DNA of 64,000 nucleotides. Origin: the human T2T-CHM13v2.0 reference genome, Homo sapiens. Positions within the stretch are counted from its first letter, which is position 1. The number at the start of each line of letters is the position of its first letter. Location: NCBI RefSeq assembly GCF_009914755.1, contig NC_060933.1. The stretch is one strand, 5' to 3'. The notes under the pieces are model-generated. The model worked only from the letters and a program-made list of their open reading frames with translations. It did not search any database and was not told where the DNA came from. Below, piece by piece: positions 1 to 64,000 of the stretch. A program made the position numbers and the translations under genes.

Positions 1-644
1 TGCCCACCTCCAGCTTCTGGCAACCATCATTCTACTCTCTGCTTTTGTGAATTCAGCTTTTTAGAATTCCACATGTAACAGATCATGTAGTCTTTGTCCT
101 TCTGTGCCTGGCTTATTCCACTTAGCATCTTGTCCTCCAGGTTCATCTATGTTGTCACAAATGGTAAGATTTCCTTCTTTTTTTAAGGCTGAATTTACAA
201 TAGAATATTGTACAATAGAATACTATTGTACAATAGAATACTGCTGCAATGAACATACATAGGACAGATATCTCAGATATCACTTTGAGATACTGATCTC
301 ATTTCCTTTGACTATATACCCAGAAGTGGTAATGCTGGGTCATATGGTAGTTCCATTTTTAATTATTTGAGGAACTGCCATACTGTTTTCCATAATGGCT
401 GTACTAATCTACATTCCCACCAATAGTGTACAAGGGTTTCCTTTTCTCTATATCCCCACCGACACTGGGTATCTTTTGTCTTTTTGATCATAACCATTTG
501 ACAAGTGTGAGACAACATCTCTGTGGTTTTGCTTTGCATTTCTTTGGTGATTGGTGATGTTGAGCACCTTTGCAAATACCTGTTGGCCATTTGTATGTCT
601 TCTTTGGAAAAATGTCTATTCTGGTCCTTTGCCATTTTTAAATT

Positions 645-938
645 TATTATTTTAAGGATAAGGTCTCAGTCTGTTGCCCAGGCTGGAGCGCAGTGGTGCA
701 CTCATAGCTCATTGCAGTTACAAACTCTTGAGCTCAAGCAATTCTCCTACCTTAGCCTGCAAAGTAACTAGGACTATCGGCACACACCACCACACCTGGT
801 TATTTATTTATTTTTTTTTTGTAGAGACGAGGTCTCATCATGTTGTCCAGGCTGGTCTTGAACTCCTGGCCTCAAGCAATTCTCCTGCCTCAGCATCCAA
901 AAGCCCTGGGATTATACGTGTGAGTCACCCTACCCACC
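645..938 (-). mobile_element. Alu (old, AluJ-like)
   Basis: Diverged dimeric Alu on minus strand inside the L1. Confidence 0.85.
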
Positions 939-3659
939 CTATTTTGTTTTTTTTGCTATTGAATTGTTTGAATTCCTTATATATTTGGATACTACCCCTT
1001 ATGAGATGTATGGTTTGCAAATATTTTCTCCCACTCCATAGGTGGTCTCTTCATTCTGTTGATTTTTTTTGTTTGTTTGTATGTTTGTTTGTTTTGCTGT
1101 GCAGAACCACTTAATGCAGCAATTCCTCTTGTCTATCATTCTATCTTTGCTTTTGTTGCCTATGTTTTTGGGGTCCTATCCCAGACCAATGTCAAGCTTT
1201 TCCCTAAGTTTCCTTTTAGTACTTTTACATTATTAGGTTTTACATTTAAGTCTTTAATCGCATCTTGAGTTGATTTTTTTATATGACGTAGATAAGGGTC
1301 CAGTTACATTCTTCTGCTCGTGGATATCTACTTTTCCCAACACCATTTATTGAAGAGACTACTTTTTTCCCATTGCATGAGCTTAGCATTCTTATTGAAA
1401 ATCAGTTGATCATAAATGTGTAGATTTATTTTGTGGCTCTCTATTTTGTTCCACTGGTCTATATTCTATTTTTACTCTAGCATCATACTGTTTTGATTAC
1501 TGTAGATTTATAATATATTTTGAAATAAGGAAATGTGATGTCCCCAGCTTTGTTCTTTTTGTTCAAGATTGCTATGGCTATTCAAGGTCTTTTGTGGTTT
1601 CATATGAATTTTAGAATTGTTTTTTCTTTTTCTGTGAAAATTGCTATTAAAATATTGATGGCGATTACATTGAATCTGTATATCACTTTGGATATATACA
1701 TTTTAACTATATTAATTCTTCCAATCCATGAACACAGAATATTTTTCCTTTTATTTGTGTCTTTTTCAGTTTCTTTTATTAAAGCTTTATGGTTTTCAGA
1801 GTACAGATCTTCAATCTCTTTGGTTAGATTTATTCCTAAGTATATTATTCTTTCTGAAGCTCTGGTAAATGGAATTGTTTTTAAACTTCTTGTTTGGATA
1901 GTTCATTGTTACTGTATAAAAAGCAACTGATTTTTTATATGTTGATTTTGTATCCTGCAACTTTACTAAATTTATTCTTCAGTCCTAACGGTTTTTGGTG
2001 GCGTCTTTAAGATTTTCTATATATAAGGTGATGTCATCTGCAAACAGAAAATATTTTACTTTATTCTGATTTTGATGTCTTTTTTTTTTTTTTTTTTTTT
2101 TTTTGCCTAATTGCTCTGGCTAGGACTTCTAGTGCTATGTTGGATAAAAGTGGTGGAAAGTGGGCATCCTTATCTTGTTTCTGATCTTAGAGAAATAGCT
2201 GTTTTCAGTCTTTCACAATTGAATATGATGTTAGCCTACAGCTTGTCATATGAGGTCCTTATTTTGTTGAAGTACATTATTCTGTTCCTACTTTGTATCA
2301 CAAAAATGTTGAATTTTGTCAAATGTACTTTCTACATCTATTGAGTTGATCATATAATTTTTATCCTTCATTTTGTTAATGTGGTATACCATATTTCTTG
2401 ATTTGAGTATGTTGAACCATGATTGCATGCAGAGATAAATTTCACTTGATCACAGTATATGATCCTTTTAATGTACTCTTGAATTCAGTTTTCTAGTACT
2501 TTATTGTGGATTTTTCCATCTATGTTCATCAGGGATGTTGGCCTGTAATTTTCTTTTCTTGTAGTGCTCTTGTCTGGCTTTGGTAACCAGGATAATGCTG
2601 GCTTCATAAAAGGGGTTTGGAATGTTTCCTCCTCTTCAATTTTTTTGTAAGTTTGAGGAGGATTGGCATTAATTATTTAAATGTTTGGTATAATTCACCA
2701 GTGAAGCCATATATTCTTGGGCTGTTCTTTGTGGAGAGTTTTTTCACTAATTCAATCTCCATACTCATTTTTGGCCTGTTCAGATTTTCTGTTTTTTCAC
2801 GGCTCTTGGTAGGTTGTAGGTTCCCAGGAATTTATCCACATCATCCAGACTATTCAAATTGTTGGCATATAATTGTTCATAGTAGTCTCTTATGATCTTT
2901 TATACTTCTGTGGCATTGGTTATAATGTCTCCTCTTTCATTTATAAATTTATTTACATGTGTCTGCTTTTTTTCTTGGATAGTCTAGCTACAGGTTTGTC
3001 CATTTTATTTACCTTTTCAAAAATTCAACTCAGTTTTGATTTTGTATTGTCTTTCTAGCTTTTATTTTTCTTATTTGTACACTAATCTTTATTATTTCCT
3101 TCCTCTGCTAACTTAAGGCTTAATTTATTCATATTTTTCTAGTTCCTTGAGGTGCAAAGTTAGATTGTTTATTTGAGATTTTCTTTTTTCTTAATGTAGA
3201 CATTTGTCATTATTAACTTCTCTCTTAAAACTGCTTTTGGTGCATCTCATAAGTTTTGGTATATTGTGGCACTATTTTCATTTGTCTCAAGAGATTTTTT
3301 ATTTGCCTTTTGATTTCCATTTTGATCTATTGGTTGTGCGGGAGTGTGTTGTTTAATTTCTTCATATTTGTGAATTTTCTGATTTTCTTTCTGTTATTTA
3401 TTTCTAGTTTCATACCAGTGTGATTGAAAAAGATATACTTGATAAGATTTCAATGTTCTTAAATCTGTTAACAAAAAGAATCTGTTGTTTTGTGGCCCAA
3501 CATATTATCTATCTTAGAGAATGATCTGTGTGCACTTGAGAAGAATGTATATTTTGCTGCTGTTGGATGGAATATTTTGTATGTATCTGTTAGGCCCATT
3601 TGGTCTACAGTGTTACTCAAGATTCAAGTCCACCGTTTCTTTATTGATTTATTTTTCTT

Positions 3660-4275
<616 letters not shown>

Positions 4276-5981
4276 TGGTTTTCTTTTTGGATGATCTATC
4301 CATTGTTGAAAGGGAGAAAATAAAGTCCCCTAATATGACCATATTGCTGTATATTTCTTCCTTCAGTTCTGTTAATATTTGCTTTATATATTTAGGTACT
4401 CTGATGTTGGTTGCATATATATTTACAATTGTTATACCTTCTGATGAATTGATCCCTTTATCATTGTATAATGACATTTTTTTGTGTCTTGCAGTAGTTT
4501 TTGACTTAAAGTTTTCTGCTATAACTATAGCCACCCCTGCTCTCTTTTGGTTGCTATTTGCATGAAATATCTTTTTCCATCCTTTCAGTTTGAGCTAATG
4601 TGTGTCCTTAAAGCCAGAGTGAGTTCCTTGGAGGCAGCATATAGCTGAATCTTGTTTTTATATCCACTCAATCACTCTATTTCAAGCACTCTATTTTTTT
4701 CATTACAAACTTTAATTCATTTACATTTAAAGTAAGTATTGATAGATAAGGACTTAATACACCATTTTGTTAACTATTTTGTGTTTGTTTTGCGGTATCT
4801 TTGTTCCTTCCTTTCTTGATGTCTCTTCTGTGATTTCATAATTTTTTTGTTGTGGTATGCTGTAATTCCTTCCTTTTTATCTTTTGTGTATCTACCAGAG
4901 ATTTTTTCTATGTGGTTACCATGAGGCTTACATAAAACATCTTATAGTTATAAGCTGATAACAATTTAACTGCAATACAAAAAAAAATCTATATTTTACT
5001 TCCTTTCATCCTCACATTTTATGTTATTGACATCCCAATTTATACCTCTTCATATTGCATATCTATAATGTTATTGTAGCTTAATTTTTTTTACTACTTT
5101 TGTCTTTTAACTTTTATGCTATAGTCAAAAGTGATTTATGAACCACCATTATAGTATTAAAGTATTCTGAATTTGACTATATACTTACCTTTACCAGTGA
5201 TTTTTATACTTTCATATGTTTTCATGTTACTAATTAGCATCCTTTCATTTCAACTTAAAAATTTTCCTTTAGTATTTCCTGTAAGGAAGATATAATGGTG
5301 ATGAATTCCCACAACTTTTGTTTAGGAAAGTCTTTATCTCTCCTTCATTTATGAAAGACAACTTTCCTAGACATAATATTCGTAGTTGGCAGTTTTTTCT
5401 TTCAACACTTTGAATATACCATCCCATTCTTTCCTGGCCTGCAAAATTTTTGCTCAGAAGTCTGGTAATAGGCTCAAGAAGTTTCCCTTGTATGTGATGA
5501 GTCACTTTTCTCCTGCTGTTTTCAAAATTCTCTCTTTGTCTTTATCTTTTGATAATTGGATTATAATGTGACTCAGTATAATCTTCTTTGGGTTGATCTT
5601 ATTTGAAGAGCTTTTAGCTTCATGAATCTGGATGTCCATTTCCCTCCCAAAATTTGGGAAGTTTTCAGCCATTATTTTTTTAAATACATTTTATTCTCCT
5701 TTCTCTTTCTCTTTTACTTGTGAGAATCCCATAATGTATATATTAATTCACTTGATGGTGTCCAGTAAATTCTGTAGGCTTTCTTCACTATTTTTTTTCT
5801 TTTTTCTTCTCTGACTAATTTCAAATAGCCTGTCTTCAAGTTCGCAGATTCTTTCTTCTGTTTGATCGAGTCTACTGTTGAAGCTCTCTATTGCATTCTT
5901 CATTTCATTCATTGCATTATTTAGCTCCAAATTTTCTGTTTGGTTATTTTTAAAGATTTATGTCTCTTTGTTGAACTTCTA

Positions 5982-6271
5982 GGCTGAGTATGGTGGCTCA
6001 GGCATGTAATTCCAGCACTTTTGGAGGCCAAGGCAAGCAGATTGCTTGAGCCAGGAGTTTGAGACCAGCCTGGGCAACATGGCGAAACCCCATCCCTACA
6101 AAAAACACAAAAATTAGCCAGACATGGTGGTGCATACATGTTGTCTCCGCTACTAGGGAGGCTGACGTGGGAGGATCACTTGAGCTTAGGATGTTGAGGC
6201 TGCAGTGAGCCATGATTGTGCCACTCACTCCAGCCTAGGCAACAGAGGAAGACCCTATCTCAAAAAAAAAG
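5982..6271 (+). mobile_element. Alu (AluJ-like)
   Basis: Alu consensus match with A-tail, inside the L1 ORF1 region. Confidence 0.9.
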
Positions 6272-6751
6272 AACTTTCAGCTTTGTTAATGTATTGTTTT
6301 CTTCGTTTTGTAGTGTTCTCTATTTGTGTTCTCTTGTAGCCTGCTGAGCTTTTAAAAAACAATTACTTGAAATTTTGTCAGGCAATTTGTAGATCTCTAT
6401 TTCTTTGGGAATGGTTACTGGAAAAGTATTGTGTTTCTTTTTTAGTGTTGTGTTTCCTTAACTTTTTGTGTTTCTTGAAGTCTTGTATTGTTACATTCAT
6501 ATTTGAAGAGGCAGGCATTTCCCCCAGTTTCCACTGAATGGCTTTGGGAAAGAAAAATCTTCACCAGTCAGCCCAGCTAGGGATTCAGGGAGTCTCTCAG
6601 ACCTTTTCCATGGATCTGCCAACTCCAGTCCTCTTGCTTTCTCTTGGCGAAGGGAGGATAAGGGGAGTGTTAGGACTGTGTGTCTTCTCTCAATCTCACA
6701 AAGCCAGGCCATGTGCTGAGGGCTGTCTGTTTATTTTCCCAAGTACAGTGG

Positions 6752-8997
6752 TTTATTAGTCTGTTCTCATACTGCTATGAAGAAATCCCCAAGATTGAGT
6801 AATTTATAAATGAAAGAGGTTTAATTGACTCACAGTTCTGCATTGCTGGGGAGGCCTCAGGAAACCCACAACCATGGCAGAAGACACCTCTTAACAAGGC
6901 AGCGGGAGAGAGAATGAGTAACAGCAGGGGAAATGCCAGTCGCTTATAAAACCATCGCATCTCTTGGGCCTTACTCACTGTCATGAGAACAGCGTGGGGA
7001 AACTGCCCCCATGATCCAATTGCCTCTACCTAGTCCCTCCCATGACAAGTGGGGATATGGGAACTACAAATAAAGATGAGATTTGGGTGGGGACACAGCC
7101 AAACCATATCATTCTGCCCCTGACCCCTCCCAAATCTCATATCCTCACATTTCAAGACACAATCATGCCCTTCCAACTGTCCCCCAAAGTCTTAACTCAT
7201 TCCAGTATTAACCAAAAAGTCCAAGTCCAAAGTCTCAACTGAGATGAAACAAGTCCCTTCTGCCTATGAGCCTGTAAAGTCAAAAGCAAGTTAGTTACTT
7301 CCTAGATACAATGCGGTACAGGCATTGGGTAAATACATTTATTCCAAATGAGAGAAATTGGCCAAAACGAAGGGGCTAAAGGCCCCATGCAAGTCCAAAA
7401 TCCAATAGGGCAGTCATTAAATCTTTAAGTTACAAAATGATCACCTTTGACTCACATCCAGGTCATACTGAGGCAAGAGGTGAGCTCCCATGGCTTTGGG
7501 AAGCTCCACCCTTGTGGCTTTGCAGAGTACAGCCCCACCTCCTGGCTGCTTTCACAGGCTGGTGTTGAGTGCCTGCAGCTTTTCCAGGTACATGGTGCAA
7601 GCTGTCAGTGGATCTACCATTCTGGGGTCTGGAGGATGGTGGCCCTCTTCTCACAGCTCCACTAGGCAGTGGGGACTCTGTGTGGGGCTCCAACCCCCAC
7701 ATTTCCCTTCTGCACTACCCTAGCAGAAGTTCTCCATGAGGGTTCCACCCCTACAGCACACTTCTGCTTGGACATCCAGGCATTTCCATATATCCTCTGA
7801 AATCTAGGTGGAGGTACCCAAACCTCAATTCTTGACTTCTGTGCACCCACAGGCTCAACACCAAGCGGAAGCTGCCAAGGCTTGGTGCTTGCACCCTCTG
7901 AAGCAATGGCTCAAGCTGTACCTTGGCCTCTTTTAGCCATGGCTGGAGCTGAAGCAGCTGGGATGCAGAGCACCATGTCCTGAGGCTGCACAGAGCAGTG
8001 TGTACCTGGGCCTGGCCCAGGAAAGCATTTTTCCCTCCTACGCCTCAGAGCCTGTGATGGGAGGGGCTGCCATGAAGGTCTCAGACATGCCCTGGAGACA
8101 TTTTCCCCATTGTCTTGGTGATTAACATTTGACTTGTTACTTATGCAAATTTCTGCAGCTGGCTTGAATTTCTCCCCAGAAAATGGGTTTTTCTTTCCTA
8201 TCACATTGTCAGGCTACAAACTTTCCAAACTTTTATGCTCTGCTTCCTCTTGAATGCTTTGCTGCTTAGCAATTTCTTCTGCCAGATACCTTAAATCATC
8301 TCTCTCAAGTTCAAATTTCCACAGATCTCCAGGGCAAGGGAAAAACGCTGCCACTTTCTTTGCTAAAGCATAGCAAGAATCTCCCTTGCTCCAGTTCTGA
8401 AGAGGTTCTTCATCTCCATCTGAGACCACTTCACCTGAACTTCATTGTCCATATCACTACCAGCATTTTGGTCAAAACCATTCGACAAGTCTTTAGAAAG
8501 TTCTACACTTTCCCACATCTTCCTGTCTTCTTCTGAGTCCTCCAAACTGTTCCACTCTCTGCCTGTTACCCAGTTCCAAAGTTGCTTCCACGTTTTCGGG
8601 TATCTTTATAGCAGCAACCCACCCTTGGTACCAATTTACTGTATTAATCTGTTCTCACACTGCTATGAAGAAATACTTACCTGAGACTGGGTAATTTATA
8701 AAGGAAAGAGGTTTGATTGACTTACAGTTCTGCATTGCTGGGGAGGCCTTAGGAAACCCACAATCATGATGAAGGCACCTCTTCACAGGGTAGCAGGAGA
8801 GGAATGAGTGCCAGCAGGGGAAATGCCAGACACTTATAAAAACATCAGAGCTCATGAGACTCACTATCACAAGAAAAGCATGGCGGAAACTGCCTCCATG
8901 ATCCAATTACCTCCACCTGGTCCCTCCCAAGATACATGGTGATATGGGAACTAACTTGAAGATGAGATTTCAGTGGGGAAACAGTCAAACCACATCA
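6752..8997 (-). mobile_element. Complete ERVL-MaLR (THE1/MST-type) provirus: LTR 6752-7111, internal 7112-8639, LTR 8640-8997
   Basis: Two ~360-bp homologous LTRs; minus strand begins TGATATGGTTTGGCTGTGTCCCCACCC; 5-bp TSD AGTGG at 6747-6751 and 8998-9002; MaLR-int ORF remnants (NWSKGDSCYALAK..., DLWKFELERDDL). Confidence 0.92.
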
Positions 8998-10378
8998 AGT
9001 GGCCTGTGGTGTTCAAGGTTAAGTGCCTTCTCCTAATTCTGCAGAGTTGAGCTGGCTATCTACAGGTGTTCTTGCATGATCTGAAGAGACTTGTACACTG
9101 GCTGTAGGAGTGCATGGGGAGCACTGGCTATGGAAGTTGTGCGGAGTTCTGGGGGCACATGTGAGCTAGTTGGGGGGATAGTCCACATTCTGTAAGGTTT
9201 GTGTGTGAGCCTCTTGATGAAATTCGCAAGGTGGTTGGTAGAAACTGTGGCCCTTTGCTAAGTCCCATGTTCCAGTTGCTATGAGCTTCCACCACTTTTC
9301 CCTGTTCCTAGCTACTCAAAGACTATTTAGCTGTACCAATCCCTTCAGTGTTTAGGGTGGAGTGAAAAGAAAGTGCACCTCCCACATGGCTGGGGAAGCC
9401 AGGTACTAGTACACTACACTTTCACTTTCATCTTTCCCTGCAGGAGAAATCACAGGCTAAGAGGGCCTCTCTTGTCACTGGGCTGTGCCTTTGGGGGAAG
9501 GTTGATGCAAGTAAAGTGAAACTGTTTTTCTTACCCATTTTTCTATTGCTAGTCTCAGATTTTTTGCTCCTATGGGGTGCTGGAGCCTTTTTGCTGGACT
9601 TCCAGGCTTCCAGAAAGGTATTGTTGGCAATGGGCAGTTGCCAAAATTGGTGTGTCTGTGGAAGGCTAAGGACTCAAAACTCCTATTCTCACTGATGTCA
9701 CTTCTCAGTAAGTTGGTTTGTGAGTAATAAAATTAATATCTTCTTTTTATTTTTGCCCCAATATTTGTTTCTTAATTTTTAATTTTAATTTTAATTTTTC
9801 TTTTAAGTTTCACATATACCCGGTTTACAGGGTCAAATCATTAGAAAATCAAATAATTAGTAGATTTTCCTTCTTATCCAGCATACTGAAGACTTCATAT
9901 TTATACCAAAAAACAAATTTTTTAATATACCAAAATAAACAGACATTCCATTCTCTGAAGTCCTTGTGTGGATTCAACTGCTTACTAAGCAACTAACATA
10001 AAATATGAAATAAGTCTAATCATAACAAGTTAAAACAATGTTCTACCTTTAGAAATTTATTTAGAAATTTATATTAAGTACACATGATTCAAAGATTTTA
10101 GTAGTATTAATACTTATTCCTAGAAAGGATATATAATATTCTTCTGAGTATCTTTAAAACTGGATTAAAGGAAGGTGTCTTCTTATTTTTCTATTTTTCC
10201 TGCTTCCTGTTAGCTATTTTTAAAAATATTTTATTTGTTAGTTTGAAAGTTACTAATGAGACAAGCCAACACTCAGGATAATGCTTTTCTAGTTATCTGT
10301 TCCTTCTCATGACTGTTCCCTGAGAAAATCCAATTATCTTCTTCTATCACCACCATTTCACTCCCCACACCCTACAAC

Positions 10379-10583
10379 CAGTGGCATGATGGAGTTGGCC
10401 CAGGAAGACCTGTTTTCCCCCATGGTTAAATTATTATAAATCCTGTGAGCCTGTTACTAAACAGTTGGTAGCTTGAAATCTGACACTGGAAGAGTATTTA
10501 CACCAAGGAAATTGGCCAATTCTACTAGGGCTTCCTCCACTCCTCCCAGAGCCCATTGTTAAATATTCACTTAGAACACCACT
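10379..10583. mobile_element. MER63-like hAT DNA transposon MITE
   Basis: CAGTGG...CACCACTG termini; internal GTTGGTAGCTTGAAATC...GAGTATTTACACC matches recalled MER63 consensus. Confidence 0.65.
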
Positions 10584-10586
10584 GCA

Positions 10587-10881
<295 letters not shown>

Positions 10882-12399
10882 AGAACACCACTGCCTACAA
10901 ATGCTCAGCCAAAAAGCAAAGTCCATCTTGAGCTACTGTTTATAAACAATAGGAGTAGCAAGCCCTCTCGTGGCTATTATCAGAATTGCAGAGGATAAGG
11001 AGATAAGGTAAAAAGATCAAGATTTCATCCCAAATATGTTTTATATAAGGCTTTAGAATGATAGTGTTGATTGTTGTAGTTTAATATCTCCTGCCTCTGT
11101 GCAAACTTTTCTCAAACTACCCAAAAAACACCACTTAGGTTTCCCTTTCTCATGAGTTGTAAATATCTCCTTAGTAAGAGTAGGCTTTTCTTTGTGTCCC
11201 TATAGCAAAGACTGTATTATTCACTTTTAAGGACATGCATTTTCTGTGGGTTACTGTGGGCATGTCACAGGAAAGGTTGTGTGTTTTGAAACTGTCTGTG
11301 TATCTTAGCCATACAATTAAGCCATATGAGGAATGCAAACCAGTCACCACTGCATATTAAAACACAAACCACATCAGATTACCCTCCTGCTTAGCAGGCC
11401 TCAATGGTTTCCTGTTGTATCTAAAATAAAATCCAGATACTTCACCAAACCCCATGGATCCTCGGTGGCCTAGCTCCTGCCGTGTCTCCTGCTCTGCTTT
11501 TCCTTACTGTCCCCTTCCCGTTATACAAATGTTAGGGCAAAGGCCACTCCTCAGTGGGGCCTTTTCTGGACACCTGCTCTGAACCAATGCCCACCCACCC
11601 ACCCATCTGTTAATTGGTCACATCATCAGGCTTGGTTTTCTTCCCACCACTTATCTCCACCCAAAATCATCCTATTTGCTTACGTGTTGAATCTGACCCA
11701 CCCAGTGGAAGGGAAGCTGGAAGCTCAGTGTGGACAAGCCCTGGTCTGTCTTACACACAGTGTTTTCCCCATAACAGGCTCCTGGTGTGAGTCACGGGGA
11801 AAGCTACAGATGCCCACAGGCAAAAGAATTGGGAGCCCTACACCCATCTACCCTCCAACCCCAGCTCTTATTTGAGTGTAGAGTGAAAAACTGGCTCATT
11901 TTGCCCGGGACTGTCACTGTTTTACCATTAAAAGCCACCATCCTAGGAAATCCTTTACCCTCAGACAAATCTAGAATGGCTGGTCACCTTATATGTTATC
12001 TAGAATTGCTTTCTGGGATGATTTTGAAAAATAAATGACTTTTTTAAAATATAAAAGCTTCCTCTGAATAACAAAATTTAATTTGCAGATTATCCTTTAG
12101 CATTCTATAAAAAATATTATTTATTTTAGCAGAGTTGACTTTTCTTGGCATATACATTTGTATTTGTCTTAGCACTTAAAATATATATGAAGCATATTGT
12201 AAAAAAAAAGAAAAAGGATCATATTGTATTCACAGGTAATGCTTTTAATTTTAAATGTCATTGAAGAAATAATCTGGTACAAACATGGCACACATGACTC
12301 ATTGCTGGTAGGGTTAGAGACTTCCCACTTGAAGTCACTTTGATTCCTAAAATAAGTTTATTGATGTGTTTCTTTTACATTACATCTTCCTGATTTTAA

Positions 12400-12725
<326 letters not shown>

Positions 12726-13409
12726 CTTATTTTCAAAAGATATATTTTTCTTCATTTCTCCTTGAACTTGGAGGGAACACTGCCTCAAAAGAAGTACATT
12801 AACAACATTGGCTAAACCTTCTAAGTCGTCTAAATTAGGAAAGGATCGGTTGGCCTTCAGGTTACATTTATTAGAATGACTCACTGAAGGGAACAAATAT
12901 TTCAAAAGATAAAATGTAATTTTCAATTTAGTGAATTAAAATGCAACCACGTGTAATCTGAACTCACCCACATGATCAGTGTACAGAAGAGCTTTTGATC
13001 TGTATCATGTTGTTGAAAATTCATTAGAGGCCACGCAAGCATTTCTACTTGTTGGTTGTATCATCCTGTTGGCAGGAAGACAGCTAGCACTGAGGCCAAG
13101 GGCTGTGGAGGACAACAAGTAGTGACCAGGAATGCATATCATCCTATCTGCTGTTTCCAGTCCTCATTCTCACTTTTGTCAGGATTTCCATCTGTCCTCA
13201 GAAATCAGGAAGAACCAGCATCAGGGCAAAGAGTTCAGGGGCAGTATGCAAAGCTTTACTAGTTGACATGGACATTAATGTTGGAGAGGGAACCTGTGGA
13301 TCTCCTCATTTCCCTTCTCGATCGCTGTTGACTATATTCCAAGGCTAACAAAAGGTTTGCAAGACAAAATCTTGAGGACAAACCTTAAGTCTGTTAAAGT
13401 CACAGTCAT

Positions 13410-13585
13410 GACATTTCTCAAAGTGTGATCCAGTGAACATCCACAACCCGAAATCACATGGGGTGCTTATTAAGAATGCGGGTTTTCAGGTTCTGTTAAA
13501 TCAGAATCCCTCGGGGGCGGTCCCCAGGAACCTGCATTTGTAACAAATCCTTTGGGTGGTTCTGGCACATACTAGGGTTGAGGCT
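13410..13585. mobile_element. MER5-like hAT-Charlie MITE
   Basis: TTTCTCAAAGTGTG...CAGAATC...CCCAGGAACCTGCATTT.TAACAA pattern typical of MER5. Confidence 0.6.
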
Positions 13586-13596
13586 TCATGATCGTT

Positions 13597-13960
13597 TGCT
13601 ATGGTGTGAATGTGTCCGCCAAAATTCAGGAGTTGGAAAATTAATCCCAGTGCAGCAGTGTTGACGGGTGAAGCCTAAATGGGAGGTGCTTAGGTCATGA
13701 GGGCTCTGCCCTCATGAACAGATTAATGTGGTTCTAAAAAGGACTTGCAGAAGTGCGTTCTCTCTATTCTGCTCTTCTGCAATGTGAGGAGAGTTTTTGC
13801 CCTTTTGCCCTTCTATCTTCTGCCACGTGAGAACGCAGCAAGGCTCTCATCAGATGCTGGTGCCTTGATCTTGGATGCCCCAGCCTCCAGAACTGCAATA
13901 AATTTCTGTTCTTTATAGATTTCCCAGTGTCAGGTATTTTGTTATAGCAGTATGAAACAG
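13597..13960 (+). mobile_element. MST-type MaLR solo LTR
   Basis: TGCTATGGTGTGAATGTGTCC start; CCAGCCTCCAGAACTG.AATAAATTTCTGTTCTTTATA...GTTATAGCAG end. Confidence 0.75.
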
Positions 13961-14026
13961 GTCAAGACTTTCTCAATCTTTACAGCATAACTGATCAGGC
14001 GCAGTGGCTCACGCCTGTAATCCCAG

Positions 14027-15778
<1,752 letters not shown>

Positions 15779-17852
15779 CTAAAGACATCTAGGCAAATTT
15801 TCATCCTGGTAGCACCCATGGGGAACTCCCTTCTCAACCTCCTTTTCCATGGAAAAATATCCATGAGCCCTGAGGATTTGAAATTCAGTTCATACAAAAG
15901 CGCCTTCCTCACCTCATCTCGTGGGAAAAAAAACCTGTCTCCCGAGTAAACATTTCATATAAAATAGTACTCAAGTCACTCCTCTCCAAAAACTTCACCT
16001 GGCCTCTTGCTTTCACATGGACATTAAGAGGCTAGGCCTCAAGTCTGCCTTTTCCTTGAGCCTGCTTTTCTCTGACGCAGAAGGGGCCACTTGGCAGGTC
16101 TGGCAATCCCACGTTCCGAGACTGGAGCTCTACAAGCGGGACTTGGAGCTGCCTGTGGCTCTGTTATTCCTTACTCCTTGGTGATACTCTTCACTTTGGT
16201 AATATTTTAGTAGGTATTGTTAGAAAGTAAACCTTCATTGAATTCTCAGAAAGAGTAAACCACTAAAGCATAATGAAGTAAACTGACAGTAACTAATTTA
16301 TTATGTGTAACTACAGCACAGAATAATGCTACATAAGTTGGAATATAACAGTGGAGTTTAAAATGGATTTGGATTAAAAAGCACTAAGGACAAATAAAAT
16401 TTAAAAGAGCAAATAAATTTACATATTTGAAATACGTAATTTAAGTATTGTTTTTATAAATAGTTTCTACTTTATCATTTCACTGGTTGCCAGAATCATG
16501 TTTTAGACCAGCTAATTTTCAAATATCTCTGAAGACTACAGCTGGGACCTGAAAAGCATGAACAAGTTTAAGTGGAAAACAGCCAACATTTCCTGGAATA
16601 GAAGAGATGACCCTAGGCTGAAATCGAAGGCTTCCCACCTGTGTCCACGACACTCAGAAAAGTGATTTCCCATTGCCACTACCTGGGAAAAGGGCATTGC
16701 CTTCAAGAGCCACTCCAAGGAGGTTGCCAGTTCTAGAGAAGCTTGAGATACAAGTTCTAGCAATACTCTGCTCTGCTGGAAAATTCTAGTGTTGCAAATC
16801 TCAACAAATCAGCATGCTGGCAGAAATTTAGAGTAAAAGGTATCTGGATAGTGAGAATAAATAACATAAAATTATTTTACTATAATCCTCATAAGAGTCC
16901 CTCAAAACCATCCTCAGAGCACACTCACTCTTCTCACTTGGTTTTCTGTGGCTATTTAAGATCCCAAGTAGCACCAGAAGGAAAAGTGTAGGTGGGGACA
17001 GAGATATCCACTTAAGTAATAGACAAATGAATTTGCCAAAGATCAGACAAAGAAAAATCGTATCCATTAATACAATTAGGAGCTATTCAGTACCTTCTAC
17101 AAGCCAAGCATTGTGCAGGCCCTGGAGAGACAAAAAGGAACAGGACCTGATCTTGCCCTCAGGATATACACAACCTTATATGTTAAGACTAACATATAAA
17201 TGATTAACTTCAATACAACAGAAAAAAGTATCAATTATGGTTATTTGGTGCAGGTATTAACCTTGGCCTAACTGGAGCACAAAAGAAACTCACTGGAGCA
17301 GTAGTAAGTAACTCATGAAATTGTTGGTCAATCTGAACAATCAAGCCAAGGGGAGAGAGCCACAGAAACCCAAAATTCTCAGGAACGAGAATTCTTATAC
17401 TGTCACCTAAGGTTGCTGTGATTCTATCTGCCTTCCATCTCTGGGTGTCTCTACTCAAGATTCACTTTCCTGCAAAAAAAACCAAACAGCTGTTCTTATT
17501 CTAATTTGCATTATCACCTCCTGTGGTCCAGGAACAAAGACCCCTGGACTGGCAGCCCGAGAATCTCACAGGGTGAAGACTGAAGTTGGGAAAACCCTTG
17601 CCTTGCCAAAACACATCTAGAACCTTCTTTCCATACAAATATTCCCAAGAGGTTTCTAACCAAACATGGTTGTGCATTGCTTGTGAGCCTTCAGATTGAG
17701 CACCCCCCTGCTCCCCAGTGGAGCACAACCCAACACAACATCTCACAAGTGCATCCTGAGGTGAGATGTGATGCCAAGTTGGGGGCTACAGATTGAATTA
17801 TCTTGTTGGCAAACTGGGGACTCGGTGATGGCCAGGTGTGATTTATAAATAA

Positions 17853-18620
<768 letters not shown>

Positions 18621-18646
18621 GTCATCCAGTTTACCTGGAATATTTC

Positions 18647-19395
18647 TGTGATATACACAAACCTATTTGATTTTTGTACTCTATTCCTGGCACAGGGCTC
18701 CTAAAACCCTGGGAATTTCCTGAGTGAGGGGAGTTTCTGCTTTTACTCATAACATGCCATCTTCCACCATATCTAGTACTACACCTGAGTTTATGTTACT
18801 GCAGTGACTTAGGGTGGTTCTAACTAGCCTCTGGTCACTAGAAAGACTAAAGAGGGTGGGAACTCTTAGCCTCACCCACTGGCCTCCCACGGATGGAAGG
18901 GGCCTGGAAATGGGTTATAAAGCCTCCTGAATGGTATGCAATGAGTTTCGGGGTCAGTGAACACACGGAGGTGCCGCGAGGGTGGTATGCCTAGAGAGGG
19001 CCTGGAAGTTCTGTGCCACCAACTACTCAACATACCCTGCTCTATGCATTGCTTTCATTTGTCTGTCTCTGAGTTGTAGCCTTTATAATAAACTGGGAAA
19101 TGTTAAGTAAAATGTCTACCTGAGTTTTGTGAGCAGTTTTAGCAAATTACCAAAACTGAGAAAAGAGTCATGGGAATCCCTAAATCTGCAGTCAGCTAGG
19201 CAGAAGTGTGGATGGTCTGAGCACCCCATTGTAGCTGGCAACTGAAGTGGGTGGGGGGGCAATCTTGTGAGACTGAATCCTTTACCTGTGGGGCCTGCTG
19301 ATAGCTGCAGGAATTAGTGACAGAATATAACTGAATTGTTGAACATCGAGTTGGTGTCAGAGAATTGGAGAATTGGTGTTGGAAAATACATCAAT
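18647..19395 (+). mobile_element. MER21-type LTR
   Basis: CCTGGCACAGGGCTCCTAAAACCCTGGGAATTTCCTGAGTG and TTGGTGTCAGAGAATTGG match recalled MER21 consensus. Confidence 0.65.
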
Positions 19396-19751
19396 ATTTT
19401 GGTGTCGGGGCAAAAAAATAGCAACCTTACAATCTTCTACAGTAAGGGACTTCTGGTTAGCATTCAAGTTGGGCATAAATATTCTTGGGGTCTGGGCATA
19501 TTCCAAATGATTTAGTCACATATCTCTGCCCCAGGTCTTCTTGACACAAACTTTGGTTCAATTTTGGCCCAATTACCAAGTTTGGCCTAATTTTGATCCT
19601 TCCAATTACCTGATCATTGACAGGACCAGGATAAAGATCTAAAACCAATAGTTTTCCCCTTGCCTTCTACCTTTTCCCCCTTTTCTTTCTATTTTGCTAT
19701 TTACCTTCTCTATCCCATGACTAGACGAGCCAATAATAAAACGTGATTGTA

Positions 19752-20428
<677 letters not shown>

Positions 20429-20954
20429 CGGTAATCAGCATTTATCGTATGCCTGTTGTGTACTGTACTCTGTGAAGCGCTTGATACTCATCACTTCACT
20501 TAATTGCTACAACAACTCTGTAAAGTAAAGACAATTATCCCACATGACGACGCTGAAGGTCCGTAAACTTCCAGAATATGTCAAGGGCCACCAAGCCAGT
20601 AAGTGCTCATAAGTCAGCACTTGGGTCCAGATCTGTGGACTTCAAAACCCATGCTCTTAACTCTGCCACAGCTGTCCTTGATTGATGAATGGGATTGCTT
20701 TCTGGAAGTTCATTTCTAAATTGTTAGTTTGGAACTCAAACTGAATTTTTCCCAGGTATTTTGTTATGAATCAGTTTTTCTACAACTCAGTAAATAGGGA
20801 CCCTACTATTAGGATGAAAATAATTTCTCAAAGATGCCTATAAATGCATGCCCACATCCCTACAATAGATCCAACTTGAAAAACACAGACTTAAAGTCTT
20901 AGTCTATAAAAATGTCTCATAAGTGCAAATATCACCTATTAAGACTAAGAGGCT

Positions 20955-21310
<356 letters not shown>

Positions 21311-21993
21311 TTAGGGTTTATAACAGACAAATCTATGTGTATATATGTATATATTATTTTTTCTTTCTTATTTCTATGTATATATTTTGGATTATCATCA
21401 ACATGAGCATGCAACACTGAAAGAATGCTTTGAGAGCTCTCAAATTCTCAAGAACACATTCATGGACTCTGGGTGTCCAGGGATCCCAGTCTGAGAAACA
21501 CTGCTAGACATGAGTCTTAATTTGCTAGGATTATCAGTTAGCATTACTCTCAGCTTCAAATAACAGACACAGAATTACAGAGGCTTGGCCAAATGTGTTG
21601 AGTTTCCTCATGTGACAGAACACCCAGAAGTGGTCAGCCAAGACCGATGCATCAGCTCCAGCATGCTGTCAAGGCTGCTGTGTTTGACATGCAACTCTCA
21701 GAATTGCAAAATTGTTGTTCCACATCTAAACACTGCATCATGATCCAGGCAGAAAAACAGGCAAAGAAAGGCAAAAATGTCTATGCTCAAAAGACTTTTT
21801 CATTCTATTCCAGAAGGAAATTCCTCCTATGGAACATCTCATCAGGCCTCTCTTATCCCTCACTGACCAGAGCTCAGACACAAGTCTGTTTTTAACTGCA
21901 AGAGAGGCTGGGGAGTTGAGTGGTTTCATTTCCAGCCTCCAAAGTAGATGAAAGCAAGGAAAACAGCAGCCTCACCCAGAGAACCCAGTGAGC

Positions 21994-23159
<1,166 letters not shown>

Positions 23160-24193
23160 GATTTTAGTCCACAAGAATAATGAATTAGAAAACAGTACTC
23201 TCTAAGTTCTGCGGAGACAAGGCTATTGAATAAAGAGAAAGTGAAGACAGTTAAAGGCAATTTTTTTCTTAAACGAAGTTTGTTTTCAGCACTGTCCTTC
23301 TTCATTTTCTCAGCTGTCCAAAAGTTTAATACTTCTTCTGGGCATAACTTAGGGACCTCTTCCTGCCCACATCCTACTCTGCCTGTCCATTGCCTCCAAG
23401 TGTCCCACCATCAAAAATTACCACCTCCTCATTTCCACCGGCAAATCAGAACCTCTTCCCACAGGGCAATATATTTCAGCTGTGGACTATTAGGAAAATA
23501 ATCTAATTAAATGAAGTCATCCCAAGGGGTCAGCTCCTCAACCTAGAATGTTTGCATTCATCTAAAACTTCACTTTGTCACCCAAATAAATCTGCGATTA
23601 TTAGGACTTTAAATGAAATGTTTCCCTTTTGAAGTTGGTTGCGTGAGGTTCCATCACATGCTGTCAGCACCTCTGCATACAGCCCAGCAAGCTGTGTGCT
23701 GCCTACACTATCCACAGAGACTATAATTTGAATGCTGTCCCAGGTGCTATGTCACACACCAGAGTCAAAGAGGTGTACTGCACATTCTTGTGGAGATTTT
23801 CAAACTTGAGAAGTGTGTACTTTTAAATGAATATAAATCTCTCAGATCCCCAGGGTTAACTTCACATTTTTATGCTGGATATTTTTATTATGTTACTTAC
23901 ATACAGAAATAGAATTAATCAGGCATATGTCCCTTAATTAAAAACAATAAAAATTTAATTCAAAACAAACTAAACAAATTAAGTTGAATTACATAGGATG
24001 GATGATGTTTTACTGAAATCAATCATGACTGCATGAATATGATAAAGACCCTTAAAGAGAGAGGCTCATTTTGAGGTCAAGATCACTTAAAAACCATGGG
24101 CGCTTTGATATATTAAATCCTTTACTACTTGATTCTAACAATTCAAAGCCTTCATATGGTGTATTAGTTTAACCTTTGGTTTTCATTTGACCT

Positions 24194-24504
24194 TTTTTGT
24201 TTTGTTTTGTTTCTGTTTTTTGAGGCAGGGTCTTACTCTGTTGCCCAGGCTAGGGGGCAGTGGCATGATCTCGGCTCACTGCAGCCCCGACTTCCCGGGT
24301 TCAAGTGATCCTCCCACCTCAGCCTCCTGAGTAGCTGGGACTGTAGGCATGAGCCACCCCACTGGCTAATTTTTTTGTATTTTTAGTAGAGACAGGGTTT
24401 CACCATGTTGCTCAAGCTAGTCTCAGACTCCTGGGCTTGAGCCATCCGCCCACCTCAGCCTCTCACAGTACTGGGATTACAGGTTTGAGCCACCACACCA
24501 GGCT
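24194..24504 (-). mobile_element. Alu
   Basis: Minus-strand Alu consensus match. Confidence 0.9.
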
Positions 24505-24699
24505 TATTTGACATGTTAAGTGTGACTCGTTCATTTCTTTGGCCCACAGCTAAAGGAGTACTAATGGGAACCAAAAAAAAAAAAAATCCTTGTCTCTACA
24601 ATTAAGATGTCATACAGATGATGCAGAATTAATTTGTTAATGGGCCTTATCACAACTGTAAATACATAATGTTATTTTTCATATATTTTCTATGTGAAA

Positions 24700-26790
<2,091 letters not shown>

Positions 26791-27580
26791 ATAGTTCATG
26801 TATTTCCTTCATGGTCTATTTTAATGCCCCTCCAATGCTTCAGAGGTTGGAAAACTCAAAGCACTTCATGGATTTCATGGTAACTGTGATTTTGGATGTA
26901 ATTACATATTCCTCAATCAGATATACTTCTATGAGACTTGAATTACGAACAAAGGTAAAAGGGGAATGTATCAGTTGTCTATTGTGCATAATAAACTGTC
27001 CCCCAAAATTAGCGACTTAAAACAATGATTTATTCTTCCTCAGGATTCCAAGGGGTGTTTGGGCAGTTCCTATCCTCATTTTTTTTGGTCTCTTTAGGTG
27101 CTGAATTTAGTGCTATAGGTGATAGAGCAGGAGCACCGTCATCTGGGACAAACACCGCCACTTTAAGTTCCAGCTCCCTTTCTAGCCTCACGCATTTCAA
27201 GGAAATCACTTCTCTTCTAACTAAAGCAGACAGAAAGAGCAGACAGTAAAACACAGATAAGACAGCTCGGGCACAGAGGGAGGTGAGGGGAAAGTCTCTT
27301 GGGTAACTGCCAAACTTCACCATCATACAATGGGGACCAGTAAAACAATGGGCCTTAATAAGCAAGCACATTCCTTTCCCTTCAGGGGCACTAAGATAGA
27401 AAAGCTAAAAGCAGACTCGGGGGATATGCCTGCAGCTGCAGAAAGATGTAAGGGAACAGACACACAGCTCTCCCTCCCAGATAAGCACAACAAAGAGACA
27501 CAGAAGCAGTCGAACCCTCTGATAAACTCTCCTACCCTGAATTCTTAAAAACTCTTAGTCTGTAAGAGAGTGCGGCTTCT

Positions 27581-27883
27581 GGCCGGGCGTGGTGGCTCAC
27601 GCCTGTAATCCCAGCACTTTGGGAGGCCGAGGCTGGCGGATCACGAGGTCAGGAGATCGAGACCATCCTGGCTAACATGGTGAAACCCCGTCTCTACTAA
27701 AAATATAAAAAATTAGCCAGGCGTGGTGGTGGGCACCTGTAGTCCCAGCTACTCAGGAGGCTGAGGCAGGAGAATGGCGTGAACCCCGGGAGGCGGAGCT
27801 TGCAGTGAGCCGAGATCGCGCCACTGCACTCCAGCCTGGGCGACAGAGCGAGACTCCGTCTCAAAAAAAAAAAAAAAAAAAAG
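27581..27883 (+). mobile_element. AluY-like insertion in the 5' LTR only
   Basis: CpG-rich young Alu; TSD AGAGAGTGCGGCTTCT; the empty site is visible in the 3' LTR near 36213-36229. Confidence 0.93.
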
Positions 27884-28617
27884 AGAGAGTGCGGCTTCTG
27901 ACCTAACTTGGTCAGAAGTCTCTCCCAGGTTTGAAATAAACCTGTTGACTGTCAAGCCACCCTTCGTGTTTCTCTCCCCTTTCTTTAATTCTTACATTTG
28001 GTGCTGAAACCAAGGGCAGGTGTTGGGGGCAGAGGCTCTCTTGCAACCCAGGAAGCAGTGAGCAATGGCAGCTCATCCTGAGTTAACTCCTGGATCCTGA
28101 GGGTATCTGGCCACCTGCCCCTGTCTTTTCTCTCACTTCACTTTTCAAGCGATTTGTGTGAGGACTACTAACCTGAAGGGGACTGCTAGGCTAAGGCCAG
28201 GGCTCTCAAAACCCTTAGGTCTCAGAATCCACCTCCAACCACCGGCAACGGGTATTCACTCCCTAACCCTTGCTCCCCTCTTCCTCTCTCTCTCTCTTTC
28301 TCTCTCTCTCTCTTCCTCACATGGCTCCAGTCTGGGAGGCCCTTTGCCAATTCCAACTGGAATATCCAATATCGGACACGAACTCAGCCAGCTGGTAAGA
28401 TCTGCCTTCTCCTGGCTTCCTCCTGGTACCAGAGAAAGTCCGGCCTGCCATCCAGGTCCTTGGAGGACCAATGGGACTAAGCTAGAGAAAATCTTGGGGA
28501 TGCCCAGTTCCTTCTCAGCTTAACTGGCCTCTTTCAGAAAGAGGGTTCTGGGTCTCTGTCTTTTGTCTGGGGACACCTAGAAAAAAGACCACCCTTGGCT
28601 TCCTTTTACCAGTCCGT

Positions 28618-28998
28618 ATGGGTGCCAAACAATCCCACATTCCTACATCCTCCCCACTGAACTGTCATCTTCGCAACCTCTCCAGACTTGGCTTACGTGG
28701 AAACCTAAAGCCAAAGTGTTTAATTTTCTGCTGCAACATGGCTTGGCCCCAACACAGACTAGATAATAACAGCCGATGGCCCAAATACGGCACCTTTAAC
28801 TTTCAAATTATCAGGGACCTTAACAACTTTATCACCAGAAACGGCAAATGGCAAGAGGTTCTCCATATTCAGGCTTTCTTCTACTTTAAACCCCACCCCT
28901 CCTGGGACTCCCTTGGAAAACAGAAAAGGCTCCACAAATCCCATTTTGGGAAAAATCTCTGTTGTCCTTATGGAGCCACTGGAATTAAAGGTGAATAA
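28618..28998 (+). pseudogene. Gammaretroviral-type gag matrix remnant
   Basis: MGAKQS (Gly2 myristoylation site)...LIFCCNMAWPQHRLDNNSRWPKYGTFNF...GKWQEV..IQAFFY, typical ERV1 MA; truncated afterwards. Confidence 0.8.
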
Positions 28999-29547
28999 GT
29001 ACCTCTCAAAATCTGTCTTTGTCTTCCAGCTATGCTTGTTTATTAGGCCCTGAAAATTGTTTTCCTAGCCCTGTTCTTAAAGAGCCTCATCCGGAGGCCA
29101 ATAATCCCATTAGGAAATTAGCAAATGTAAATCTTATAACTACTGGATCTTCTGCTGGTTGTCTGTGTGGCTATATATGTGTTTATGTGTGCAATGTCTA
29201 TTAAAAAGAGCTCTAATTAATTAACTGGCCCAAGAAAAATAAGCACTTAAATCAAATATTTTTAAGGAAAATGTTAAGCAAAGTAATACTGTGTATATTG
29301 CCATTTTACTTTATTCTTCTATTGAAGCAAAATTGTGGGGTTTTATTATGTGTGTGTGCTTTTGCTAGATGTCCCAGTTAGCTGTGCTTAGATATACCAG
29401 TACTATTTATGGTTTAAGTTTTAATTCTTAGGTATGTTCTTCAGCTCTAACATTGTTTTCCAAAGACACACTAAACTGTATTGCAGTTCAAAAATTAATT
29501 ACTTAAGGGATCAATCTGGGCATTGTTCTTGGCCTTAAATTTAATAG

Positions 29548-29886
<339 letters not shown>

Positions 29887-31018
29887 ACTATATTAATTTT
29901 TAAAAGTTTTTCTTTGACATTTAAAATCATGACAACAGATATTCACATTTAATGTTTATGGAAATGTAATGTCTTTATTGATAATTTTATTATAAAATTT
30001 CATAAATCGTGTTTTTCAAAATAAGTTTATATCAAATCCAGCTTCCCAGAAACACTAATAGTTCAGCATGTCAATGTACTAACTAAATCATTCACTTGTA
30101 CCCATGGGGAAGATTTTAGTGTTATTGCCCTCCACAGTGAAAAAAAAAAAAAAAAGAAAAAAGAAAATCTTTCATTTTTAAAATTAGATTAGGAAATGTT
30201 ACATAACTTGGCACTTTAGTAGTGCATATACTAGCATTAGTTTATAGACTGCTTTTGCCACTGGGGAGTTCAAGTTGAAATGTCCCTCCGTCATGTAGCT
30301 CTGGAATACACCTTCCATTCATAATTTCTGCTCAGATAATTGAATAGTTTACCATCTAGGTTATTTTCATTTATACGGTAAAACAAAGCAAACTACTCCC
30401 GTTTAATTTTTTTATACTTAGAATATTGCACATTTTCTATATATGAGTCATTCGGATTAGTATCTATGTAGGTTCAGTCAGATCCAACCATGGATTCGAG
30501 TTATTATACTATATAACCCTATAAAATACATAGAAGTATTATTACTTTGCCTTTAAAACAAAACCCAAGAGTCTGTTTCGATTTATGAATTCAGCATTTA
30601 AGCAAAGAGATTTTAGTTCCCAAAGTCGGGGGAAAAAATGACAAAACAATGAGGGAAGAAGGAACCAGGCCTTAGTGCCACACATTTTTCTCTTTGGGTT
30701 GTAAGGTAGAGCCTCCTTCTTTACAGAATGCTTTATTATATTTTTTTAGACCTGATTTTCTGTGTCAAAGCATAATTCTCATGCTGAAGCTCTAGCCTAA
30801 AAAAGCAAAAGAAAGTCTTCATTGTACAAAACATATTCATCACTTTAACAAGATCATAAGGGAACAAAAGTTAGGATTTAAACTGAGCGATAATACTGTT
30901 TGAATGAGCATGTCCCTAAGATAAACCAGAACTGGCAGTTAATTTAGACATCTAGAAAATCTCATTTCCTACCAGTAAAAATATTTTGAGTGTCTAGTGC
31001 TCCTTAAGAAAATCTGGT

Positions 31019-31760
31019 GGCCAGGTGCGGTGACTCATGCCTATAATCCCAGCACTTTGGGAGGCAGAGGCGGGCGGATCACGGGTCAGGAGTCAGAGAC
31101 CAGCCTGGCCAACCTGGTGAAACCCTGCCTCTACTAAAGATACAAAAAATTAGCCGGGTGTAGTGGCGGGCTCCTGTAATCCTGGCTACTTGGGAGGCTG
31201 AGGCAGCAGAATCGCTTGAACTCAGAAGGCGGAGGTTTCAGTGAGCTGCGATTGTGCCACTGCACTCCAGCCTGGGCGACAGGGCAAGACTCCGTCTCAA
31301 AAAAAAGAAAAGAAAAAAAAGAAAATATGGCATACTGAATAAATAATGTTCATGTGGGAGCCAGGAGCTGGGTAAGCCTTGCCTTTCAACTACTCTGTGA
31401 CTACAAAAATAGTCAGCACTTTTGGAACTAATAAGACTTCACTTGTCAGTGTCATAAAGAGTACTGCCCAATGGCCGGGCGCAGTGGCTCACGCCTGTAA
31501 TCCCAGCCTTTTGGGAGGCCGAGGCGAGTGGATCACGAGGTCAGGAGTTCAAGAGCGGCCTGGCCAAGATGGTGAAACCCCCGTCTCTACTAAAAATACA
31601 AAAATTAGCCAGGCATGGTGGTGGGCGCCTGTAATCCCAGCTACTCAGGAGGCTGAGGCAGGGAATTGCTTGAACCCAGGAGGTGGAGGTTGCAGTGAGC
31701 CAAGATCGCTCACTGCACTCCAGCCTGGGCGATAGAGCAGGACTCCGTCTCAAAAAAAAA
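31019..31760 (+). mobile_element. Two Alus (about 31019-31325 and 31473-31760)
   Basis: Each has an A-tail and near-TSD (AAGAAAAT.TGG; AGTA.TGCCCA). Confidence 0.9.
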
Positions 31761-32014
31761 GTATTGCCCAGCTGAACTTTGCTCCCACCAGTTCAGTAGT
31801 TACTTATTTCTACCTAAGCACTCCCCTTCCGATTTTACCCACGTATTTAGGATTGAAAAAAAAATGCATTATATTTGAGAGCTACTTCCCCCAAATTACA
31901 AAATGAGTCAGTGTTTTTAGTTTCAAGTGATTGACAAAAAAATGAAAATAAAAAAAAAACAGGTTTTACATTAAAGTTAAAAATTGCTAAAAGTTACCAT
32001 TATAACATGTAATT

Positions 32015-32401
<387 letters not shown>

Positions 32402-34078
32402 TTAAAAATTATAAGAAGGCATAAAAATGTACATTTTGCTTATGAATAAAAAGTCATAAAATTAAATAAAGTGAAAGGTTTAATTTTAAAAACATTGTAA
32501 AAATTAATCCTGCAAAGAAAACTCTGTGTGTAAACATATTAACTAAACTCAAAAGACAGGTATTATATGGTTTTTTTTCTGTAAATTGAACACTAAAATA
32601 AAGGCACCACAAGATTTTCTTAAAATGCTAATCTACTATTTAGCAAAACTTGTCAAGGGTTATAACGGGTATGTAAAAATCTCACTTCATAATCAAATTG
32701 GTTAAAATTAAATAAAATTATCTATAAGGTTTCATTACAATTAGGGTTAACATTAATAGCAAACTAATGCAAGGGTAAAATTTAACTTTCTCTTTTAAAC
32801 AGAAATTTCATATAATACAAAAGGCTAAAAAATGGGTTTTGCTTTTCCAGATTGTTAACTCATCATTTTGGCAAAACAAAACAAAACAAAACAAACAAAC
32901 AAACAAAAAACAACTTATGGTAATCTAAAATTCTATTTCATAATATCAAGGGTTTTAAATTTTAAACATATTTAACAGCCTTCCCAAAATCAAACTTTAG
33001 TCTCAAGGTTGTCTTTCCCAACCCCTAGCTTTTGGGTGCTGCGCAGGACCCCTGAACCATCTGAAAAAGAGGTAAACAGGATTATTTGGCAACATGAGAT
33101 TGCCAAAATAATGTCTAATAGGTTATATTTTAGGGAATAATATTAACATAAGTTACAAAACTGTATGGGGTGTCTAAGGTTCTCCTGTCCAAATATGTAC
33201 TATTAATCACAATTAAAATTGTTATGTTGGGTTACTGTAAACCACAAAAATTACCAAATTTTGTTGTCAATTGCATTTCTAACTGTATCCAAACTGAACA
33301 TCTTGTTATTTATAGATAATTGTTATTTTGTTTTAATTCTCTTCAAAACATGGTTTATATTCAAGCTGTGGAACTTTAACAAGTGCTCTCAAATGCAGGT
33401 TATTCACAACAGCAACAACAGCAAAATGTAAAGGACTCATGAAAAGCAAAAATGTTTATAAATATCAAGCAAAACAAAGGTTAATAAAGTGGACTAAACT
33501 AATAGAAAACAAAAACAAATTTTTTATCTTTTGCTTTGAACACTGCTAATCTTTATCTTATTTTTCACAGTCAAAGAAAACTTGTCTTAAGCTACCTACA
33601 GCCTTTAACAACTAAGTATACTCCTGTAAATAGAATTTAAAGTGTGTTTGTTTCTCTCTGCCTAGTTCCTCTAGAATTTGAAAACTAGTCATACGTATTC
33701 TTAAATTATAACAACATAGTTGTTTGCATCAGCGCATTTTCTTTTGTAACAGAACACAATTGGAAAACCTGGTTATTTTACCAAGGCTTTGACTGGAATG
33801 GTGCACTTTCCTTAAAGGAATCAAACTTGACTTATGAAGCCAAGAAAGCCCTTGGAAACTGGCCTCATATTTTGTGTACACAGTCCCTGTACAGGGTTTC
33901 TGATCTGTGGTAAGTAAAGAATGTCACTTTCTGACAGGCCAGGAACGCCAAGTTATCTTAAAACCTCAAGAGGAGAGGAATTAAATGCCAACTCATAGGC
34001 ATTTAATGGTACAAATCCATGACTGGGCTTGGCTTTAACAAGTCTTATCTCAAATTTCTTTTACAAAACAAAGTTCCA

Positions 34079-34778
34079 ATGGCAATCATTAAAACGTCAG
34101 GAAACAACAGGTGCTGGAGAGGATATGGAGAAATAGGAACACTTTTACACTGTTGATGGAACTGTAAACTAGTTCAACCATTGTGGAAGTCAGTGTGGCG
34201 ATTCCTCAGGGATCTAGAACTAGAAATACCATTTGACCCAGCCATCCCATTACTGGGTATATACCCAAAGGACTATAAATCATGCTGCTATAAAGACACA
34301 TGCACATGTATGTTTATTGGGGCACTATTCACAATAGCAAAGACTTGGAACCAACCCAAATGTCCAACAATGATAGACTGGATTAAGAAAATGTGGCACA
34401 TATACACCATGGAATACTATGCAGCCATAAAAAATGATGAGTTCATGTCCTTTGTAGGGACATGGATGAAATTGGAAATCATCATTCTCAGTAAACTATC
34501 ACAAGAACAAAAAACCAAACACTGCATATTCTCACTCATAGGTGGGAACTGAACAATGAGAACACATGGACACAGGAAGGGGAACATCACACTCTGGGGA
34601 CTGTTGTGGGGTTGGGGGACGGGGGAGGGATAGCTTTAGGAGATATACCTAATGCTAAATGACGAGTTAATGGGTGCAGCACACCAGCATGGCACATGTA
34701 TACATATGTAACTAACCTGCACATTGTGCACATGTACCCTAAAACATAAAGTATAATAATAATAAAAAAAAACAAAAA
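34079..34778 (+). mobile_element. 5'-truncated primate L1 (L1PA3-like 3' end)
   Basis: ORF2 C-terminus (34181-34552 ...CIFSLIGGN), G-rich 3'UTR, A-tail, 14-bp TSD AAAACAAAGTTCCA (34065-34078, 34779-34792). Confidence 0.93.
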
Positions 34779-35037
34779 AAAACAAAGTTCCATCGAAGCC
34801 GATTTAAAAGGCCTATGTAGCAATTAATTATTCTTGATGCACTATATACAAATAATAAAGCCAAGTATAATAAAGCAAACCAGTCCTACCACGATTTGTC
34901 TTTTAATAAAAATGGGAAACTGAAGAGTGAAAATTATGTTTAGAAAACTATAGCACACTTGTTCTTAAATTCTAGTCTTGCCTAATGTTTTTCAATTTTT
35001 ATTATTCTCCACAGTTTAAATTATATCCATTATAGAA

Positions 35038-35759
35038 ATCAACTCTTGGATACATCGCACTTAAGTCAAAGCCTAAAGAGCTGAGAAAGCAACCTCTAAC
35101 AGCCCAGAAAAACATCCTATCAACGTAAAAAAAATGAAATCTTAAGCCGAAAATCATAAAAGATAAGTAACTAAGTGAAAACTACTCATCTTAGTCGGTC
35201 TCATCCTTACCTCACCAAATACTTCTTGTCGTTTCTACCTCTCCTTTTAAGCCAAATATTAAAATCTTTTTTAATGGAAATTATACTACTATGCCACCCT
35301 TGCGGGAATTGCTTTACTCACTCTACTATTTGCAGTAGGACTATATACTGTAGCACCCTCAGGGTGGAATATCCGACAAAGAATCTCAATTACTGTAGCA
35401 TTTTGCTTAATTATTATCCTCATAGCAGGAATAACAGTTATTAGTGAAAAATAACGCATGGGTCTTTCCAAACATGCACCTCTGCCTGTCATTAGGAAAG
35501 AAATGTTGCTTCTGTCTCAACTAATTGGGCCTAATAAAAAACTCTGCTGAAAAGCCTAGGACTAATGTTTTTACCCTGCCTAATTAACCTTTTTCAAAAT
35601 ATTTTAACCGACAGAATCATGGCCATTTCACAGACAACTACCCAAAAACATCTACAGACCGTGTTGCTCCTGCAGTCAATCCAAGACCAAAAAGCTCTCT
35701 GCCCACACCATCAGCAGGAAGTGGCCAGAAAGAACACATCACCCCTTGTCCTTTTATAA
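35038..35759 (+). pseudogene. Integrase C-terminal and env TM remnants
   Basis: INSWIHRT*VKA at 35038; CX6CC motif CLSLGKKCC at 35483-35509; cytoplasmic-tail-like FLPCLINLFQ...QQEVAR at 35565-35759. Confidence 0.72.
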
Positions 35760-37734
35760 CTATAGGGTCTGGAATGATAGAGCAGGAGCACTGCCATCAG
35801 GGACAAACACTGCCACTTTAAGTTCCAGCTCCCTTTCTAGCCTCATTCATTTCAAGAAAATCACTTCTAACTACAAGCAGCCAGAAAGAGCAGGCAGTAA
35901 AACACAGATAAGACAGCTCAGGCACAGAAGGAGGTTGGGGGAAAGTCTCTTGGGTAACTGCCAAACTTCACCCTCATACGATGGGCACCAGTAAAACAGT
36001 GGGCCTTAATAAGCACATTCCTTTCCCTTCAGGTGCACTAAGATAGGGAAGCTAAAAGTAGACAGTGGGGGGATACACCTGCAGCTGCAGAAAGATGTAT
36101 GGGAACAGAAATACAACTCTCCCTCCCAGATAAGCACAACAAAGAGACACAGAAGCAGTCCAAGCCTCTGATAAATTCTCCCACCCTGAATCCTTACAAA
36201 CTGTTAGTCTGTAAGAGGGTGCGGCTTCTGACCTAACTTGTTCATAAGTCTCTCCCAGGTTTGAAATAAACTTGTTGACTGTCAAGCCACCCTTTGTGTT
36301 TCTCTCCTCTTTCTCTAATTCTTACAGTAGGCACATGTTTAGCGGCTGGTGCTATTGATGGCCTAGCAACTTAGTTCTATGTGTCTTGCTGATGATTACA
36401 TTCACAGGCAGCCTTTCAAGACAGGGAACGTAGAAACTGACACGTCTTTTAAAGACTAACCTCAGAAGTGGTGTAACATCACTTCAGCCACATTCCACTG
36501 GCCAAAGCAAGTCATAAAACCAGACCAAGGGTGAAGAAATACACTTCGCTTATCTATGGAAAGAGTAGTCAAGTTGCTTTGCAAACGAGCATGCATACTA
36601 GGATAGGAAGTATTTGTGGCAATAATTTCAGTTGTACCCCAAGGAGGCATGCAGTACTTGAAGCATCTAATTTTGCTACTGCAGATGGTAACAGAAACAA
36701 AGTGACTGTAGCCAATAGTTCTGGTAATGGACTCCTAATCTCTTTCAACTTCCTAAATTTATCAGCAGCTGCAAAGGTAAGTGCCTTAGCATGCACTAAC
36801 TTCCCTCTTAGCCTCTCTCTACTAGCCACGTTAGTTTCTGAACTGGTAACGATAAACATTATTTGCATCTATGCTTTTTTAGACAACAGTAAAACTTTGC
36901 TTTCTTCTTATATATTTTGCATTGTTGTAGTGAATTTATTTTTATTCTTTTATCCAATACATTCTAAACAGTAACCCATTTTCTTCTTGGATCCAGTAAG
37001 GCTTTTGAGGTTGCCATTGTCAATCTATTCTTGCTGCTTTGTAGGTGATCTGCGATTTCTCCGTGGAAGCTTTTAAAATTTTCCTTTCTCTTTGATCTTC
37101 CTAAATTGCACTATAATCTTTCTGTGGTTATATATTTTTTATCTCTACTGTTCAGCACTCTATAAGCACTTTCAATCTAAAGTATTTTATCTTTCTTTAA
37201 AACTAGGGAATTCACGGCCATTATTTGTACAAGTATTTCCTCCCTTCTGTTTATTTTTTCTCTCCCTTTGGGACTCTTCTTTAATGACAGTTGTCACCTC
37301 TACTTCTAGCCTCCATGTCTTTATACTTCATATTTACCATCTCTTTATTCCTTCCTAATGCTTTCTGGGGCTGGTATTCAACATAATCTTCTAGTTCAAT
37401 AATTAGCTCTTCATTTGTATCCACTGTGCATTCAGTTTACTTACTAAATTTTTTATTTCAGCTATTTAGTTTTCAATAATATTTCCATGTGACTTTTCCT
37501 TAAGACTGAAGTTACTAAGATCTTTTCAGCTCTTTTATATTTACAACTTATATTCATAGTTGTAAAAAAGTTTGGAATTAACTATAAAACTGAAAGGCTT
37601 TAAAGCATTTGATGAAATACAGTGTCTATTTTTGATCAAAATTCAGCAAGCTAGGAATAAAAGAATTTTTAAAATGAGAAAGGGCATCTACAATTACAAA
37701 GCTGCAGCGAACATCACACTGTGATATTGTTTCT

Positions 37735-38510
37735 ATTCTATTAGTCACATGTAGTTTATAGGTACAGAGGTCAGACGTCCAAAATAGGTCTGACTAGGCT
37801 AAAATTATATCAGCAGGACTGAGTTCACTCTGGAGACTCTAGGGAAGAAATCTGTTTCTTTTTCCCAGCTTCAAAAAGCCACCTGCAGCACTTGCCTCGT
37901 GGTCACATTACTCTGACTTCTGTTTTTATCCCAGCTCCTTTACAGACCCTCCTGTCTCCCTCCTCTAAGGCCCCCTGTGATAACATTTGACCACTCTGAT
38001 AATCCAAGATAATCTCCCTATCTTAAAATCCTTAATTTAATCACATTTGTAAAGTCTCTTTTGCTGTGTAAGGTAACATTCACAGATACCAAAGATTAGG
38101 ATATGAGCATTGCTGTGGTTTGAATGTGTCCCCCAAATTTCACGTGTTGGAAACTTAATCCCCAAATTTATATGTTTATGGTATTTGGAGGTGGGGCCTT
38201 TGGGAGGTAATTAAGATTAAAGTCATCAGGGTGGGGCTCCCATGACGGGACTGTGGCTTTATAAGAAGAGGAAGAGACACCTGAGCCGGCTGGCCCTTGC
38301 CCTCCCTCCATGGGATGCCCTCCACCATGTTATGATGCAGTAGAAGGCCTTCACCAGATGTTGCCCCTCTACCTTTGACTTCCCAGCCTCCAAAATGGTA
38401 AGAAATAAATTTCTTTTCTTTATAAATTACCCAGGCTGTGGTAGTCCTTTATACCAACATAAAATTGACTAAGACAGACATCTTTGGGGGCCATTTTTCT
38501 ACCACATTCA
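37735..38510. mobile_element. MLT1 LTR with a nested MST-type LTR (38111-38476)
   Basis: MLT1 end GATTAGGATATG...GACATCTTTGGGGG is split by TGCTGTGGTTTGAATGTGTCCCCC...GACTAAGACA. Confidence 0.72.
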
Positions 38511-38998
38511 TCCTCCTACATTCACTTCCCACAACTTTCCTTTCCATGACTTTTACAATCTAAGCCAAACCTATTCAGCATTTTCTGTGTGTACCACACT
38601 TCCTCACACCTTTACAACTACCAATCCTTCCTTTGGAAAGGTGCTTGGCCCTCCTGGCTTTCTACCTGTGGAACTCTAAGAGACAGAACAGAATAGTGGG
38701 TAAGAGGCCTAACTCTGGAGTCAGACAGTTTGGGCTCAAATATGAGTCTGCCACTTACTAGGAATTTTTGGTAAATGGTTTTGTTTTGTTTTAACCTAGA
38801 TCTAAATGCCAGATTGTAACAAATACAAGAAATAGAAAAACCAGGGAAACTGCACCACAAGGAAACAATTACACAGATCCAGAATGTGTAACGTTCCACA
38901 GGCAAAAATGACCTGGTTTGATGAACAGATGTTAAAAAAGGTGGCAGGGGTGTGTGTGGGGAGGGTGTCTATGTAGGTAGAGGTTGGGGGGTTGTTTA

Positions 38999-39448
<450 letters not shown>

Positions 39449-39666
39449 TTAAGGACGTCTAAGCGTAAGTATGATGTGGTTATGCATTTTTTAAAAAATT
39501 TTCCTGAGATGCACACCATAAACACAGAGATACACTGAAAAGTTTTATTTAGGAGTGAACTGACATATCTGAGATCTCTTCAGTAATATTCTAGAAAAAA
39601 AAAGTTAGAGAGGAACAGATGAAACATGATTGGCAAACGGTAATTGCTGAAGCTAAATGACTGGAA

Positions 39667-39889
39667 CAAGTTGAGTATCCCTTACCCAAAACACTTGGGA
39701 CCAGAAGTGTTTCAGGGTTTTTTGGAATCTGGAATATGGGCATTTTGTTAACCAGTTCAGTATCTCTAATAGGAAAATCTGAAATCTGAAGTGCTCCAAT
39801 GAGCATATCCTTTGAGCTCATGTCAGTGTTGTTCAACGTTTTGGACTTTTGGAGCATTTCAGATTTTCAGATTAAAGATGCACAACCTG
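39667..39889. mobile_element. Tigger4/MER46-type MITE
   Basis: CAAGTTGAGTATCCC...GATGCACAACCTG termini. Confidence 0.7.
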
Positions 39890-40280
39890 TACATGGGAGT
39901 TGATTCTATTATTCCATGTGTTTGAACTTTTCACAGTGCAGATGGTCCTTGACTTACAATGGTTCAACTTAAAATTTTTTTGACTAGTCAGGATGTAATC
40001 CCATTGTAAATTAAGGAGCATCTATACATTTATTTAAAAATATATCTCCCAGGAAGTTTTTTTCCCCCAGGTTCTGCCAGAAAGTAATTTCCTTGTCCAT
40101 TTTCCTTAACAGTTTATTCACATTTTTGCCATCATAGTAATTATACCTAATTATTTACTCTTATTATACTGTGCCTAAAATTTACTTCTTATTGTGTGCT
40201 TATGTGCAAGGAACTCTGCTATGTGCTAGGCACTCCGTGGTGAACAAGACAGACATGGCCTCTACACTAGCTTCACAGAG

Positions 40281-40356
40281 TTGTTTTTTTTTTTTTTGAG
40301 ACGGAGTCTCGCTCTGTCGCCCAGGCTGGAGTGCAGTGGCACAGTCTTGGCTCACT
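40281..40356 (-). mobile_element. Severely 5'-truncated Alu
   Basis: Only the Alu 3' ~60 nt plus T-tract, flanked by ACAGAG. Confidence 0.8.
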
Positions 40357-40613
40357 AACAGAGAGTATTTTATAGCGCAGATAGGGAGACAACCACCACC
40401 TAAGCAAACATGCAATTGCGACAGTGGGAGGGAAGCCCACTGGAGTCGGTGGCAAGGGCATAATGGGGAAATTGAAGAACTTTCTGTAGAGAAGTTGATT
40501 AAGGAAGGCCTTTCAGAAGATGAAATGCTTAATCTGAGACCTGAAGGATTCTATCATGTATGAACGAATGTTTGTGTCTGCTCCCAGCCACCAAATCATG
40601 CGTGGAAATTCCA

Positions 40614-41440
40614 GGCCGGGTGTTGTGGCTCATACCTGTAATTCTGTTACAGGAAAGGGGTCCAGTCCAGATCCCAAGGGAGAATTCTTGGATCTCGTGC
40701 AAGAAAGAATTCAGGGTGAGTCCACTGTGCAAAATGAAAGTAAGTTTATTAAGAAAGTAAAGGAATAAAAGGATGGCTACTCCATAGACAGAACAGCCGA
40801 GGGCTGCTGGTTGCCCATTTTTATAGTTATTTTTTGCTTATATGCTAAACGAGGGGTGTATTATTCATGCCTCCCCTTTTTAGACCATGTAGGGTAACTT
40901 CCTGATGTTGCCATGGCATTTCTAAACTGTCATGGCACTGGTGGGAGTGTAACAGTGAGGACCAAAGTCACTCTCTTCGCCATTTTGGTTTTGGTGGGTT
41001 TTGGCTGGCTCCTTTGCTGCAACCTGTTTCATCAACAAGGTCTTTATGACCTGTATTTTGTGCTGACCTCCCATTTCATCCTGTGACTTAGAATGCCTTA
41101 ACTGTCTGGGAATGCAGCCCAGTAGGTTTTAGGCTCATCTTACCCAGCTCCTGTTTAAGATGAAGGTGCTCTGGTTCACTTGCCTCTGACGATCCCAGCA
41201 CTTTGCGAGGCCAAGGCGGGCAGTTCACTTGAGGTCAGGAGTTCGAGACCAGCCTGGCCAAAATGATGAAAACCCGTTTCTACTAAAAATACAAAAACTA
41301 GCTGGGCCTGTAATCCCAGCTGCTCTGGAGGCTGAGGCAGAATGGCTTGAACCTGGGAGGGGGAGGTCGCAGTGAGCCAAGATCACACCACTGCACTCCA
41401 GCCTGAGCAGCAGAGTGAGACTGTCTCCAAAAAAAAAAAA
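40614..41440 (+). mobile_element. Alu split by a MER41A-like LTR (pieces 40614-40644 and 41192-41440)
   Basis: GGCCGGGTGTTGTGGCTCATACCTGTAATTC | ATCCCAGCACTTTG. Confidence 0.88.
40645..41191 (-). mobile_element. Solo MER41A-like LTR
   Basis: Minus strand begins (C)GTCAGAGGCAAGTGAACCAGAGC, close to the recalled MER41A/B start, and ends CCTGTAACA; ~547 bp; 4-bp near-TSD ATTC/ATCC. Confidence 0.82.
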
Positions 41441-42100
41441 GGGCGGGGGGTGGAATTCCAAACACCCTCTTCCCCCAAGAAGTGATTGTATTAGGAAGTT
41501 AGGAGGTGGGGCCTTCGGGAGGTAATCAAGATTAGATGGTCATGAGGGTGGGGCCCTCACCCATGGAGATTATAAATGTCCTTAGCCGGCCTGTCTCACT
41601 TGTTCAGAAACCGGAAAAGTCCGTGGTCTGCAGTGTGGAAAAGGGCACCCGGACCTCTTACTTCCAGCCTCTAGTCTGGAAACTTTGTCTAAGGTACCCC
41701 ATCTACATTACTTAGTCACAGCCACCCTGAACCCACTAGCCTGTACTGCGCTGGAGCATTTCGCATAAAATGAAATTAACATAAAAATGACACGTGCTCG
41801 TTGTGGAAAAAATACCAAAAAGATCACTTTTAATTCTGTCATCTAAAAATAACCACCAGTTACATTTATAAATTTCTTCCAGTAACTTTTTTATATGAAC
41901 ATGTTTTTAAACTTGGGTCAATATTAAAAGACCAGAAGTTGTTAAACATCATTTTAAATCCCCTTATCCAGGAATTAGCATTGTTATTCTTGGCCGCAGC
42001 AGAATATTATTTTATTCCCTCAAGCTTTCCATGGCTTGGGTCTGCCCTGGTTTTGAACATTAGGTTAGGCTACAGAAAGCATTCTGGGTCTCTGGCCCAT

Positions 42101-42233
42101 TTGTTTCTTTCTTTGTGGAGACGGGGTCTGGCTCTGTTGCTCAGGCCTGTCTGGAACTCCTGGGCTCAAGCGACACTCCACCTCGGCCTCCCGAGTGGCT
42201 GGGACCACTGGCGCCCGCCGCCACCGCGCCGGC
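42101..42233 (-). mobile_element. Fossil Alu monomer (FLAM/FAM-like) at the CpG island edge
   Basis: Single ~130-bp 7SL-derived arm with A-rich tail, retaining many CpGs. Confidence 0.75.
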
Positions 42234-43620
42234 TCCGGGCCTCTCTCTACGCGTGGCTCCGCAGGCTCCATTCTCCACACAGTCGTCTAGGGGGGCGCCA
42301 GGAGCCCCGCGACGGGCCAGGCCGGAAGCTCAGCAAGTGCACCAGGCGGCGAAACGGCCGGCTGCGCAGGGCAGCCCCGGACACAGCCACGCCGCGGCCG
42401 CCCGGCGCTCCCCCGACCCAGCCGACCACGAAGCCGCCCTCCCCCTCACACCGCAGAACCTTTCTGCCTTTTACTACTTTTCAAAGTGGACCTAGGCTCC
42501 TGGCTCGAGCCTGAGGGGATACAAGGGATCACGAGGAGCGCCATCACCGTGCAAGGTCGACAGCTTCCGCTCAAAGCCCTGTGGCCCACGCTTCCGGCCT
42601 CGACCGACTACGTCATCACCAAACCCCGTGATACCTCACTCCACCTTCAGGTCCTCCGTCCCAACGGTTCCGTGTCCTGGAACTTTCCACGTTCCTGCGC
42701 ACGCGCTCTGCGGCCCTTAACGTCCCGACTTCGCCCTCCTCTGGCCACGCCCCTGCCCGTTAAGGGCCCTGCCACCCCCGTGACGTACCTATCTTCCCTC
42801 GGGCAACCTCGCAACAGATCTCTGATTGGCTGACCCAGGAAGCGGACTTTGCGAGGCGGCGGCGACGATAGGCTGGCAGCCGGCCGACTTCCGCAGAAGG
42901 TGATTGGTCGGCGCTGCTGTCCAATCGGCGGCGGGCTGTCGGATTCAAATTCGGATCGTTGGGACTGCGGTCGTTAGTCTCCGGCGAGTTGTTGCCTGGG
43001 CTGGACGTGGTTTTGTCTGCTGCGCCCGCTCTTCGCGCTCTCGTTTCATTTTCTGCAGCGCGCCAGCAGGATGGCCCACAAGCAGATCTACTACTCGGAC
43101 AAGTACTTCGACGAACACTACGAGTACCGGTGGGCGCCTTTCTTAGACCCCGAGCCGGCTCCCTCAGCCGGGGCCCCCGCGGGCGGGGCGACCCAGGCAT
43201 AGTAGGGTCGGGGGTGGGGGCCGGGGCCTGGGGGGCGGAGCCCGGGGCCGGAGGGCGAGGGCCGGGGTTTGGGGTCGCGGCCACCTGGCGCCCCGCGCAG
43301 TCGGACATGGTTGGGTGCCTGGCCGCGCCGGGCCGGTTGGGCCTTTGTTCGGTGTGCGCGGAGGGTGAGGGAAGAGTGCCCACCGGGCCGCATTTAGTAC
43401 CTGGGTAGGAACCGGCGCAACTTGGGGGTCATGGGGTCCTCGGCGACGCGGAGTGACCATCCCGTCACTTTTTTCTCGGCCGTGGCCGAAGTAATTAGGC
43501 CGTTCAGTAGCTGGTCTCAGTTCCAGTTCTTTGAACCAGTCCAGGAAAACCCACCTGGTGCCGTCCTTTTTCCTTTAGCAACCGTGACACACTTTCCCTG
43601 TCGCTGACGGGGTGATGCAG
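42200..43620. promoter_or_regulatory. CKS2: CKS2 CpG island promoter with NF-Y boxes and CHR element
   Basis: High GC/CpG; ATTGG 42825 and 42903, CCAAT 42921; TTCAAA (reverse CHR TTTGAA) 42944-42949; TGACGT 42781; GGAAG ETS core near 42838. Confidence 0.85.
43071..43129 (+). CDS. CKS2: CKS2 coding exon 1 (MAHKQIYYSDKYFDEHYEYR), CDK regulatory subunit 2
   Basis: Recognised N-terminus; GT donor at 43130; 59 nt. Confidence 0.98.
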
Positions 43621-44002
43621 CTTTTACTAGTTTGTGGTTTAGAATGGTCAAATGGTCATTTTCATCTGTTAACACAGAGGAACACTTTTCTTTTTCTTGT
43701 TTTTGAAGTGAGTGGTATAAGAATAAGCTTTGGAGGCGACCCCCCGAAAAATGAGCTTGATGGGGATTCGAAAATGTTTACTGGGTATGGTGATTTGGGC
43801 CATTATAGGTTAGCCGCAGTCATACAATTGAGGGTATTATTAAAGGAGTTTCATTTTAAGGCCGATTAAGAACTTGAGTGGACTTTGGGCATCATTTTCT
43901 GCTAGTATACACTGGCCAAATTTTGGGCTTTGAGAAACTTTTGCGTTTGAGTCCTGAAGCACCGTACTAGAACATGGTGGCTGTAATCGATCAGTAAAAT
44001 TA

Positions 44003-44084
44003 GACAAATTTTAAATGTCCCTGTCCCCTTCCCCCCAATTAAAGTAGATTGGGGGAAAGCGAGTAGGGACATTTAAAATTTGTT
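44003..44084 (+). ncRNA. MIR3153: pre-miR-3153 hairpin in CKS2 intron 1 (mature approx 44052-44074)
   Basis: Perfect 19-bp stem 44004-44022/44065-44083 plus an inner C-run/G-run stem; matches recalled miR-3153 GGGGAAAGCGAGUAGGGACAUUU. Confidence 0.85.
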
Positions 44085-46389
44085 GTCCTTACTGTATGCG
44101 GGACACTTCATTTAGGGCGTGGCTTCAGAAAACAGTCAACCCCTTTTTCTTAACTAGGTAGCGACTAGAACGCTGCGTTCTGGGATACTACCAAGATTTA
44201 GGGGAGATAAAGCCCATGCCATCGTTGGCCAAATTGTGACCTTGTTTTCTGTCTGCTGCCTTTGTAGGTTAGATTTCTCCGAATGCTATTTAAGGAAGAA
44301 AGAACAAAACAGTGGGTGGTTTCTCTTTTTCTCCCCCTCCCTAGTAGCATGGAAGTCTGTTTTCACATGAGGACTACTGAATATTTCTATGGGTAGTAGT
44401 AATTGCACCCTTTTGTATTCCTAGCTAGAAAAATAGCATGTTTTTCTGGCTGTAGGTAAATTTCAAGTAGATTGTGTTAACCTTATAGTAATAATAAACT
44501 ATACTCGTGTAATATGCTGGCAGTGTTCAATTATGCGATGTTAATCAAGAGCCCTATTGAGGATATCCAATAATGAACACAATGTAAACCGTAATAATCT
44601 TACTAAAACCTAGAAAATTATTCTGAAACACATCTGGTGCCAAGTGTTTAGGATAAGGATTTAAGGGTCGGTACAAGTTTCTTTTAGGGTATAATATTGA
44701 AAATAAATGAAGCTATTTCTCAGACTTCTTTCTGATGGCAGTAGGTCGATTTTTTAGTTTTAATATACTCAAATGATTTGTGTGTGGTAATGTATAGAAG
44801 AAAGTTTACATATCTGAAGTGATGTATTTTAATCCAATAAAAATTAGAGCTGGTATTAATTGGCCAAGCCAGTAACCTTTATGAAACAGGATAGTAATTT
44901 CCACACATAATTTTAAAGGGGAAACTAGTAATAATATAGCACTAAGGCATGAGTCTAGGGTGGTTTGTATTAATATGTAATGGTGCAGCATGCAATGTAA
45001 ATTTCAAAGGCTAGTATTTATTTTTCCCAGTGTGCAGTTATCTCTATCTTTCTTTGATTTTTCTTAATTACAAACTTAATTTCCTAGTCCTTTTACGTGA
45101 GGGTCTTAATGTTTCTAAGGGCATAACAGTGGGTGCCCCCACCCCCACATCATGGAAGTCTGTTTTCACAAGAGAAAAACTGTTAATTTTTCTGGGCAGC
45201 CTTACAAATTAGTAATACTTGCACTATTTTGCATTTCAACTGAAATAAACGTTAGATTTTGGAAATAATTTTCCTTACATGTAGTTAGTTTGAAATCTCT
45301 GTGTGGCAAAATACAGGTAGAATCCTCATATGGGGTTGATGCTACTTAAACATTTTTCCTTTATAAAGAAACCCTGATGGAGGAGAGCCTGTTTCCGTGT
45401 TTATGGAGAAGGGTGGTAACTTCTATCTAAATAACTTGTTGGTAGATTTATGTACTCTGTAAGTTTGATAGAAAAGGTACAAAAGCACTACATTTCTCTT
45501 TGAGAATAATCAACAAGATAGAACGTAGAAATAAGATAACAGATTATTTGAAGTTAGATGTTAAAGCAGCATTTCAAGAATGTGGGTGATAACTGGTAAG
45601 AATTACAAAGAATCACTATATAGTTCACTGGAATTGATGAAAACTCTACAAATTATGGTAGTAAGCTATGACTTGGTGGCCTTAAGGCAATCTAACAACA
45701 CAGTAGAATTTTTCTGAGGCTCACTTTGCCCTGCAAATAAATTGGTACTTAACCACAGACTAAAATTTAAGTTGATGACAGCTGGGTGCTTATAGCGGGT
45801 TAGGGATTCAGTTTACTGTGTCTCAGAAAGTGACCAGATTGCACCTCATTCATCCCCAGCCAGCTGACTCACAGACAGATATCTTATACTGGTTAAAAAT
45901 TTGGGTTGGTGGTTATGGATGGTTCAGTATAAAACTGTTGCTACTACTGCAGGTGGTAAACATGGAGCTGAGAATTGTGACTTTCATAAAGTCCTTTTTA
46001 TGGTAATTGAGTAAAAATTCTTACTCAATTTGGGGAAAGAGATTTGTTAGGCAAATCTTTGATAGAATGCTTTGGGATACTGTTAATGATACAGATTTGT
46101 TTTTGAGAATCTCGTAAGGCTACAATTATACATATTGATGGTTTAACTTTGAAGGTTATTCCATGCTTGCCTAAGAAACTGAACAATGTAAGTTTTGGAT
46201 ATAGGTCAGTAAATTAACTGGAAAACGGTGAGGTTGCACACAATGTGTATGTACAGTTAGTGGTTTTCTGTTTTTAATTTTGAACAAAGTACTTGAAGTA
46301 TAAAGCAACTTCTGGAGCATACAAGGACTAGTAGCTACTACAAAGCTAGTGTTGAGTAAGAGGAAACCCAAATTAACTGTAACTTAGAT

Positions 46390-46720
46390 TTTTTCGTTAC
46401 ATAAAAGTCTAATAATCTGGGGCAGGGATAACAGCATTACAGTCAAGGACTAGGCTGGGTCCTTACCTCTTGTTGCTTTACCGTTCTCAATTTACAGTTG
46501 CTTCTATGGTCCTAGATTCCTGCTCTGGCTCCCTGATCATATTAATGTGCATTCAACAAGAAGGAGAAAAAGAGTTCAGCATGTTCTTTCCCTTTGAGAA
46601 CACTTTTCATAATAAGTTACACATTTTCTTATATCTTGTTGGCTTATGATTTGGAGGCTGGTAACCATATGTTCAACTTATATTTTGGGGTTCTCTTCCT
46701 GAAGAAGATTAAGGCAACTG
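46390..46720. mobile_element. Decayed MLT1-like LTR fragment in CKS2 intron 1
   Basis: Loose similarity to old MLT1 LTRs (CTTATATCTTGTTGGC...GGAGGCTGG). Confidence 0.4.
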
Positions 46721-46947
46721 GTAAGCATTCTGTGATAAGAGAAAAAGATTAATCCTATGGAAAATGCTTTCTGCTTTTGGATTGTGCACTCTTAGCTCCC
46801 TAATTTGAACATAGGCCATCATATCAGAATTAAAGGTAGTAGATTGCAGTTCTCAATATTAAAGCAACAGAGTTCCTTAAGGTACATGTATAAAGCGACA
46901 GTTGTAGAAAAGGCACTGGACTAACACTTGGCTGTATCTTGTAACAG

Positions 46948-47075
46948 GCATGTTATGTTACCCAGAGAACTTTCCAAACAAGTACCTAAAACTCATCTGA
47001 TGTCTGAAGAGGAGTGGAGGAGACTTGGTGTCCAACAGAGTCTAGGCTGGGTTCATTACATGATTCATGAGCCAG
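46948..47075 (+). CDS. CKS2: CKS2 coding exon 2 ([42 protein letters not shown])
   Basis: CTAAC branch-like motif at 46921, AG at 46946-46947, GTAAG donor; 128 nt, phases consistent. Confidence 0.98.
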
Positions 47076-48146
47076 GTAAGCTATGCTATGTTATAGTAAA
47101 GCAGTAATTGTTGAAATATTGGTGGTTATGGTTGTCAAAATTTTAAAAATATCATTGACATCAAATGATATCTGAAAGTAACTGTTCTGATAAGTTTTTT
47201 TTTTAATGACTAATTTCTTGACTCTGGAGAGAGTTCCAATTTTATGGTAAATAAAATACCACAGCAGTGAAAGTAACACATTATTCTACTTGGAAAATAA
47301 TGTAAGAAGTAAAAAAAAAAAAAAAAAATGTATTTTAAAATCTGTATCATTGTTAACAGTATCCCAAAGCATTTTATCATAAATATATCCTAAGACAAGT
47401 GTTCTTATCTATGTGTGGAAATTGATTTAATTTAAAGTGATTCTTCAGCCCTCTGAAAGGATATATACCACATGAAGTTTAAATGAGGTAATAGCATATG
47501 AACTCAACTGTGCTTATGGGTACCTTATGCTATTATGTGGTATTAACCAAAAGTTTTTCAGGTGTTAAATAGTAAACTCTACTAAAACTTTGTGGGTTTT
47601 CTAGACTAAAACAGTGTGGGTTAAATTTTATATTTGGATTATCAGTAAATCTAACAGCATTTATAATGCTTTGAACAAAATTTGAAGACATACTATAGAA
47701 GCTGAAGTAGGTGGAATTAAAACTATCTTCTACTCTGCTGTTAAAGAAAAGCATTGCATCGAAAACTCTAAAAGGACTCATCACTTTCTTGGGATTGAGA
47801 TACGTAATCCTATTAGAATTCAGTCCAGATAATACAAAAGCAACTGAAGAACTTAAGTGTAGATTTCTGTGCCCCACCTATTGAAACAGAATCTATGGGG
47901 ATGAGCATTAGTATGAGATCCTGTAGGTGATTTGAAGGAGGTGTTTTTCCCTATAAAGAGGTAATCTTTTTACTTTTAATCTATTTACTGTAGACAGTAA
48001 CTGTGAAAAAAAAATCATTGGATACCTCAAACCAATTAATAGTGGACTTAGTTTATTTTATTCTGGCTTAGTTGAGAATACTTTTGAATTTCTGTTGAGT
48101 ATATGAAAATCATATTAAAATGATTCAAAACATTTTCTTTCCACAG

Positions 48147-48199
48147 AACCACATATTCTTCTCTTTAGACGACCTCTTCCAAAAGATCAACAAAAATGA
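48147..48199 (+). CDS. CKS2: CKS2 coding exon 3 (EPHILLFRRPLPKDQQK*)
   Basis: Pyrimidine tract plus CAG acceptor; TGA 48197-48199; total CDS 240 nt = 79 aa. Confidence 0.98.
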
Positions 48200-48453
48200 A
48201 GTTTATCTGGGGATCGTCAAATCTTTTTCAAATTTAATGTATATGTGTATATAAGGTAGTATTCAGTGAATACTTGAGAAATGTACAAATCTTTCATCCA
48301 TACCTGTGCATGAGCTGTATTCTTCACAGCAACAGAGCTCAGTTAAATGCAACTGCAAGTAGGTTACTGTAAGATGTTTAAGATAAAAGTTCTTCCAGTC
48401 AGTTTTTCTCTTAAGTGCCTGTTTGAGTTTACTGAAACAGTTTACTTTTGTTC

Positions 48454-48459
48454 AATAAA
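48454..48459 (+). terminator. CKS2: CKS2 polyadenylation signal
   Basis: AATAAA ~255 nt after the stop, followed by a U/GU-rich downstream region. Confidence 0.85.
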
Positions 48460-50079
48460 GTTTGTATGTTGCATTTATCACTGTTTCAAGTTTTTGAGGT
48501 ATATTTTCTTAATTTGTGACTATTGAAATTTGTGACTATTGAAATTGATTTCAGTGTTATAGTTTTAGCTCTGAGGAAGTTAACTTACCTTAAAGATGAT
48601 GTTAAATGAGTTTAAAATAGTGCGGTATGATCTGGATACCATTTAATTCACTTAATGAAGAAATTAATTACCAGGGATATGTTTAAACTAAAGCCAAAGT
48701 AGATTTTACCTCTTGAATTCCTGGAGAATTGTCTAGAACAGGAAAGCCCAAATTAATACTATCTGGGCTACTTCACTGGCCACTGGTGGTCTTGGGAGAA
48801 ACCTCTTTTTTATCCTCTTCTACATTTCCAAAGTAGGGATAATGTTTCCTATAAAGTATCACCACATTTTTAAAAGTTCAAAAACACTGTAAAACACCTT
48901 TGCCTTTTTAGCTGCTAGGAAAGTGTTTTGGAGTTATTCTAATTAATTGCTATGCTATAGAAACATCTTAAATGAGCAGCCAGCATACATCAGGTCCATT
49001 GGTTAAGAAAGGGTGTCTTTACACATGAGGGCAATAAATTTTGAAGGTTGTGATTAGCAGCATCCTAAAATCTACTGCCACTACCATAGGTTGTGTCCAG
49101 GGTAACCAACAGAAACATGACAAAATCAAGTAAACTTCATTACACTTCCGGGTAGACCCAATAGTGCTGAAAGGAAGGCGACAGCTACCCCTAAACTTCC
49201 AGCATAAATTCCTGCCAGACCAGACCCTAAGGATCACTTCTGCTAGAGGCTGTGTAGTGAACTGAGACCCACCAGGACAGAAATCTGAAAAAACTGGAGC
49301 TGCACCTGCCTTACTTGCTTGAAATACTTCGTATTCAATGGTAGAGTTAACGTCTGTGCAAGGGACAGAGGAAACCTACAATTTGCCTCAACCTAATCCC
49401 CATTCCTCAAATAGCCTGTTTTGCTGACATTTTCTGTTCCTTAAATCCACTTGCACTTTCCTCCAAGCCTTTGAGTGAGAGGAAAGTTCCTCCTCCATCT
49501 ATTGAAATCCACTCTGCATTCTTCCCTGTACTTTTGGTCAACCTCCTATCCCTGCCGCACTTTATACATTTCTCTCAATATTTAACGAATTTGCTCTGTG
49601 TAGAACTTTTTTTTTCTCGTGAAAATTATACTATTCCATCTCTTGACCATATCTTAGCACTTTTTTTAATTTTTGAAAGAAACCGAGCGATTTTTAAATT
49701 ATTTTCTGTGGCTACTTCCAAACTTAAGGTTTCTGGAAATTTAGGATACCATCAAGAGTCTTGTAGGCTTTCCAGGTTTGTAGGACCTACAGGGTATGCA
49801 ATTCCTGTAAGTCACCAATCTTGGGGAAATTTTAGGGAAATGCAGTGGCGGGGGTGAGAGTAATCTCGGCCTCCTCAGTTTCCTTATTAGTAAATCTTTC
49901 TCTTCAGGTGACTGCTCAAAGGTCACCTCAGCGAGAGGCCTTTCCAGACTACCCCATCCCGTCCTAACGCTAGACTCGTGAGGCCCAGGGGAGAAAAGTA
50001 AATCACGGCCTAACTCTTGTTTATAGTCGCTACTGCCTTGGTGGAGACTATCTCCGATATCCCAGCACTAAAAGGCAGA

Positions 50080-50810
50080 TCCAAGACTCCCGCAAGCTAC
50101 GGTGGGTCCCCAGCCCAGAGGACTCCTGGGGGTCCCCATTTTCCGCAAGCGCCCCACTGCCTCCACGTGCTGCCCGCGCAGGTCCAGTGCCGCCGCCGCG
50201 TACTTCCGGCCGGAAGAAAGGGCGGGCTCTGTCGCTTTGCTGTGACGCACTTCCTGGCGTCGCCTGCGGGGGCGGAAACGCTTTGTCTGTCCGGCAAGCC
50301 GACGGCCCGCTGCTGGCCTCCGTGACGCGGCCTCCTCCGCGCCTCGCGGCATGGCGTCGGAGGGGCCGCGGGAGCCCGAAAGCGAGGTAAGGGCCGACGG
50401 GGGCTCTCTCGGCAGCCTCAGTCCGTCCGCCTGCCTCGCACTGGGGGCTCGGCCGGGCGGTGACGGGGCTGGTCCAGCGGGCGTGGGTCGGATGCTGGTG
50501 ACGGCACGGGAGCGCCCTACCGGGTGGCCGCGATCTTCGCGCCCCGCCTCGGGTCCGCCTTGGGGTGGCGGTCAGCGGCTACAGACCCCGCCCACAGTTA
50601 GCGCCGCGTCTGTGGTGCGATGTCACCCAGCGCAGTGACTGCGGCCCAGCCCGGCGCTCCCCGCAGTCGGGGCGGGGGGACTCTGGCGAGCTTCCCGCGC
50701 TCTTGGGAACGGATAGATTGTTTTAAAGGATCCTGCGTTTTTCTGAACGTCATTCTCCGCTCTACGTACTCAGCATTACCACTAGATGGAGCCCTGGCGA
50801 TCGCTTGCAT
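50080..50810. promoter_or_regulatory. SECISBP2: SECISBP2 CpG island promoter
   Basis: High CpG; CACGTG 50164; palindromic ETS pair CTTCCGGCCGGAAG 50203-50216; GTGACGCACTTCC near 50242; GC boxes. Confidence 0.85.
50351..50386 (+). CDS. SECISBP2: SECISBP2 coding exon 1 (MASEGPREPESE), SECIS-binding protein 2
   Basis: GGCATGG start context; GTAAGG donor; recognised N-terminus. Confidence 0.96.
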
Positions 50811-51425
50811 CATTTTTAGACCCATAAAATTCTCGGTGAAAGTAAATCTCTTACTACGTCACTAAAAACTAAAGAAAGAAATCTTAGTGAATTGAAATTT
50901 CAAAGGCTCGTGGTGATAATATTTTCTAGCAAAGCAAGGTTTGGTATTTCAATAAAGCAAGACTTAGTGGTTCATGAGTAAAATGCATATGCTTTTGTGC
51001 AACTTTTTCAAGAAAATGTAATGGAAATAAACGTCTGCAGTGTGTTTTGGGTGCTGTAGTTAAACAGTCCACGTGTATTTGACTGCAGTAGTTGTACTGT
51101 GTGCAGTTCTATTATTTCTAAGTGAATCTGTGGTAAAAACACCCTTATTCCAAGATCTAAACTATATAATCTGTGTTGTTTTATTTCCACTTGAATTCGT
51201 TGTCATTTTTCACTTTTAATGTTTGAACTACTGCCTTTTCTACAAAAAAAAAAGCATTGGGGAGAAATCGTTAGCAAGCAGGTTCTTGTCTTTACGAGGC
51301 AGAAGTTTTTAAACAACATCGGGAACATTTCTGGGGCTATTAGGAACACCTCTTGGGTCTTTTTGTTTGTTTATATTTGCTTGATCTCTGAATGTTTGTG
51401 GCCAAAACCTCATATTTTTCCTCAG

Positions 51426-51571
51426 GGCATCAAGTTATCAGCAGATGTCAAACCATTTGTCCCCAGATTTGCCGGGCTCAATGTGGCATGGTTAGAGTCC
51501 TCAGAAGCATGTGTCTTCCCCAGCTCTGCAGCCACATACTATCCGTTTGTTCAGGAACCACCAGTGACAGA
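51426..51571 (+). CDS. SECISBP2: SECISBP2 exon 2 (GIKLSADVKPFVP...PFVQEPPVTE)
   Basis: TTTTTCCTCAG acceptor, GTATGT donor; 146 nt in frame. Confidence 0.96.
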
Positions 51572-51847
51572 GTATGTATCTTTCTAAAAGTCTTACCTAG
51601 GGGCTTACATTTTGGATTTAATGGTGATTAGACTTTCAAATACTCGGCAGTTACTGCACTAAAGTTCTGCAGATGATGAGAGAATGCTCTTCAACCAAGA
51701 AGAGTCTGAGCCAGTAGCACAACTTAACTGTATCCTGTGCCAAAAACAGAAGCTTTAACTCCCCTTTTTTTTCTTCATACTCATTGTTATTTTCGGCAAA
51801 GAAATAGTAGAGACTGCATTGCATTTGTTAATAAGAAATGCAGTTTC

Positions 51848-52161
<314 letters not shown>

Positions 52162-53158
52162 TCAAGGTTCATTTGTTCATATGGTTTAAAAATATATCAT
52201 ATATCTAATGGGAGATGAAATGTGGAGGGAAGGGCAAAGAAAGGACCAAATAAACGTACTCCTCCTTTTTAAGGTTAACATTTTAAAATCTTGTTGAGCG
52301 AAGGGGAGGGGACTAGCAACCATAGCTGCCTCTGTGTGGATAATTTTTTGGAAATTGTTGACTTTTGCTTTCCACCTTTTTACTTTATATCTGTTAATAT
52401 GGAGATGAATTTTACACATTTCAGGCTTAAGTTCTTCTAAATTTGAGTTGAAAGAAGGCTTACATTTTTCCTTACATTTTCTTTTTCCTTCTCAGGATTC
52501 ATTCTCTAGGTTTACAAAATGGCTTCCTCTTGCAGCTGAATTTAGACAAAAAAAGTATTAATCTTTCACATAATTGTGTAGATTTATTTGTAGATCTGTT
52601 TTTAAGATTTGCATCAGGTGTAGTTCTAATCTAAGAATCCTAATGCTTTTTTCTTCTTTGATATGATTCTAACTTGTTTCCTTTTATTTGTGCCTGCATG
52701 ATGTAATTGAAAATAGTTTGTACTGTATATAAATTCTAGAATTATATTTGCAAGAATGAGAATTGTAATGAATAAGAAAATGATTGAGTTGTCTTTTGTG
52801 TTTAGGAAATACTGAAAGTTGTATTTTTTTGACGAAAGTTGAAACACTACCTTTATATGCTGGAATTTGGTCTTTGGTAGGAATACCCTATTTTTCCACT
52901 GTATTTCATCCACTGTAAAGGGGAGTTTGGCATGGGTCTCACTTGAGTTGTTCCCTACCTTGAGTGTCTCACATAACAAAATACAAAAATATATCTCAGT
53001 GACAAGAGCTCAAAGCCATCTGCTAGGTGGTATTTAGTTACTCAAAATAGTGGTGGAAAACATTCACATGGCTAAAGGAACATTTTGGCAGTAACATGAG
53101 TGGAGACTAATCAGAGACTCAAGAATGGGCAGTGCTGAATTTAAAAATTAGTTTTCTT

Positions 53159-53452
53159 GGCCGGGTGTGGTGGCTCATGCCTGTAATCCCAGCACTTTGG
53201 GAGGCCAAGGCGGGTGGATCACGAGGTCAGGAGTTCAAGACGAGCCTGACCAACATGGTGAAACCCCATCTCTACTACAGAAATACAAAAATTAGCCGGG
53301 TGTGGTGGCAGGTGCCTGTAATCCCAGTTACTCGGGAGGCTGAGGTAGAGAATTGCTTGAACCCAGGAGATGGAGGTTGCAGTGAGCCAAGACTGCGCCA
53401 CTGCACTTCAGCCTGGGCAACAGAACAAGACTCTCTCTCAAAAAAAAAAAAA
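53159..53452 (+). mobile_element. Alu in SECISBP2 intron 2
   Basis: TSD TAGTTTTCTT. Confidence 0.92.
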
Positions 53453-56400
53453 TAGTTTTCTTAACTCTTCTTTTTTAGCTTTGGTTTATGACCAAGGAAA
53501 AGTATTCACGCCTGGCAAGAAAACAAGGATAAGGAAGGCATTAAGTTGAAGAGGAAGAGTTAGAAAGGAAAAGATCCTTTAAAGTGGGGATGAAATAATG
53601 AGACTTCACATGGTTGAGAATTGATTATCTGAGCAGTTCTAATATAGATTAAAAATTGCATTGCCATAGTCAGATTACATGTAAATGGAGATCTCTTGCT
53701 GCTGTGACAAAAGGAATAGAAGTTTCTGAAACAACTATTTCCTCCTTCTTACTTGTTCAACTACATAGCATCCTAAGTCAACTTTGTATGTCCCCTTCCC
53801 TCATCTTTCCTTAAAGAAGGTATAGTAACCTTTTACAGAATTTGTCCTCCTCCAGTACCTTTCACAGTGCACTCAAAGATGCTCATTTATTCATTTGGAA
53901 TTAATTATTGAAAGTCTTCCATAGTTTTGAAGTGATGGAGATGAAAATGAACATACCAGACTCTTCCATATTTATGTTATAGGACAAGACAAAGAAATTA
54001 GAAGTAGTCTGATAGATAACATTTGCCATGTTTGGAAAATACTGATTATTTACTGATGTAATGAACAAATTTGCCTATGCAAACAAAATAAGTTTCTTCC
54101 AAGTAATGTCCATTGTCATGTTACATCCTTTGTGAAAAATCCTGTGCAACCTGTGTATGAGGATGTGTGCCTTTTGTTTGGGTATTATTGTATACTTCCA
54201 CTTCTTTCATAGTTACTACAATCCATGAGGTGGCAGGCAGATGTAATGTTATTTTGCACATGGGAAACTGAAGCTAGGAATGTTTGTTCATGCTAATTCA
54301 AATAGGTAGCACCAGAACCAGAATTAACGTGCTATTCTTCAAAATTGCTGCTGCTATTGACAAGAGGTAGTTGAGCATTTTCACCATCTGCCAATATACT
54401 GTGAAAATTTTAGTACCAATTGATGCTTTTGAGTTAAAGCAGATCAGCTATGAGAAGAACTAGTGGTATACAACATTGTACAGCTGAGCACGTGGCTCGG
54501 TGGGTGGAGGAGAAACTGCATCCCCTTTGGGTCGTTGCCTGACTGAAGGGACCATGTGCATGATATGTTTGGGAGATAGTAGAGGAATAAAGTGATAATT
54601 TTGGGGGGAAGCTGTCAGTAGATTGGAAGCCTGCATAGTACAGCTGAAAAGTTTTAGGTTTGCTGGGTAGGCAATAGGGAACTTTTGGTAGTGTCTTAAA
54701 TGGGGTCATTGTAATCACTCCTAAATTTTGGAAAGATTTTTAAAGAAGAGGGTCTTGAAGGCTTTGACCAGGTTCTAGGCACTGGAAATAGTAAAGAAAC
54801 TACATGAGAGAACTGTTGAAATAAAAAAGAGCCCCATGATTGTCCGTACAGGTTTTGGTGGGAAAGATGTTACAAAAATATTCGGTTGAATACATGGAAA
54901 TAATTGTAGGATCATACATGAGAACAGAAGTTGTAAATGGGGCTGTTTTGGGGAATGGATGTTAAATTTGGGATTTATACGTGCTGAATTGGGAAAAAGT
55001 GAAATAGTAAGTGGAAATGACCTGAAAGTTGGAGATGGAGGCCTGGACTAGGGAAGGTGCTGGATTGTTTATATTTATGTCAAGTCCTAAGCAGAAAGAT
55101 AAGAGGTTCTGACCCAGAATGTGTCAGATGGGTGAGATAAGGAGGGTGTAGAGGAGACTGCACTAGGGAAAGAGACAGAGATAGAGCCTTGGAGGGCAGG
55201 TGAGAGCCAGGCGAGCAAAGTCCAGGCCAGGGAGCTTTTCAAGTCATGTGATGGTCAAGCCAGACCCAACGGGTGCCTGGAGGGAGAGGCAAGAAGGAGG
55301 TCCTGGGAGACCTGGAAGCCGTTGGTGGGAAAGGGGCAAAGGGAAGTGGAGCCAGGAGACCAGCAGGTATTGCACAATTACTCAGACAGTTTGATTTTAG
55401 TATGGATGGGGTAGCTTAGGACAGTGAATGAGAAACAGGTGTGTTACTGTGGGTTTAGGGTCATCTGGGCCACTCCTGGCATCTGGAATTTCCCAGACAT
55501 GCCATTTGAAGCCACGCCAGATGCTGTGAGTTACTGCTTTGATGTTTTGTATTTTGTGTTGTTTTCTGCATGTAATTGTGTTTGCACTGGATGGAAATGG
55601 AAAATACCAACTTTCCAGAGGAGGAAGGACCAGTGAGGGGACAGAAACCCAAATGACTTACCCAGAATAGAAAACTGGATTGTGATTGAGCTAGGACCCC
55701 AACCAAGGTCTCCTGACTCCTGGATGAAAATTTCCTGGATGACAGCAGCCGTCAAAACCAATGGAACCTGTCCCTGCTTTCCTTTTTAGCTACATTTCAT
55801 TTGTCTGTTCATTTATCTATTTATTGGACTTGGGACAGTCTTTTTCACATTTTTTTTTCTGTCAACTCATCTTTTATGAAGAACAGATTATCCACCTTCA
55901 GTGACACTTGCCCCCCACTAGCTTTTCTCAACTACAAACAAAATACAGCACAGAATTCACAGGAACATGTAGGCAGTGGGATGAAGCTTTGAGCCTCTTT
56001 TCTACAAAGAGCTAGTCCTCAGTGCTGTATGTTTGGAGCAGTGCTAGGCCAGTTGTTTTGTTGGACAGACAAAGGTCAGTAAAAAGGGGTTTATTTGATT
56101 TTTAATTAGGAATATTTCATGTTAAAGTTACTTACCTGTAAGTAAAAGATCTTAGAAAATCTAAGTTAACATATCATGAAATAGTAAACAGTGAGATGAG
56201 AGAATATATGATTAAGTACTGGATAGAAGTGAAAGCAGTAAACGTTATTATATTATAGGTAGAGCCTGTAGTCTCCCTTTCTTATTCAGTGTAGTCTGTT
56301 ACTTGCAGCGCATTAGAAATATGATTTCTAGTAAGCGGTGCTTATGCTCATATCTCCTGACAGCGTAGCAGTTTGAAGGTCTTAAAGGGTGTGTCATGAC

Positions 56401-57200
56401 TAGGTTTGGATTTTTTGCCTTTCAGTGTACTAGTACATTTTGGAATAGCTCCGGAAATTAACAGAAACATTTGCTGGAAGGAGGAGGTTACTATTTGTAT
56501 TTTAAATCAGTTGCTTAGCATTTTGTCATTGTATCAGCTTTCATGGGAAAAAGGTTGAAACCTGTAGCCTTGTATCAAATTGGCTAAAAAAGAAAAATTA
56601 GTGTTAAATTATATTTTGGTTTAGTCTAGCAGCTTGGGATAAATTGAGGCAATAGCAACCTTCAAAGCTGGTGTCCATCTGTTAGTAAAGTGTGTAGTTA
56701 ACATCCACGGTGCCGTGCGGTGTCTGCTTTGCGCTCTGACCCTGTTAGTCAGCAAAGCGCAGGATGTCATGGTGGGCTTGGAGCAGGGAAGGGCTGGAGA
56801 AAACCATTTGCAGGAGCCTTGGTGGAGGCATTGCAGGCTGTTGGGTCTCCCCGCAGCAGAGAGAATGGTCTTTAGGGGCATTTTGGCCAGGGTTGCTGGG
56901 AGAGGCTTTCCCAAATACTTGGTAGCAATTGGGTGAAAAGCTGCTGGAGCATCTTCTGGCTCTGTTGATGTTTCTTACGGACTTCCAGCTCATTAGTGAA
57001 AAAATAGAGTCAACATCTTTCTTTGCAGGGTGAGAAAGAAACACCCAGAGATTTTATTTGGCTTTTAATTAGGGATTATTCCAGTGCTAGAGTGAATGGT
57101 CTCAGAAATATTAAATGTTCAGTTTGAATTAGTTTATTACAGAAAAGCTTCTTGGTTTGCAGTATGAAATCTGCAACTAAAGTTTACACTTTTTACTTAG

Positions 57201-57450
57201 GCAGAAAATATATACTGAAGACATGGCCTTTGGAGCTTCAACTTTTCCACCTCAGTATTTATCTTCTGAGATAACTCTTCATCCATATGCCTATTCTCCT
57301 TATACCCTTGACTCCACACAGAATGTTTACTCAGTGCCTGGCTCCCAGTATCTTTATAACCAACCCAGTTGTTACCGAGGTTTTCAAACAGTGAAGCATC
57401 GAAATGAGAACACATGCCCTCTCCCACAAGAAATGAAAGCTCTGTTTAAG
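57201..57450 (+). CDS. SECISBP2: SECISBP2 exon 3 (QKIYTEDMAFG...EMKALFK); internal alternative acceptor at 57321/57322
   Basis: TTTTACTTAG acceptor, GTGAGT donor; 250 nt, frame-consistent. Confidence 0.96.
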
Positions 57451-57670
57451 GTGAGTAGTGATGTTGTTTTGTTGTGTCCTTTAGTTGGTTGCTTTAATGT
57501 TTAAAATGTAAAGAAATGGTAAATTTGTACATCATATTTAAGTATCATGTATTTTTTTGTATTTAACCTTTTAAAAAATGATTGAATTGTGAATACTTAA
57601 TATTTTGCTGCTTTAAACCTTTTTTATAGTGGTGGTTTTATTTCATGTTGCTTTTTAATCTTTCCTGCAG

Positions 57671-57812
57671 AAGAAAACCTATGATGAGAAAAAAACGTAT
57701 GATCAGCAAAAGTTTGACAGTGAAAGGGCTGATGGAACTATATCATCTGAGATAAAATCAGCTAGAGGTTCACATCATTTGTCCATTTACGCTGAGAATA
57801 GTTTGAAATCAG
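57671..57812 (+). CDS. SECISBP2: SECISBP2 exon 4 (KKTYDEKKTYDQ...ENSLKS)
   Basis: TTTCCTGCAG acceptor, GTAAAA donor; 142 nt open frame. Confidence 0.95.
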
Positions 57813-58413
57813 GTAAAAATAACCAACAATGTAGTATAATGCGAGCCTACTCCTTGTGCCCCAGAAACATTCCTGCTATGTATACAGCTGTTTCTATGGG
57901 CTTGTTCATTGTGACTACTCCAAGAAATGAGACCTGGGTCTGACACAGCTTAGGGCGTCAGACTTCCTGAGCAATTCTAGAGGTATTTCTTCCCAGGGAT
58001 GGGATTATTATTTGGTACCTGTTGCATTGTGGGATCTTAAGTGCCTATAATTTGTATTATTTGGTATATACATTTTTCTCTTTTCATTGACTTCACTCAT
58101 AAACCATCTGGTACAAGGGACGTTTATTAACTGTAGTAACTGTGGTCTTATAATTAAATGAGTGGCTTCATGTAGCTGCAGCCTACCTTATCCATTGCAT
58201 TTCAGGAGAAAGATGGGGAAGAGGTTATGCGTTTTATGCTACCTGCTTCCCTCTAGTTTATTCCAGCAAACTGAAAGATGGAAAGTTTACTAGCACAGAA
58301 AATTCATTAGAGTCCCTTTAAATTTGCAATACAATAAAATGTCTAAAAAGAATAATTAAAATGCCCAGCTGCACAATCAGGTTAAGGTAACTATTTCATC
58401 AGCCTTAGAATTA

Positions 58414-60180
58414 TAGTCATGCCTCACTTACTGATGGGGACACATTCTGAGAAATGTGCCCTTAGGTGATTTCGTCATTGTGGGAACATTTAGAGTGTAC
58501 TTACACAGACCTAGATGGTATAGCCAACCACCTAGCTAGGCTATATGATATAGCCTGTTGTTCCTAGGTTATAAACCTTTAGACCATATTATTGTACTGA
58601 ATATTGTAGGCAGTTGTAACATAGTGGTAAGTATTTGTGTATCAAAATATAGAAAAGGTACAGCGGTGGCTCACGCCTGTAATCCCAGCACTTTGGGAGT
58701 CCGAGACGGGCGGATCACGAGGTCAGGAGATCAAGATCATCCTGGCTAACACGGTGAAACCCCGTCTCAACTGAAAATACAAAATATTAGCCTGGCGTGG
58801 TGGCGGGCACCTGTAGTTCCAGCTACTCGGGAGGCTGAGGCAGGAGAATGGCATGAACCCGGGAGGCGGAGCTTGCAGTGAGCCGAGATCAAGCGTCCCT
58901 GCACTCCAGCCTGGGAGACAGAGCGAGACTCCGTCTCCAAAAAAAAAAAAAAGATATAAAATGTTTTACCCGTATAGGGCACTTACCATGAATGGAGCTG
59001 GCAGAACTGGAAGTTGCTCTGGGTGATTCGATGACTGAGTGGTGGGTGAATGTGAAGGCCTAGGGTGTTACTGTACACTGTTGGAGACGTTCTAAACATT
59101 GTACACTTAGGCTACATGAAATTTATAAAAGTATTTTTTTCAATAATTAACCTTAGCTTACTGTAACTTTTTTACTTTATACATTTTTAATTTTTCTAAC
59201 TTTCTGACTCTTGTAATAACACTTACCTTTTGTAATAAAACACAAACATGCAGAAAAACCAAAAATACTTGGCTTGGACAAAAATATTTTCTTTCTTTAC
59301 ATCCTTACTCTATAAGCTTTTTTCTATTAATTTTTTTTTAACTTTCTACACTTTTTAATTAAAAACGAAGACACAACCACACACATTAGCCTAGGCCTGT
59401 ACAGGGTCAGAATCATCTGTATCACTGTCTTCCACCTCCACATATTGTCCCACTGGAAGGTCTTCAGGGACAGTAACATGCGTGGAGCTGTCATCTCCTG
59501 TGATAACAATGCCTTATTCTGGAATCCCTCCTGAGGGACCTGCCTGAAGCTGCTTTATACTTAAGTTTTTCTTTTGTCGTTTTGTGTTTTTTTTTTTTTT
59601 TTGAGACAGAGTCTCACTGTGTTACACAGGCTGGAGTGCAGTGGCACTATTTTGGCTCACTGCAACCTCTGCCTCCCAAGTTCAAGCAATTCTTGTGCCT
59701 CAGCCTCCCAAGTAGCTAGGGGGCATGCGCCCCCACACCCAGCTAATTTTTGTATTTTCAATAGAGTTGGGGTTTTACCATGTTGGCCAGGCTGGTCTGG
59801 AACTCGTGGCTGCATCTGCCTGCCTCAGCCTCCCGAAGTGCTGGGATTAAGGCGTGAGCCACCTTGCCCTGGCCAAATTTTTCTTTTGTAAGTAGTGGGA
59901 GTATATACTCCAAAGATAAAAAGTATAATACATAAACAAGTGACATAGTTGTTTATTGTCATTACCGAGTATTATGTACAGTACATCATCGCATGTACTA
60001 TACTTTTATATGCCTGTTAGCTCAGTAGGTTTGTTTACACTGGCATCACCACAAACGTGAGTAATCGCACCATGACATTACCAGTAGACAATAGGAATTT
60101 TTCAGCTTCATTACAATCTTATGGGGCTGTTGTATACGTAATCCATTGCTGATCAGACCATCATATGTGGCGCGTGACTA
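58414..60180. mobile_element. Tigger3b-like DNA transposon with two nested Alus (58662-58952 plus strand; about 59578-59874 minus strand)
   Basis: TA-flanked (C/T)AGTCATGC...CGTGACTA termini; TTCTGAGAAATG...AGAGTGTACTTACACA.ACCTAGATGG matches recalled Tigger3. Confidence 0.8.
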
Positions 60181-60433
60181 TACATACTCCTAAATGTACA
60201 GTGCATTTTGGTTTTTCTGCATGATGGTCCAACCAGAGTGATTGATACTTATGGTCATTTAAACTTTATACTTTTACAAAGGAAGGTGAACAACACCGGT
60301 AAGAGTTACGGTGTTTTGACAACAACCTGTTGCATCAATAGCAATAGTCTTTGTACTCTGCAATTTTTGCTTGCATACTGGTCATCAAACAGTAACTAAA
60401 TTTTTACTCTTACTTTTAATTTTGTAATTACAG

Positions 60434-60660
60434 ATGGTTACCATAAGCGAACAGACAGGAAATCCAGAATCATTGCAAAAAATGTATCTACCTCCAAACC
60501 TGAGTTTGAATTTACCACACTGGACTTTCCTGAACTGCAAGGTGCAGAGAACAATATGTCAGAGATACAGAAGCAACCCAAGTGGGGACCTGTCCACTCT
60601 GTCTCTACCGACATTTCTCTTCTAAGAGAAGTAGTAAAACCAGCTGCAGTGTTATCAAAG
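60434..60660 (+). CDS. SECISBP2: SECISBP2 exon 5 (DGYHKRTDRKS...LDFPEL...AAVLSK); gene continues beyond the window
   Basis: TTACAG acceptor, GTGAGG donor; 227 nt; cumulative CDS 801 nt = 267 codons. Confidence 0.95.
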
Positions 60661-60827
60661 GTGAGGTGAGGGTTTCTCTCTTTTTCTTTTTCCTTTGTAC
60701 ACTTTAAATTGTCTCATTTCAAACATTACACATTAAATCTTGCTGTGGGCTTTGATGTCCATGGAGCTGGGGAGGATGTATTGGGGGAAGCCTTTCATTG
60801 TGCACTTATATGACCTTCTTTGTTTGA

Positions 60828-61533
<706 letters not shown>

Positions 61534-61707
61534 AATCTAGTATACTCCTTTTTATATGGTAGCTGAAAGGTATTGTGGTGCCTCAGAAGGAAAAGGTTGT
61601 AACAGAGTCAAGCCGCTTTGACAGCCCATTTTCAACACGCTACTTCTAACATGCTGATAGCACTTTTTCCAATATAGAAAAAAAAGACTTTTATAAAAAT
61701 TGAAATA

Positions 61708-61913
61708 CATTAAGTCCTCACATAATGTTGTCAATAGGTTCTTGGAAACTGCAACTTTAAATGAAAGGCTGTATAGTAGGTCCTCCAGTAACATTTTCTT
61801 CACCATCATTTCATTATGATGTTGATGAAAAAAGGAATTGGTTTTGTTTTATGTTGTTTTGTTTAAAGTCACAGTTTCCAAGAACCTGTCCATGGTACTG
61901 AGGACTTAACTGT
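61708..61913. mobile_element. MER6-family (Tigger) palindromic MITE
   Basis: Inverted arms GGTTCTTGGAAACTG.AACTTTAA / TTAAAGTCACAGTTTCCAAGAACC. Confidence 0.72.
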
Positions 61914-63919
61914 AGTAATATTTAAAACTGCATAGTGTAACTTTTGAATTTTCCAGGCTTTTATTACATCTTTGTCTTGTTAATGATGCAGCAAATTCAG
62001 GAAAACTTATTACAGCAGGTTAATTCACTTTGTTCAACATTTGATCTCAGAGTTTTAGTCCACCAAGTTGAGGCATTTCTCTCAAATGGATTGATTTGAG
62101 ACTTCCAGGAAGAAATAGTGTCTGGTTAGTAGTTCCTAAAATGGCTTCTGATGAATTTCCGCTGAAGGAGCAGTGGAGTACATGCCAGTACGAAGGCAAG
62201 TAGAAAGAAGAAAGATAAAGAAAACAGGCCTCACCCATTCGCTTTACCTCTTGAATTTAGAAAGGATTTGTTTCCTGCCCTTGGACTTCTGTTAGGTGCC
62301 TGGACACTAAGGCCTGAAGGCTCAGTGACAGTTGCTGGTAATGTGCAGAAGATAGGCCATTGTGTAGCAGTTTGCATGCAGGACCCTCATACAGTTGTAC
62401 CCTCACACTGTTGTAGCATGGTGCTTTCCTGTCAAAGAGCTGGGAGAAGTCAGGCCAACTGATGGCTATCTAAAAATCATAGTTCCATCTGGCCTGCTCC
62501 AGGGGCTCCAGGCTGGGTTTGTGCGGTGGCTGAATAGCCACGGCGCTGCCGGTCTTCATCACGTACCGCTCTCATGAGTGCCCTGCAGAAGTAGTCCAGG
62601 ATGCTGTGTAAGCCTCAGGGTCAGCTCGTGGAGTGAGCAGGAGTGTGACTGGGGCTTTATATCAAGGTCACTTGTTACATGTGACTGTTAATGTGTTTGA
62701 ACATATGAAGTAAGATAGAAGATATACATACTGATTGCTCTATTAAGAGAGTCACATACACTCTTGAATTATGTGTGGGCTTTTTAAAAAGTTATTTTCC
62801 TTCTAAAAGAAACTTTTTCCTGATGATATTAGTAATGTCTGAAAATGACAAAAAATATATATATTTGTCTGAAATTGTACAACCAAAAGAAAAGCATGCT
62901 TAACACATAATCTTTTAAAAATAGTCTATTGTGGGAATTTCCTTCACCTTGAGATTATAAATACGTACAGTCTTACGTTTGAATTGTTTAAAACTTTGTT
63001 CGTATTTTTTCCATGTCATTAAGTATTTTTTGAAAGCAACTTGCATTGGATCTCTCATACTGATAGGTATAATTTATTTAACCATTCTTGAACAGGTAAG
63101 CTATTTCTAATTTTTTATTGGCCTTGGTGAGCATAAAAGTTATGTTTACTAAAAGAACAGGCTGTGTTTTAATATTATTTTTTATTCCTGGACTCATGTT
63201 ATGAATTGACAAATGGATAAATTTGTGAAGCATATGAATTTTAAAAATTATTTTAAATCCATTATCTACTTAATGGATTCAACTTTGAATCTTTTAATTT
63301 ACTTTTACCTCTGGTGTTAGTCACTTGGAGGAGCCTTTTAATATACTCGACCCCCCCATACACATAGCGTCATTATATGTCTTATGTTTAATATGTGAGA
63401 CAGCCTTCTGTCTTCATAACACAGGGCATACATTGCAGGCTTACATTTGTTGTCTTTGTAGACATTTTGATGGACTGTTGAACTTTGGTGTGTGCCTAGT
63501 GAATGATGGCTTTTGCATTTACATGGGATCATTGCAGCTTTAAGAATTGTGTGGTGCATCTGTGCCAACTTGTAAAGCTTGTCAGTAGTATGTTAAAGTT
63601 TTTTTAAAAGTTGCCACAATACTATGTGTGGTGTGATTCCATTATGGGAATCCGTATAAAAATATGATACACAAATGTTTATATCATAGGCAAAGAAGTA
63701 GAAGGATACTAATGAAGCTATAGATGTGGGTGGTGTTTTCCTCTAGGGAGTGAGATTTGGTTGAAGGAAGTAATTTAACTTTTCACTTTATGTACTTATA
63801 TATTTGGAAATTTTAATTAGCATATATTTTGCAGATTTTAAGAATGGCAAGGGAAGCTATATTTTAAAATTAAATGATTACTTTGAAATGGAAAGTAACT
63901 GCTTAGGCTTTTTTAAAAA

Positions 63920-64000
63920 AATAGATTTTATGTTCGAGAGCAGTTTTAGGTTCACAGCAAAGTTGAGAGGAAAGTACAGATTTCCCATATGCCCCTTGCC
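63920..64000 (-). mobile_element. 3' end of an L1M element, runs off the window
   Basis: GAGCAGTTTTAGGTTCACAGCAAA.TTGAG.GGAAAGTACAGA, typical L1MA/MB 3' terminus. Confidence 0.7.

What the first reader, a model, noticed from the sequence alone, without database searches (positions are those of the whole stretch)
46047..47393. Non-repeat long-range inverted repeat bracketing CKS2 exon 2: candidate RNA loop-out / circRNA switch
Seen: intron 1 arm 46060-46098 (TGATAGAATGCTTTGGGATACTGTTAATGATACAGATTT) is complementary to intron 2 arm 47338-47379 (AAATCTGTATCATTGTTAACAGTATCCCAAAGCATTTTATCA). The duplex is 14 bp, a 3-nt bulge, 19 bp, one G-U and 5 bp, with weaker extension to 46047/47393. I recognise neither arm as a transposon. 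The arms sit ~850 nt upstream and ~260 nt downstream of the only internal exon (128 nt, frame-shifting if skipped). Established: intronic complementary pairs can promote exon skipping or back-splicing, or bridge splice sites. Inference: a structure-based regulator of CKS2 splicing or output, or a circular exon-2 RNA, that I do not know to be described.
Basis: partly seen in the sequence, partly recalled or inferred. Interest (0 to 1): 0.8.

Follow-up and report, generated by a model that had tools for sequence, protein, structure and literature searches.

The report
Unique inverted repeat bracketing CKS2 exon 2
Two matching 46-base stretches in opposite orientation really do flank the middle exon of the cell-cycle gene CKS2 and could pair in the RNA, but they look like a by-product of a DNA copying slip, and nothing yet shows that they control splicing.

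Summary
Arm 1 (46053-46098, core 46060-46098) and arm 2 (47338-47387, core 47338-47379) are reverse complements: 14 bp, a 3-nt bulge, 19 bp, one G-U, 5 bp. Predicted duplex energy is -55 to -61 kcal/mol, against -16 on average for shuffles. Each arm's next-best partner in the 5.5-kb pre-mRNA reaches only -24. The helix appears in both the MFE and centroid folds.

The arms are not a detectable transposon. In the 3.1-Gb genome each arm matches only the other.

Arm 1 is bounded by an exact 9-nt direct repeat (46040-46048, 46093-46101), and its match to arm 2 ends inside the second copy. This fits a one-step, microhomology-mediated templated inverted insertion that copied arm 2. Such an event creates complementarity without selection.

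A random 200-kb genome sample held one comparable two-copy inverted repeat, so the class is not rare.

Function is unshown:
- One RefSeq transcript is annotated.
- No circCKS2, RIC-seq or editing report was found.
- CKS1B has no analogue.
- A 128-nt exon is a poor candidate for circularisation.

Conservation could not be tested, because no other mammalian genomes were on hand. My verdict is a real, probably neutral or weakly acting loop-out duplex of a known kind. Interest is modest.

The parts
46053..46098 (+). Arm 1 of the inverted repeat, in CKS2 intron 1 (core 46060-46098). It lies 849 nt upstream of the exon-2 acceptor and is the proposed derived copy.
   Evidence: Its only other genomic match is arm 2.
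47338..47387 (+). Arm 2 of the inverted repeat, in CKS2 intron 2 (core 47338-47379, with 3 extra nt at 47352-47354 forming the bulge). It lies 262 nt downstream of the exon-2 donor and is the proposed source.
   Evidence: Its only other genomic match is arm 1, plus one low-complexity hit that covers the A-tract. No flanking direct repeat of 6-9 nt was found.
46040..46048 (+). First copy of the exact 9-nt direct repeat AGATTTGTT, just outside arm 1. It is the proposed departure point of the template switch.
   Evidence: (family D13).
46093..46101 (+). Second copy of the 9-nt direct repeat. Its first 6 nt are the last 6 nt of the arm-1/arm-2 homology and its last 3 nt lie outside it. It is the proposed return point (microhomology).
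46948..47075 (+). CKS2 exon 2 (128 nt), the only internal exon, enclosed in the 1,239-nt loop. Skipping it gives a 26-codon frame that ends in exon 3.
   Evidence: Hub gene table.
47313..47330 (+). A18 tract 7 nt upstream of arm 2. It can pair locally with a T-rich run at 47190-47219. It is context, not part of the duplex.
   Evidence: (pairs I2 and I4).

Best explanation
This is a genuine, genome-unique inverted repeat of about 46 nt. It most likely arose in one step, when about 50 nt of the complement of the arm-2 region in intron 2 was copied into intron 1. The mechanism would be a microhomology-mediated template switch or templated insertion, which left a 9-nt duplication around the new arm 1. 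In the pre-mRNA the arms can form a 38-bp duplex with one bulge that loops out exon 2 and 1.1 kb of intron. The expected effects are those of a stable exon loop-out: some tendency to exon-2 skipping, which would give a truncated 26-residue product; a likely ADAR substrate; and at most trace back-splicing. I judge it a neutral or weakly acting by-product of mutation, not a selected switch. What is shown: the repeat exists, it is unique, it is predicted to be stable and specific, and arm 1 has a flanking duplication. What is inferred: the direction and mechanism of origin, a recent age, and the small size of any splicing effect.
For: Repeat and energy are given. The helix is present in both the MFE and the centroid of the 1,451-nt fold. 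Each arm's best partner in the 5,505-nt pre-mRNA is the other arm at -56 kcal/mol; the next unrelated site reaches -24. No other genomic copy appeared with 91-, 601- and 621-nt queries, and there was no weak repeat signal over either arm in about 250 kb of sampled genome. Arm 1 is bounded by the exact 9-nt direct repeat AGATTTGTT, and the homology ends 6 nt into the second copy. Such a flanking repeat occurs at 195 of 63,700 positions in the window (0.31%) and at a median of 0.3% across 21 sources. Arm 2 has none at k=6-9. One comparable two-copy inverted repeat (88 nt, 92%, 426 nt apart) turned up in 200 kb of random genome, so such repeats arise without any link to exons. Template switching is documented to create new inverted repeats and hairpins in human-chimp comparisons (passages of PMC5453318), and the template need not be close in linear sequence (passage of PMC7954356). 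No alternative CKS2 transcript is annotated (hub table), no literature trace was found, and CKS1B has no analogue.
Against: The direct repeat was noticed after the fact. Its background frequency is 0.3-0.4% in ordinary sequence but 2.3% over all sampled positions, because one tandem-repeat locus dominates. Identity is uneven: 1 mismatch in the 39 core columns against roughly 5 in 14 outer columns (Fisher p=0.0035, my rough count). A single neutral copy does not predict that; selection on the core, or later homogenisation, could. Catalogued short template switches were sought only within about 100 nt, whereas this template lies 1.24 kb away. The base rate rests on one event in 200 kb. No outgroup genome was available, so age, direction and conservation are untested. 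A -55 kcal/mol helix around a constitutive exon is the class reported as depleted and linked to lower inclusion (passages of PMC8052449), so a real splicing effect cannot be dismissed.
Confidence: 0.55

Rival explanations
1. The pair is a selected RNA switch. It is maintained because looping out exon 2 tunes CKS2 output through frame-shifting exon skipping or a circular exon-2 RNA, perhaps in response to elongation rate, ADAR or dsRNA helicases.
For: The duplex is very stable and mutually specific. It brackets the only internal exon at 849 and 262 nt. Inverted repeats of under 40 nt suffice for circularisation in minigenes (PMC4201285 passages). Looped-out exons have lower inclusion, more so for stable helices, and editing is strongly enriched below -30 kcal/mol (PMC8052449 passages). 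The core is much better preserved than the outer part. The single core substitution keeps pairing as G-U.
Against: Only one RefSeq transcript is annotated (hub table). No circCKS2, RIC-seq or editing report was found. CKS2 is not among the 296 bridge and 1,135 loop-out candidates. The 128-nt exon is well below the sizes that circularised in minigenes: 400 nt or less was poor and 51 nt gave none. The paralog CKS1B has no comparable pair. A one-step mutational origin explains the complementarity. One G-U-compatible change has a prior near one in three and proves nothing.
Confidence: 0.15
2. The arms are an older quasi-palindrome or inverted duplication of unknown origin. Its core was later homogenised by gene conversion or a classic quasi-palindrome correction, with no function. 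The 9-nt direct repeat is coincidence and the direction of copying is unknown.
For: Identity is uneven, with a near-perfect core and decayed, gapped outer homology that reaches about 46043/47399. Conversion of near-perfect into perfect inverted repeats is a described template-switch outcome (PMC5453318 passages).
Against: The homology ends exactly inside the second copy of the direct repeat, as the insertion model predicts. The outer match may be chance plus AT-rich slippage.
Confidence: 0.15
3. Both arms are fragments of one transposon family inserted in opposite orientation.
For: This is the usual source of intronic inverted repeats. In the window and the 200-kb sample, 30 of the 32 short high-identity inverted pairs are Alu pieces, judged by eye against recalled Alu sequence. 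I could not run RepeatMasker or Dfam, and window.fa carries no soft-masking.
Against: There are only two copies in 3.1 Gb, although the tool warns its counts are lower bounds. There are no weak relatives over the arms in about 250 kb. Old, undetectable families would not give about 93-97% arm-to-arm identity. The hub's list of the longest masked stretches has none between 34792 and 51844. An ancient exon lies between the arms, so they cannot be the termini of one element.
Confidence: 0.05

Closest known systems
Short intronic complementary sequences that drive back-splicing (ZKSCAN1, HIPK3, EPHB4 minigenes; Liang & Wilusz 2014, PMC4201285, passages read)
   Same: Reverse-complementary stretches of about 36-40 nt in the two introns flanking an exon, able to bring the splice sites together.
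   Different: The arms here are not Alu-derived. The enclosed exon is only 128 nt, whereas ZKSCAN1 exons of 400 nt or less circularised poorly. The arms are 849 and 262 nt from the splice sites, an A18 tract abuts arm 2, and no circular CKS2 RNA is reported in the searched literature.
Exon loop-outs by pairs of conserved complementary regions (Kalmykova et al. 2021, PMC8052449, passages and two supplementary lists searched)
   Same: An intronic duplex within 10 kb that places an exon in a loop. Its energy is far below the paper's most stable class (-30 kcal/mol or lower).
   Different: Those pairs are defined by conservation, which is untested here. CKS2 is not in the candidate loop-out or bridge lists, and the full catalogue files were too large to read. 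CKS2 exon 2 is annotated as constitutive.
Template-switch mutations that create inverted repeats and hairpins (Loytynoja & Goldman 2017, PMC5453318, passages; Walker et al. 2021, PMC7954356, passages)
   Same: A reverse-complement copy of nearby sequence inserted in one event, with short identities at the switch points, creating an RNA-pairing potential without selection.
   Different: The catalogued events use templates within tens to hundreds of nt and mostly shorter copied fragments. Here the template is 1.24 kb away, the fragment is about 50 nt, and the event is inferred from one genome only.

Membership tests
circRNA-promoting intronic complementary sequence pair | Reverse-complementary sequences in the introns on both sides of the exon, about 30-40 nt or more | tested here: met
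   38 bp with one 3-nt bulge. The threshold comes from PMC4201285 passages.
circRNA-promoting intronic complementary sequence pair | A back-spliced (circular) RNA of the enclosed exon exists | not testable with these tools
   No RNA-seq or circRNA database was on hand. 0 papers hold circCKS2 or circ-CKS2. In the one paper I opened of the 75 that hold both CKS2 and circRNA, CKS2 is an mRNA target.
circRNA-promoting intronic complementary sequence pair | Enclosed exon long enough to circularise efficiently | tested here: not met
   The exon is 128 nt. In minigenes, exons of 400 nt or less circularised poorly or not at all, and a 51-nt exon gave none.
Conserved exon loop-out (PCCR type) | Stable intronic duplex within 10 kb that encloses an exon | tested here: met
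   -54.9 to -61.5 kcal/mol with a 1,239-nt loop. The class definition was seen.
Conserved exon loop-out (PCCR type) | Both arms evolutionarily conserved, ideally with compensatory substitutions | not testable with these tools
   No non-human vertebrate genome is held. Scans of genome contigs and viral contigs with an exon-2 alignment found no mammalian contig.
Conserved exon loop-out (PCCR type) | The enclosed exon is alternatively skipped | tested here: inconclusive
   The hub table lists 1 of 1 RefSeq transcript. CKS2 is absent from the 1,135 loop-out and 296 bridge candidates. No junction data were available.
Transposon-derived inverted repeat pair | Further copies of the arm sequence elsewhere in the genome | tested here: not met
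   Only the two arms match each other in 3.1 Gb. There were no weak hits over the arms in about 250 kb. The tool's counts are lower bounds.
Template-switch / templated inverted insertion | Reverse-complement copy of nearby sequence with short identities or a duplication at the junctions | tested here: met
   An exact 9-nt direct repeat bounds arm 1, and the homology ends 6 nt into its second copy. The background frequency is about 0.3%. The repeat was noticed after the fact.
Template-switch / templated inverted insertion | Empty site in an outgroup or ancestral sequence | not testable with these tools
   No outgroup genomes were available.

The most novel reading that the evidence does not exclude
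A single template-switch mutation in the primate lineage created, in one step, a 38-bp intronic duplex that loops out the only internal exon of CKS2. It has since been kept because it throttles CKS2 protein output, by exon-2 skipping to a 26-residue dead-end product or by a small circle, in response to transcription speed or ADAR and helicase activity. That would be a datable, one-step birth of a structure-based splicing regulator in a core cell-cycle gene.
Probability: 0.1. Interest if true: 0.6.

Novelty: new member of a known kind. Interest (0 to 1): 0.3.

Why it matters
If the duplex forms in cells, it sits in the class of very stable exon loop-outs. That class is reported to be depleted around exons and is linked to skipping and A-to-I editing. 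Here it surrounds a constitutive, frame-critical exon of a highly expressed cell-cycle and cancer-marker gene. The flanking 9-nt duplication also makes it a clean candidate for showing how a kilobase-range template switch can create long-range RNA pairing without selection. That matters for interpreting 'striking' intronic complementarity genome-wide. If it has no effect, it is a useful negative control for structure-based splicing predictions.

Tried and rejected
- **Transposon origin.** Three whole-genome searches and a relaxed BLAST against about 250 kb found no further copies.
- **Known RNA family.** Rfam at E<=1 over 42900-48600 gave 6 weak matches, all at the MIR3153 hairpin and none at the arms.
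- **Ancient tandem duplication of the exon-2 region.** Scattered 12-16-nt direct matches are non-collinear, and BLAST gives them E>=0.22, so I rejected this.
- **Paralog analogy.** CKS1B exon 2 (L006) has only 4 weak or low-complexity inverted pairs, none comparable.
- **Orthologous sequence from contaminant contigs.** The 42-aa peptide was too short. An alignment query (A2) found 2 loci in genome contigs and 7 in viral contigs, none mammalian.
- **Literature.**
  - Of the 75 papers holding CKS2 and circRNA, I opened one, where CKS2 is an mRNA target.
  - Of the 12 holding CKS2, exon skipping and intron, I opened two, which give gene-level expression only.
  - circCKS2 and its variants gave 0 papers.
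  - CKS2 with RIC-seq gave 0.
  - CKS2 with A-to-I and intron gave 1, which looks irrelevant from its listing.
- **Supplements.** Those of PMC10691357 and PMC10573301 were closed. The full PCCR tables of PMC8052449 were too large to read. Any of these could list this pair.
- **Earlier findings.** They were closed.
- **Flanking direct repeat at the L023 comparison pair.** None was found.
Full report

Yes. Reading 45900-47550 and the repeat finder show two adjoining pieces of one inverted repeat:
- 46055-46086 with 47353-47384 (32 nt, 91% complementary);
- 46085-46098 with 47338-47351 (14 nt, 100%).

The pieces are offset by three extra bases in arm 2. The energy is -54.9 kcal/mol. With flanks it is -61.5. 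500 shuffles of arm 2 averaged -16.4 (sd 3.5, best -32.0).

In a local BLAST of the exon-2 region against the rest of intron 1, this pair has E=1.75e-8 and everything else has E>=0.22.

The geometry is also as stated:
- arm 1 ends 849 nt before the exon-2 acceptor;
- arm 2 starts 262 nt after the donor;
- the exon is 128 nt;
- joining exon 1 to exon 3 gives a frame that stops after 26 codons, inside exon 3.

The claimed 'weaker extension' is only partly real. Outside the core, identity drops sharply and the alignment needs gaps. The inner ends (46098 and 47338) are sharp.

**2. Would the RNA fold this way?**

A fold of 46000-47450 (1,451 nt) contains the long-range helix in both the minimum-energy and the centroid structure.

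I scanned the whole 5,505-nt pre-mRNA in 70-nt windows. The best partner of each arm is the other arm, at -56 kcal/mol. The best unrelated site reaches only -24. Arm 1's own local hairpin is -12.7 and arm 2's is -1.7, so neither is a serious competitor. These are thermodynamic predictions, not measurements.

**3. Is it a transposon?**

Not detectably.
- Whole-genome searches of the window's own 3.1-Gb assembly with 91-, 601- and 621-nt queries found only the reciprocal arm. The one extra hit covers the A-tract and is low-complexity. The tool warns that its counts are lower bounds.
- A relaxed BLAST of both intron regions against about 250 kb of other genome found nothing over the arms.
- Rfam found nothing at the arms.
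- window.fa carries no soft-masking, and I could not run RepeatMasker. The hub's list of the longest masked stretches has none between 34792 and 51844.

Other inverted pairs in this kind of sequence are mostly Alu. In the window and a random 200-kb sample, 30 of the 32 short (30-90 nt, >=88%) inverted pairs within 5 kb are Alu pieces, judged by eye against recalled Alu sequence. Old families too diverged to be detected would not give 93-97% identity between two independent copies.

**4. Where did it come from?**

Arm 1 is bounded by an exact 9-nt direct repeat, AGATTTGTT, at 46040-46048 and 46093-46101 (family D13). The homology to arm 2 ends six bases into the second copy. The remaining three bases continue the first copy's context.

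That is what a microhomology-mediated template switch would leave. The sequence of events would be:
1. Synthesis proceeds through the first copy.
2. It jumps to the complementary strand at the arm-2 region.
3. It copies about 50 nt.
4. It returns by annealing on the shared six bases.

Arm 2 has no flanking direct repeat at k=6-9, so arm 1 would be the derived copy.

A flanking 9-mer of this kind occurs at the following rates:
- 195 of 63,700 positions in the window (0.31%);
- a median of 0.3% over 21 sources;
- 5,829 of 257,700 positions overall (2.3%), of which 4,729 come from one tandem-repeat locus, L028.

I noticed the repeat after the fact, so I treat it as moderate support only.

Template switching is documented to create new inverted repeats and hairpins between human and chimpanzee (PMC5453318, passages). 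The mechanism does not require a linearly close template, although catalogues searched only about 100 nt either side (PMC7954356, passages). A 1.24-kb jump is therefore an extrapolation.

From one substitution in 39 core columns, or about three in 44 across the arm, and a recalled neutral rate near 1e-9 per site per year, the copy would be roughly 10-35 million years old. The error on that figure is very wide. This is inference.

One feature does not fit a single neutral copy. The core is far better preserved than the outer part, at about 1 in 39 against 5 in 14 (p=0.0035, my rough count). Possible reasons are AT-repeat slippage in the outer part, a shorter true copy, later homogenisation, or selection on the core.

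**5. How unusual is such a repeat?**

Twenty random 10-kb stretches contained one other non-Alu pair: L023 9079-9163 with 9589-9676 (88 nt, 92%, 426 nt apart). It too has only two copies in the genome.

One event in 200 kb is a very loose estimate. It still suggests thousands of such unique local inverted repeats genome-wide. By my own rough reasoning, some would bracket an exon by chance.

**6. Does it do anything?**

*Evidence for plausibility*
- In minigenes, inverted repeats of under 40 nt suffice for circularisation (PMC4201285, passages).
- Exons looped out by complementary regions show lower inclusion, more so for stable helices. Such loop-outs are depleted around exons.
- A-to-I editing is strongly enriched for helices below -30 kcal/mol (PMC8052449, passages).

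*Evidence against, or missing*
- The same minigene study found that exons of 400 nt or less circularised poorly or not at all, that a 51-nt exon gave no circle, and that G-U pairs and poly(A) can limit circles. CKS2 exon 2 is 128 nt, and an A18 tract abuts arm 2.
- RefSeq annotates a single CKS2 transcript (hub table).
- No paper holds circCKS2 or variants.
- In the one CKS2-plus-circRNA paper I opened, of 75 hits, CKS2 is an mRNA target.
- The two CKS2-plus-exon-skipping papers I opened, of 12 hits, report gene-level expression only.
- CKS2 with RIC-seq gave 0 papers. CKS2 with A-to-I and intron gave 1 paper, which looks irrelevant from its listing.
- CKS2 is absent from the 296 RNA-bridge and 1,135 exon loop-out candidates of PMC8052449. 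Those lists require an RBP peak and a knock-down response, so absence is weak evidence. The full catalogue files were too large to read.
- CKS1B, the paralog with the same exon structure, has no comparable pair around exon 2.

**7. What could not be done**

The discriminating test is conservation of both arms, or an empty site at arm 1, in other species. It was not possible because no non-human vertebrate genome is held. A scan of bacterial and viral collections for stray mammalian contigs carrying exon 2 found none. No RNA-seq, circRNA, editing or proximity-ligation data were accessible.

**8. Verdict**

The inverted repeat is real, unique in the genome, and thermodynamically strong. It loops out the only internal exon of CKS2. 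It has a plausible one-step mutational origin that needs no selection. It belongs to known kinds: intronic complementary pairs, exon loop-outs, and template-switch products.

I put about 55% on a neutral or weakly acting by-product made by a templated inverted insertion. I put about 15% on a selected splicing or circRNA switch, about 15% on an older repeat with a homogenised core, and about 5% on transposon fragments. The remainder is unassigned. Interest is modest (0.3). It would rise sharply if both arms prove conserved, or if junction or editing data show the duplex acting in cells.

Noticed in passing
L023:9079-9163 and L023:9589-9676 (G000 C13, random sample): This is another non-Alu local inverted repeat with only two copies in the genome: 88 nt, 92% identical, 426 nt apart. 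No flanking direct repeat of 7 nt or more was found (one 6-mer only). It shows that the class exists away from the CKS2 case.
   Followed up: partly
window 45136-45199 vs 44333-44396: A direct similarity of 75% over 64 nt within CKS2 intron 1 (E about 1e-7). It may be an old local duplication or a low-copy repeat.
   Followed up: no
window 39268-39325, 40284-40356, 41371-41440: Three short Alu end fragments in alternating orientation, upstream of the CKS2 promoter inside the lncRNA LOC105376136. They give 58-72-nt inverted pairs about 1 kb apart.
   Followed up: partly
window 10743-10829 vs 12473-12559: An 87-nt inverted pair at 78% identity, 1.6 kb apart, outside the listed masked stretches. 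It is probably an older repeat family.
   Followed up: no
window 44003-44084: The MIR3153 hairpin matches Rfam mir-4716 on both strands at about 35 bits, well below the gathering score of 76. That is expected for a near-palindromic hairpin.
   Followed up: no
window 47190-47219 vs 47304-47333: A T-rich run and the A18 tract in intron 2 are complementary (30 nt, 70%). They would form a local U/A helix between exon 2 and arm 2.
   Followed up: no
L028 (G000 C16:51263398-51273397): This random sample locus behaves as a tandem-repeat or satellite-like array. 49% of its positions have a flanking 9-mer direct repeat at about 45-nt spacing, and it dominated the pooled background.
   Followed up: no
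L031:3001-3126 (contig of a MAG labelled Acidobacteriota): A 42-residue stretch 64% identical to the Cks exon-2 peptide lies at the very end of a 772-kb contig. It could be eukaryotic contamination or a bacterial Cks-like gene.
   Followed up: no
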